Assembly (NCBI GenBank): GCA_005880445.1
Contig: VBGJ01000037.1
Span: 1-47,773, forward strand
Direction: 5' to 3'
Length of the DNA stretch: 47,773 nt
Source: Chloroflexota bacterium
Lineage (GTDB): Bacteria; Chloroflexota; Dormibacteria; Aeolococcales; Aeolococcaceae
Part shown: piece after piece, positions 1 through 47,773 of the stretch
How positions within the stretch are numbered: the stretch's first letter is position 1
Layout of the letters: each line of letters starts with the position of its first letter
Position numbers and translations under genes: made by a program
The notes under the pieces: generated by a model
Databases searched by the model: none
Told to the model about the DNA's origin: nothing
Seen by the model: only the letters and a program-made list of their open reading frames with translations

Positions 1-411
1 GAGATGACCCAGGCCAGGCCCGACATCGAGGCGCGGGGGGCATCGCTCGTCTTCATCGGCAACGGCAGCCCGCGGTCGGCGGGGTGGTTCAACAGGAAGT
101 TCGTGCCGACCGCGACCGTGCTCACCGATCCGGAGCTCGCCTCCTATCGCATCATCGGGGCCCGCTCCGGCGTGCTCAACACCCTCGGGCCTCGCACGTG
201 GGGCGCCGGCGTTCGCGCGTTGCGCGGCGGAGCCCGGCAGTCCTCTGTCCGTGGCCATCCCTTTCAGCAGGGCGGCGTGGTGGTGATGGCGCCTGGCGAC
301 GCAGTCGTTTACTCGTACCTGAGCCGTCGCGCCGGTGATCATCCCCCGGTGGCAGACGTCCTCACGGCGCTGGGTCGCGTCGGCGCGCCGGCGGTCCAGC
401 TCCCTGCGTAA
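1..411 (+). CDS. AhpC/TSA-type peroxiredoxin-like (thioredoxin-fold) protein, 5' end cut by window edge
   Basis: Track ORF 4..411. The frame stays open back to base 1. GASLVFIGNGSP...FNRKF...TDPELASY...HPFQQGGVVVM resembles the C-terminal two-thirds of AhpC/TSA-like redox proteins. Recognition by eye only. Confidence 0.5.
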   Translation, partial: EMTQARPDIEARGASLVFIGNGSPRSAGWFNRKFVPTATVLTDPELASYRIIGARSGVLNTLGPRTWGAGVRALRGGARQSSVRGHPFQQGGVVVMAPGDAVVYSYLSRRAGDHPPVADVLTALGRVGAPAVQLPA

Positions 412-430
412 GCGTCACGCGGGTCTCTTG

Positions 431-940
431 ATGCAGTTCGGGCGATATTTCGAAGAGTTCGAAGTCGGTGCGACGTACAGGCACTGGCCCGGCAAGACCA
501 TCACCGAATACGACGATCATCTCTTCTGTCTGATCACGATGAACCACCATCCGCTGCATACCGACGCGCACTATGCCGAGACGCAGACGCAGTTCGGGCG
601 CAACGTCGTGGTCGGCAACCTCATCTACAGCCTGGCGCTCGGCATGAGCGTTGCCGACATCAGCGGCAAGGCGATCGCCAACCTCGAGGTGGAGTCGCTC
701 AAGCACGAAAACCCCACGTTTCACGGGGACACGATCTACGCGGAGACGACCGTGCTCGACAAGCACGAGTCGTCGAGCAAGCCGGACCGAGGTGTCGTCA
801 CGGTGGAAACGCGTGCACTCAATCAGCGCGGTGAGCGCGTGTGCGTCTTCCGGCGCCGCGTGCTGGTGCCCAAGCGCTCCGCCGGCGAGCTGCAGCCGGC
901 AGATCTGTCGCCGGACGCTGCGCCGGAACCGGCAGCCTGA
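431..940 (+). CDS. MaoC-family (R)-specific enoyl-CoA hydratase/dehydratase
   Basis: Inside track ORF 335..940. The internal ATG at 431 gives MQFGRYFEEFEVGATYRH...ITMNHHPLHTDAHYA...FHGDTIYAETTVLD, a typical hot-dog fold MaoC dehydratase. The upstream 32 codons overlap the previous gene and are Arg/Ser-rich. Confidence 0.8.
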   Translation: MQFGRYFEEFEVGATYRHWPGKTITEYDDHLFCLITMNHHPLHTDAHYAETQTQFGRNVVVGNLIYSLALGMSVADISGKAIANLEVESLKHENPTFHGDTIYAETTVLDKHESSSKPDRGVVTVETRALNQRGERVCVFRRRVLVPKRSAGELQPADLSPDAAPEPAA

Positions 941-952
941 GTCCCGCCTGAC

Positions 953-2191
953 ATGGTCGCGGCTGCGGTGCGAGCCGCGGCACGGTTCAATGTCCGGCCG
1001 CTGCTCCCGGGGCCGGAAGATGCACTGCGCGACACTGTGGTTCGCCTCGGTGTGGCGGCGCAGCGGCTGCCGGTGCTGGCGGACCACGCGGTCGTAGAAG
1101 CGCTCGCGCTCGAAGGGCTGCCGTCCGACCTCACCCAGCTGCTCCACCAGGTTGTGCGCGAGCGCGGCGGGGAAGTGCTCAGCAGCGCCGACGGGACGCG
1201 AGCGGTGGTGATGGCGTCGCTGAGCCTGGCCGGCGCGTTGGGAGGGCTCCTCGAAGCTCACGGCGGAGACGCGGCCGAGCTCGGCGGGGCCATCGGGAAC
1301 ACGCTGGTCGCCCGCGGGGCGCCGCCTGCGCCACTCGTCGCGCGCGGCCACCGCCTCGAGTTCGGCCGCCGCACGCTGGTCATGGGCATCCTCAATGTCA
1401 CGCCGGACTCGTTCTCCGGGGACGGGCTCTCCGGCGACGTCAGGGCCGCGTGCCGCATCGCCTCCGAGATGGCGGAGAACGGCGCCGACATCATCGATGT
1501 GGGCGGCGAGAGCACGCGGCCGAATTCCGCGGCGGTGTCCGCGGGTGAGGAGCGCAGTCGCGTGCTGCCGGTGATCGAGGCTCTGGCGCGCTCGCTCCCA
1601 CTGCCCATCAGCGTCGACACGCGCAAGGCGGAGGTGGCGCGCGCTGCCCTCGATGCAGGTGCTGCGATCGTCAACGATGTGTGGGGGCTGCGCGGGGACC
1701 CCGAGATGGCGCCGGTCGTCGCTGCGAGCGACGACGTCGGTGTGATCGTGATGCACAACCAGCGCGGCGTCGAGTACTCGGACCTCATGCGTGATGTTGC
1801 GTTTGCGCTTCGACAGAGTCTCGTCGTCGCAGCCGACGCCGGCATCGATCCAGCGCGAGTTGTCATCGATCCTGGTTTCGGCTTCGCAAAGACACCGGCA
1901 CACAACCTGGAGCTGACCCGACGGCTCGGCGAGCTGCGTGGCATCGGTCGAGCGATTCTCGTCGGCCCGTCGCGCAAGTCGACCATCGGACTGCTCACCG
2001 GCGGTGCCGGCGCCGCGCAACGACTCGAAGGAAGCCTCGTGCTGGCGGCACTTGCGATCGCGGGAGGCGCGGACATCGTGCGCGTGCACGACGTCGCAGA
2101 AACGGTGCGCGCGGTGCGCGTCGCAGACGCCGTGGTGCGCGGCACGCCCGACTCGGTGCGCGACCTCCCCGCCCCCGGGCCGACCGGCTGA
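953..2191 (+). CDS. folP: dihydropteroate synthase with an N-terminal extension of about 140 aa
   Basis: The C-terminal 270 aa carry the DHPS signature: VMGILNVTPDSFSGDG, GADIIDVGGESTRP, SVDT, VNDVWG, DPGFGFAKT, GPSRKS, IVRVHDV. The TGA stop at 2189-2191 lies just before the folK start. Confidence 0.85.
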   Translation: MVAAAVRAAARFNVRPLLPGPEDALRDTVVRLGVAAQRLPVLADHAVVEALALEGLPSDLTQLLHQVVRERGGEVLSSADGTRAVVMASLSLAGALGGLLEAHGGDAAELGGAIGNTLVARGAPPAPLVARGHRLEFGRRTLVMGILNVTPDSFSGDGLSGDVRAACRIASEMAENGADIIDVGGESTRPNSAAVSAGEERSRVLPVIEALARSLPLPISVDTRKAEVARAALDAGAAIVNDVWGLRGDPEMAPVVAASDDVGVIVMHNQRGVEYSDLMRDVAFALRQSLVVAADAGIDPARVVIDPGFGFAKTPAHNLELTRRLGELRGIGRAILVGPSRKSTIGLLTGGAGAAQRLEGSLVLAALAIAGGADIVRVHDVAETVRAVRVADAVVRGTPDSVRDLPAPGPTG

Positions 2192-2194
2192 CCC

Positions 2195-2674
2195 GTGACG
2201 CGCGGTGGTGCCGAACCGGATGACGCGACCGACGTCGCGTGGATCGCGCTGGGCAGCAACGTCGGCCACCGCGGCGCCGCGCTGGCGCGTCTGCGAGAAG
2301 CGCTACAACGCGACGGAGTCGTGATCGAGGCGGCGTCATCCGAGATTCTCACTCGCCCGGTTGGCGTCACACGCCAGGCTGACTTCCACAACCAGGTCAT
2401 CCGGTTGCGAAGCTCGGAGGCGCTGTCACCACTGCGCTGGCTTGAGCTTTGCAAAGCAGCAGAGGCCGCGGCCGGGCGCAAGGGAACGTACCGGTGGGGG
2501 CCGCGCGTCGCCGATGCGGACATTCTGCTGCTCGGTGAGCAAGGCGAGATCACGGTGAACGAGCCCGACCTCATCGTGCCTCACCCGCGGTTGCGAGAAC
2601 GCCCTTTTCTCTTGAGGTTGCTCGCTGAGATCGGGCTGGGCAGCGGCGGCGCCGCACCCGGAGCGAGGACATAA
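2195..2674 (+). CDS. folK: 2-amino-4-hydroxy-6-hydroxymethyldihydropteridine pyrophosphokinase
   Basis: GTG start 3 nt after the folP stop. Motifs AWIALGSNVG, F.NQV, WGPRVADADILL, L.VPHPRL.ER.F are typical HPPK. Confidence 0.85.
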   Translation: MTRGGAEPDDATDVAWIALGSNVGHRGAALARLREALQRDGVVIEAASSEILTRPVGVTRQADFHNQVIRLRSSEALSPLRWLELCKAAEAAAGRKGTYRWGPRVADADILLLGEQGEITVNEPDLIVPHPRLRERPFLLRLLAEIGLGSGGAAPGART

Positions 2675-2726
2675 CGGAGCCGAGCCGGACTGTCGTCGGA
2701 GCAGAGGGCGAGGCGAGTGAAGCGGC

Positions 2727-2743
2727 GGGCGGCAGCGCCGCCC
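2727..2743. terminator. GC hairpin between convergent folK and the 2791..3444 gene
   Basis: GGGCGGC-AGC-GCCGCCC, a 7-bp stem with a 3-nt loop, in the 116-bp convergent spacer. No U-tract on either strand. Confidence 0.3.
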
Positions 2744-2790
2744 GACCGCGAGTCCGAGCGAAGCGGTGCGGCGTCGCCGCTACGCGGTCT

Positions 2791-3444
2791 CTAGATCGGC
2801 AGACGATCCGCGAGCTGCGGCACGAGTTTGAGCGCGCTGTCGATCTGACTTGCGATCCCGGAGAGATCCGGCTTTTTCTCGAAATCGAGGAACCAGGAGT
2901 GCTCGGCGGTGAACTTCTCGACCAGCGTCGTCGCACCGAGCACCGCGATGCCGACGTGCACGCTCGGGCGGTCCTCGTCGGTGAACGCCTTGCCGATCAA
3001 CGTCTGGACCGTGTCGATCCACGTCGACACCTCTTCCATCTCGTGCAGCTCGTAGCCGCCGTCACCGAGGATGAACTCGGCCTCGACGTCGACAAACGGT
3101 TGCGGCGTGAGCTGCTGGTGCGGACAGTCCTGCGCCTCCTCGTCATCGTGGTAGAGCTCGCAGTCGGCGCCGGGGCCGTACGCGGAGATGAACGTGAGCA
3201 GCGCATCCCACGTGAAGCTGAGGTGCACGTGGTACCGCGGCGGCGGGTCGCCGGCGAGGCGGATGGTGCACTCGAAGCGGCGCTCGCCCAGGCCCGGCTC
3301 GACATGGTGGCGGACGTCCTCGATGCTCAGCCCGGCCCTGTCGATCGCCTCGAGCAGGTCCGAGGCGAACTCCTCGTAGGAAGGAAACGGAGGGCTGCCT
3401 GCGACCGGCTCGGGACTCGGCTGGCCGCTGGAGGGCACCGCCAC
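2791..3444 (-). CDS. hypothetical acidic protein (217 aa)
   Basis: Track ORF. It starts 3 nt after the stop of the upstream small membrane-protein ORF, so the two look co-transcribed. No family recognised. Confidence 0.6.
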   Translation of the reverse strand: MAVPSSGQPSPEPVAGSPPFPSYEEFASDLLEAIDRAGLSIEDVRHHVEPGLGERRFECTIRLAGDPPPRYHVHLSFTWDALLTFISAYGPGADCELYHDDEEAQDCPHQQLTPQPFVDVEAEFILGDGGYELHEMEEVSTWIDTVQTLIGKAFTDEDRPSVHVGIAVLGATTLVEKFTAEHSWFLDFEKKPDLSGIASQIDSALKLVPQLADRLPI

Positions 3445-3446
3445 CG

Positions 3447-3716
3447 TCAGCGCCCGGCCCGGAGCTGCCGCACTTGCCGCACGCCGAGGCGGAGCAGGTT
3501 GACCAGTAGCAGCAGCGAGAACGCGAGTGCGATGGCGACGACGAGCGGCAGCTCCACCGCGGGGGTCGAGTACGTGTAGACGGCGAGGATCGCCGCCACG
3601 AAGAGTCCGAGGGCGATCAGCGCGAGCGTGAACACGGTGAAGGCCGCCACCGGGTCCGGTTCGGGCGGCGTTCTGGGCAGCGGCTCGCGCGGCCTCAGCA
3701 TTGGGGGCGTGGCCAC
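3447..3716 (-). CDS. small membrane protein (89 aa, two predicted TM helices)
   Basis: Track ORF. Two hydrophobic stretches, FTVFTLALIALGLFVAAILAV and LPLVVAIALAFSLLLLVNLL. It lies 29 nt downstream of the response-regulator stop. Confidence 0.55.
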   Translation of the reverse strand: MATPPMLRPREPLPRTPPEPDPVAAFTVFTLALIALGLFVAAILAVYTYSTPAVELPLVVAIALAFSLLLLVNLLRLGVRQVRQLRAGR

Positions 3717-3745
3717 GCGACCAGTCTACTTGGCGTCGCTGCGAC

Positions 3746-4459
3746 CTAGGCCTTGACCCCGGCGAACCGGTACCCGATGCCCGGCACCGCCAGGATGTAT
3801 CGCGGCTGCGCCGGGTCGGGTTCGATCTTCCGTCGCAGGTTGCGCACGTGCACGTCGATCACCCGCGTCTCGATGGGATGCTCGTAGCCCCACACCGAGC
3901 TGAGGATGCGCTCACGCGACAGGACTTTCCCGGCATTGGTGGCAAGGTAGGCGAGCAGGTCGAACTCCGTGTGGGTGAGGATCACGTCCTCGTTGTCGCG
4001 CGTGACGCGCCGCTCCGCCGTGTCGATGACCAGATCCCGAAAGACGAGCCTGCCGTCCGGGGTGCGCGAGTCGGTGCGCGCCTCCTTCGCCTTGCGCAGA
4101 TGCGCGGCGATGCGCGCGAGCAGCTCTCGCGGCCGAAAGGGCTTGTTGATGTAGTCGTCGGCCCCGATCTCGAGCCCCAGGACGACATCGATCTCCTCGT
4201 TCTTGGCACTCAGGATGACGACGGGCATCCGATGCCCCGCGTGCCGGATCTCACGGCACACGTCGAAGCCAGAGAGATCCGGGAGCATCAGGTCCAGCAG
4301 GACGATGTCGGGATGGAAACGATTGATTCCGTCTAGGACGTCCGCGCCTCGCTCCGCTTCCTGGACCACATAGCCTTCGCTCTCGCAGGTGAGGCGCACG
4401 GCTTTGCGGATGAGCGTGTCGTCGTCGACGACGAGCACCCTCACCTGTTGAGCGTCCAC
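3746..4459 (-). CDS. OmpR/PhoB-family DNA-binding response regulator
   Basis: Receiver motifs (VLVVDDD, DIVLLDLMLPD, SAK..., KPF) plus a winged-helix C-terminus (LTHTEFDLLAYL, VWGY, RVIDVHVRNLRRKIE, GIGYRF). Confidence 0.9.
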   Translation of the reverse strand: MDAQQVRVLVVDDDTLIRKAVRLTCESEGYVVQEAERGADVLDGINRFHPDIVLLDLMLPDLSGFDVCREIRHAGHRMPVVILSAKNEEIDVVLGLEIGADDYINKPFRPRELLARIAAHLRKAKEARTDSRTPDGRLVFRDLVIDTAERRVTRDNEDVILTHTEFDLLAYLATNAGKVLSRERILSSVWGYEHPIETRVIDVHVRNLRRKIEPDPAQPRYILAVPGIGYRFAGVKA

Positions 4460-4603
4460 GTCTTGACCTCGGGTTGTACCTCGCAGCGATTATGCGATTG
4501 CGTTCGCCACGGTGGCCGGGTTGCTACTATACGGGCCGAATTCCCCCCGGCCGGATGGTGATCGATCCGGTCACGAATTGTCACGCAGGTACGTGTTCTC
4601 ATA

Positions 4604-5851
4604 GTGCAGACACAGGGCTCCCTCACCGACGGCGGTCTCGGCGCGTTGTTGCAGACCATGCAAGCCGAGAGGGCTACGGGCACCCTGGCTATCGAGAGCG
4701 GCAACGACACCTGCTCGCTCTACTTTCTGTTCGGTCACCTGTTCCACGCAAGCGGTCCCCGCGGTCAGGGCGAGGATGTCGTGGTCGACGCCCTGGGATG
4801 GGATGCGGGCAGCTACCAGTTCGATCCGCGGGCCAAGCTTCCGGCCGAGGAGACGATCAAATCGTCGCCGGCCGAGCTGATCGCCTCGGCACAGGGCCGA
4901 CCGGGCGTCGCCGCAGGTGGATGGCCCGAGCCCAGCACCGCGGAACCCGCAATCGTCGGTGAGCCGCACATCACGCCTGAGGAGCCGACGTACACGCCGT
5001 ACGTGCCACCGGAGCCGTCGTACTTCCCCGAGCCGCAGCCGTCAGCCGCCGAATCGGGGCTCGCCTCCTGGGAGGCGGCGCAGGAGGAGGTGGTGGCAAC
5101 CGCGCCGGAACCGGTGCCGTACGAGGCGCCCGCGCCGCCGGCGTTCACCCCAGCTCCTACTCCGGTGCCGGTCGCCGCGTCCGAACCCGCCGTACGCGCT
5201 CCGTATGGGTCTCGCGAGGCGGCCGCGGAGGTGGTGGTGTATCCGCTGCCTTCCGGGCGTGCCCACTACGAAGGGCTGAAGAGCGCGTTCGTCGACTTTC
5301 CGCGTCTCCTGCGAACGCTCCGGAGCGACCGCCACACCGGCTACGTGCGGCTTTCCGGCTCGGGCTACAGCGGCTTCATCCTGCTCCATGAAGGCATGCC
5401 ACTGGAAGCCGTGTGCAGCAACGGCGCGGCTGTCCAGGGAGAAGAGTCGTTTCTCCAGATCCGCCGGCACATGGACAGCGGAGACGGTGTCCTCGACGTC
5501 ATCGAGCTGAACGGGGACACGGTGCAAGCGCTCGCTCGGTTGTTCACCGGTCCCCCGATCTTCACCGGGCTACTGGGTAGGTTCGTCAACCTGGAGGCGC
5601 TGCTCGAATATCTCTCTGAGGAGCAGCTCGACGGCTCGGTCATCGTCAACGGGGCCAGCGAAGTCGGGGTGATCCTCATGCAGCAAGGCGCCGTCCTGGG
5701 TGCGTACACCGAATCACAACCCACCTGGGACAAAGCGACGACCGCGGTGGCAGCGCTCGCAGCCGAGCGGACCTCAAGGATCGAGGTGAAGGGCGGCGCC
5801 AGTCGCGTCGCCCCCATCGACGTCGACGCCGCGCTCGCCCGTCCGTACTGA
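4604..5851 (+). CDS. DUF4388 (PATAN-like) domain protein with a Pro-rich linker
   Basis: The N-terminus GSLTDGGLGALLQTMQAERATGTLAIESG...LYFLFGHLFHA fits DUF4388. A long P/E/A-rich linker follows, then a second similar module (HTGYVRLSGSGYSGFILLHEGMPLEAV). Confidence 0.65.
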   Translation: MQTQGSLTDGGLGALLQTMQAERATGTLAIESGNDTCSLYFLFGHLFHASGPRGQGEDVVVDALGWDAGSYQFDPRAKLPAEETIKSSPAELIASAQGRPGVAAGGWPEPSTAEPAIVGEPHITPEEPTYTPYVPPEPSYFPEPQPSAAESGLASWEAAQEEVVATAPEPVPYEAPAPPAFTPAPTPVPVAASEPAVRAPYGSREAAAEVVVYPLPSGRAHYEGLKSAFVDFPRLLRTLRSDRHTGYVRLSGSGYSGFILLHEGMPLEAVCSNGAAVQGEESFLQIRRHMDSGDGVLDVIELNGDTVQALARLFTGPPIFTGLLGRFVNLEALLEYLSEEQLDGSVIVNGASEVGVILMQQGAVLGAYTESQPTWDKATTAVAALAAERTSRIEVKGGASRVAPIDVDAALARPY

Positions 5852-5861
5852 GACGCCCCGC

Positions 5862-7604
5862 CTGCGCCGCACCGCCTGGCTTCTGCCCGCGCTGCTCTGC
5901 CTGTCCCTGACCGGCTGCTTCGACAGCCCGCCGCAGATCATCGCCCTCGATCCGAACCGCGGAACCATCGGTGTCGCGGCGGATGCGCCGATCGTCGTGC
6001 AGTTCGACCGAGCCGTGGTTCCGGGGTCGGTCTCGGGCCGGTTCACCGTCTCTCCGTCGATTCCGAACTGCGACGTCTCCACGGCATTCACGGCGCCCGC
6101 CGACGCACCCTGCCGCATCCGCTGGCTCAGCGGAAACTCCGAGTTCGTGCTGCAGCACCCCGGCGCCATCCTGCTGCCCGACCAGCAGTACACGTTCACG
6201 CTGCGGGGCGGCTTCCGCGACCCGGTCGGCGCGGTGAACACCGTCGACCACAGCTGGTTCCTGACCACAGCAGGCGCCCCGATGGTACGCGCGGTCAATC
6301 CCGCCGATGGCTCGGCCGGTGTTCCCGTCGACTCTCCGCTCACCATCGATTTCAACAGCGGTATGGCCGCTGCGACAACCGAGCCCGCGATCCATCTCGA
6401 CCCTCCGGTGCCGGGCACGCGCGTCATCCCCAACACCAAGGACCACAGCCGTTTCATGGTGCTCCCCGGTCATTTGTTGATCTCGGGGATCCCCTACCGC
6501 CTCTCCGTCGACCGCACGGCGACCGACCTCCACGGGCAGGCGCTCGCCGCCGGGGTGTCCGCCTCGTTCACGACCGGCGGGCTATCGCCCGGCGGTCACG
6601 GGGTCGTGCTCGCCGCCGCCAATCCCCAGGGCGCCACCGAGATCATCGTCACGTCGCTCTCCGCCGTCGAAGACGGGCTCCCGATCGCCACCGAGACGGC
6701 GCTGGCGGCGCCATCCTGCGCAGTCCATTCCGGGTGCGGCATCGCCGCCGCTGGAGCACCGCTCTACACCTACACATCCGCGATCCTCTCGCCTGACCAC
6801 CGCTGGCTGGCCGTGGTCGAGCAGGATCAAACCGTGCCCGGCGCTCCCTCGACGCTGGTGGTGCTCGATGCCGCCGCGGGCGCCATCCGAACGGCGATCA
6901 GCGGGGCGGCGCTGCCGTCATGGTCGCCGGGCGGCTCGCTCCTCGCGTACCAGCAGGGAAGCTCGGTCCGGATCTACCGCCCTGCCGACGGTCGGACGAC
7001 GCAGCTGCCCGACGGCGATGCACTGGTCGCGCCCCCGGCGTGGGGCCCGGCGAGCGAGCTCCTGGTGTTGAACAGCATGACCTCGTCGGGCAGCGCGTCA
7101 GAACCGCACGTGGAGCTCGCCGATACGCTGGTCGGGGCGCGCTACGCGCTTCCCGGCGTCAGCGGCCCGGCGACCGCCCCGGTCGTGTCGCCGGACGGCA
7201 CCCTGGTGGCCTTGTATCGCACCGGCACGTCGCGGGGTACATGGCTCGCCGGCGTGGGTGCGAGCTCTGCCCCGCCGCGGCGGCTCGATCCCAACCTCAC
7301 CCCGCTCGGCTTCACCGATCCGGGGACCCTCGTCGCCCTCGCGGCGCCGCCGGGCGGCAACCCGGCAATCGTGCGCGTCAGCATCTCCGGTGACGAACAG
7401 ATCGCGCTCCCAGGAATACCCGGAGCGCCTTCCGCGCCGGTGGTCGTGGTCTCGCCGTCCGGCCGGCAGCTCGCATACCTGGCTCGAGCGCCGAGTGGGA
7501 GGGTGAACGCATACGTGGAGAACGCCGACGGCAGCAACCCCACCGCGCTCACGGCCTTCACGAGCGGCACCTTCGACGCCGTGAGCGTCACGCTGACAGG
7601 GTGA
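5862..7604 (+). CDS. lipoprotein with an Ig-like (SbsA/Big_5-type) domain and TolB-like PD40 beta-propeller repeats; probable CTG start
   Basis: Track ORF 5997..7604, but the frame is open from 5790. It encodes (L/M)RRTAWLLPALLCLSLTGC, a textbook lipoprotein signal with a lipobox, upstream of the track start. No ATG/GTG/TTG exists there. PD40-like repeats: LSPDHRWLAVV, WSPGGSLLAY, VSPDGTLVALY, VSPSGRQLAYL. Confidence 0.7.
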   Translation: MRRTAWLLPALLCLSLTGCFDSPPQIIALDPNRGTIGVAADAPIVVQFDRAVVPGSVSGRFTVSPSIPNCDVSTAFTAPADAPCRIRWLSGNSEFVLQHPGAILLPDQQYTFTLRGGFRDPVGAVNTVDHSWFLTTAGAPMVRAVNPADGSAGVPVDSPLTIDFNSGMAAATTEPAIHLDPPVPGTRVIPNTKDHSRFMVLPGHLLISGIPYRLSVDRTATDLHGQALAAGVSASFTTGGLSPGGHGVVLAAANPQGATEIIVTSLSAVEDGLPIATETALAAPSCAVHSGCGIAAAGAPLYTYTSAILSPDHRWLAVVEQDQTVPGAPSTLVVLDAAAGAIRTAISGAALPSWSPGGSLLAYQQGSSVRIYRPADGRTTQLPDGDALVAPPAWGPASELLVLNSMTSSGSASEPHVELADTLVGARYALPGVSGPATAPVVSPDGTLVALYRTGTSRGTWLAGVGASSAPPRRLDPNLTPLGFTDPGTLVALAAPPGGNPAIVRVSISGDEQIALPGIPGAPSAPVVVVSPSGRQLAYLARAPSGRVNAYVENADGSNPTALTAFTSGTFDAVSVTLTG

Positions 7605-8776
7605 CGCGGCTTCTCTTCCTCATCGCGGACACCGGCGGCGGGCACCGCGCCGCTGCGACCGCGGTCGCGCGCCATCTCGAGACCACCGAGCCGGGCCGCT
7701 ACGCCATCACCATCCTCGACCCCTTCGCAGACGCGGGTCCGCGCGTGGTCAGGCGCACGGCAGATCTCTACGGACCGCTGACCCGGCACGCGCGATGGGC
7801 GTGGGGTGCCCTGTATCACGCGACGAACTCGCGCGCCGCCGTCGCGGTCCTGAGCGCGTCGGCTCTCCGCGTGGTCGACCGCGCCGTCAAACGCGCCGTG
7901 CAGGACGCGCGGCCCGACGCGGTGGTGTCCTTTCACCCACTGCTCAACCACGGAGCGGTGCGAGCGGTTCGCAGCGCGTCGCCGGGCGTTCCGGTGATCA
8001 CGGTGATCACGGATCTCGTCGACGTGCACGCGTCGTGGGCCTGCGCTGACGTCGACGCGATCGTCGTGCCCTCCCCGGGTGGCCTCGACCGATGCCGCCG
8101 TGCGGGCATCCCAGCCGATCGCTGCCACGACATCGGGCTTGCCGTCGATCCGGCGTTCACAGCGCCGCTTCCGACGCTTGCCGAGCGCGCCGAGCTGCGC
8201 ACGCGCCTTGGCCTGTATCCGGATCGGTTCGTGGTGCTCGTGTGCGGCGGAGCGGATGGCTCGGGCGGGATCCCCCGCCACGCGGCCGCCCTTGCAGCGT
8301 CAGGTCTCGACGTCGAGCTCGCTGTGATCTGCGGGCGCAACCGGCGCGCACTCCACCGGCTGCGCAACCTGATCGACCGCGACGGACATCCCGTCGCGAT
8401 GCACGGATTCGTCACCAACATGGCCGACTGGATGCGCGCGGCCGACGTCGTCGCGACCAAGGCCGGTCCGGGCACCCTCGCGGAAGCCCTCTGCTGCGGC
8501 GTCCCCGTCCTGCTCACCTCGTACCTGCCCGGCCAGGAGCGTGGCAACGTCGAGTGGGTGATCGACGCCGGCCTGGGGCGCTACGTGCCGCGCACGGCGC
8601 AGCTGGTGGACGCGGTCGCGGAGCTCGCGGCGCCCGCGTCGCCTGGGCTCGCCCGCATGCGAGCCGCCGTCCGTCAAGCCGCCCGACCCGACGCCACGGC
8701 CCGCATCGCCGAGCTCGTGCGGTCCATGGCGCGAACAGCAACCGAGCAGCGTCCCTTGACCACGGCTCGCGCATGA
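7601..8776 (+). CDS. GT28-family glycosyltransferase (MGDG synthase / UgtP-like diacylglycerol glycosyltransferase)
   Basis: N-terminus LFLIADTGGGHRAAATAV is typical of the MGDG-synthase domain. The C-terminal GT-B half has KAGPGTLAEAL..G.P. GTGA overlap with the previous gene. Confidence 0.75.
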   Translation: MTRLLFLIADTGGGHRAAATAVARHLETTEPGRYAITILDPFADAGPRVVRRTADLYGPLTRHARWAWGALYHATNSRAAVAVLSASALRVVDRAVKRAVQDARPDAVVSFHPLLNHGAVRAVRSASPGVPVITVITDLVDVHASWACADVDAIVVPSPGGLDRCRRAGIPADRCHDIGLAVDPAFTAPLPTLAERAELRTRLGLYPDRFVVLVCGGADGSGGIPRHAAALAASGLDVELAVICGRNRRALHRLRNLIDRDGHPVAMHGFVTNMADWMRAADVVATKAGPGTLAEALCCGVPVLLTSYLPGQERGNVEWVIDAGLGRYVPRTAQLVDAVAELAAPASPGLARMRAAVRQAARPDATARIAELVRSMARTATEQRPLTTARA

Positions 8777-9930
8777 CCGACACCATCGTCTCGAAGCGGT
8801 CCTGCGCCATAGGCCGGCTCCGGCTTTTTCGCTTCCGCAACTACGTCGAGGCGACGGTGCATCTTGGTCCGTCGCTTAATGTCATATCTGGCCGCAACGC
8901 CCAAGGCAAGACCAATCTGCTCGAGGCGGTGGCGACTCTTACGCTGACTCGCTCGCCGCGCACCGGCACCGCCTCGGACCTGATGCACTGGGGCGACGAG
9001 CAGTGCCTCGTCGAGGCGGCTGTGTCGCGCTCGGGAGGTGACAGCGTCCTGGCCGTGCGCTTTACCCGCGATCCAGGTACTGCACGCGTGTCCCGCGCGA
9101 CCAGCGTCGATGGCAAGCCATGTCCGGCACGCAGGCTTCTCGGGGTCTGCCCGGTCGTGCTGTTCTGGCCGGAAGACCTGCAACTGGTCAAGGCCGGGCC
9201 CGAGGGCCGGCGCCGGCTGCTCGATGCACTCTTGACGCAGCTGGATCCGCGAGCCGCCGCCCACCTGCTGCGCTATCGCCGCATTCTCCAGCAGCGAAAC
9301 GCGCTGCTGCACCGCCTCCGCGCGGACGGCCACGGTGCGGACGCGTTGCCCGGTTTCAGCCGCGAGCTCGCGCACCACGGGGCCCGCGTCGCGGTCGCGC
9401 GTGCGCGGCTGGTGACGCAGCTGGCCCCACTGGCTGCGGAGGCCCTCGGGGAGCTGAGCTCGGGTGGCGAGCATCTGTCGCTCACGTACGCGCCCTCGCA
9501 CGGCGGGTCATGCTCGGATGACGACACCACAGAGCAGGAGCTGAGCGCCGCGCTGCGGGATCGCCGCCCCGAGGAGCTCGCGCGCGGTGTCACCGTGGTT
9601 GGACCCCATCGCGACGATGTCGAGATCGGCCTGGATGGGCGTGCTGCACGCACCGCTGCGTCGCAGGGGCAGCAGCGAAGCATCGTGCTGGCGTGCAAGC
9701 TTGCGGAGATGCGGTTCGTCGGGCGCTCCACCGGCACCGCACCCGTGGTCATGCTGGACGACGTGCTGAGCGAGCTCGATCACGAGCGCAGGGGGCGTCT
9801 GGTGGCGCTGCTCGCAGCTGGCGCAGCGGGTCAGGTGCTGATCACCACCACGGAGACGTTGACCGGGCTCGACGGGTTCGCCGGCGCATGCCGGTACACC
9901 GTGCAGTCAGGAACCGTCAGGGAGACCTGA
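8773..9930 (+). CDS. recF: DNA replication/repair protein RecF
   Basis: Within track ORF 8092..9930. The ATG at 8773 (ATGA overlap with the GT28 stop) gives ...LRLFRFRNY...LNVISGRNAQGKTNLLEA (Walker A). Also GPHRDD, the SQGQQRS signature and VVMLDDVLSELD (Walker B). Confidence 0.9.
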   Translation: MTDTIVSKRSCAIGRLRLFRFRNYVEATVHLGPSLNVISGRNAQGKTNLLEAVATLTLTRSPRTGTASDLMHWGDEQCLVEAAVSRSGGDSVLAVRFTRDPGTARVSRATSVDGKPCPARRLLGVCPVVLFWPEDLQLVKAGPEGRRRLLDALLTQLDPRAAAHLLRYRRILQQRNALLHRLRADGHGADALPGFSRELAHHGARVAVARARLVTQLAPLAAEALGELSSGGEHLSLTYAPSHGGSCSDDDTTEQELSAALRDRRPEELARGVTVVGPHRDDVEIGLDGRAARTAASQGQQRSIVLACKLAEMRFVGRSTGTAPVVMLDDVLSELDHERRGRLVALLAAGAAGQVLITTTETLTGLDGFAGACRYTVQSGTVRET

Positions 9931-10218
9931 GTGGGAGCCGACCGGCTTCGTGATCTGCTCGATCCGGCGCTGCGGGGTCTCGGCGTCCGCGGCCGGGTGC
10001 GCGAAGAGCAGGTGCGCCAGCTGTTCGCCCAAGCGGTGGGGCCGGCGCTCGCGCCCCTGTGCCGCGCCCAGCGGCTCGACCGCGGCGCCCTTCTCATCGC
10101 CACTGCGAACACAGCCTTGGCACATCAGCTGCAGCTGGAGTCACCGCGCTTGATCGCGGCGCTCAATGACGCGCTCGGAAGCCCGGCGGTGCGGCGTCTC
10201 CGGTTCTGCGCGATGTGA
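9931..10218 (+). CDS. DUF721 (DciA-like) protein
   Basis: GTG directly after the recF stop. A 95-aa protein with the pattern L...L..LG.......V...F...VGP.LA..C....L..G.L.I...N.A.A..L......LI..LN..LG...V..LRF, typical of DUF721 genes found downstream of recF. Confidence 0.7.
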   Translation: MGADRLRDLLDPALRGLGVRGRVREEQVRQLFAQAVGPALAPLCRAQRLDRGALLIATANTALAHQLQLESPRLIAALNDALGSPAVRRLRFCAM

Positions 10219-10221
10219 TCG

Positions 10222-11337
10222 CTAGGCCACGCGCACCGGCATGATGATGCAGAGATAGTCGTCGCGCCCCGCCGGCCGGATCACCGCTGGGAGGAGCGCA
10301 CCGTTGAACGACAGCTGCACCTCATCGGAGTCGAGCACGGACAGCGCGTCGAGCATGTAGCGCGCGTTGAACGCGATCTGCACGTCATCGCCGCTCACGC
10401 TGGCGGCCAGCGGCGCCTCGTCATCTCCCACCTCTGCGGTCTGCGCCTTCAGGGTCAGCGTCCCATCGCCCACCTGCAGCCGTACCGGATTTGCGGCGTC
10501 GCGCGCGAGCACCGAAGCGGTGCGCGCCTCGCGGAGCAGCGACTGTGTGGGCAGGCTGACCGTGGTCGCAGACTCGCCTGGGATGACCTGCGGGTAGTTG
10601 GGATACGTGCCGTCGATGAGCCGCGAGGAGATCTCGACGTCCTTCAGCGTGAAGAACACCTGGTTCTTTCCCTCCGAGAAGGCGATGGCCACCGTGGGAC
10701 GCGTCGGGTTCACCGCCCGCGCGACCTCATTGAGATGTCGCGCGGGAACGATGACCGACGCCGGCGACGCTGCCTTCGTCGTCACGTCGAGCGTCTTCAC
10801 CGCCAGGCGGTGCCGGTCGGTGGCGGCCAGCGTCAGCCGGCTTCCCTCCACCTGAAGGAGCACCCCCGTCAGAACCGGCGACGCCTCGTCGGCACTCGCG
10901 GCCATCACCGTCTGTGCGATCGCCCCCTGCAACGCCGCAGCATCGCTTTCGATCGCCGTCTCGGCGTCGTGCTTCGGCAACGGCGGGAACTCCACAGCGT
11001 CGATGCCATGCAGATTGGCCCGGTGCACACCACAGCTCAAGCGCAGCACCTGGGTCGCCGTGTCGAGCTCCATCGTGCATGGGGCGTCCCCAAGCGACGA
11101 GACATACTCACTCAGGAGACGGGCCGGCACCGTCGTTCTGCCTTCCTCGAGAACGGTCGCCGGGACGCTCACTGCGATGGACAGGTCGAGGTTGGTCGCG
11201 GTGACTCGGAGACCGTCCTCGACGGACTCGAGCAACACATTGGCGAGGACCGGCAGGGTCGAGCGGGGGGACACGGCGCGGGCGACAAGGCCCAGCGCGG
11301 AGCTGAGAGAGGAAGAGGAGACCGTGGCCTTCATCAA
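10222..11337 (-). CDS. dnaN: DNA polymerase III beta sliding clamp
   Basis: Track ORF of 371 aa. MKATVSSSSLSSAL..V.RAV..RSTLPVLANVLLE, three-domain length, directly downstream of dnaA. Confidence 0.95.
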   Translation of the reverse strand: MMKATVSSSSLSSALGLVARAVSPRSTLPVLANVLLESVEDGLRVTATNLDLSIAVSVPATVLEEGRTTVPARLLSEYVSSLGDAPCTMELDTATQVLRLSCGVHRANLHGIDAVEFPPLPKHDAETAIESDAAALQGAIAQTVMAASADEASPVLTGVLLQVEGSRLTLAATDRHRLAVKTLDVTTKAASPASVIVPARHLNEVARAVNPTRPTVAIAFSEGKNQVFFTLKDVEISSRLIDGTYPNYPQVIPGESATTVSLPTQSLLREARTASVLARDAANPVRLQVGDGTLTLKAQTAEVGDDEAPLAASVSGDDVQIAFNARYMLDALSVLDSDEVQLSFNGALLPAVIRPAGRDDYLCIIMPVRVA

Positions 11338-11584
11338 CGTGTACTCCTGTCGGCAGATACGGTTGTCACCAGACGAGTCTTTAACGACGAGCTGAGTTTA
11401 AGAGACTCAGATGTATCTATAGGGGGACGATGTCGGTGGAAAACCGCCGCTGTTGAGTTCCTTCCATGGCTCCGGGTGGCCGTGGGACTGTGCACGGACG
11501 GGCAGAGATGTGCACCGGGCGTCCACCGCTTTGGACGAGTGAGCGGGTGATGCACAGGTGGTCCCGCGGTTGTCGACAGGGTTG
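11338..11584. other. dnaA-dnaN intergenic region: AT-rich stretch, hairpin and GGTTGTCNAC repeats (candidate oriC/DUE component)
   Basis: Locally AT-rich segment 11375-11425 (gagtctttaacgacgagctgagtttaagagactcagatgtatctat) in an otherwise very GC-rich window. GGTTGTC[A/G]AC/GGTTGTCACC at 11361, 11568 and 11580. TTTTCCACC-type box on the minus strand at 11435-11443. Confidence 0.4.
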
Positions 11585-12994
11585 TCAACGGCTGTGCAGC
11601 CGGGTCCGAACCTGCCGAAGATCACCTTGCAACCGCGCGTCCTCGCGAACGAGCTCGGTGATCTTCTCGATTGCATGGAGTGCTGTCGTGTGATCGCGAC
11701 CGCCGAACGCCGCGCCGATGACGGGCAACGACGACTCGGTCTCCTCGCGGATCAGGTACATGGCCACCTGCCGCGGATAGACGATGTGCTTGTCGCGCCG
11801 CTTGCCCTTCATCTCGTCGACGGAGATGGTGTAGTGGTCGGCCACGGCCTCCTGAATCGCCTCGATGCTCACGGGGGCGACGTCCTGCACAGGGATGATG
11901 TCGCGCAGGATCTGCTGGGCTGCGTCGAGTGTCACCGGCTGCCCGTTGATGGAAGCGTGCGCGAGCACCCGGATGAGCGCACCCTCCAGCTCGCGGATGT
12001 TCTTCTGGATGCGGTGGGCGATGAACGCGCACACGTCGTCGGGGACCAGACGGCCGTACGGACCGAGCTTCGTGTTGAGAATCGCCAGGCGAGTCTCGAA
12101 GTCCGGTGGCTGGATGTCCGCCATGAGGCCGCCCTCGAAGCGGCTGCGCAGGCGGTCTTCCAGCGTCGGGATGTCCTTTGGCGGGCGGTCGCTGCTCACC
12201 ACGATCTGCTTCTGGATCTCGTGCAATGCGTTGAATGTATGGAAAAACTCTTCCTGCGTCCGGTCCTTGCCGGCGAAGAACTGAACGTCGTCGATGAGCA
12301 GGACGTCGACGGACCGGTACCTGACACGGAAGTCGGGCGATCGGTTCTCCTGAATCGCCGTGATCATCTCGTTCATGAACTTCTCTGACGTGATGTAGGC
12401 GACCTTCGCTTGGCGATGCAGCTCGCGCACGTTCTGGCCGATTGCGTGCATGAGGTGTGTCTTGCCGAGACCCACGCCGCCGTACAAGAAGAGCGGGTTG
12501 TACGCCTTGCCAGGCGCGTCGGCCACGGCGCGGCAAGCCGCGTGCGCGAAGCGGCTCGAGTTGCCGACCACGAATGTGGTGAACGTGAAGTTCGGGTTCA
12601 GGCGCGACTCGTTGGCGCCGTCCTGACGCTGCGCCAGCGGAGCCAGCGCGGTTCCGTAGTCGGGGAACGGCTCAGGCTCGTCGGGCGGAGGTGCCGCAGC
12701 GGGATCGACCGTGACGACGACGTCGCAGTCGTGCCCCAGCACGCCGGAAAGCGTTTCCCGGATCAGCGGCACATAGCGTTCGGTCAGCCAGTCACGCGCC
12801 AGCCGGGTGGGCACGCCCACGGTGAACGTGCGGCCGTCGAACTCGACGAGCACGGCATTGGCCAGCCACGTTTCGTACCCCGGCCGAGAGAGCTGGAAGC
12901 GCAACTCCTCCTGGGCGATCTGCCACACCTGCTGCGGGTCGAGAAGGGTCGCGGGAGCGTTGGCGTCTCCATCGGCCGTGGTTACTTGATCCAT
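11585..12994 (-). CDS. dnaA: chromosomal replication initiator protein DnaA
   Basis: Track ORF of 469 aa. AAA+ Walker A GGVGLGKTHLMHAIG, LLIDDVQF, the sensor region, and the C-terminal DNA-binding domain (IVYPRQVAMYL...GGRDHTT). Confidence 0.95.
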   Translation of the reverse strand: MDQVTTADGDANAPATLLDPQQVWQIAQEELRFQLSRPGYETWLANAVLVEFDGRTFTVGVPTRLARDWLTERYVPLIRETLSGVLGHDCDVVVTVDPAAAPPPDEPEPFPDYGTALAPLAQRQDGANESRLNPNFTFTTFVVGNSSRFAHAACRAVADAPGKAYNPLFLYGGVGLGKTHLMHAIGQNVRELHRQAKVAYITSEKFMNEMITAIQENRSPDFRVRYRSVDVLLIDDVQFFAGKDRTQEEFFHTFNALHEIQKQIVVSSDRPPKDIPTLEDRLRSRFEGGLMADIQPPDFETRLAILNTKLGPYGRLVPDDVCAFIAHRIQKNIRELEGALIRVLAHASINGQPVTLDAAQQILRDIIPVQDVAPVSIEAIQEAVADHYTISVDEMKGKRRDKHIVYPRQVAMYLIREETESSLPVIGAAFGGRDHTTALHAIEKITELVREDARLQGDLRQVRTRLHSR

Positions 12995-13079
12995 CTACGT
13001 CCCCGGCGCGTCGGAATCGTCGGCACCACTGACCCTCCACGCACGGCACACACCCCGCACTGCTCCTATGCACCACCAC

Positions 13080-13088
13080 TTATCCACA
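13080..13088 (+). promoter_or_regulatory. DnaA box, perfect TTATCCACA
   Basis: Exact 9/9 match to the consensus. Confidence 0.7.
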
Positions 13089-13101
13089 CGATGTTCACAG
13101 A

Positions 13102-13110
13102 CGTGGATAA
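13102..13110 (-). promoter_or_regulatory. DnaA box, 8/9 (TTATCCACG on the minus strand)
   Basis: cgtggataa on the plus strand, inverted relative to the 13080 box. Confidence 0.55.
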
Positions 13111-13268
13111 GCGAAGGTGAGAACACCGCCGTCGGGAGCTTCTGAGGATGCGTGCAGCGCTGCGCCCGTGCCGCGGCCCGGCAAGTCTAGCAATGCGGAA
13201 CGGCTGGGACAATGGGCGCGCGCCAGTGTCCGCGCCGGTATTCGCCGGCAGGTGCTGGCCTCAGCGGT

Positions 13269-13277
13269 TGGTATACT
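13269..13277 (+). promoter_or_regulatory. extended -10 promoter element (TGgTATACT) for the rpmH operon
   Basis: TGGTATACT about 70 nt upstream of rpmH. A/T-rich hexamers are rare in this sequence. Confidence 0.4.
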
Positions 13278-13346
13278 CGCGATCGGAACCTCCGTCCGGT
13301 TTGCGGTGCTTTTGCGCCCCGGACGCGATGAGCTCGGGAGAGAGCG

Positions 13347-13493
13347 ATCAAGCGGACGTATCAGCCCAAGAAGCGCTACCGGCGAAAGACCCATGGGTTT
13401 CGTGCCCGCATGGCGACTCCAGGAGGCCGGCAGGTGATCAAGGCACGGCGCCGGAAGGGTCGCAAACGCCTGACTCCCGAAGCGCCACGGTGA
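13347..13493 (+). CDS. rpmH: 50S ribosomal protein L34, apparent ATC start codon
   Basis: Not in the ORF track. Translation from 13347 is (I/M)[47 protein letters not shown], the L34 signature. An in-frame TGA sits at 13329-13331. SD GGGAGAGAG at 13336-13344. GTGA overlap with rnpA. Confidence 0.85.
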
Positions 13494-13828
13494 ATCGCCG
13501 GCATCGCCTGCGTGGGCGAAGCCGCTTTGCCGCGGTTCGCGCCAGCGGCGTGGAAACACGCTCAGGAGGGATCCGGGTTCGGGCTGCCGCCAACGGGCTC
13601 CCAATCTCTCGGGCCGGCTTCGCCATCATGTCGGCCCCGCACGCGGTGGCCCGCAACCGCCTACGCCGCCGGCTCCGCGCTCTCGTGGCGCCCATCGTGA
13701 GCCACCACCCCGGGGTCGACATCGTTGTGTCCGCCCCGGCGGCGCTGGACGCGGTCGCGGCGAACGCGCTGCGCGACGCGGTGGTCCCGCTGGTCTCCGG
13801 CGCGATCGCGGAGGCGCGTGGTCGATGA
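13490..13828 (+). CDS. rnpA: ribonuclease P protein component
   Basis: The GTG at 13490 overlaps the rpmH stop. [18 protein letters not shown]...FAI...[13 protein letters not shown] is the RnpA motif, and the position after rpmH fits. Confidence 0.85.
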
Positions 13829-14118
13829 CGCGAATCAGCCTGGCGCTGATCCGTGTCTACCAGGTCACCCTGGGACCGCTCTTCGGTGCCATGAGCAGCT
13901 GCCGGTACGAGCCGACCTGCTCCCACTACGGCTACGAAGCCATCCGACGATTCGGCTGGCGCCGCGGCTGGTGGTGCGCCGTGCGGCGCATCGCCAGATG
14001 CCACCCGTTCCACGCCGGTGGCATCGACCCGGTACCGGAGACATACGTGACGTGGCGTAGCGCGCGCCGTCTGCACAGGGAGGCCCGAGCCTCCACGCCG
14101 CAGGGGGCGCGGCCGTGA
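13825..14118 (+). CDS. yidD: membrane protein insertion efficiency factor YidD
   Basis: [33 protein letters not shown]...[22 protein letters not shown] overlap with rnpA. Confidence 0.9.
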
Positions 14119-15176
14119 ACCCATTCATCATCTTCACGTTTCTCGCCGCGCCGCTGCAGTGGCTGCTGGAGCAGCTGACCCGTACATTCAACGGCGTCGC
14201 GCCGCTGGCCTCCATCGGCGCGTTCGGTCTGGCAGTCATCGTGACCACCATCGCGATCCGCGCGGTGCTCTTCCCAGTCTTCAACTGGCAGCTGCGAACG
14301 TCGCGACGGATCCAGTCGGAGCAGCGCAAGGTCGCGCCGCAGATTCAAGAGCTGCGCAAGAAATACAAGAAAGAGCCGCAGAAGCTGAGCGCTGAGATGA
14401 ACAAGGTGTACCGGGAACACGGCATCAGCCCGTTCAGCGGGCTCACCGGCTGCCTCCCCGCACTCGTGCAGGCGCCGGTGCTCATCGGTCTGTACAACGC
14501 GATCAGAAACGCGAGCGCCCCAGGCCACCTGGTGGGGCATCCGGGTTTTCTGTGGATCAGCAATGTCAGCCAGTCGTCGCAACAGGCCTGCTGTGCCAAC
14601 GGAAACTGGGGCGGCCTGCTCACCCACCCGACGCTCTTGATCCTGCCGTTGCTTGCGGGTGCGTTCACGTTTGCGCAATCGCGAATGATGATGCCGCCAC
14701 CGCGTCCGGACATGACGGACCAGGAACGCTCGATGCAGAACGTGTCGAAGCAGATGTCCTACCTCTTCCCCGTCATGATCTTCATCTTTGCGCTGCTCTT
14801 CCCGCAGGGACTGGCGATCTACTGGGTGACAGGCACGTTCTTCATGGTGCTGCAGCAGTGGTATGTCGTCGGCTGGGGCGGGTTGAAGGTGCCCACGTGG
14901 TGGCCGGGTGCACATCGCGTGACGTCACTCTCGTATCCCAAGCCGGCCCCCGTACCGGCTCTTGTTAGTGCCAAAGATAGCCAGAACGGCCGAGCGCCGG
15001 GTCGCGGCGGCCGGGCCGCCGCGGGCTCCGGGGAGCCGGTCGGCGAGGGCGCGGACGGGTCGACGGCGCGGGAAGCGGCCACCGCCACGGCGGGATCGCC
15101 GCCGGTGCGGACGGGTGCAGCGAGATCCGCGGCTGCCCGGGCGCGTGAGCGAAACAGGAGAAGGCGCAGGCGCTGA
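14115..15176 (+). CDS. yidC: YidC/Oxa1-family membrane protein insertase
   Basis: Short Gram-positive-type YidC with motifs [47 protein letters not shown], and a basic C-terminal tail. GTGA overlap with yidD. Confidence 0.9.
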
Positions 15177-15198
15177 GCAAGCGCGGTGGAGAGATGCG

Positions 15199-15966
15199 GT
15201 GAGCGAGAGCGTGCACGGGGAAGCGGCGACATCCGAGCAGGCCGGTGCCGAGCCAGTCGTGGAATCGCGCGGCGCCAGCGTCGAGGAGGCGGTGGGAACA
15301 GCGCTGACCCAGCTCGGCATCACCCGGGACGAGGCCGAGATCGAGGTGCTCTCGGGCGGCACACGCCGGTTTCCCGGGGAGCGGCTCTCCGGCCCCGAGG
15401 CACACGTGCGGGTTTATCGCATCGACGCGCACGCAGCCCGCGCGCGCGCGCTTCTCGAGGAGCTCCTCACGCGCATGGAGGTGCCGTGCCGCGTCACCGT
15501 GCGGCGCGGAGGTCAGAGCGCGTCCGGCGGGCCTCCGCCCGTGATCCTCGACATCTCGGGCGACGACCTCGGGCTCCTGATCGGCTGGCGAGGGGAGACG
15601 CTGCGGTCGCTGCAGACGGCGCTCAACCTCATGATGGGCGAGGACGAGAGTGGCGACGGTCGGCGCGTGGTGCTCGACGTCGAGCGATACCGTGCACGGC
15701 GCGAAGATCAGGTGCGCGAGCTCGCCTTGCGCCTCGCAGCCCGCGTGAAGCGGAGCGGTGAGCGCTACGCGTTGGACCCCATGCATGCATACGAACGGCG
15801 GGTGGTCCACCTGACGCTCGCGGACGACTCCGGGGTGCGCACCGAGAGCTCGGGCCGCGAGCCCGCCCGCCGCGTTGTCATCCATCCCACCGGCCCGGCC
15901 CAGGGCGGCCCGCCGGAACGGGAGTTTGGGCCGCGCCGCGGACCCTCATTCGGCCGGCGCTTCTGA
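15199..15966 (+). CDS. jag: Jag/KhpB-type RNA-binding protein (Jag_N, KH and R3H domains)
   Basis: Inside track ORF 14962..15966. GTG at 15199, preceded by GGTGGAGAG. SVEEAVGTALTQLGITRDEAEIEVL (Jag_N), GLLIGWRGETLRSLQ (KH), RRVVHL (R3H). Position after yidC fits. Confidence 0.8.
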   Translation: MSESVHGEAATSEQAGAEPVVESRGASVEEAVGTALTQLGITRDEAEIEVLSGGTRRFPGERLSGPEAHVRVYRIDAHAARARALLEELLTRMEVPCRVTVRRGGQSASGGPPPVILDISGDDLGLLIGWRGETLRSLQTALNLMMGEDESGDGRRVVLDVERYRARREDQVRELALRLAARVKRSGERYALDPMHAYERRVVHLTLADDSGVRTESSGREPARRVVIHPTGPAQGGPPEREFGPRRGPSFGRRF

Positions 15967-16031
15967 GCCTGCAGACGGCGCTCGACACCGTCCCTACCGC
16001 CTCGCCTCGCTCCGGGCCTGCCACGTTCACC

Positions 16032-17288
16032 GTGTCGGCGCTGCCGGGTGGCGCCACGCTGGTCACTGTGCCTCTGCCCGATCGGGCGTCGGTGGCGGTC
16101 TCGATGATGGTCGCGGTCGGCTCACGATACGAGCCGCATTCCGAAAGTGGAATCAGTCACTTCGTGGAGCACATGGTGTTCAAGGGCGGGGGACGGTACC
16201 CGACGGCGCGCGCCGTGAGCGAGGCGATAGAAGGGGTCGGCGGCGTGCTCAACGCCGCCACCGACCGCGAGGCGACCATGTTCTGGACCCGCGTTCCCGC
16301 ACGTCATGTCGGGTTGGCGGTGTCGGTGCTGAGCGACATCGTCCTGCGCCCGGTGCTCGACCCCGGGGAGGTGGCGAAGGAGCGACTGGTCGTCATCGAA
16401 GAGCTGCGCATGTATCACGACAATCCCCAGGAGTCGGCGCAGATCCTGTTCGACGAGGTGATGTGGCCGGACCACCCGATCGGGCTCGACGTCGCCGGGC
16501 GCGAGGAGACGGTGCGCGGCTTCACCGACGCACAGTGCCGCACGCACCTGGACGCGCACGTCCGCCCCGACTCGCTCGTGGTCAGCGTCGCCGGCGCTAT
16601 CGAACCGGCGATCGCCCGCGAGCTCGTCGGCGCAGAGCTCGAGGACTGGGCGTCGCGTGCGCGCCGCGATCGGGAAGCACCCGCGCCGGCGACGCCCGCT
16701 TCAGGCCCGCCGCTCCGCGTGCAACGACGCACCGTTGAGCAGGCGTCGGTCCTTCTCGGAGGCCGCACCGGCTCATATCTGGATCCGGAGCGGTACGCCG
16801 GCGACGTGCTCAACGTCGTGCTCGGAGAGGGCATGTCGAGCAGGCTCTTCCTCGAGCTGCGCGAACATCGCGCGCTCGTGTACGACGTTCACTCGTTCGT
16901 CAGCCGGCTCAGCGACACCGGCGTGCTCGGCATCGGTCTTGGTTGCGATCCGCGTCACGCGGCGACTGCGATGCGCGCTGCCGTGGCGGAGCTGCGCTTG
17001 CTGGCAGAGCGACCGGTCGATGACACAGAGCTCACGAAGGCGCGCGAGTACGCGAAGGGAAGGCTGCTGCTGCAGCTGGAGGGAACCTCGGCGTTGTGCG
17101 AGTACGCGGGTCAGCAGCAACTGCTGACCGGGCGCATCCTCGAGCCGGCAGAGGTGGTGGCTCGCGTCGACGCCGTGACCGCTGACGACGTGCTGCGTTC
17201 AGCTCGCCGTGTCCTCGACTCGGGATTGCGCGCCGCCGTGGTGGGGCCGTTTCGGGGCGCCGCGCGTTTCGAGGCAGCCCTCTCCTAG
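16032..17288 (+). CDS. M16-family (pitrilysin/insulinase-like) zinc peptidase
   Basis: Inverted zinc motif HFVEHMVFKG, plus downstream E residues and typical length (418 aa). Confidence 0.85.
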   Translation: MSALPGGATLVTVPLPDRASVAVSMMVAVGSRYEPHSESGISHFVEHMVFKGGGRYPTARAVSEAIEGVGGVLNAATDREATMFWTRVPARHVGLAVSVLSDIVLRPVLDPGEVAKERLVVIEELRMYHDNPQESAQILFDEVMWPDHPIGLDVAGREETVRGFTDAQCRTHLDAHVRPDSLVVSVAGAIEPAIARELVGAELEDWASRARRDREAPAPATPASGPPLRVQRRTVEQASVLLGGRTGSYLDPERYAGDVLNVVLGEGMSSRLFLELREHRALVYDVHSFVSRLSDTGVLGIGLGCDPRHAATAMRAAVAELRLLAERPVDDTELTKAREYAKGRLLLQLEGTSALCEYAGQQQLLTGRILEPAEVVARVDAVTADDVLRSARRVLDSGLRAAVVGPFRGAARFEAALS

Positions 17289-17301
17289 GGCCCCGCTATA
17301 G

Positions 17302-17685
17302 TTGGCCGCCGTGGCGGTGGAACGCACGCTGGTGCTCGTGAAACCCGACGGTGTGCAACGCGGGTTCGTGGGGGATGTCATCACGCGCTTCGAGCGACGG
17401 GGCTTGCATCTGTTGGGCCTGAAGCTGCTGGTGATGGACCGCGCCTTGGCCGAGCGTCACTATGCAGAGCACGCCGGCAAGCCGTTCTTCGAGTCGTTGG
17501 TCACGTACATCACGGCGTCGCCGGTCGTTGCGATGGTGTGGGAGGGTCCGGAGGTGGTCGCGCTGGTGCGCGCGATGATCGGCGCAACCGATCCCACGAA
17601 TGCGCCGCCGGGCACGAACCTGTTCTTCGCACCCGCCGAGATGGTGGAGTGGAGGAGTGACGTCAGCCGCTGGGTGACCGGCTGA
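17302..17685 (+). CDS. ndk: nucleoside-diphosphate kinase homolog lacking the catalytic-His segment (possible pseudogene or assembly deletion)
   Basis: [15 protein letters not shown]...[10 protein letters not shown]...[12 protein letters not shown] matches Ndk. It then jumps straight to [12 protein letters not shown]. The about 27 residues IRGDFA....N..HGSDS.E.A.REI, which include the phospho-His, are absent. Confidence 0.75.
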
Positions 17686-17696
17686 CCACCGTCTCG

Positions 17697-18443
17697 TCAG
17701 CTCCGCAGCGTGCGCGCGCGAAGGTGACGGCGGCGCACGCGGAGTGTTTCCAGGATCACCACTCCAACCGCGGGGGCGCCGATCCCGGCCGCCAGGGTCG
17801 GCTGCAGGGTGGGTCCCGAACCGAGCCCGCCAAAGTGACCCAGCGGCCAGATGCGGAGGAACGCCTTGGCCAGCATGTTCTTCCGCGGTACGAATCCGAA
17901 CGAACGCGAATCGCTCGAGAAATTGCGGTTGTCACCCATGACGAAGTACGCACCCTGCGGGACGGTGACCGGCAGCGCCGACGCCGACGCCGTGCCGTCG
18001 GAACGGCAGCAGTAGTTGAGCGTGGTCCACGGCTGCGCGACGTATGGCTCGTGGAGTTGTTGCCACGCCCCCTTGCCGCCGGCCTGGATGAGGACCGCGG
18101 TGGGCTGGTGACTGCCGTTGATCTGAAGCTTGTCGCCGGGCACGCCGATGACGCGCTTGATGAAGTCGCGGGTTGGGTCGTTTGGCGGCATGAGGACGAC
18201 GATGTCGCCCCGCGAGGGATTGGCGCCGAAGTCATACGACACCTTGCTGGCGAGCAGCAGGTCTTGGTCCTGCAGGGTGCCGACCATGCTCGAGCCGTCC
18301 ACGCGGACCGTCTGCAGCGCGCTCCAGATGACGATGTAGAGGATGAGCGCGATCAGCAACACCTCAAGGATGTCGCGGACCCAGTTGCCTCTCCGCGACC
18401 GCTTGGGGGTGACGGTTGGGGAAGGCGTCGCTGTCTGAGTCAC
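17697..18443 (-). CDS. lepB: signal peptidase I
   Basis: N-terminal TM helix, catalytic Ser box VDGSSMVGTL, Lys box FIKRVIGVPGD, and GDNRNFSSDSR. Confidence 0.9.
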   Translation of the reverse strand: MTQTATPSPTVTPKRSRRGNWVRDILEVLLIALILYIVIWSALQTVRVDGSSMVGTLQDQDLLLASKVSYDFGANPSRGDIVVLMPPNDPTRDFIKRVIGVPGDKLQINGSHQPTAVLIQAGGKGAWQQLHEPYVAQPWTTLNYCCRSDGTASASALPVTVPQGAYFVMGDNRNFSSDSRSFGFVPRKNMLAKAFLRIWPLGHFGGLGSGPTLQPTLAAGIGAPAVGVVILETLRVRRRHLRARTLRS

Positions 18444-18554
18444 CCGTCTCGATTATGCCGCGGGAAGCGGCTGGAGCGCCGTCGCTGGCAGAATGGTGAC
18501 AAGCTCCCGAAAGCGGCGGGTCGCGGCGTCAACCATCACACGCGAGGGCGAGCC

Positions 18555-19181
18555 ATGGCGCTTCTGACGCAGAATCCCTATAAGCAGCGGTCATTCGATC
18601 TGTATGGCCTGAAAGGGATTTCCGACCAGACTCTCGAAGTGCACTTCGGCCTTTATGCCGGGTATGTCAAAAACACGAACCTGCTCAACGAGCAGTTGGT
18701 CGAGATGTCGCAGTCAGGCAAGGCGGGTACGCCCTCGTACGCGGAGCTCACGCGCCGGCTCGGGTTCGAGTACAACGGCATGGTTCTGCACGAGTGGTAC
18801 TTCGGGAACATGACCACGGACGGCGGAGCCGATATCTCCGGCTCGTCGCCTCTCGGACGCGCTCTCGGAGAGTCCTTCGGTGACCCGGAGACGTGGAAGA
18901 AGGACTTCACCGCGATCGGCGGGATGCGCGGCGTCGGCTGGGCCGTGACATACCTGGACCCCGCGTCCGGCCGCCTGAGCAACCACTGGATCACACTGCA
19001 CGAGGACGGCAACATCGCTGGGTTCAAGCCCATCATCGTGATGGACGTCTGGGAGCATGCGTTCCTGCTGGACTACAAGCCGGCGGACCGGCCGAAGTAC
19101 ATCGAGTCGTTCCTCGCCAACCTCGACCTCACGGCAGCGGAAGCCCGGTTGACCGGCTCGGCGGAACGCCCGATCGGGTAG
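18555..19181 (+). CDS. Fe/Mn superoxide dismutase family protein
   Basis: Internal ATG at 18555 of track ORF 17724..19181. LEVHFGLYAGYV, FEYNGMVLHEWYF and DVWEHAFLLDY correspond to the SOD metal-ligand regions. Confidence 0.75.
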   Translation: MALLTQNPYKQRSFDLYGLKGISDQTLEVHFGLYAGYVKNTNLLNEQLVEMSQSGKAGTPSYAELTRRLGFEYNGMVLHEWYFGNMTTDGGADISGSSPLGRALGESFGDPETWKKDFTAIGGMRGVGWAVTYLDPASGRLSNHWITLHEDGNIAGFKPIIVMDVWEHAFLLDYKPADRPKYIESFLANLDLTAAEARLTGSAERPIG

Positions 19182-19194
19182 CGGCGCCCCGCAG

Positions 19195-20103
19195 CTACAG
19201 CGGCGGCCCGTTGAGGCGGCGGTAGAGCGCGTCGAGGTCCGAGTCGTCGAGGAAGTCGATCATCACCCGGCCCCCGGTCCTGGGATTGCGTGCGATTCGA
19301 ACCGGGAGACCCAGGGCCGATTCAAACCCGCGCCGCAGCGCTTCGTCATCCGGGTGGAGGTGCGCCTCGCGGCGCTGTGGCCGCGCCGCGCCGGGCGTCC
19401 GCGGCGCCGTGCGTTCCTGCACGACGCGCTCCGTCTCGCGGACGGAGAGCCCGCCCGTCACCACCTCGCGCGCCACCGATTCCTGCAGCGAGGCGCCTGG
19501 CAAACCCAGGAGGGTGCGGGCGTGACCGGCGCTGAGCTGACCGTCGGCCACGGCTTCTTGCACCGGCGCCGGCAGACCTAGCAGGCGGATGGTGTTGGTG
19601 ATCGCCGGCCGGCTCCTCCCGAGCCGCAGTGCGATGGCCTCGTGCGACAGCCCGAACGTGTCGGCGAGCCGGGCGTAGGCGGCGGCCTCCTCCATCGGGT
19701 TCAGGTCGGTCCGCATCAGGTTCTCGGTGAGGGCGATCTCCAACGCTTGGCGATCGGACTCCGCGGCGGGCCGGAGGATGGCCGGGATCACCGTGACGCC
19801 CGCCCGTTGTGCGGCGCGTAGGCGGCGCTCCCCGGCGACGAGCCGGTACGCGGCGCCATCGCGCTGCACCACGATCGGGTGGAGCAGGCCGTGGAGGCGG
19901 ATCGATTCCCCCAGCGCATCGAGATCCCCTTCGTCGAACGCGCGTCTCGGCTGCTGGGGATTCGGTCCGACCTCGTCGGGGGCGACGCTGATCAGCGCGG
20001 GCTCGGCGCCCTCCGGACGGCTGGCGGGATTGAGCAACGCTTCGAGGCCGCGACCGAGCCCCTTGCGGCGGAAGCTGCGGGCCGGGGAGGGGGCGTCGCT
20101 CAC
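19195..20103 (-). CDS. parB: ParB/Spo0J chromosome partitioning protein
   Basis: GTG at 20103 overlaps the parA stop (GTGA). KGLGRGLEALL, PNPQQPRR.F, LHPIVV, LVAGERRLRAA, ALTENL.R.DLNP.EEA, HTH region. Confidence 0.9.
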   Translation of the reverse strand: MSDAPSPARSFRRKGLGRGLEALLNPASRPEGAEPALISVAPDEVGPNPQQPRRAFDEGDLDALGESIRLHGLLHPIVVQRDGAAYRLVAGERRLRAAQRAGVTVIPAILRPAAESDRQALEIALTENLMRTDLNPMEEAAAYARLADTFGLSHEAIALRLGRSRPAITNTIRLLGLPAPVQEAVADGQLSAGHARTLLGLPGASLQESVAREVVTGGLSVRETERVVQERTAPRTPGAARPQRREAHLHPDDEALRRGFESALGLPVRIARNPRTGGRVMIDFLDDSDLDALYRRLNGPPL

Positions 20104-20906
20104 GCCGGCGGGATGTCCGACGCCCGCACTGCGTCGCGCCGGAGGCGCTGGTCGAGCGTCGCCGCCAGCTCCCGGTAGGCGATGGCACCGCGGCTGTTCG
20201 GGTCGTAGCGCGTGATGGGCAGACCGTGGCTGGGCGCCTCGCTGAGCCGGACGTTGCGAGGAATCAGCGGGGTGAGGAGCTGGTCGCCGAACCGGGTCCT
20301 GACCTCGTCCACCACCTGATGCGCCAGGGCGAGACGGCCGTCGAAGAGCGTCATCACGATGCCCGCGATCTCCAGGCTGGGGTTGAGCTCCCGGCGAAGC
20401 AGTGCGAGCGTGTGCATCAAGAGCCCCAGCCCCTCGAGCGCATAGAACTCGCACTGGATCGGCACCAGAAGCGCCTCGGCGGCGACCACCGCGTTGACCG
20501 TGAGCAGACCGAGGCTCGGCGGACAGTCGATGAAGATGTACTCGTCGCCGCTGTCCCCGGCGGCCTCCAGCGCGTAGCGCAGGCGATGCTCGCGACGTGC
20601 CATGCCGACCAGCTCGATCTCGGAGCCGGCCAGGGCGACGTCGGAGGGCACGATGTCGAGGCCGGGCACGGCGGTGGGAATCCGGGCGTCGACAAGCGGA
20701 CGGCCCAGCACCACCACGTCGTAGCTGCTCGCCCGGACGGCCCCCCGATCCACCCCCAGGCCCGAGGTCGCGTTCGCCTGCGGATCCACGTCGATCAGGA
20801 GCACGCGCCGTCCCCGATCCGCCAGGGCCGCAGCCAGGTTGACCGCAGTCGTCGTCTTGCCCACGCCGCCCTTCTGGTTGGCGACGGCGAGAATGGTGGC
20901 GCCCAT
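20100..20906 (-). CDS. parA: ParA/Soj chromosome partitioning ATPase
   Basis: Internal ATG at 20906 of track ORF 20100..21098 gives MGATILAVANQKGGVGKTTTAVNLAAALA (deviant Walker A). Also LLIDVDPQANAT and IFIDCPPSLG. Confidence 0.9.
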   Translation of the reverse strand: MGATILAVANQKGGVGKTTTAVNLAAALADRGRRVLLIDVDPQANATSGLGVDRGAVRASSYDVVVLGRPLVDARIPTAVPGLDIVPSDVALAGSEIELVGMARREHRLRYALEAAGDSGDEYIFIDCPPSLGLLTVNAVVAAEALLVPIQCEFYALEGLGLLMHTLALLRRELNPSLEIAGIVMTLFDGRLALAHQVVDEVRTRFGDQLLTPLIPRNVRLSEAPSHGLPITRYDPNSRGAIAYRELAATLDQRLRRDAVRASDIPPA

Positions 20907-21046
20907 GGCTGTGCGGATTATGTGGGCAGCCAGGACGATCTGGCAGGGTGCCGCCACCGTGAACCGGTTTTCCACGTTTTCCCCAGGGGGTGGGTTTGCG
21001 GCCAGACCGTCTTGCGAATACGGTTTACCCAGGTCGTTAACAGCTC

Positions 21047-21055
21047 TGTGGATAA
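21047..21055 (-). promoter_or_regulatory. DnaA box, perfect (TGTGGATAA on the plus strand)
   Basis: 9/9 consensus match in the parA upstream spacer. A TTTTCCACG variant lies at 20968-20976. Confidence 0.6.
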
Positions 21056-21140
21056 GGCCCACCCGGAAACGCCGCCATGAGCGCTCGAGCCGTTCCACGA
21101 GAATCTTGACGGTGAAACAGAGCTGTGGTTAGCTGTTTGT

Positions 21141-21518
21141 GTGCCAGTCGAGCCCATCGCAACCGGGTTTCTCGTGGGGCTCCTCGTCGGTGAGGGCCAC
21201 TTTGGCGGGGACGGTCGTCAACCGCAGATCACGCTTCGCATGCACGTCCGCCATGAGGAAACGTTCCGGTGGATCGATCGCACCTTTCCGGGGGGTGCCC
21301 TGTACGGCCCATATCACCACGGCGGCAGGTCGTACTTCCAGTGGATCGCTCGCGGGGTGTACCTGCGCTCCCGGTTGGCGCCGCTGATCCAGGAGCACCG
21401 CGACCTCCTCGACCCGTACGCGGCGGGGCGATTCGACGCGATGTGTGAGCGGTATGGGCTGCACCTCGCCGGGGCTGCCGCTCCGCCGCCGCCCGAGGGC
21501 ACGGCGGCGGGCACGTAG
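21141..21518 (+). CDS. free-standing single-motif LAGLIDADG-like homing-endonuclease family protein
   Basis: N-terminus IATGFLVGLLVGEGHFGG matches the LAGLIDADG helix (acidic residue is E), followed by a beta-rich core (ITLRMHVRHEETFRWI...YFQWIARG). About 125 aa, the size of a homodimeric enzyme. Confidence 0.55.
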   Translation: MPVEPIATGFLVGLLVGEGHFGGDGRQPQITLRMHVRHEETFRWIDRTFPGGALYGPYHHGGRSYFQWIARGVYLRSRLAPLIQEHRDLLDPYAAGRFDAMCERYGLHLAGAAAPPPPEGTAAGT

Positions 21519-21528
21519 AATCCAGCCC

Positions 21529-22179
21529 GTGTTCGGCACCGCCAAGGAAAAGCACAGCTGGCGCTTCACGGCCGCCGCCCCACCGCGGGAGGTGTTCGCC
21601 GTGATGGAACAACTGATCGGCACGCCGCCCTACCGCTTCCAGGTGGTGGGCGACGACGAGGCCCGCGCCCTGGAGGTCCAGCGGCGGGGCTTTTTCGGCA
21701 ACTGGGGCCGTCCGCGCATCGCCGTGCGCTGGATCTCGTGCCGCGCCGACGCCGGACCCTCCGGCACGCGGGTGGAGGTCAAGGCGAGCTCTGGGGGCGG
21801 CCTGGTCTTCAAAGCCCTGGGCAAGGCCGACGGCGGCCCGGACTCCCGGGCCCTGCAGCTGGTGCGGCTGCTGACCTCGGGCAATCGTGACCAGCGCACG
21901 CTCTACCGCCGCAGGAGCATCCCACCCGGGCCGGTCAGCCTGGTGGCGTCCTGGGCGGGCATGCCGTACCGGCTCTTTGCGGAACCGCGCTTCGATGCAC
22001 CTCGCGGCATCGAGATCCTCACGGCGACGGAGCTGGAGGCGGTCCCCGGAGGCGAAGGGCCGTTCGTGCGTGTCCGGCTGCGCGACGGCACGGAAGGATT
22101 CGTCGAGAGCGACCAGATCGTGGCCGCCCCGGACGTCGCCACCCGCGAGGCTCAGGCGGACGCTGCTCGCTTCGTCTGA
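21529..22179 (+). CDS. hypothetical protein with a C-terminal SH3-like domain
   Basis: Track ORF 21445..22179. GTG at 21529 is the first start after the LAGLIDADG stop. The C-terminus GEGPFVRVRLRDGTEGFVESDQIV resembles bacterial SH3_3. Confidence 0.5.
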   Translation: MFGTAKEKHSWRFTAAAPPREVFAVMEQLIGTPPYRFQVVGDDEARALEVQRRGFFGNWGRPRIAVRWISCRADAGPSGTRVEVKASSGGGLVFKALGKADGGPDSRALQLVRLLTSGNRDQRTLYRRRSIPPGPVSLVASWAGMPYRLFAEPRFDAPRGIEILTATELEAVPGGEGPFVRVRLRDGTEGFVESDQIVAAPDVATREAQADAARFV

Positions 22180-22295
22180 GCCCGCGGGCGCGCAGTCACG
22201 CGGCGATCGCGTCGCACACGCGTCATGGCGGGAGATGACCGCTCAACGGGCGGTCGTGCGTCTCTCCGGTGTTGTTTGACCTGTTACCCCGGCAG

Positions 22296-22349
22296 TCAGC
22301 TCCCCACCACGTGGGTCGGGCAGGAGGTGGTACTCGAACAATCGGTCAT
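22296..22349 (-). CDS. candidate 17-aa Cys/Ser/Thr-rich small ORF (MTDCSSTTSCPTHVVGS)
   Basis: ATG preceded by AAAAGGAGGA (10-nt spacing) inside an otherwise non-coding 315-bp spacer. No other support. Confidence 0.2.
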   Translation of the reverse strand: MTDCSSTTSCPTHVVGS

Positions 22350-22494
22350 GGGCGAAGGTCCTCCTTTTGGCTGAGTGCCGCCGACGCCGCTTGTCCGCGA
22401 TGCGTCATTGCTGGGTGCGGGGCGACGCGGGGCCGAGAGACGCAGCGACAGTGTACGGGGTGGCCGGCGATGTTGGAGGTGTGGCAGCTCCCGC

Positions 22495-22857
22495 CTACAG
22501 CGGCTGGCGACCCGCGAAGCCGGTGTCGCGCGGATGCCAGAACCCGACGGCGGCCTCGCCCAGGCGCCAGCACAGATAGACGGGATTTTCGTTGCGCATA
22601 GCGGGAAAATCGACCAGGCCTGACTCCGGATCGCGCACCACGACGCCGAGGTCGTTGACCTCCTCGAGCAGACGCGTGTAGCCGCCGCTCGCCTGACTCT
22701 CGGGCGGGCTCGGGGCAGCGCCATTCGACGCGACACGACGCTGTGCCGTACGACCGACGGATTGAAACTCGGTGTGCGCGCCCTGCAGCTGGGTGAGCAG
22801 CTCGGTCAGCCGCGGCAGCAGCGAGTTGGCCTCGTCCTCAGAGAAGATGCGTTCCAC
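22495..22857 (-). CDS. DUF2203 domain protein
   Basis: F...EAN.LLP.L......L and ...GVVVRDPESGLVDFPAMRNENPVYLCWRLGE..VGFWH....GFAGRQPL match the DUF2203 pattern. Confidence 0.7.
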   Translation of the reverse strand: MERIFSEDEANSLLPRLTELLTQLQGAHTEFQSVGRTAQRRVASNGAAPSPPESQASGGYTRLLEEVNDLGVVVRDPESGLVDFPAMRNENPVYLCWRLGEAAVGFWHPRDTGFAGRQPL

Positions 22858-22890
22858 AGACTCAACAATGGCAGGCCGCGCGCCGAAGAG

Positions 22891-23265
22891 TCAGTAGATG
22901 CCGAGCTCGAGCTTGGCCTCGTCGCTCGCCATCGTGCGCGGGTCCCAGGGCGGCGACCACACGATATTGACATGTACGTCACGAACTCCTGGGAGTGGCG
23001 AGCACACCGCATGTGCCTGGGTCTGGATGACCGGTCCCAATGGACAGTACGGCGTCGTCAGGGTCATGTCGATGATGAGCTTGCCCTCATCCTCGAAATG
23101 CGACCCGTAGACGAGCCCCAGCGACACGATGTCGATGCCGATCTCGGGATCGTAGACCTCGCTGAGCGCCGCGAGAACCAGCTCCTCTGATGCGCGTGCC
23201 TCACCGTTTGCCGGAGCGGATTCTTCCGGCACGGGGCCTTCGTGTGGTTGCGACAGGTCGCTCAT
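22891..23265 (-). CDS. sufT: Fe-S cluster assembly protein SufT (DUF59/MIP18 family)
   Basis: Internal ATG at 23265 (ATGA overlap with the sufU stop). VYDPEIGIDIVSLGLVY...MTLTTPYCPLG...V.VNIVWSPPW. Confidence 0.85.
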   Translation of the reverse strand: MSDLSQPHEGPVPEESAPANGEARASEELVLAALSEVYDPEIGIDIVSLGLVYGSHFEDEGKLIIDMTLTTPYCPLGPVIQTQAHAVCSPLPGVRDVHVNIVWSPPWDPRTMASDEAKLELGIY

Positions 23266-23626
23266 GTCACCGTCAGATGGGCGGCGGTGGCACCGTCCTG
23301 CAGCGCCTCGAGCAGCGCGTTCCAGGCCAGCGCCGCGCACTTGACGCGCACGGGATACGCTCGCACACCGCGAAGCGCTTCGAGATCACCGAGATCGTCG
23401 GGCGCATCGGATCCCTGGAGCATGGCGCGAAAGCGGCCGGCCAGGGCGGTTGCGTCTTTCGCCGCCATTCCGGTGACGCTGTCGCACAGCATGCTCGCGG
23501 ATGCCTGGCTGATCGAACAGCCGCGGCCGGTGAAACCGATGGCGTGTTGTGTCGCGGGTTGCGGTAGTGGTCGAGGATGATCTCGCGGTAGAGATCGTCG
23601 TCCACCGGCGTGAAGCTCGCAGCCAT
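23262..23626 (-). pseudogene. sufU: sufU/iscU-type Fe-S scaffold gene, disrupted by an internal deletion plus frameshift
   Basis: ATG at 23626 gives MAASFTPVDDDLYREIILDHYRNPRHNT. A different frame then reads IGFTGRGCSISQASASMLCDSVTG...LEALRGVRAYPVRVKCAALAWNAL. The about 30 residues between them, carrying the NPxCGD Cys/Asp ligands, are missing. Confidence 0.65.
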
Positions 23627-23651
23627 GGATCCATCGTAGTCCAACGGCGCT

Positions 23652-24929
23652 ATGGCGAAACCTGACGACTCGTCACCGGCGGAGAATGGCGCGGTGTTTC
23701 CCTTCGGATCGCTCGCGCGCGTCGTTCGCGGGCGGCACGACCCCGCCTTCTGGCTGCTGCTCGGACAGCTGATCATGTTCACCGGGATCGCGGCGCTCTT
23801 TCCCGTGGCGCCGCTGTACGTTGCCGCGCATGGCGGTGGGTCCTCCGCCATCGCGCTCTTCATCGCCGGACCGCTCCTTGCCAATACGCTGGTGCAGGTA
23901 CCCGCCGGGCGCCTCGCCGATCGCTTGGGCCGGCGTCCCATGCTCATCGGCACCCGCGTCGTCTACGGAGTGGTCTCACTCGCGCTGTTCGCCGATGCGG
24001 GGCCGCTCTGGCTGCTGGCGCTGCTGCGCACTCTCCAAGGAGCCAGCAGCGGGGCATACGTGCCCGCCATGCTCGCCGCGCTCACCGACCTCAGTGAGCC
24101 GGGGTCGCGAGGCAGACGCTTCGGTCAGCTCCAGGCGTGCGAGATGGCCGGACTGCTGCTCGGGCCGGCGCTCGGCGGCGCCGTGGCCCTGTGGCGTGTG
24201 TCGGGAGCATTCGGGGTCTCGGGTATCGCGGTGCTGCTCGGCATACTTCCGATGCTCCGCCTCCCCGAGACGCGTGCGGCGCGGCCGTCGCGGCGTGACG
24301 CGGTGCGTCTGCGCTGGTGGCGGATCCGCGGGATCATCGTGCCGGCGCTGGGTCTTCTCGCCATCGGCACAGTGTTCTCGATGTACGACGTCGTCTGGCC
24401 GCAGTACCTCACGGCACGCGGCAACAGCGCATTCGTGATCGGACTGTCGATCAGCCTGTTTGCCGTGCCCATACTGCTGCTCGCCGGGCAGGGCGGACGG
24501 CTCTCGGACCGCCTCGACCGCCGCCGACTGGTGCCCGCCGCGATGCTGGTGACGGCCGCCTGTGCAGCCAGCTACCCGTTGCTCAGAAGCCTGGCCGTCA
24601 TCCTCATCATCGGCACCGTGGAGGCGCTGGCCTTCGTGTTCCTCGAACCGAGCCTGCTGGCGGTCATCGGCGACAGCGCGCCCGAGCACGAGCGCGGCCA
24701 AGCCATGGGCGTGGGCGGCTTTTTCCAGTTCGGCGGGAGTGCGTTGGGCGCCGCGGTGCTGGGTTCGCTCTACGGCGTCCGCGAAGGGATTCCATTCTGG
24801 GGAGGCGCCGCCATGCTCGTCCTAGCCGCGATCGTGTGTGCCACATCGCTCCCGAGGCCGCGGCATCCGGCGGCGGTGGTGGCTGCGCTGCCTCCGGTGC
24901 TGCCCATGCGGGAAGGCGAGGCCGTCTAG
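23652..24929 (+). CDS. MFS transporter
   Basis: 425 aa with about 12 hydrophobic segments. The MFS loop motif GRLADRLGRRPML lies between TM2 and TM3. Confidence 0.85.
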   Translation: MAKPDDSSPAENGAVFPFGSLARVVRGRHDPAFWLLLGQLIMFTGIAALFPVAPLYVAAHGGGSSAIALFIAGPLLANTLVQVPAGRLADRLGRRPMLIGTRVVYGVVSLALFADAGPLWLLALLRTLQGASSGAYVPAMLAALTDLSEPGSRGRRFGQLQACEMAGLLLGPALGGAVALWRVSGAFGVSGIAVLLGILPMLRLPETRAARPSRRDAVRLRWWRIRGIIVPALGLLAIGTVFSMYDVVWPQYLTARGNSAFVIGLSISLFAVPILLLAGQGGRLSDRLDRRRLVPAAMLVTAACAASYPLLRSLAVILIIGTVEALAFVFLEPSLLAVIGDSAPEHERGQAMGVGGFFQFGGSALGAAVLGSLYGVREGIPFWGGAAMLVLAAIVCATSLPRPRHPAAVVAALPPVLPMREGEAV

Positions 24930-24931
24930 CC

Positions 24932-25438
24932 ATGCCGGCGCACGCCCTGCTGCTCGGCCACGGCGCATCTGGCACGGCGGCGTCGATGCAACCGTGGGTC
25001 CGCTCGCTCGCCGCGCACGGTGTCGCCGGCGTCGCACTCGAGCTTCCCAAGTCAAACGCGGACAGAGCGGCCGAGGTCTTCAAGCGAGCGCTTGCCGGCG
25101 AGCCGGAAGCGGCGATCGGTGGACACTCGTACGGCGGCCGAGTGGCGAGCCTGCTCGCGGCCGCGCAACCGGTGGCCGCGCTCGTGCTGCTGAGCTATCC
25201 GCTGCACCGGCCGGGGCATCCGGAGGAGCTGCGCACTGATCATTGGCGGCGCATCGCGTGTCCGGTGCTGCTGCTGTCGGGCGAGCGCGATCAGTTCGCG
25301 ACGCTGGACTTGCTACAACGCGAGGCGCGAAAGCTGAAGCGCGCGGAGCTGTTCACGTACCCGGGACAACGGCACGGTTTGCTCGATGTCAAGGACGATG
25401 CGGCGCGCCGCATCGCGGCGTTTCTGGCGTCGAACTAG
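24932..25438 (+). CDS. alpha/beta hydrolase family protein (KANL3/Tex30-like)
   Basis: ATG 2 nt after the MFS stop. LLLGHGASG..., nucleophile elbow GGHSYGG, then LLLSGERD and a C-terminal His. Confidence 0.7.
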   Translation: MPAHALLLGHGASGTAASMQPWVRSLAAHGVAGVALELPKSNADRAAEVFKRALAGEPEAAIGGHSYGGRVASLLAAAQPVAALVLLSYPLHRPGHPEELRTDHWRRIACPVLLLSGERDQFATLDLLQREARKLKRAELFTYPGQRHGLLDVKDDAARRIAAFLASN

Positions 25439-25503
25439 GAGGGGCGGGACGTGCGCGCAGGCGCCCTAGCTCAGGAGGCGCCGTAGCGCATGTCCCGCCC
25501 CTC
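25439..25503 (+). repeat. structured hairpin repeat H1 (loop CTAGCTCAGGA)
   Basis: GAGGGGCGGGACGTGCGC-GCA-GGCGCC-CTAGCTCAGGA-GGCGCC-GTA-GCGCATGTCCCGCCCCTC. It starts 1 nt after the hydrolase TAG and ends 18 nt before the sufS stop. Confidence 0.85.
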
Positions 25504-25520
25504 GCAGACCACGGAACGCG

Positions 25521-26693
25521 CTACAGGCGGAACACGCGGCGCACGTCGGTGAGAGCGGCGCCGAGCGAGTCGATCTCGGTGTGCGTGTTGTACAGGTATA
25601 CGGAGGCGCGCGCCATCGAGGCGACGTCGTAGCGGTGCATCAGCGGCTGTGCGCAGTGGTGACCGGCGCGCACCGCGATGCCATGCCGGTCGAGGATGGT
25701 GCCGACGTCGTGGGCGTGCACGTCGCCGAGGTTGAAGCTGACCGCGCCGCCGCGGGGCGAGCCGTCGCGCGGGCCGAAGATCGTCACGTCGCCGACCTCG
25801 TCGACGCAGGCGGCCTCGAGCCCCACGACGCTCGCGACGTCGGGCGTCCCCGCCTCGAACTTGTGCGGCACCGTGTTCCACGTGGTGCGCTCGAGTGTCA
25901 CGCGCGCGATCATGCTGCCGCCGCCGAGGAACGGTGGCATGCGCTCGAGCAGCTCCGGGCGCGCCCAGAGCACGCCGACGCCCATGGGGGCGCACATCTT
26001 GTGTCCGCTGAACGCGACGAAGTCGCTGCCCAGCTCGCGAACCGACACGGGCATGTGCGGCACCGACTGCGCGGCGTCGACGCAGACCAGAGCCCCGGCG
26101 GCGTGGGCTCGCTCCGTGATGCCCCGGATGTCGTTGATCGTTCCCAACACGTTGGATTGATGGCTGAGGCAGACGAGCTTGGTTGGCGCGCCGAGGAGCT
26201 CGTCGAGCCGGGTGAGGTCGAGGCGGCCGTCGTCGGTGATGTCCAGGAAGGCAAGCTCGAGACCTGCGCGGTCCGCGGCCAGCTGCCACGGAACGAGATT
26301 GCTGTGGTGCTCCATGACGCTGAGCACGATGCGATCACCGGGCGAGAGCAGCTCGCGTGCGTACGAGGACGCGACGAGGTTCAGCCCCTCGGTCGCGTTA
26401 CGCACAAAGACGAGGCCTTCGGCAGGTGCATCGATGAACTGCGCCACGCGGCGGCGCGCGTTCTCGAAGAGATCTGTCGCTTCGCTGGCGAGGGAGTGCA
26501 CGCCGCGGTGCACGTTGGCGTTGCTGGTCCGGTAGTAGCGTTCGACCGCGTCGAGAACCTGCACCGGCTTCTGTGATGTCGCCGCCGAGTCCAGATAGAT
26601 CAGCGGCGCATCGCGCACCGCGCGCTGGAGGATGGGGAAGTCCTGACGGACGCGCGCGACATCGAGCGCCGGCGCGGTCGCGAGCTCGGTCAT
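25521..26693 (-). CDS. sufS: cysteine desulfurase SufS (group II), about 25 aa shorter than usual in the small-domain junction
   Basis: FPIL, YLDSAATSQKP, NANVHRGVH, SGHKM (PLP Lys), FEAGTP, RAGHHCAQPLM (catalytic Cys). ATGA overlap with the upstream Rieske gene. Confidence 0.9.
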   Translation of the reverse strand: MTELATAPALDVARVRQDFPILQRAVRDAPLIYLDSAATSQKPVQVLDAVERYYRTSNANVHRGVHSLASEATDLFENARRRVAQFIDAPAEGLVFVRNATEGLNLVASSYARELLSPGDRIVLSVMEHHSNLVPWQLAADRAGLELAFLDITDDGRLDLTRLDELLGAPTKLVCLSHQSNVLGTINDIRGITERAHAAGALVCVDAAQSVPHMPVSVRELGSDFVAFSGHKMCAPMGVGVLWARPELLERMPPFLGGGSMIARVTLERTTWNTVPHKFEAGTPDVASVVGLEAACVDEVGDVTIFGPRDGSPRGGAVSFNLGDVHAHDVGTILDRHGIAVRAGHHCAQPLMHRYDVASMARASVYLYNTHTEIDSLGAALTDVRRVFRL

Positions 26694-27028
26694 GCGCCGG
26701 TTCCGTTGAGGGCGACGCGCAGGACGCCGTTCTGGTCGACGTCGACGTGGTGCACGCGCACGGGTTCCACGGCGGGCAGCGTGAGTGGCTCACCCGTCCG
26801 CAGGTCGAAGGTGGATCCGTGCAGCGGGCACTCGATGGCGCAGCGATCGACATCGAGGTCGCCTTCGCTGAGCGACGCCTCCGCGTGGCTGCACGTGTCG
26901 TCGAGCGCGTAAAAGGCACCGTCGACGTTGAAGATGGCTACGGGGACCTCGTCGATCTCGACGCGCGCCGCGTGTCCCGGAGGGATGTCGGATGCTCGCG
27001 CCACGTCCACCCATTCCGCCACGGTCAC
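26690..27028 (-). CDS. Rieske [2Fe-2S] ferredoxin (non-heme iron oxygenase ferredoxin subunit type)
   Basis: GTG at 27028 (GTGA overlap with the sufD stop, SD GGAGGTGGAGG). Rieske motifs CSH...CPLHG. Confidence 0.85.
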   Translation of the reverse strand: MTVAEWVDVARASDIPPGHAARVEIDEVPVAIFNVDGAFYALDDTCSHAEASLSEGDLDVDRCAIECPLHGSTFDLRTGEPLTLPAVEPVRVHHVDVDQNGVLRVALNGTGA

Positions 27029-28371
27029 CCCTCCACCTCCGTCACGCCGGACTGCGGCTCGCCTGCGATCTCGGAGTCGAGAAGCGTACCGAGCAGGTTG
27101 GCAACCCCTACGTGCGGAACGCGCGCTATCACGTCGTCCATGAAGCCGCGGACGATGAGCGAGTCGGCATCCTCGCGGGGTACGCCACGCGTCATGAAGT
27201 AGAAGCGCTGCTCGTCGTCGATGTGGCCCGCCGTGGCGCCGTGACCGCATTTGACGTCGTTGGCGCGGATCTCGAGGCGCGGCACTGAATCGGCCTTGGC
27301 GCCATGACTGAGCAGGAGGTTGCGGTTCTGCACGTATCCGTCGGCGTGCACCGCTGCGGGTGCGACCTCGATCAGACCGCTGTACACCGAGCGGGCCTGA
27401 TCCCGCACCGCGACCTTGAGGAGGAGATTGCTTCGAGTCTCGGGCGCGCGATGTGCCTGCAGCGACTGGTGGTCCAGGTGCTGCTCGCCGTCACCGAAGC
27501 ACACGCCCGCGATGTCCGCCTCGGCGCCGGTGCCGTCGAGACTGGCCTCCCAGTAGGCCTTCTGCAGGCGGGCTCCGAACGTGGCGCCGAAGAATCGCAG
27601 CTTGGCGTTCGCACCGAGGGAAGCACGGTGCGTGGCCACATGCCAGGCACCCTCGCCCCATTGCTGCAGCGCGATGTAGTCGAGCCGGGAGTCACGTCCC
27701 GCCGTCAGCGCGGCGATGGCGTCGCTGAACAACGGCTGCGACCCTCGAGGCGACGCGTACGCATCGATCACGGTCAGGGAGGCGGCGTCGTCGAGGACGA
27801 TCACCGTCGCGGGAAACACCGCGGCGCCATCACCTGACGCCGCGTGCGCGATCCACACGGGTGCGACGGCATCGACGCCGGACGGGACATATACGAACAC
27901 GCCGCCGCGCCACATCGCGTTCCACAGCGCGCTGAACTTGGACTCGTCGACGGTATGTGCCGCGAGTGCGCGCTGCACGAGCTCGGTGTGCCGCGACGCC
28001 GCGTCCTGCAATGTCGTGACGATGACTCCTTGCGCCAGCAGCCCGTCGGCGTCGGTGATCACCAGGTCTGCGGCTGGTGCATCGAGTGCGAAGGCTGCAC
28101 CCGGCGCGGCCTGGTCGCGCTGCAGGCGCATCGCCGCGAGCAGCCCGGCGTCCACGTCCCGTAGAGGAGTGAAGCGCTCCAGGTGCAGCCCGCTGATGTC
28201 GGTGCGCCGCCAGTCCTCATCGCGCTGCGACGAGGGCATAGGGAGGGCGGTGTACGCGTCCCACGCCGCCCGCCGTCGCGCGGCAAGCCACGGCGGCGAC
28301 GCCGCCACCCTGGCGGCTGCCTCGTCCGGGCCGAGCTCGACCGCCACCGGCCCGCCGGCCACGGACGTCAC
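27025..28371 (-). CDS. sufD: Fe-S cluster assembly protein SufD
   Basis: GTG at 28371 overlaps the sufB stop. 448 aa. The C-terminus [34 protein letters not shown] is typical of SufB/D. Position after sufB fits. Confidence 0.85.
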
Positions 28372-29768
28372 CCGATCGCCCCCTCCATGGACAGCGCCAG
28401 GAGCCGGTTGAGCTCGACCGCATACTCCATCGGCAGCTCCTTGACGAACGGTTCGAAGAAGCCGTTGACGATGAGCGCGGTGGCGTCCTGCTCGCCGATG
28501 CCGCGGGACGTGAGATAGAAGATCTGATCCTCGCCGACCTTGCTCACGGTCGCCTCGTGCCCCACGGTGACGTCCGGGTTGTCGATGTCCATGTATGGAT
28601 ACGTGTCGCTGCGCGACTCCTCGTCGAGGAGCAGCGCGTCGCAGCGGACGTTGACCTTCACGTCGTGCGCCTTGGGCAGCACCTTGATGTGGCCGCGGTA
28701 CGACGTCCGGCCACTGCCCTTGCTGATGGACCGCGACACGATATTGCTCGTGGTGTTGGGCGCCACGTGGATCGCCTTCGAGCCGGCGTCCTGATGCTGG
28801 CCCGAGCCCGCGAACGCCGCGCTCATCACCTCGGCGTGCGAGTGCTCGCCCATGAGGTACACGCTCGGGTACTTCATAGTCACTTTGGAGCCCAAATTCC
28901 CATCGATCCACTCGACCGTCGCACCCTCGTGCGCGATGGCACGCTTGGTCACCAGGTTGTAGACGTTGTCCGACCAGTTCTGGATGGTGGTGTAGCGGAT
29001 CTTCGCTCCCTTGTGCGCGATCAATTCCACCACCGCGGAGTGCAGCGAGTCGCTCGAGTAGTTCGGCGCGGTACAGCCTTCGATGTAATGCACCGACGAA
29101 CCCTCGTCGGCAATGATCAGCGTCCGCTCGAACTGGCCCATGTTGTCGCTGTTGATGCGGAAGTACGCCTGCAGAGGGATGTCGACCTGCACGCCCTTGG
29201 GCACGTACACGAAGGAGCCACCGGACCACACCGCGCTGTTGAGCGCCGCGAACTTGTTGTCGTTGGGCGGGATCACCGTGCCGAAGTACTTGCGGAAGAT
29301 GTCCTCGTGCTCGCGCAGCCCCGTGTCGCAGTCGCTGAAGATGACACCGATCTTCTCGAGATCTTCGCGAATGTTGTGGTACACGACCTCTGAGTCGTAC
29401 TGCGCGGAAACGCCGGCGAGGAAGTTGCGCTCGGCCTCGGGAATGCCGAGGCGGTCGAACGTGCGCTTGATGGACTCGGGCACGTCGTCCCATGTGCGAC
29501 CCATCTCGTCGACAGGCTTGACGTAGTAGTAGATGTTCTCGAAGTCGATCCCCGAGAGATCCGCGCCCCACGTCGGCATCGGCCGCTTCCGGAAATGATC
29601 GAGCGCCTTCAGGCGGAACTTCAGCATCCACTCAGGCTCGCTCTTGTGCTGGGAGATGGCTGCGACCACCTCGGGCGAGAGCCCCTTGGCCGTGCGGAAG
29701 ACCGAGATGTCCTCGTCGTGGAACCCGTACTTGTAGTCCTTGGTCAGCTCGCGTGCCTGTACGGCCAT
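28368..29768 (-). CDS. sufB: Fe-S cluster assembly protein SufB
   Basis: Track ORF of 466 aa. [46 protein letters not shown]. Confidence 0.95.
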
Positions 29769-29777
29769 TACCTGCTC

Positions 29778-30545
29778 CTAAACTCTCGCGGGCTCGGGGA
29801 CCGCGGTCCCCAAGATCGGCTCGTACCCCTCGCGCTCGATGCGTCGCGCCAGATCGGGCCCGCCCGACATGACGACCCGGCCGTCGTGCATCACGTGCAC
29901 GACGTGCGGCCGCAGGTACTCGAGGATGCGTGGGTAGTGGGTGATCACGAGCACGCCGATGTCCGGGCCCGCGATGCGCATCACGCCCTCCGCGACCGTG
30001 CGCAGCGCGTCGACATCAAGGCCGGAATCCGTTTCGTCGAGGATCGCGAGCCGCGGCCGCAGCATCGCCAGCTGGAGAATCTCGCTCCGCTTCTTCTCGC
30101 CGCCGGAGAAGCCGTCGTTGATGTAGCGGGAGCGGAAGCTCTCGTCGATGCGCAGCGCCGCCATCTCGTCGCTCAGCCGCTTCATGAACTCGCGCGCCGG
30201 CATCTCCTTGCCCTGTGCGCGGAGCGCGGCGCGGAGGAAGTTCACCGTCGTCACACCGGGAATCGCGGTGGGGTACTGGAAGCACAGGAACAAACCGAGC
30301 TTGGCGCGGTCGTCTGCGCGAAGCCCCAGCAGATCCTGATCGTCGAACGACATGGCGCCGCCGGTCACCTCGTACTTCGGGTGCCCCATGACGGTGAACG
30401 CCAGCGTGCTCTTCCCCGAGCCGTTGGGCCCCATGAGCGCATGGATCTCGCCCTGCGCCACTTCGATGTCGATGCCCTTGAGGATCTCCTTGCCCTCGAC
30501 CGATGCGCGGAGGCCCTGGGTCACTAGCCTGGCTGGACCGCTCAT
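29778..30545 (-). CDS. sufC: Fe-S cluster assembly ATPase SufC
   Basis: ATG at 30545 (ATGA overlap with the Rrf2 stop). GPNGSGKSTL, GFSGGEKKR, AILDETDSGLD, ITHY. Confidence 0.95.
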   Translation of the reverse strand: MSGPARLVTQGLRASVEGKEILKGIDIEVAQGEIHALMGPNGSGKSTLAFTVMGHPKYEVTGGAMSFDDQDLLGLRADDRAKLGLFLCFQYPTAIPGVTTVNFLRAALRAQGKEMPAREFMKRLSDEMAALRIDESFRSRYINDGFSGGEKKRSEILQLAMLRPRLAILDETDSGLDVDALRTVAEGVMRIAGPDIGVLVITHYPRILEYLRPHVVHVMHDGRVVMSGGPDLARRIEREGYEPILGTAVPEPARV

Positions 30546-31081
30546 GCGGGTGTCCCCGGCGCCATCGAATCGATCAGCGCGTGATCGGCCAGCAGGTCGC
30601 CGAGCGTCGTCTGGCTGAGCACGGTGTCGATGCTCTCCTTGAGGCGCAGCCAGAGTCCCCGCGAGGCACATTCGCCCTCGCGGATGCACGACCCTGAGAC
30701 GTAGTCGTGGGCGACGCACTCCACGGGCGACACCTCTCCCTCGACGATGCGGACCACGTCGAGGACGCTGATCTGCTCCGGCGGGCGGGTGAGCGCATAC
30801 CCTCCATGCACGCCGCGGGTGCTCTCGATCAGGCCTCCTCGCCGCAGCTGCGCGGCCAGCTGCTCGAGATACGCGACGGGCAGGTGCTCCACCCGCGCCA
30901 CCTCGGCGATGCTCATCGGCCCTTTCCCGTAGCCACGCGTGAACTCGGTCATCATGCGCAACCCGTAGTGAGCCTTCGAGCTCACCCTCATGGAGAAGGA
31001 GGCGGCCGGCACCACCGCCGGCTCGCTTGTGTGACGGTGCGAGGGCTGCGTGGCCTGCTTCGAAGAAATCCCGACTGACAT
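30542..31081 (-). CDS. Rrf2-family (IscR/SufR-like) transcriptional regulator
   Basis: The core starts at MRVSSKAHYGLRMM (internal ATG at 30991), with an HTH and a Cys cluster C..........C.....C. The longest ORF starts at 31081, 7 nt after a TATAAT box, so it may be leaderless. Start choice is uncertain. Confidence 0.8.
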   Translation of the reverse strand: MSVGISSKQATQPSHRHTSEPAVVPAASFSMRVSSKAHYGLRMMTEFTRGYGKGPMSIAEVARVEHLPVAYLEQLAAQLRRGGLIESTRGVHGGYALTRPPEQISVLDVVRIVEGEVSPVECVAHDYVSGSCIREGECASRGLWLRLKESIDTVLSQTTLGDLLADHALIDSMAPGTPA

Positions 31082-31088
31082 AGTCAGG

Positions 31089-31094
31089 ATTATA
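31089..31094 (-). promoter_or_regulatory. -10 box TATAAT, 7 nt upstream of the ATG at 31081 (putative leaderless promoter of the suf operon)
   Basis: Perfect TATAAT on the minus strand in a very GC-rich context. Confidence 0.45.
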
Positions 31095-31156
31095 CGCCCG
31101 GGAACCCTCTGGACGCCGGAGTTGGAGGACTGGTTGGGTACAGTGCGTGGCGTTCC

Positions 31157-31675
31157 ATGCGCGCTCCAGCCGTGCCGCGACTGCCTCGGGCCGGCCTCGT
31201 GCTGGTGGCGCTGCTCGCCGCCTGCGGGCCGGCCGGAGCGCAGACCACACCCACCGCGACGCCGCTGCCGACCAGCCAGCTACAGGAGCGATATCAGGCC
31301 GCGGCGGCTGCCTACAACACCGCCGAGGGTCCGGTTTTGCAGGCGGAGAACGAGTACTGTGCCCCCGCCGCGCCCACGGCCGACGTGATGCATTGTGAGA
31401 CGGCGCTCAGTGCCGACCGGCAGGCGACGATCACCTTCGACAAAGCTCTCCGTGCGCTGACCTTTCCGCCCTCCGCGCGGGGCGTGGTCACCCAGCTGCT
31501 CAGCGATGACGCACAGCTGGAGACAGTGCTCGAGCAGGCGGCGACCGCGCCGAGCTTGAGCGCCATCAGCGCGTTGACGCCGCAGATCTTTCAGCTGCTC
31601 ACCACCGCGTCCCACGACGCGATCGCGGTCCGCACGGCGATCGGCATCAGCTCGACCTCTCCGTCTCCCGCGTGA
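31157..31675 (+). CDS. hypothetical lipoprotein
   Basis: Signal peptide with lipobox MRAPAVPRLPRAGLVLVALLAACG. No family recognised. The 3' end overlaps the convergent dehydrogenase gene by 29 nt. Confidence 0.55.
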   Translation: MRAPAVPRLPRAGLVLVALLAACGPAGAQTTPTATPLPTSQLQERYQAAAAAYNTAEGPVLQAENEYCAPAAPTADVMHCETALSADRQATITFDKALRALTFPPSARGVVTQLLSDDAQLETVLEQAATAPSLSAISALTPQIFQLLTTASHDAIAVRTAIGISSTSPSPA

Positions 31676-32738
31676 GCCCGTCCGGGGCGAGCTTGGCCCT
31701 CACCAGGGCGATCACGGCGTCGGTGAACTCGCTCGTGAACGCCTGCCCACCGAGGTCTGCGGTGCGCGTGCCCGCTCGGACCGTCTCGAACGTCGCCTCG
31801 TAGATGGCACGCGACGCGGCTCGTGCCGGCGCGTCGGGGGTGAACGCAAGAAGCGATGCGATTGCCAGGATCATCGCCATCGGATTGGCGATGTTCTTTC
31901 CCTGGAGCGCCGGCGCCGTGCCGTGAGGTGCCTCCGCCATCACCACGCTTGGCGTGAGCCCCTCGTCGTGAAATCCCAGGACCAGGGACTCCGCACCGGC
32001 GATGCTGCCGAACATCTGGAGCACGAGGTCACTCAGGCAGTCGCCGTCGCGGTTCATAGCCGGGATGACGAGCGGCTCACCTGCGCGGCTGAACAGCAGC
32101 GCGTATGTCGCGTCGATGAGCTGCGGTTCGTACGTCACGTCCGGGTGGCGCTGCGCGGCCGCGTCCATCTCCTCTTTGAACATGCCCTCGTACACACGCG
32201 AAACCGTGAACTTTGGACCGCCGAACACCCGGGCGTGCACGGTCCGCGCGTGCTGGAAGGCGAACTCGGCGACAACACGGCACGTGTTCCGGGAGATCCG
32301 CTCGGTGCGAAACGCGAGCTCGTCTGAGTTGCTGATCTCGCGCCACTCCTTGGCGTTGTATGCATCGTCGACCGCCATGCGCACCACGCTGATCGGCGCG
32401 CCGACTCCGGCGATGCCGGCCACTCCTGGGATGCGCCGCCCGGTGCGGAGAATCACCTTGCCGCCGACGCGCTCACGCAACAGCGCGTTCGGGCTGCCGA
32501 CATCGCTCGCGTCCTCCGGAGTCACCGTCGCGGCCTTGAGCCCATAACCGCAGGCGACCATCGCGTCGGCCGCCTCCACCACCACCGCGTTGCTGGTCGC
32601 GCGGCGGTGGTCCAGGGATAGGTCGAAGAAGCGCAGGTCGAGCGCGATGCCGATGACGCCAGGGCTGATCACCCGCAGCGCCTGCTCCAGCAGCTCTTCG
32701 CCGGTCTGGTCACCGCGAAGCACCGCGATCGTCGTCAT
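31647..32738 (-). CDS. isocitrate/isopropylmalate dehydrogenase family protein
   Basis: 363 aa. IAVLRGDQTGEEL, NRDGDCLSDL, APHGTAP...GKNIANP are signatures of the beta-decarboxylating dehydrogenase family. Substrate not assignable by eye. Confidence 0.85.
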   Translation of the reverse strand: MTTIAVLRGDQTGEELLEQALRVISPGVIGIALDLRFFDLSLDHRRATSNAVVVEAADAMVACGYGLKAATVTPEDASDVGSPNALLRERVGGKVILRTGRRIPGVAGIAGVGAPISVVRMAVDDAYNAKEWREISNSDELAFRTERISRNTCRVVAEFAFQHARTVHARVFGGPKFTVSRVYEGMFKEEMDAAAQRHPDVTYEPQLIDATYALLFSRAGEPLVIPAMNRDGDCLSDLVLQMFGSIAGAESLVLGFHDEGLTPSVVMAEAPHGTAPALQGKNIANPMAMILAIASLLAFTPDAPARAASRAIYEATFETVRAGTRTADLGGQAFTSEFTDAVIALVRAKLAPDGLTRETERSS

Positions 32739-32785
32739 GCGGCGAAAGCCTACCGTCAGGGTGTCTTGCGGGTGGTCATGGGCCA

Positions 32786-32843
32786 GGCGGTCACAAGCGC
32801 GTAGGCCGCATAGCTCAGGAGCGGCCGGAGCGCTTGTGCCGCC
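32786..32843 (+). repeat. structured hairpin repeat H2 (loop ATAGCTCAGGA)
   Basis: GGCGGTCACAAGCGC-GTA-GGCCGC-ATAGCTCAGGA-GCGGCC-GGA-GCGCTTGTGCCGCC. It lies between the stop of the CheY-like gene (32871) and the start of the dehydrogenase gene (32738). Confidence 0.8.
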
Positions 32844-32870
32844 TGCCTAAAACCACTGATGCCCTGGTCG

Positions 32871-33236
32871 CTAGATGAACGTCAGCAGGTCCTCGACGAT
32901 CTCCACGAGCTCGTCGCCCCGTATCGGTTTGCTGATCACCGCCGCGGCGCCGAGCTGCTGCGCCCGTTCCCGTGTGCCGACGTCGCCCGGCTCGGTGAGG
33001 ATCACCACCCCGCCGGGCGGATGCTCGGGGGCGAAGCGGATCGCTTGAAAGAACTCGAGCCCGTCGGTGTCCAGCGTCGTGTCGAGGATGAGAACGTCCG
33101 GCGAAAACATGGGTAACTCGGCGCGCACCTCGCGCACGGCTCGCACCCAGTGCACCTCGTATCCGATCCCGGTGAAGCGGTCGATCACCGGTTGCGCAAG
33201 CTTCGCCTCGTCTTCCGCGACCAGGATGCGGGGCAT
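32871..33236 (-). CDS. single-domain (CheY-like) response regulator receiver protein
   Basis: Internal ATG at 33236 gives MPRILVAEDE...DVLILDTTL...KP, 121 aa, with no output domain. Confidence 0.8.
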   Translation of the reverse strand: MPRILVAEDEAKLAQPVIDRFTGIGYEVHWVRAVREVRAELPMFSPDVLILDTTLDTDGLEFFQAIRFAPEHPPGGVVILTEPGDVGTRERAQQLGAAAVISKPIRGDELVEIVEDLLTFI

Positions 33237-33271
33237 CGGCGGCCAAGGGTACCGAGAACGCGAGTCTTGAC

Positions 33272-33868
33272 GTGCACCCGCGACGCACTCCACACTTCGC
33301 TGTGGCGATGACGCCGCTCGCGCACTACGTCCCCACACAGCGCTCCCGCCAGCGCCTGTTCGACAGGCTGATGCGGCGCCCCACCATCCCATCGGACGGC
33401 GAACGCATTCCCGGCGCCGTTGTCGCCACGGATCGCACCCCACCGGTGGCCGACGCGCACACGCACACGTTCTGGTCGTCGCCTGCAGAGCTTCCGGGGG
33501 CCCTGGTTGAGTCGGGCCTCGGATCTCGGGGGGGCAGCCGCGACCGGGTGGCCGAGATGATCGCCGCACACGAGGCGGGAGTGCCGCCCGGTGACGCGCG
33601 GCGCCCGCGCGGCAACCCCGCATTCTCCGAGGCGCTCTTCATCGAGTTGATGCGCGCGCATCAGTACCGGCGTGCTTTCGAGCAGCTCAGCGCCGACTGC
33701 CAGCGGAGCTGGGGATCGTCGGACGCTTTCGTGTCGGCCCAAGCAGGCTCGGCGATGAGCCGTCTTCGCGGCGTGCAGGTCAGGGGCGTCCGGTATCTGC
33801 CCGAATGGACCGACCCTGATCGCGGTGCCACCTACAACGAGGTCGCGGAGCTGCAGGTGGCGGCCTGA
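33272..33868 (+). CDS. hypothetical protein
   Basis: Track ORF only. Start uncertain (GTG 33272 or ATG 33308). Followed by a GC hairpin at 33883-33908. Confidence 0.4.
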   Translation: MHPRRTPHFAVAMTPLAHYVPTQRSRQRLFDRLMRRPTIPSDGERIPGAVVATDRTPPVADAHTHTFWSSPAELPGALVESGLGSRGGSRDRVAEMIAAHEAGVPPGDARRPRGNPAFSEALFIELMRAHQYRRAFEQLSADCQRSWGSSDAFVSAQAGSAMSRLRGVQVRGVRYLPEWTDPDRGATYNEVAELQVAA

Positions 33869-33910
33869 ACGGTTCTGTCGCGCGCGGCGGTAGCTGTTCG
33901 CCGCCGCGAG

Positions 33911-33916
33911 TACAAT
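33911..33916 (+). promoter_or_regulatory. -10 box TACAAT, 6 nt upstream of the GTG at 33923 (putative leaderless start)
   Basis: gagTACAATccgctcGTG. Confidence 0.35.
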
Positions 33917-33922
33917 CCGCTC

Positions 33923-34327
33923 GTGAAAGGCGCCTTCGGGGTTGCGAGCATCGGGCCGATGGAGCGCACCTGTCTGGAGATCGCCAGAGCCGAGCGCGTG
34001 GCGGCGTTCAGGCGGACTCGCGTGAGCCGTGCGCGCCGTTCCGTGCGTGAGTCGGACGGTCTGCTCGAGCTCATCGAAGAGTGCCGGCTGCGTGGGTGGC
34101 GGCTCGTACCGTCGACGCTCTGGAGCGCCGTGGTGCGTGCCGTGGGAGACGTCGACTCAGGGCTGCGTGACGAGCTCGGGATCAACCGGGACCCGGATCA
34201 CGTAGCCGACGTGCTGTTCAGCGCCCAGGAGGTTCTCCTGGCTCGGGTCCGCCAAGCAGAGCAGCCTGCCCTGGCTCCTATCATCCCGCTCTTCCGCGAT
34301 ACGCCTCGCGCCGCCGCCGCCCAGTAG
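33923..34327 (+). CDS. hypothetical protein
   Basis: Track ORF of 134 aa. No family recognised. Confidence 0.45.
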   Translation: MKGAFGVASIGPMERTCLEIARAERVAAFRRTRVSRARRSVRESDGLLELIEECRLRGWRLVPSTLWSAVVRAVGDVDSGLRDELGINRDPDHVADVLFSAQEVLLARVRQAEQPALAPIIPLFRDTPRAAAAQ

Positions 34328-34346
34328 TCTCGCGAGGAGCTCCTCG

Positions 34347-35115
34347 GTGAGCTGGGACATCTCCGTGGCGGGGACGCTGCACCGCGACGACATCACCACT
34401 CCGCGCGGTCACGCGCGTTCGCTCGGCGGGTCAGCCGTGTATTTCGCGCTCGCAGCAGCGCGGCACACGCGGGTGCACCTCAACGGCATCGTCGGCGTGG
34501 ACACTGCGGAGCGCTTTCGCGCGATGTTCGAGGGACTTCCGATCGACATGGACGGTCTCGTCGTCAGCCGGACACCCACGTTTGTCTGGCATGCCGTGCA
34601 CGATTTCGACCGGTGGGTGACCTCCAGCGAGTCAGAGGAGCCCGGGTGCGACCCCGAGTGGGAGCCACGACTGGGCCCCACATCACGGAGCGCAGAGGTG
34701 CTGTTCCTCGGCAGCATGCATCCCCGCCTGCAGCACCAGGTCCTGTCGCAGGCCGGCGCGGGCCTCGTTGGCGCCGACTCGATGACTGTCTACATGCGCG
34801 AAAACAACGCGTCGGTGCGTTCCCGCCGTCGTGGTGAAACAGGGGCCGGATGGCGCGGCGTGCGTGGTGGGCCAGCAATCGTTGGAGATCGCTGCGCCCA
34901 CGGTTGAGGATGTTCTCGACCCGACCGGGGCCGGGGACGCGCTCGCCGGAGGATTTCTGGGCCTGTGCGCACGCTTCGAGCGTGCCGACCCGGCGTTCTT
35001 CGGGGACGCGCTCGCAGAGGGCGTACGGTGCGCCGCAGCCGCGGTCAGCACGTTCGGGACAGCGGGCCTGAGCGCGCTCGCCGGCGCTGGTGCGGGGCGT
35101 CCCGCGGACGTATGA
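34347..35115 (+). pseudogene. PfkB-family sugar kinase gene split by an internal deletion plus frameshift
   Basis: The N-terminal ORF 34347..34907 (ISVAGTLHRDDITTP.G....LGGSAVYFA) loses similarity after DSMTVYMRENNA at about 34806. The C-terminal part is in another frame (34816/34831..35115: VPAVVVKQGPDGAA...DPTGAGDALAGGFLG). About 35-40 expected residues between them are absent. Confidence 0.65.
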
Positions 35116-36170
35116 TCCGCGCCACCATGGCCGTCACCGGCAATCGCGGTCGTGATCTGGGCACGCCAATCGACCGCAACCTCGCATTGGAGCTGGTCCG
35201 CGTCACCGAGGGTGCGGCGATGGCCGCGGCGCGGTACATGGGGCGCAACCAGAAGGAGGCGGCCGACCAGGCTGCCGTCGATTCGATGCGCCGCAGCCTC
35301 GGCTTCGTCGACATGGACGGCTTGGTGGTCATCGGAGAGGGCGAGAAGGACGAGGCGCCCATGCTGTACATCGGAGAGCGTGTCGGCAATGGCAGTCCGC
35401 CCGAAGTCGACGTGGCGGTCGATCCCATCGACGGGACCCGGCTCGTTGCGCGGGGTCTGCCCGGCGGCATTGCGACTGTCGCGCTCGCGGAACGCGGCTC
35501 CATGTACCAAACGCACATCCCGTACATGGAGAAGCTGATCGTCGGACCGGAGGCCGCGCCTGTGATCGACATCACGGACACGGTCGCGAACAACCTGCGT
35601 CGCATAGCTCGAGCGGAGGACCGCAGTGTTGGGGACCTCACGGTCGTGGTGCTCGATCGCGATCGTCACACCGATCTTCTGGAGGAGATCCGCAGCGCCG
35701 GAGCTCGCGTGAAGCTGATCATGGACGGCGACGTGGCGGCGGGGCTCATGGCGGCGATGGAACACCGCACAGGCATCGACGTTCTGATGGGCATCGGTGG
35801 TGCACCGGAGGCGGTGCTGGCGGCGTGCGGCATCAAGTGCATCGGCGGTGGCATGCAGGCGCGGCTCTGGCTGCGCAACGGCGACCGCGCGACCATGGAG
35901 AGCGAGCGCAAACGAGAAGATGTGGTGCTCGACCTCGATGATCTCGTCGCAGGCGACAACGTGTTCTTCGCGGCGACCGGGATCACGGACGGCGAGCTGC
36001 TCCAGGGCGTCCGCTTCCTGGGCGACGATCGCTGCCACACGCAGAGCCTGGTGATGCGCTCGTACTCGGGCACCACCCGATACATCGAGGCGGAACACAG
36101 CTTCGCCAAGCTCCGGCGGCGTCGGGGCGAGGCGGAGCATGCCTTCGCTGGAGCCGAAACCGTCCTCTGA
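35112..36170 (+). CDS. glpX: class II fructose-1,6-bisphosphatase GlpX
   Basis: ATG at 35112 (ATGA overlap with the pfkB remnant stop). VTEGAAMAAARYMGR..K..AD.AAV..MR, GEGEKDEAPMLYIGE.VG, VDPIDGT, GIGGAPE, ATGITDGELL. Confidence 0.9.
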   Translation: MIRATMAVTGNRGRDLGTPIDRNLALELVRVTEGAAMAAARYMGRNQKEAADQAAVDSMRRSLGFVDMDGLVVIGEGEKDEAPMLYIGERVGNGSPPEVDVAVDPIDGTRLVARGLPGGIATVALAERGSMYQTHIPYMEKLIVGPEAAPVIDITDTVANNLRRIARAEDRSVGDLTVVVLDRDRHTDLLEEIRSAGARVKLIMDGDVAAGLMAAMEHRTGIDVLMGIGGAPEAVLAACGIKCIGGGMQARLWLRNGDRATMESERKREDVVLDLDDLVAGDNVFFAATGITDGELLQGVRFLGDDRCHTQSLVMRSYSGTTRYIEAEHSFAKLRRRRGEAEHAFAGAETVL

Positions 36171-37515
36171 CCTCCCGGGCGGCCCGGGCGCGGACCAGGG
36201 GTGGGACAATCGACTGGCCCTGATGAAGCCAAAGCTTCGCCCCAGTCAGAACCTCATGCGCTGGTTCACGCCCGGGCTACACGTCAAGCGCTGGCTGCTG
36301 CTCCTCTTCGCAGCCATCGTCATGATCAGCCTGGCCGTCGGCTATTTGCTCCGGGACTTCTACAGCGGGGGCTTCCGTTTCCCGGAGTGGGTGGGGAACG
36401 TCAGTCTGCAATTCCTGCCACGCTCCATTCGCGCCCTCCTGTTTGCTGTGGCTGGAGCCGGGCTGCTGCTGCTGGCCTTTTATAAACTCGGGCAGTCCAT
36501 CCTGGGGCCGTTCCTGCTGGGGAGAAACGCAGAGCGCGGGCTCATCGATCAGCTGTACACGTTCCGGCTTCTCGCCAAGGGACCCAGGGTCGTGGCCGTC
36601 GGCGGGGGGACAGGGCTCTCCTCGCTGCTCCGCGGGGTCAAGAAGTACACCGGCAACATCGTGGCCATCGTCACGGTGGCGGACGACGGCGGGTCGAGCG
36701 GCCGCCTGCGCGACGAGTATCGGGTGCTGCCGCCGGGCGACATACGTCAGTGCCTCACCGCGCTCGCCGAAACCGAGCCGCTGATGACCGAGCTGTTTCA
36801 ACATCGATTTGGCGGTGACGGCTCGCTGAGCGGCCACTCGTTCGGCAACCTGTTCATCACCGCGATGGCCGAGATCACGGGTGACTTCGAGCACGCCATC
36901 CGCGAGTCAGGTCGCGTGCTGGCAGTGCGCGGCCAGATCGTGCCGAGCACGCTCCGGGACGTCACGCTGTGCGCGGCTGCCGGCGCGGAGGTGCGGGTCG
37001 GCGAGTCCCGCGTGCCCAAGGGCAACGGGCGCATCGATCGGGTGTTCCTCGACCCCGGCGATGCTCCGGTCAACCCGGAAGCGGAGCTTGCGATTCTCGA
37101 TGCCGAGCTCGTCGTGGTCGGTCCAGGTTCGCTCTACACATCGATCCTGCCCAACCTGCTGGTCGACGGCATGGTGGAGGTGATGCGCGCGAGCCCCGCC
37201 GTCAAGGTCTACGTGTGCAATGTCGCAGGGCAGCCCGGCGAGACGCTCGGTTACACCGTGAGCGAGCATCTCGATGCCATCGAAGAGCACATCGGCGGGA
37301 ACATCTTCGACTACGTCATCGTCAACAGCAACATGACACCGCCGCTGCCACCCTCGGCACGCGAGGCGGGCATCTCCCGGGTCACGTTCGACCGCGCGCG
37401 TTCGTCGCGCAAGCCTGTGCACTTCATCCTCGCCGATGTGGTCTCCACGCGCGTGTCGTCGCACCACGATCCGGAGAAGCTGGCGCGGGTGATCATGAAG
37501 CGGATCTGGAGATAA
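36139..37515 (+). CDS. yvcK: YvcK/CofD-family gluconeogenesis factor with an N-terminal membrane extension
   Basis: The core VVAVGGGTGLSSLLRG.K.....IVAIVTVADDGGSSGRLR...LPPGDIR.C..AL and GPGSLYTSILPNLLV is typical UPF0052/YvcK. The N-terminal about 110 aa contain two hydrophobic helices. An alternative start is the ATG at 36223. Confidence 0.85.
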   Translation: MPSLEPKPSSDLPGGPGADQGWDNRLALMKPKLRPSQNLMRWFTPGLHVKRWLLLLFAAIVMISLAVGYLLRDFYSGGFRFPEWVGNVSLQFLPRSIRALLFAVAGAGLLLLAFYKLGQSILGPFLLGRNAERGLIDQLYTFRLLAKGPRVVAVGGGTGLSSLLRGVKKYTGNIVAIVTVADDGGSSGRLRDEYRVLPPGDIRQCLTALAETEPLMTELFQHRFGGDGSLSGHSFGNLFITAMAEITGDFEHAIRESGRVLAVRGQIVPSTLRDVTLCAAAGAEVRVGESRVPKGNGRIDRVFLDPGDAPVNPEAELAILDAELVVVGPGSLYTSILPNLLVDGMVEVMRASPAVKVYVCNVAGQPGETLGYTVSEHLDAIEEHIGGNIFDYVIVNSNMTPPLPPSAREAGISRVTFDRARSSRKPVHFILADVVSTRVSSHHDPEKLARVIMKRIWR

Positions 37516-37541
37516 CTCGCTCGGGGGCGTGGTTGAGGCGA

Positions 37542-37600
37542 GGAGGAGACACTCGCTGCGGCGTCTCCTGAGCTAGGCCGCCTTCGCGAGTGTCTCCTCC
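37542..37600 (-). repeat. structured hairpin repeat H3 (loop motif on the minus strand)
   Basis: The minus strand reads GGAGGAGACACTCGC-GAA-GGCGGC-CTAGCTCAGGA-GACGCC-GCA-GCGAGTGTCTCCTCC. The 15-bp outer stem is perfect. Confidence 0.8.
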
Positions 37601-37639
37601 CCGCCAACGCACGCGACCGGCTCGCAGGGCGTGGCGCAG

Positions 37640-37702
37640 GGGATCGGGACGTGCGCGCAGGCGCCATAGCTCAGGAGGCGCCGAAGCGCATGTCCCGATC
37701 CC
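37640..37702 (+). repeat. structured hairpin repeat H4 (loop ATAGCTCAGGA)
   Basis: GGGATCGGGACGTGCGC-GCA-GGCGCC-ATAGCTCAGGA-GGCGCC-GAA-GCGCATGTCCCGATCCC. It lies 39 nt from H3, in the convergent spacer between yvcK and the crotonase gene. Confidence 0.85.
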
Positions 37703-37714
37703 GATCAGCACCAC

Positions 37715-38500
37715 TTATTGCTGCAGCCGGGTTCCGTGGCGGCCCTCGCCGTGGCGAAAACGCTCCGCTCCGGCGACCGTCTCGCCCGAGGCGACCACCC
37801 GCAGCCCGTGCTCCGTCTCGTTGCGCAGGGCAGACGGCGTGTCCATCGACCACTGCTCGTAAACGGACAGACGGTCGCTGCGCATGCACGTTTGCGGCAG
37901 CGCCGCGAGCTCCTGGGCCAGCCGTTGCGCCGCGGCGAGGGCGGTACCACGCGGCACCACCCGGTCGACGAGGCCGATCGCGCGGGCTTCCGTCGCGTCG
38001 ACGGCCCTCCCGGTCAGGATCAGATCGAGCGCGCGGCCGTGACCGATGAGGCGGGGGAGACGGATGGTGCCGCCATCCATCAGCGGAACGCCGAAGCGGC
38101 GGCAGAAGACTCCGAAGACGGCGTTCTCCGCGGCAACGCGAAGGTCGCACCACAGCGCGAGCTCCAGACCACCGGCCACGGCGTGTCCCTCCACCGCCGC
38201 GATGACCGGCTTGCCAACGAGCATCCGCGACAGCCCGAGCGGTGCGTCGCCGTCGACGTCGAGGCGTGGCCCACGCGGGTCGTCAGGCGATATCGAGGTG
38301 AGGTCGGCCCCGGCGCAGAACGTGTCACGAGCGCCGGTGAGGATGGCGACGTTCAACGAATCGTCGACGGCGAATTCTCGGAACGCGCCGGCGAGGGCCG
38401 ACGCCGTAGGGCCGTCGACCGCGTTGCGCACCTCCGGCCTATCGATGACCACCGTCATCACCCCGGCCGTGCGCAATGTGCGCACCGTTGGCGTCGACAT
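37715..38500 (-). CDS. enoyl-CoA hydratase/isomerase (crotonase) family protein
   Basis: Internal ATG at 38500. VIDRPEVRNA, FCAGADL, AAVEGHAVAGGLELALWCDLRVA, the crotonase oxyanion-hole motifs. Confidence 0.85.
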   Translation of the reverse strand: MSTPTVRTLRTAGVMTVVIDRPEVRNAVDGPTASALAGAFREFAVDDSLNVAILTGARDTFCAGADLTSISPDDPRGPRLDVDGDAPLGLSRMLVGKPVIAAVEGHAVAGGLELALWCDLRVAAENAVFGVFCRRFGVPLMDGGTIRLPRLIGHGRALDLILTGRAVDATEARAIGLVDRVVPRGTALAAAQRLAQELAALPQTCMRSDRLSVYEQWSMDTPSALRNETEHGLRVVASGETVAGAERFRHGEGRHGTRLQQ

Positions 38501-38541
38501 GCGCGGATCATCCCAAGCCGCCGGGGACGCGCGTATCGATC

Positions 38542-39525
38542 TCACCCCCGTCGCCACCGCCGCGTCGCCGCGTATGCGCGGTAGCGCGTCATACGTACCG
38601 GTAGCTCCCAGGTCCCCGCGCGCTCCAGCAGCCTTCCCCCAAACGCCTTCTTGAACCGGCTGAACCCGGCCCAGGGATGGGACGGGTTGTCGTCTGGGAT
38701 GACGCCCCAGAAATCGAAGGTCGCCGCACCGCGTGCCTTGGCGTCGCCGATCATCTGCCAGAGGAGCGGTGCCCCGGCGCCGAGACGCCTGCCCGCATCC
38801 GGATCGGAGGCGGAGTGAGCGTAGTAGCGCGTGTGCCCGAAGTCGAAGCACATCGACGCGGCCAGCGGCTGGTCATCGATACCGGCGACGTACAGCCTTG
38901 CCGCGCCCAGCGGCATCAGCGTCTCGGCGACCGTACGGTGATAGGTGTCGGGTTGCCCGTGAAACGCGGTGCGCCCGCGTGCCCGTCGCTGCAGGGTCAG
39001 GAAGATGTCGATATCGGCTGGATTCTCCGTCTGCCAGACGCCGATGCCGCGACGCGGCGCGGCGTTGATCCGGCTTCGGTGGCCGGCCTCGAGCCCGCCG
39101 CGCAGCACATCGATGCCCGCCGTGAGATCGAGCACCCACGTCCATCGAGGCTGTATCGATGGCGCGGCGCGGGCCCCGAGCGAGCGCAGCGCCGCCATTG
39201 CGCCCACAGAGGGTTCGACCCGCGCGAAGTCGAGCCCGAGTGTGCGCGCCGCGATGGCGACATCACGCAGGGCGGCCTCCGTGTCGGCGCCCGCCGGTCC
39301 GTACGGAACATAGAGGTACCTGGGAAAACGCCCTGACCGCAGGGCGGCGGCCCACTGCCAGCCCGGCCCGCGCCGCCACGTCACGTCGTAGCCCAGCGCG
39401 GCCTGGACGCGCATCCATGCGGAGCTCTGGAGGAAATGTCCGTCCAGTGCGAGGAGGTCGGCGTCCCAGGATTCGTCGAAGTTGGCCAAGGGGTAAAGCG
39501 TTTCCCTACAATGCAGCGGCCTCAA
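38542..39525 (-). CDS. FemAB-family peptidoglycan bridge-formation aminoacyltransferase (paralog 1)
   Basis: HFLQSSAWMRVQ, YLYVPYGP, RYYAHSASD, APLLWQMI..A...G...FDFWGV, PW.GFSRFKKAFGG, shared with the two paralogs at 39902 and 40936. Confidence 0.8.
   Translation of the reverse strand: MRPLHCRETLYPLANFDESWDADLLALDGHFLQSSAWMRVQAALGYDVTWRRGPGWQWAAALRSGRFPRYLYVPYGPAGADTEAALRDVAIAARTLGLDFARVEPSVGAMAALRSLGARAAPSIQPRWTWVLDLTAGIDVLRGGLEAGHRSRINAAPRRGIGVWQTENPADIDIFLTLQRRARGRTAFHGQPDTYHRTVAETLMPLGAARLYVAGIDDQPLAASMCFDFGHTRYYAHSASDPDAGRRLGAGAPLLWQMIGDAKARGAATFDFWGVIPDDNPSHPWAGFSRFKKAFGGRLLERAGTWELPVRMTRYRAYAATRRWRRG
39507..39512 (+). promoter_or_regulatory. -10 box TACAAT upstream of hup
   Basis: ccCTACAATgc lies 38 nt upstream of the hup ATG, with TTGGCC 19 nt further upstream. 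Confidence 0.35.
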
Positions 39526-39549
39526 CGGTCAACATCATGGAGAGATCGC

Positions 39550-39858
39550 ATGGCAACTGTGGTTACACGCGACGTGCTCGCCAAGAAGCTTGCAGATCGC
39601 GCAGAGATCACCATCGCCGCCGCGCGCGACGAGGTGAGCTGGTTTTTCGACTCGATTTCTTCGTCGCTCGAAAAGGGCGATGAGGTCCGCATCCACGGAT
39701 TCGGCGCCTTCAAAACCGCGCAGCGGGCGGCGCGTGTGGGCCGCAACCCGCGGACCGGTGAGTCAGTGCGCGTCCCGGCACGTCGTGTCGTGCGCTTCTC
39801 GCCGAGCACCACGCTGTCGTCGGCGCTCAAGGGAGGCCGCTCGCGCGCCAAGAAGTAG
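39550..39858 (+). CDS. hup: HU-family nucleoid-associated DNA-binding protein
   Basis: ATG at 39550 with SD GGAGAG. IHGFGAFKT..RAAR.GRNPRTGE...VPA..V..F. Confidence 0.9.
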   Translation: MATVVTRDVLAKKLADRAEITIAAARDEVSWFFDSISSSLEKGDEVRIHGFGAFKTAQRAARVGRNPRTGESVRVPARRVVRFSPSTTLSSALKGGRSRAKK

Positions 39859-39901
39859 GTGGCGCGCGGCGTTGACGGCTATCAGCGGGAAATGAACGCC
39901 G

Positions 39902-40939
39902 TCAATAAAAGAAGTCGTGGTGGACACGATACGTCCACTGACGGGCGAGACGCTCGCCCACCTGCGTCCACCACCGGTAGCGGCGACGGCGCAGCGGCCA
40001 GTCCCACGTGCCGACGAACTCGGTGATGCGATCGTTGAACCCCGACTTGAAACGGTACAGACCGTAGAACGGGTGCGACGGGTCGAGCTCGGCGGCAGGT
40101 GGGACGGCGACCAGGTCGTACGTCTGGACGCCGCGCTCGCGAAGTGACCGCATCACCTCCCACTGCAGGAGGTACGGCGCCATCAGCTCGTGATGACGCC
40201 GGCTCGAGCCACCGTCCTTGTACCAGCCCTTGTGGCCAAAATGCGTTGCGAAGCAGCCGGCGAGCACCTCGTGCCCCAGCGTCGCGAAGTAGAACTCGCC
40301 CTGACCGGCTGCGTGTTGCAACCTCCAGTAGTCGGCGAAATAGCGAGGCGGACGCAGCATGAACCCGGCGCGCACCTGCGTCTCGCGCATGAGCCGGTAC
40401 ATCACGTCGATGGTGGCGTCGGTCACCGGAAGCCTGTGCACCACCACTCCGCGTCGCGCGGCGAGCCGTATGTTGTAGCGGCACTTCGGCTTGAAGGACG
40501 CGATGATCCCATCCTCCTCGCCGCGCAGGTCGACGAGGATGGTCGCCGTGCTGTTCTGCACCTCGGTGGGCGCCTTCTGCATGCCGGCGCTCCGCCACGG
40601 TGACGTGTCGGCGGCCGCGTCGATCTCGGGATCCAGCTTGACCAGGAATCCACGGTCGAATCCCTCAGGGTCGCGCAGGATGTCGCACAGCTCGTCGGGT
40701 TTCGCGATGCCCGGGCCTTTCGGCGAGTACCACAGCGTGCCCGCACCTGGGACACGCCGCGTGAGAAACAGCGTCGCCACGTGTCCGCGCCCGGAGTCGG
40801 CGATGAAGTAATGCGGCTGCCATCCCCACCGCCGTTTGAACTCCCCCCACGAACGGGTCTGAAGGATGTGTCCACCATCGGGATTGGCCAGGACCAGCTC
40901 GTCCCAATCGCGTATCTCGGCGGAGGTCGCGGGCCTCAT
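39902..40939 (-). CDS. FemAB-family peptidoglycan bridge-formation aminoacyltransferase (paralog 2)
   Basis: ATG at 40939 (ATGA overlap with the paralog 3 stop). GHILQTRSWGEFK, LWYSPKGP, KCRYNIR, MAPYLLQWEVM, YDL..V, FYGLYRFKSGF. Confidence 0.8.
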   Translation of the reverse strand: MRPATSAEIRDWDELVLANPDGGHILQTRSWGEFKRRWGWQPHYFIADSGRGHVATLFLTRRVPGAGTLWYSPKGPGIAKPDELCDILRDPEGFDRGFLVKLDPEIDAAADTSPWRSAGMQKAPTEVQNSTATILVDLRGEEDGIIASFKPKCRYNIRLAARRGVVVHRLPVTDATIDVMYRLMRETQVRAGFMLRPPRYFADYWRLQHAAGQGEFYFATLGHEVLAGCFATHFGHKGWYKDGGSSRRHHELMAPYLLQWEVMRSLRERGVQTYDLVAVPPAAELDPSHPFYGLYRFKSGFNDRITEFVGTWDWPLRRRRYRWWTQVGERLARQWTYRVHHDFFY

Positions 40940-41958
40940 CGCCGCAACCTCTGGGCGGCCGACCACGTCCGGTACAGCCACGGGCGCACCGGCAGGTCCC
41001 AGGTCCCCGCGCGCGTGAGCAGCATGCCGCCGAACGACCGCTTGAACTGCGTGAAGCCGCTCCATGGGTGGTCGGGCTGGTCGGGGGGCGCCACACCCCA
41101 GAAGTCGAACCATGCCTTGCCCTCAGCACGCGCATCCAGGATGGCGCGCCACACCAGCGGCGCCGCCGGGCTCAGCCGCCGCACCTCCGGGTCCGAGCTG
41201 GACGCTGCGTACGCGTAGTACCGCGTGGTGCCGAGATCGATGACGATCGCCGCGGCGAGCACACGACCCGTGTGCCACGCGTAGTACAGCGTCGCCTCAC
41301 CTGTGGGAATCAGCTCCTCCGCGATGGCGCGGTAGTACGAGTCCGGATAGATCGGCATGTGCGTGCGGGCGTTCGTCTCGTGCAGCAGATCGAGAAATCG
41401 ACCGAGCTCCTGCGGAGACCCTGCGCGCTCGAACGAGATCCCCTTCCGCTCCGCCGCGTTGATGCTGCTGCGATGCCCCTTGGTCTGTCCCGCACGCAGC
41501 GTCGCTTCGTCCACGTCGATGCGCAGCAGCCAGGTGTGCTCCGGTTGACGGGTGCGCGCGCGGCGCGCTCCGCAGGACGCAGGATCGAGGGACTGCGTTC
41601 CGCCCGGTTCGAACTGGACGAAGGCGCAGCCCCTCTCGCGGGCGAGCTGCGCAGCCGGTCGCAGCGCATCGGCGAGTGCGCTTGGCCTCTCGACCTGCGG
41701 CCCGTACGGCAGGTAGAGGCGGCGGAAGGGTCCGACCTTGCGGGTGAGCGCGATCCACATCCAGTCACCGCCGCTGCAGTGGAACACGGTCGAACCCATG
41801 CGTACCTGACACCGCGCCCAGGCGCGGCTCTGCAGGAGATGACCGCCCATGGCGACAAGGCGGGAGTCCCATGTTGGATCTGGGATTCCGCGCAGCGGCA
41901 GCGCATCCTCGGTGCCGGGTGTACCTGTGGCCTCGCTCGTCACGATGCCCGCGCTCAC
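40936..41958 (-). CDS. FemAB-family peptidoglycan bridge-formation aminoacyltransferase (paralog 3)
   Basis: GTG at 41958 (GTGA overlap with the flippase stop). GHLLQSRAWARCQ, LYLPYGP, RYYAYAASS, APLVWRAI, FDFWGV, PWSGFTQFKRSFGG. Confidence 0.8.
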   Translation of the reverse strand: MSAGIVTSEATGTPGTEDALPLRGIPDPTWDSRLVAMGGHLLQSRAWARCQVRMGSTVFHCSGGDWMWIALTRKVGPFRRLYLPYGPQVERPSALADALRPAAQLARERGCAFVQFEPGGTQSLDPASCGARRARTRQPEHTWLLRIDVDEATLRAGQTKGHRSSINAAERKGISFERAGSPQELGRFLDLLHETNARTHMPIYPDSYYRAIAEELIPTGEATLYYAWHTGRVLAAAIVIDLGTTRYYAYAASSSDPEVRRLSPAAPLVWRAILDARAEGKAWFDFWGVAPPDQPDHPWSGFTQFKRSFGGMLLTRAGTWDLPVRPWLYRTWSAAQRLRR

Positions 41959-43466
41959 CCCGCGAAACGCCGCTGCACGACGGCGCGAAGCGCACCCCAA
42001 TCCTCGGCGTCCAGCGCGCGAAACAGCACGATGCAGAGCGCGTAGATCGCTGCCGCGGCGAGCGTCTCCAGGAGCAGCGGGATGCGCCCTTGCGGGTGCA
42101 CGACATACACGAAGGCGCCCATCACGAGTCCCGCGGGAATGATGCGCCAGGTCGCGTGGATCATCCGCAGCGTCCCTGCCTGTGCGCGGAGGACCGTCCA
42201 CCCGATCGCGACGAGCGCCACCTCCGTGAGCACCGTCGCCCAGCTCGCCCCCTGATACCCGAACGCCGGGATCAAGAAGAGGTTGAGGGCGACATTGATG
42301 CCGAGTCCCGACAGCGCGATGTAGGCAAAGCTCTTCTGGCGGTCGATCGCGTTGAAGGTGGCAGCGAACGTGTTGTCTATGAATGCGAAGAAGATGCCGA
42401 GCGACAGGATGTGGAACGCGGCTTCGGACTGCGGATAGAGCTGCAAGAGGTCATTGAATTGCGGGGTGAGCAGGAACACCCCGACCGTGATTGGCCAACC
42501 GAGCAGCGCGAGTCCCTTGAGGAACTTCTCTGCGGTGGGGAGCACGCGCTCGGGCGCCGCCCGCTTGTAGATGGAGAGCACCGGAAAGATCACGCTGCGC
42601 AATGTGACCGGGATGAACAAGAGCGCTTCGAATGGCTTGTACGCGAGCGTGTACCAACCTACCTCGGCATAGCTGCGAAAGTGTTGCAGGATGGGGACGT
42701 CGACCTTGAAGTACACGGTGGTGAACAGGAACGTGATGGCCAACGGCAGGCCGGTGATCAACCACGGGCGGATCAGGCTCCGGTCCAGATTCCAGCTCGG
42801 CCTCGCCATTCCACGGCCGATGATCACCGCGGCGAAGTACACCGTCGCGACCGCATAGCTGATGGCGTAGGCCCAGAGAAAGTATCCGGTGCCGGCATTG
42901 ATGTGCGCGCCGAGCACCACCAGTCCAAGAAGGAGAAGGCTCTCCGGAATGATCTCCGCGATCTCGAAGTTGAGGCGCTGCGTCGCGTACAGCGTGCTTC
43001 GCAAGAGCTGCAGGTACCCGCCGATGAAGATGATGGCAAACGCCGGGAGCCAGAGTGATTGGATGCCCGCGAACCACAACCCGGCGAAGAGAAGCGGCCC
43101 CGCGACGGCTGTGAGGAACACGCGCATCGACATCGCGAACCCGAGGAGCCGCTGCACCAGGTCCGGACGGCGGGCGCCTTCGCGCACGTACAGGGTGGCG
43201 AAACCGAAATCCGCGACGATGGACGCGAGCGCGCTGTACGTCACCGCCGTCTGCATCCTGCCGAAGTTCGCGTCGCCGAGGACGTGGCCGATGAGTACGA
43301 CCGTGACCAGCGCGATCACCCTGGAGATGACGCGCGCGCCGAGGATGAGGACTGTGTTCTTCAGAGCCCGCTTGCCAAGATTGGCCGTGGCCGGGGCCGC
43401 GGGTTCCGACATGCCCTCGATGGTGGCAGACATGTCGGAGCGTGCAACGCGCGCGGACGCTCTCAT
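41955..43466 (-). CDS. MOP-superfamily (Wzx/MurJ-like) oligosaccharide/lipid-linked precursor flippase
   Basis: 503 aa with about 12-14 TM segments. N-terminus LKNTVLILGARVISRVIALVTVVLI is typical of polysaccharide-biosynthesis flippases. Start uncertain (Met 1, 12 or 19). Confidence 0.8.
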   Translation of the reverse strand: MRASARVARSDMSATIEGMSEPAAPATANLGKRALKNTVLILGARVISRVIALVTVVLIGHVLGDANFGRMQTAVTYSALASIVADFGFATLYVREGARRPDLVQRLLGFAMSMRVFLTAVAGPLLFAGLWFAGIQSLWLPAFAIIFIGGYLQLLRSTLYATQRLNFEIAEIIPESLLLLGLVVLGAHINAGTGYFLWAYAISYAVATVYFAAVIIGRGMARPSWNLDRSLIRPWLITGLPLAITFLFTTVYFKVDVPILQHFRSYAEVGWYTLAYKPFEALLFIPVTLRSVIFPVLSIYKRAAPERVLPTAEKFLKGLALLGWPITVGVFLLTPQFNDLLQLYPQSEAAFHILSLGIFFAFIDNTFAATFNAIDRQKSFAYIALSGLGINVALNLFLIPAFGYQGASWATVLTEVALVAIGWTVLRAQAGTLRMIHATWRIIPAGLVMGAFVYVVHPQGRIPLLLETLAAAAIYALCIVLFRALDAEDWGALRAVVQRRFAG

Positions 43467-43493
43467 GGCACGGACGCGCCGGCGTCCGCCGGG

Positions 43494-44453
43494 TCACGGG
43501 GCGTGATGCGATACCGCCTCGTGAGCCGCGCTGTCGCCGGCCGGATCCAGATGCACGATCACCTCTGCGAGTGGGCTGATCCTGTGGAACAGGCGGTGAC
43601 GTACCTCCTCCCCAAGGGCATGGGCCTGCGACAGAGACGAGTCCGGCGACACCTCGAGGGTCAACTCGGCGATCACCCTCCGCCCCGTCCAGCGACCTCG
43701 CGCGTGGGAAACGCCCAGCACGCCGGGCGTGGCGGCGGCGACCTCCTCGATGGTCGCGATCAGTGAGGCATCGGCCTCGTCGAGGAGACGGCCGGTCACG
43801 GTTCTCCCCGTCTCCCACGCGACGACGGCGATGATCACGGTGATGACCAAGCCGGCGATCGGGTCGAGGATCGACGCGCCGAGCGCGGCGCCCAGAACCC
43901 CGACGGCGGCGCCCAGGGACGCGAGTCCATCGAGTCGTGAGTGCTTGCCGTCCGCCTCGAGGGCCTTGCTGCGGAGGCGTCGCCCGGCGCGGATCTTGTA
44001 CACGGCGACGGCCTCGTTGCCGGCGAACCCGATCGCGGCAACCACGATGGCGAGGGGCAGATTGGTCAGCGTCGGTCGATGTATCAAATGCTCGACCGAC
44101 GTGACGCCGGAGATCACCGCGCTCGTGACGATCAGCGCGAGCACGACGAGGCCGGCCAGATCCTCGCTGCGGTGGTACCCGTACGGAAACTGCTTCGTCG
44201 GCGCGCGGCCGCTGAGCACGAACGCGATGGCGAGCGCGACGGTGGTGGAGACGTCGCCGAGGTTGTGCAGGCCGTCGGCGAGCACCCCGGCGCTCGACGA
44301 AATCGCCGCCGCCGCCAGCTCCAGCGCGGCCACTGCGGCGAGCACCAACGAGCTGATGCCGACGACGCGCAGCGCTCCGCCGCCACTCGGCGCGGCCACA
44401 CCGTGAACATGTCCGGCGTGCTCGTGCGCGTGCGCGAGCGGTTCGTCGCTCAC
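43494..44453 (-). CDS. cation diffusion facilitator (CDF) family metal efflux transporter
   Basis: GTG at 44453. His-rich N-terminus HAHEHAGHVHG, LADGLHNLGD, YGYHRSEDL, H..LD, and a C-terminal cytoplasmic domain. Confidence 0.85.
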   Translation of the reverse strand: MSDEPLAHAHEHAGHVHGVAAPSGGGALRVVGISSLVLAAVAALELAAAAISSSAGVLADGLHNLGDVSTTVALAIAFVLSGRAPTKQFPYGYHRSEDLAGLVVLALIVTSAVISGVTSVEHLIHRPTLTNLPLAIVVAAIGFAGNEAVAVYKIRAGRRLRSKALEADGKHSRLDGLASLGAAVGVLGAALGASILDPIAGLVITVIIAVVAWETGRTVTGRLLDEADASLIATIEEVAAATPGVLGVSHARGRWTGRRVIAELTLEVSPDSSLSQAHALGEEVRHRLFHRISPLAEVIVHLDPAGDSAAHEAVSHHAP

Positions 44454-45713
44454 CGCCGCATCGTACGGGCTACAGCGGTGGCGCTGGTCATCGCGGTCGC
44501 CGGAGGACTCAGCGCCGGCGGGGTCGTGGCGGCGCACCGGTTGACGGCGCCTCTGCCCGCGGCAGGCGTCGTCATCCACGCATCCAGATCCATCGTCTTG
44601 ACGGAAGGCAGCCCGCCGCCCATCACCCTGCCGCCCACGGGCAGTCTCGCCGTGGTCAGCAGCGCGACCGGGCTTCTCGCCGCCGTGTCGTCCGACGTGC
44701 CGCGCCCGATCGCCTCTGTGGCCAAGACGATGACCGCGTTCGTGGTGCTCCAGGCGGAGCCGCTGACGACGGATGCGCCGGGTCCCGTCCTGACGATGAC
44801 CGCGACCGATGTCGCGCTCTACCGGGAGGCCATCGCCGGGCAGGGGTCCGCCGTTGCCGTGACGGCCGGCGAGCGGCTGAGCGAACGCGACTTGCTCCTC
44901 ATGCTGATGCTGCCATCCGCAAACAACATCGCCGAGACGCTGGCCCGCTGGGTGTCGGGCACCCGCGACACCTTCGTAGCGCGTGAGAATGCCGAGGCCG
45001 CGGCACTGGGCATGCAGAACACCCGCTTCGCCGACCCGAGTGGGATCAGCCCGCAGACGGTGTCGAGCGCGGCTGACCTCCTCAAGCTGGCCCGAGCCGC
45101 CATGGCGGTGCCGGCGCTGGCCGCGGTCGTGGCCACACGCAACGCAACGCTGCCCGACGGCACCCCGCTGGCCAATCTCGACATCCTGCTTGGGTCGTCG
45201 CCAGACTGGCTGGGGATCAAGACCGGATGGACGCACCAGGCAGGTGGCTGCCTGCTGTTCGCCGCACGCCATTCCTACGCGACCGATGCCGCTCCCGTGA
45301 CCGTGTACGGCGCTGTCCTGGGCCAGCCGCCGTCTGCGTCCGCCGATGTCCAGCATCCGGAGCTGGGCGCCGCGTTCGCGACGGCGCAGCAGGTGATGAA
45401 AGAGGCGTTCGCGGGTTACGAAGCCGTGAACCTCGCCACCCTCATGCCGGGGGTCACGGGGACCGTGTCGGCACCGTGGGGGATGAGCACCGGCGTGGCG
45501 GTGCATGCCGCCCGGGGCGTGGTCGTGGCGCGGCTCGGCACCGTGCTCGCGACGCGTTTGATGACGGTGACGGTCGGAGCGACGCCCGGGAAGGGAGCCT
45601 CCGTCGGCCGCCTCGTGGCAACGGTGGGTGCGGCGACCGTGGTGTCGTGGCAGCTCTCCACCCGCGTCGCGATCAGCCCGCCCCCGTGGTGGTGGCGGCT
45701 GCTGCACCAGTGA
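44409..45713 (+). CDS. serine-type D-Ala-D-Ala carboxypeptidase (S11 PBP) with an N-terminal anchor
   Basis: ATG at 44409 inside track ORF 43941..45713. SxxK (ASVAKTMT), SxN (LPSANN), KTG (IKTGWT). Confidence 0.8.
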   Translation: MSGVLVRVRERFVAHRRIVRATAVALVIAVAGGLSAGGVVAAHRLTAPLPAAGVVIHASRSIVLTEGSPPPITLPPTGSLAVVSSATGLLAAVSSDVPRPIASVAKTMTAFVVLQAEPLTTDAPGPVLTMTATDVALYREAIAGQGSAVAVTAGERLSERDLLLMLMLPSANNIAETLARWVSGTRDTFVARENAEAAALGMQNTRFADPSGISPQTVSSAADLLKLARAAMAVPALAAVVATRNATLPDGTPLANLDILLGSSPDWLGIKTGWTHQAGGCLLFAARHSYATDAAPVTVYGAVLGQPPSASADVQHPELGAAFATAQQVMKEAFAGYEAVNLATLMPGVTGTVSAPWGMSTGVAVHAARGVVVARLGTVLATRLMTVTVGATPGKGASVGRLVATVGAATVVSWQLSTRVAISPPPWWWRLLHQ

Positions 45714-45740
45714 CCGTCCGGCGTCCGCCTCGCCCGTGTC

Positions 45741-46106
45741 CTACCAGCTGGCGTCGGTGCGATCGGCCGCAAGGCGGAGCGCGCTCAGTACCTCGAGGTC
45801 CTTGCCGCCGAGATCCGGCGCCACCCTCACGCTCTCCAGGCGGGCGCCGGCGGTGACGAGCTCGAGCTCGTGGAGGCCCAGATGAGGGCGAACCGAAGGA
45901 TAGCCTCCGAAGGCCGCCAGCGGCTCGCGCCATCTCTGGCGCAGCGCACGAGGCGAGAGCTCTCCGGCCTTGACGGCGAGGACTGCGCCGCCCCGGCCGG
46001 GCCCGAGGCGAAACCGGAACGCGATCCGGCCGGCCTTGGCGCACGCCTCGCAGCGGCCGTACCGCTCCTCGGGGATCTCCGGCCGCTTCAGGCACACCCG
46101 GCACAT
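45741..46106 (-). CDS. hypothetical protein with an N-terminal CxxC...CxxC zinc-ribbon
   Basis: MCRVCLKRPEIPEERYGRCEAC. No family recognised for the remainder. Divergent from the XRE regulator. Confidence 0.5.
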   Translation of the reverse strand: MCRVCLKRPEIPEERYGRCEACAKAGRIAFRFRLGPGRGGAVLAVKAGELSPRALRQRWREPLAAFGGYPSVRPHLGLHELELVTAGARLESVRVAPDLGGKDLEVLSALRLAADRTDASW

Positions 46107-46154
46107 GGCGAGACCAGACTAGCCCTGCCAGGTCAGGGCCAGGCGTTCTTGGCA

Positions 46155-46183
46155 TTGACAAACAAACTGGTGGGTCATAAGTT
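46155..46183 (+). promoter_or_regulatory. sigma-70-like promoter TTGACA-17 nt-TAAGTT, 9 nt upstream of the XRE gene ATG
   Basis: Perfect -35 hexamer, 17-nt spacer, a 4/6 -10 hexamer. The implied leader is only a few nt. Confidence 0.45.
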
Positions 46184-46192
46184 GTAGTCGTC

Positions 46193-46462
46193 ATGAATGT
46201 CGAGGTCAGAGCCACCGGACTGCGCGCCGCGCGCCTCAAGCACCACCTGACGCAGCGTGAGCTGGCACGCCGGCTTGGCGTCACGCAGAACTACATCCCA
46301 GCCCTCGAGGCGGGGACTCGAAATCCAGGACCAAAGCTGCGTCAGGCGTTGATGCAGCTTTTCGACTGTGACTTCGAGGATCTCTTCCAGGTTGTGATGG
46401 TCAATCCCGTGGACCATCGCGAGCAGGTCCTTCACGTGGAGCCCGAAGCTAGAGCGGTGTAG
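46193..46462 (+). CDS. XRE-family (Cro/C1-type) helix-turn-helix transcriptional regulator
   Basis: LRAARLKHHLTQRELARRLGVTQNYIPALEAGTRNP is the canonical HTH_3 pattern. Confidence 0.8.
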   Translation: MNVEVRATGLRAARLKHHLTQRELARRLGVTQNYIPALEAGTRNPGPKLRQALMQLFDCDFEDLFQVVMVNPVDHREQVLHVEPEARAV

Positions 46463-46499
46463 CCGGGCCGGCTCGGGTGCGCCGCCTACAATCCGGCGG

Positions 46500-46868
46500 G
46501 TGGGCGCGGATCGATTGCTGCTCGAGGGAATGCAGTTTTTCGGGCATCACGGGGATGTCGCGGCTGAGCGTGCGCTGGGATCGCGCGTCTACGTCGACGT
46601 CGAGCTGGAAGCGGATCTTTCCGGGGCCGGCCGCAGCGACGAGCTGACGGACACACTCGACTACGTGCGTTGCTACGCGATCGTGCGTGAGATCGTCGAG
46701 GACAGTCAGTACCACCTGCTCGAAGCGATTGCCGAACGCATCGCGAGCGCGCTGCTCGCGGAGCCCAAGGCGGACGCGGTCCGCGTGCGCGTCGCCAAAG
46801 AACCGCCGATGCCCGGCACGATCGAGCGGTGTGCCGTCGTCGTGAGTCGCGGCAGGAGCTCATCGTGA
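46500..46868 (+). CDS. folB: dihydroneopterin aldolase
   Basis: LLLEGMQFFGHHGDVAAERALG..V.VDVEL..DL...G.SDEL.DTLDY and VRV.V.KE.PP are typical FolB. Confidence 0.85.
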   Translation: MGADRLLLEGMQFFGHHGDVAAERALGSRVYVDVELEADLSGAGRSDELTDTLDYVRCYAIVREIVEDSQYHLLEAIAERIASALLAEPKADAVRVRVAKEPPMPGTIERCAVVVSRGRSSS

Positions 46869-47731
46869 GCGCGATCATCATCGACGGCAAGGCGGTGGCG
46901 GCGAGGTTACGGGAGGGCATCGCGAGGGACGTCGCCGCCATGACCGCGCAGGGGTCGCGAGCGCCCGGTCTCGCTGTCGTCCTGTGCGGCGACAACGCTG
47001 CTTCGGCCATCTATGTCCGAAACAAGGGACGGGCCGCCGAGAAGGTTGGCTTTCGGTTTCAACTGCAGACGTGCGAGGCGGACACCTCCACCGCCGACCT
47101 CCTGCGTCTGGTCGCCGGACTCAACACCGACGAGGCAGTGGATGGACTGCTGGTCCAGCTCCCGCTTCCGTCCCACGTCGACCCCGACGTGATCGCCGAC
47201 GCCATCGCCCCGGACAAGGATGCCGACGGCTTCAACCCAGCGAACTTCGGCCGCCTTGCCGAGGGACGCGCGGCCCCGGCCGGCGCGACCCCGCTCGGCT
47301 GCATGGAGCTGCTGCGCAGCTACGACGTGCCGATCAGCGGCAGTCGTGCGGTCGTGGTCGGGCGCAGCCTGCTCGTCGGCCGCCCACTCGCGCTGCTGCT
47401 CACCAACGCCGACGCCACCGTGACCATGTGTCACTCGAGGACGCGCGATCTGCCGGGCGTCTGCCGTGAGGCGGACATCCTGGTCACCGCGACGGGCCGG
47501 CCCGGCGCCATCGACGCCGGCTACGTGAAGCCGGGCGCGTGCGTCATCGACGTCGGCACGACACCGCGCGACGGCACCGTCGTCGGCGACGTCGATCGCG
47601 AGTCGGTCGAACCCGTCGCCGGGTGGCTGACACCCGTCCCCGGCGGCGTGGGCCCGATGACGATCGCGATGCTCCTGCGGAACACGCTCTCCCTGGCGAC
47701 CGCACGCCGCCGCAGCACGGTGGTGGTCTGA
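46865..47731 (+). CDS. folD: bifunctional methylenetetrahydrofolate dehydrogenase/methenyl-THF cyclohydrolase
   Basis: GTG at 46865 (GTGA overlap with the folB stop). IIDGKAVA, PGLAVVL.GDN.AS..YV..K, DGLLVQLPLP, DKDADGF, VVVGRS..VGRP...LL, TPVPGGVGPMT. Confidence 0.9.
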   Translation: MSAIIIDGKAVAARLREGIARDVAAMTAQGSRAPGLAVVLCGDNAASAIYVRNKGRAAEKVGFRFQLQTCEADTSTADLLRLVAGLNTDEAVDGLLVQLPLPSHVDPDVIADAIAPDKDADGFNPANFGRLAEGRAAPAGATPLGCMELLRSYDVPISGSRAVVVGRSLLVGRPLALLLTNADATVTMCHSRTRDLPGVCREADILVTATGRPGAIDAGYVKPGACVIDVGTTPRDGTVVGDVDRESVEPVAGWLTPVPGGVGPMTIAMLLRNTLSLATARRRSTVVV

Positions 47732-47773
47732 GACCACGTGCCCGGCCTGCACGTCCGCTGGTCAGAGCACGAG

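Follow-up and report, generated by a model that had tools for sequence, protein, structure and literature searches.

The window analysed here, meaning the whole 47,773-nt stretch of DNA, belongs to an NCBI MAG contig of an uncultured soil bacterium, deposited as 'Chloroflexi bacterium' (protein TME49164.1), whose closest named relatives are Candidatus Dormibacteraeota. To our knowledge, Candidatus Dormibacterota have very few cultured representatives and nothing is known of their non-coding genome. Positions 10222-15176 of the window form the chromosomal origin region. The dnaN and dnaA genes, the DnaA boxes, rpmH-rnpA-yidD and yidC together place the replication origin at about 11-13 kb, and the cumulative GC skew has its minimum near 6-10 kb. 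The features of this region are:

9931-10218: DciA gene
10222-11337, minus strand: dnaN
11585-12994, minus strand: dnaA
13080-13088 (plus strand) and 13102-13110 (minus strand): DnaA boxes, TTATCCACA
after the DnaA boxes: rpmH, rnpA and yidD, read by eye
14115-15176, plus strand: yidC

Four hairpins, H1 to H4, sit 12-25 kb into the right replichore. H1 lies between convergent alpha/beta-hydrolase and SufS-like genes, H2 between a response regulator gene and an isocitrate-dehydrogenase-like gene (Iso_dh), and H3 and H4 together between convergent CofD/YvcK-like and enoyl-CoA hydratase genes. Bit scores in the list are from a covariance model built on 13 family members (model R1).

25439-25503, plus strand: H1, a 65-nt hairpin with an 18-bp outer stem including one G.T; internal loop GCA/GTA; inner stem GGCGCC/GGCGCC; loop CTAGCTCAGGA at 25466-25476; 71.7 bits; flanked by the alpha/beta-hydrolase stop at 25436-25438 (plus strand) and the SufS-like gene stop at 25521 (minus strand)
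25508-25512, plus strand: ACCAC, 4 nt 3' of the H1 foot
32786-32843, plus strand: H2, a 58-nt hairpin with a bulged T in its 5' arm; internal loop GTA/GGA; inner stem GGCCGC/GCGGCC; loop ATAGCTCAGGA; 70.9 bits; flanked by the response regulator stop at 32871 (minus strand) and the Iso_dh start at 32738 (minus strand), antisense to both
32852-32856, plus strand: ACCAC, 8 nt 3' of the H2 foot
37537-37605 (core 37542-37600), minus strand: H3; internal loop GAA/GCA; inner stem GGCGGC/GACGCC with a G.A mismatch; loop CTAGCTCAGGA; 69.1 bits; 22-27 nt past the CofD/YvcK-like gene stop (37515)
37529-37533, minus strand: ACCAC (GTGGT on the plus strand), 3 nt 3' of the H3 foot
37640-37702, plus strand: H4, a 63-nt hairpin; internal loop GCA/GAA; inner stem GGCGCC/GGCGCC; loop ATAGCTCAGGA; 74 bits
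37710-37714, plus strand: ACCAC, 7 nt 3' of the H4 foot and immediately next to the enoyl-CoA hydratase stop
37715-37717: TTA, the enoyl-CoA hydratase stop, read on the minus strand

Architecture and distribution of the hairpin family

The pattern TAGCTCAGGA has exactly four matches in the 47.8-kb window, versus 1.2 expected at up to one mismatch. With model R1, H1-H4 score 69-74 bits and the next-best match in the window 16 bits. In all four, an outer stem is followed by a 3x3 internal loop, then the inner stem and the 11-nt loop, and the folds reach z = -6.2 to -8.9 relative to shuffled sequence; the original prediction had delimited and segmented them in the same way, and each folds as it described. 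In the family unit, a hairpin of about 60-70 nt whose 5' arm is rich in G, a GNA/GNA 3x3 internal loop separates the outer stem from a 6-bp GC inner stem, on which sits the 11-nt apical loop NTAGCTCAGGA. This apical module is conserved far more than the stems. The inner stems first reported for H1, H4 and H2 are those listed above, and H3 adds one that contains a G.A mismatch. The internal loop, said to have the geometry of tandem sheared G-A pairs, does keep GNA opposite GNA, but an N.N opposition separates its two G.A oppositions, so that they are not strictly tandem.

The outer stems of H2 and H3 had been called unrelated to those of H1 and H4. We found instead that they are homologous: the full-length alignment has the consensus G..GGGG.GGGACGTGCGC, with homology spanning the entire hairpin across loci, and the nine outer pairs adjoining the internal loop share the consensus xACxxxCGC/GCGxxxGTx. 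H3 and H4 form a divergent pair whose 5' ends face each other across a 34-39-nt spacer.

Outside the fold, ACCAC occurs 3-8 nt 3' of the foot in all four window copies (chance about 8e-8) and at this distance in 7 of 12 loci overall. It is gone from the orthologs at L022, L034, L053 and L054. Present in every window copy and missing from orthologs, the pentamer looks like a trace of recent activity in one lineage and not of long-term function.

Across soil metagenomes and related contigs, window included, the family comprises about 18 distinct sequences at 11 loci, so that about 14 lie beyond the window's four; all 11 loci are intergenic, among housekeeping genes. An exact scan of the soil metagenomes for GGCNNCNTAGCTCAGGAGNNGCC returned 35 loci, 15 of them with true members. 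The same exact scan gave only four chance matches in 185,579 species-representative genomes, none with the hairpin architecture, and zero matches in viral contigs. Model R1 recovered variants that the exact pattern had missed, at L017A (loop ATAGCTCAGGGA, inner stem GGCGAC/GTCGCC), L016 (3' internal loop short by one base), L053 (loop ATAGCTTGGGA) and L054. The loop is thus as invariant as first claimed within the window, but it varies in relatives. The copy at L054 (10828-10908) is decayed: its 5' arm is mismatched to its 3' arm and its inner stem has a C.C mismatch, and it retains GGA-GGCGCC-ATAGCTCAGGA-GCCGCC-GTA with a fold z-score of -2.0. Two further loci, L015 and L033, were discarded as chance matches in which the same 23-mer sits inside coding ORFs. 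At L015 (2551-2703) the 23-mer, GGCCCCATAGCTCAGGAGGGGCC, occurs twice in a 108-bp tandem repeat towards the end of an ORF of 823 codons on an unrelated contig; these copies were judged chance matches because they have neither GNA loops nor an outer stem.

By CofD identity the family is confined to a clade of two sub-clades, one holding the window and L034 (97.7%), the other L053 and L054 (97.4%), with about 94% identity between them. The window has four copies in its 47.8 kb; in the sister sub-clade, stretches of 21 kb and 13 kb have one each. About 100 kb from relatives with CofD identity of 88% or less yielded no member, and a search of L040, L041 and L045-L048 for an analogous family with a different loop found none.

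A search of the whole window against Rfam 15 at gathering thresholds gave no match. E-value searches of the hairpins against Rfam 15 gave only sub-threshold matches to microRNA-type hairpins and to Chloroflexi-1 RNA (RF01698). The latter, like this family, is a multi-copy hairpin-containing motif, and it bears the name of the phylum under which the contig was deposited; its match is to H1 only and on the opposite strand (window 25414-25518, minus strand, covering H1 and flanks including the GTGGT flank), at 29 bits versus a gathering threshold of 80. It is probably a chance match, and H2-H4 have none such. A literature search on the loop sequence, or on Dormibacterota together with REP, found nothing relevant. 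The family is a previously undescribed, lineage-restricted one from a single narrow clade of Candidatus Dormibacterota. The outcomes on which the original prediction had staked the family all fell in its favor, since relatives hold further copies, covariation exceeds controls and no Rfam family matches.

Maintenance of a single-stranded fold

In the full-length alignment 94.6% of cells are paired; shuffles give 73.5%, and sliding the partner column lowers the figure to 34-49%. As had been proposed, the stems change and the pairing is kept: 17 of 29 pairs are altered on both arms. The 47-column core behaves likewise (95.4% paired versus 79%), with both-side change in 8 of 15 pairs. GNA stands opposite GNA in every copy while N varies freely.

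The deviations from Watson-Crick pairing are distributed asymmetrically between the strands. At the sixth outer pair about 12 of 14 copies have R-U (6 G.U and 5 A.U, next to 1 C.G and 2 G.C). The 195 cells of the 47-column core contain seven G.U and zero A.C, and the full stems contain, by our own count, about 10 independent G.U or U.G versus a single A.C (in L053). The opposite strand would carry UNC/UNC loops and A.C mismatches. In line with this asymmetry, the GNA strand gives the more stable RNA fold in each of the 13 hairpins tested, and with DNA parameters it does so for H1-H4 as well. With the G.U pairs and GNA/GNA loops confined almost entirely to one strand, we conclude that what is maintained is the single-stranded fold of that particular strand, as RNA or DNA, and not a duplex site; the original prediction had likewise placed selection on a folded single-stranded form.

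This asymmetry bears directly on the idea that the hairpins are double-stranded DNA sites for a dimeric protein, for example an origin-proximal nucleoid or partition protein. The sequences are nearly palindromic and the window adjoins the replication origin, as such sites would have it, but the GNA/GNA oppositions and G.T pairs break the palindrome in a strand-specific way that duplex recognition does not predict, and the 11-nt centre is asymmetric. We regard such sites as very improbable. The same strand-specific features would suit independently transcribed small RNA genes, for which the divergent pairs could share a central promoter region. However, promoter-like sites were not found in the region, the spacers of the two pairs measure just 39-48 nt and do not resemble each other in sequence, conservation does not extend to the upstream flanks and Rfam gives no match, which leaves small RNA genes with very little probability.

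Gene context, terminators and orientation

The original prediction had put all copies at gene 3' ends. This holds for the window with the exception of H2, which is sited between one stop and one start of minus-strand genes. Genes are convergent at H1, H3/H4, L012 and L016 and on the same strand at H2 and L014. At L014, between purL and purF, the GNA strand is the sense strand; at H3/H4 each copy carries it antisense to whichever gene is nearer. Divergent hairpin pairs with 5' ends facing occur at two unrelated loci, H3/H4 and L017A/B (48-nt spacer), and the remaining single copies lie between convergent genes and are uninformative on orientation. The orientation of the GNA strand is thus independent of the direction of flanking transcription.

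These observations weigh on a cis-acting RNA element in 3' UTRs or intercistronic spacers, either a factor-dependent or U-tract-less ('I-shaped') terminator or an mRNA-stabilising hairpin, with an RNA-binding protein recognising the loop and the G.A platform. Much in the family would fit such an element: the location at gene ends, mostly between convergent genes; the very stable folds; the G.U pairing and the purine-purine internal loops, both typical where RNA structure is under selection; the lack of canonical terminators seen nearby; and a core conserved at orthologous sites. The loop also contains AGGAG, which to judge from its sequence could serve as a Shine-Dalgarno-like, GGA-type protein-binding sequence. 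Against this, the strand bearing the features is antisense at H2 (to both genes) and at H3/H4 (to the nearer genes) yet sense at purL-purF, and such mixed orientation argues against a strand-specific mRNA element for all copies. Copies are also gained, lost and exchanged between close relatives, which is the behavior of a repeat element, and the family is absent from relatives with CofD identity of 88% or less that carry the same genes. An RNA element of this kind is the main alternative, but in our judgment unlikely. The terminator and RNA-stability roles initially put forward are accordingly weakened as strand-specific functions, and no copy has a T-run.

Intrinsic terminators, including the U-tract-less ones of high-GC bacteria, resemble the family in being stable GC hairpins past stop codons that are often shared by convergent genes. 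The window family differs in having no T/U run, in loop and internal-loop sequences common to unrelated genes and in its restriction to one clade. For an intrinsic (L-shaped) terminator the defining T/U run is absent: the window hairpins have no T-run on either strand. A terminator scan of 15 kb gave two sites versus 4.4 expected, neither overlapping a hairpin, and no excess of T-tailed hairpins. We also considered, and dropped, the idea that transcription of the nearest gene always yields the antisense strand, which would make GUGGU an mRNA motif; same-strand contexts split 1:1 (H2, L014), and the instability of ACCAC in orthologs further undercuts it.

Two observations concern the spacers themselves. 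The 132-nt gap that holds H2 (window 32739-32870) corresponds to a place where relatives carry an opposite-strand gene of 159-190 aa between the response-regulator and Iso_dh genes (L040 2107-2640, L045 5772-6344, L054 15755-16234), and the ancestral Iso_dh start, ATGACCACC, persists upstream in the window as a 7-codon stub. Where relatives lack the family, different long GC-rich palindromes occupy the spacer between the CofD and enoyl-CoA hydratase genes (L045 11449-11493; L048 about 2665-2850; L046 5340-5440), one of them spanning about 190 nt. Long hairpins between convergent genes seem to be general in the phylum.

Copy turnover and likeness to REP elements

H1 has orthologs in L042-44 and L022, the same H2 copy is found in L005 and L020, and orthologs of H3 occur in L034, L053 and L054. 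L041 (SufS 88% identical at the amino acid level) lacks H1 and has only a 7-bp hairpin at that site. H4 is missing from the same spacer in L034 (CofD 97.7%), L053 and L054. Copies are therefore gained or lost between close relatives. The site after the CofD gene, occupied in both sub-clades, marks the H3 copy as old. The original prediction had set selection against recent duplication, and this opposition does not hold: H1 and H4 have a 57-nt block in common that differs at two free positions only, and together with the absence of H4 from three relatives this block makes duplication part of the story.

The H3 site also documents change within copies. Between the window and L034, 32% of third codon positions under unchanged amino acids differ. 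The hairpin at this site has 0 changes in about 26 constrained core positions, and all three of its free positions differ (the two N and the first loop base). Its outer stem has substitutions on both arms and a 3-bp indel that is likewise present on both arms. The L053 hairpin at the same site has a stem 17/18 identical to that of window H1, and L054 joins an L034-like 3' arm to a foreign 5' arm in a poor fold (z = -2.0). Judged by sequence, whole or half hairpins at the H3 site look like replacements from other copies. Conservation of the core may thus reflect host-level selection, homogenisation by exchange between copies, or both, so that the selection on the loop proposed earlier may be one contributor and exchange another.

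Several copies are rearranged. At L022 (1780-1815, minus strand) the complete H1 ortholog is immediately preceded by, and fused to, an additional partial copy that comprises the 5' arm, GCA, GGCGCC and the greater part of the loop; this partial copy is either a half-element duplication or a recombination scar. The 5' arm of L018 is similarly rearranged relative to L012. L021 (2660-2807) joins the H1 left flank and 5' arm to an H4-like 3' arm and right flank; as its stem base is unpaired, this junction is most likely a chimera created at the repeat during metagenome assembly, and it serves as a practical warning for assemblies of this Dormibacterota clade.

Insertion of the core alone into the loop of a pre-existing terminator hairpin was rejected as a general rule. 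The small hairpin at the empty L041 H1 site and a GGATGACAC/GTGTCCTCC hairpin in L046 had hinted at it, but the basal stems are homologous across loci, and matching arms are missing where H4 or H1 is absent.

With modest confidence, we favor the explanation that the hairpins are clade-specific, dispersed repeats of the REP (repetitive extragenic palindromic) type, probably spread as single-stranded DNA and retained as gene-end hairpins. We base this on their being dispersed, intergenic, imperfect palindromes with sub-families, inverted pairs, an unpaired motif, lineage restriction and turnover. Among the candidate roles listed in the original prediction, the REP-like element is the best fit. 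REPs have been described as palindromes with an unpaired end motif that form inverted dimers and lie between unidirectional or convergent ORFs (PMC3733652), and GTGG-type tags are listed for Pseudomonas REPs (PMC2817692). The window family shares with REPs, BIMEs and REPINs the dispersed extragenic GC-rich imperfect palindromes, the inverted pairs, the unpaired motif at one end, the intercistronic or convergent siting, the coexistence of sub-families in one genome, the lineage restriction and the gain and loss of copies (PMC3733652, PMC2817692).

The copies are extragenic, and H3/H4 and L017A/B form dimers of opposite orientation, as in REPs. REPs usually exceed 100 copies per genome; the counts for this family come from shorter stretches, with four copies in 47.8 kb and one each in 21 kb and 13 kb. 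Some REP hallmarks differ. At 58-75 nt the window family is about twice the 20-40 of REPs, and only the inner hairpin (GNAG, the 6-bp stem and the 11-nt loop, 26-29 nt) falls within that size range. Classical REPs conserve the stem more than the loop; here the most conserved part is the 11-nt loop with the inner stem and the GNA/GNA platform, and not the stem. Neither GTAG nor CGTC abuts the stem as an unpaired end motif, and the feet carry no conserved tag. The GNAG within the hairpin reads GTAG in only about half of the copies. ACCAC is detached from the foot by 3-8 nt, and if it is read as a GTGG-type tag, that tag and the G.A and G.U features fall on opposite strands.

Under the REP-type explanation, new copies would arise via a single-stranded DNA intermediate handled by a hairpin-recognising HUH/Y1 enzyme of the RAYT or IS200/IS605 TnpA kind. 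For recognition, the putative enzyme would use the loop together with the G.A platform and the adjacent pentamer. Copies already in place would be kept because a long GC hairpin at gene ends could be useful to the host, whether as a two-way transcription stop, as mRNA 3'-end protection or as a protein-binding site. REPINs are mobilised by RAYT Y1 transposases, encoded in REPIN-RAYT systems by a single-copy RAYT (Y1_Tnp) gene that the repeats flank. We know of no RAYT gene in this lineage. In tblastn searches of only about 0.3 Mb from this and related lineages, with approximate IS200 TnpA and E. coli RAYT queries, no Y1/HUH transposase was found.

Single-stranded mobility is also the core of another explanation, in which the copies would be solo ends or miniature derivatives (PATE-like) of IS200/IS605 elements, the hairpin a subterminal structure bound by the transposase and ACCAC the pentamer that is cleaved or targeted. 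IS200/IS605 hairpins and PATEs resemble the family in combining an imperfect hairpin with a nearby short motif; theirs are recognised as single-stranded DNA and the motif is a 4-5-nt cleavage or target sequence. In the window family too, a short conserved unpaired motif follows the hairpin 3-8 nt away and the features are single-strand-specific. In the right replichore, where the hairpins lie, the lagging-strand template is the strand that folds in H1, H2 and H4; H3 folds on the other strand. Lagging-strand targeting by IS200/IS605-type elements has been described (PMC6006769), and placement of three of the four window copies is consistent with targeting of single-stranded DNA, under this explanation as under the REP-type one, although with n = 4 it is not significant. 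On the other side, no tnpA or tnpB was seen in the DNA covered, and copies occur solo or in inverted pairs, never as paired left and right ends in direct orientation; both hairpin pairs are inverted, not direct. The spacing of ACCAC varies besides (3, 4, 7 and 8 nt), whereas in IS608 guide-sequence recognition fixes the distance to the target motif. Descent from IS200/IS605 ends is, in our estimate, improbable.

Integron attC sites, with their R''/L''-L'/R' boxes (GTTRRRY core), variable apical loop and gene-cassette context, likewise differ from the family: GTTRRRY/RYYYAAC boxes are absent, the apical loop is the conserved part and the flanks are syntenic housekeeping genes. Comparisons by eye with tRNA D-arm mimicry, K-turns, sarcin-ricin motifs, SRP RNA, attC and parS were dropped, as their defining features are missing.

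A further thought, which we hold to be rather unlikely, is that the apical module, with its loop and short GC stem on a G.A / N.N / A.G platform, may be a host-selected site for a dedicated single-strand-binding protein, so that the family would be a domesticated genome-organising or 3'-end-processing signal peculiar to this clade and not merely selfish. Such a protein would recognise either RNA at the ends of genes or DNA of the lagging-strand template, and hairpin-templated correction would keep the arms paired. Correction of that kind would explain the symmetric indels and the half-replaced arms.

For Dormibacterota genomes, the covariance model provides a means of annotation, and the family helps explain why contigs assembled from soil metagenomes break or come out chimeric. 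In a compact, natural setting it brings together strand-specific non-Watson-Crick features, conservation of the loop above that of the stem and arm replacement at one orthologous site. As such, the family offers a test bed for telling selection and concerted evolution apart among palindromic repeats, and for identifying the protein by which it is read.
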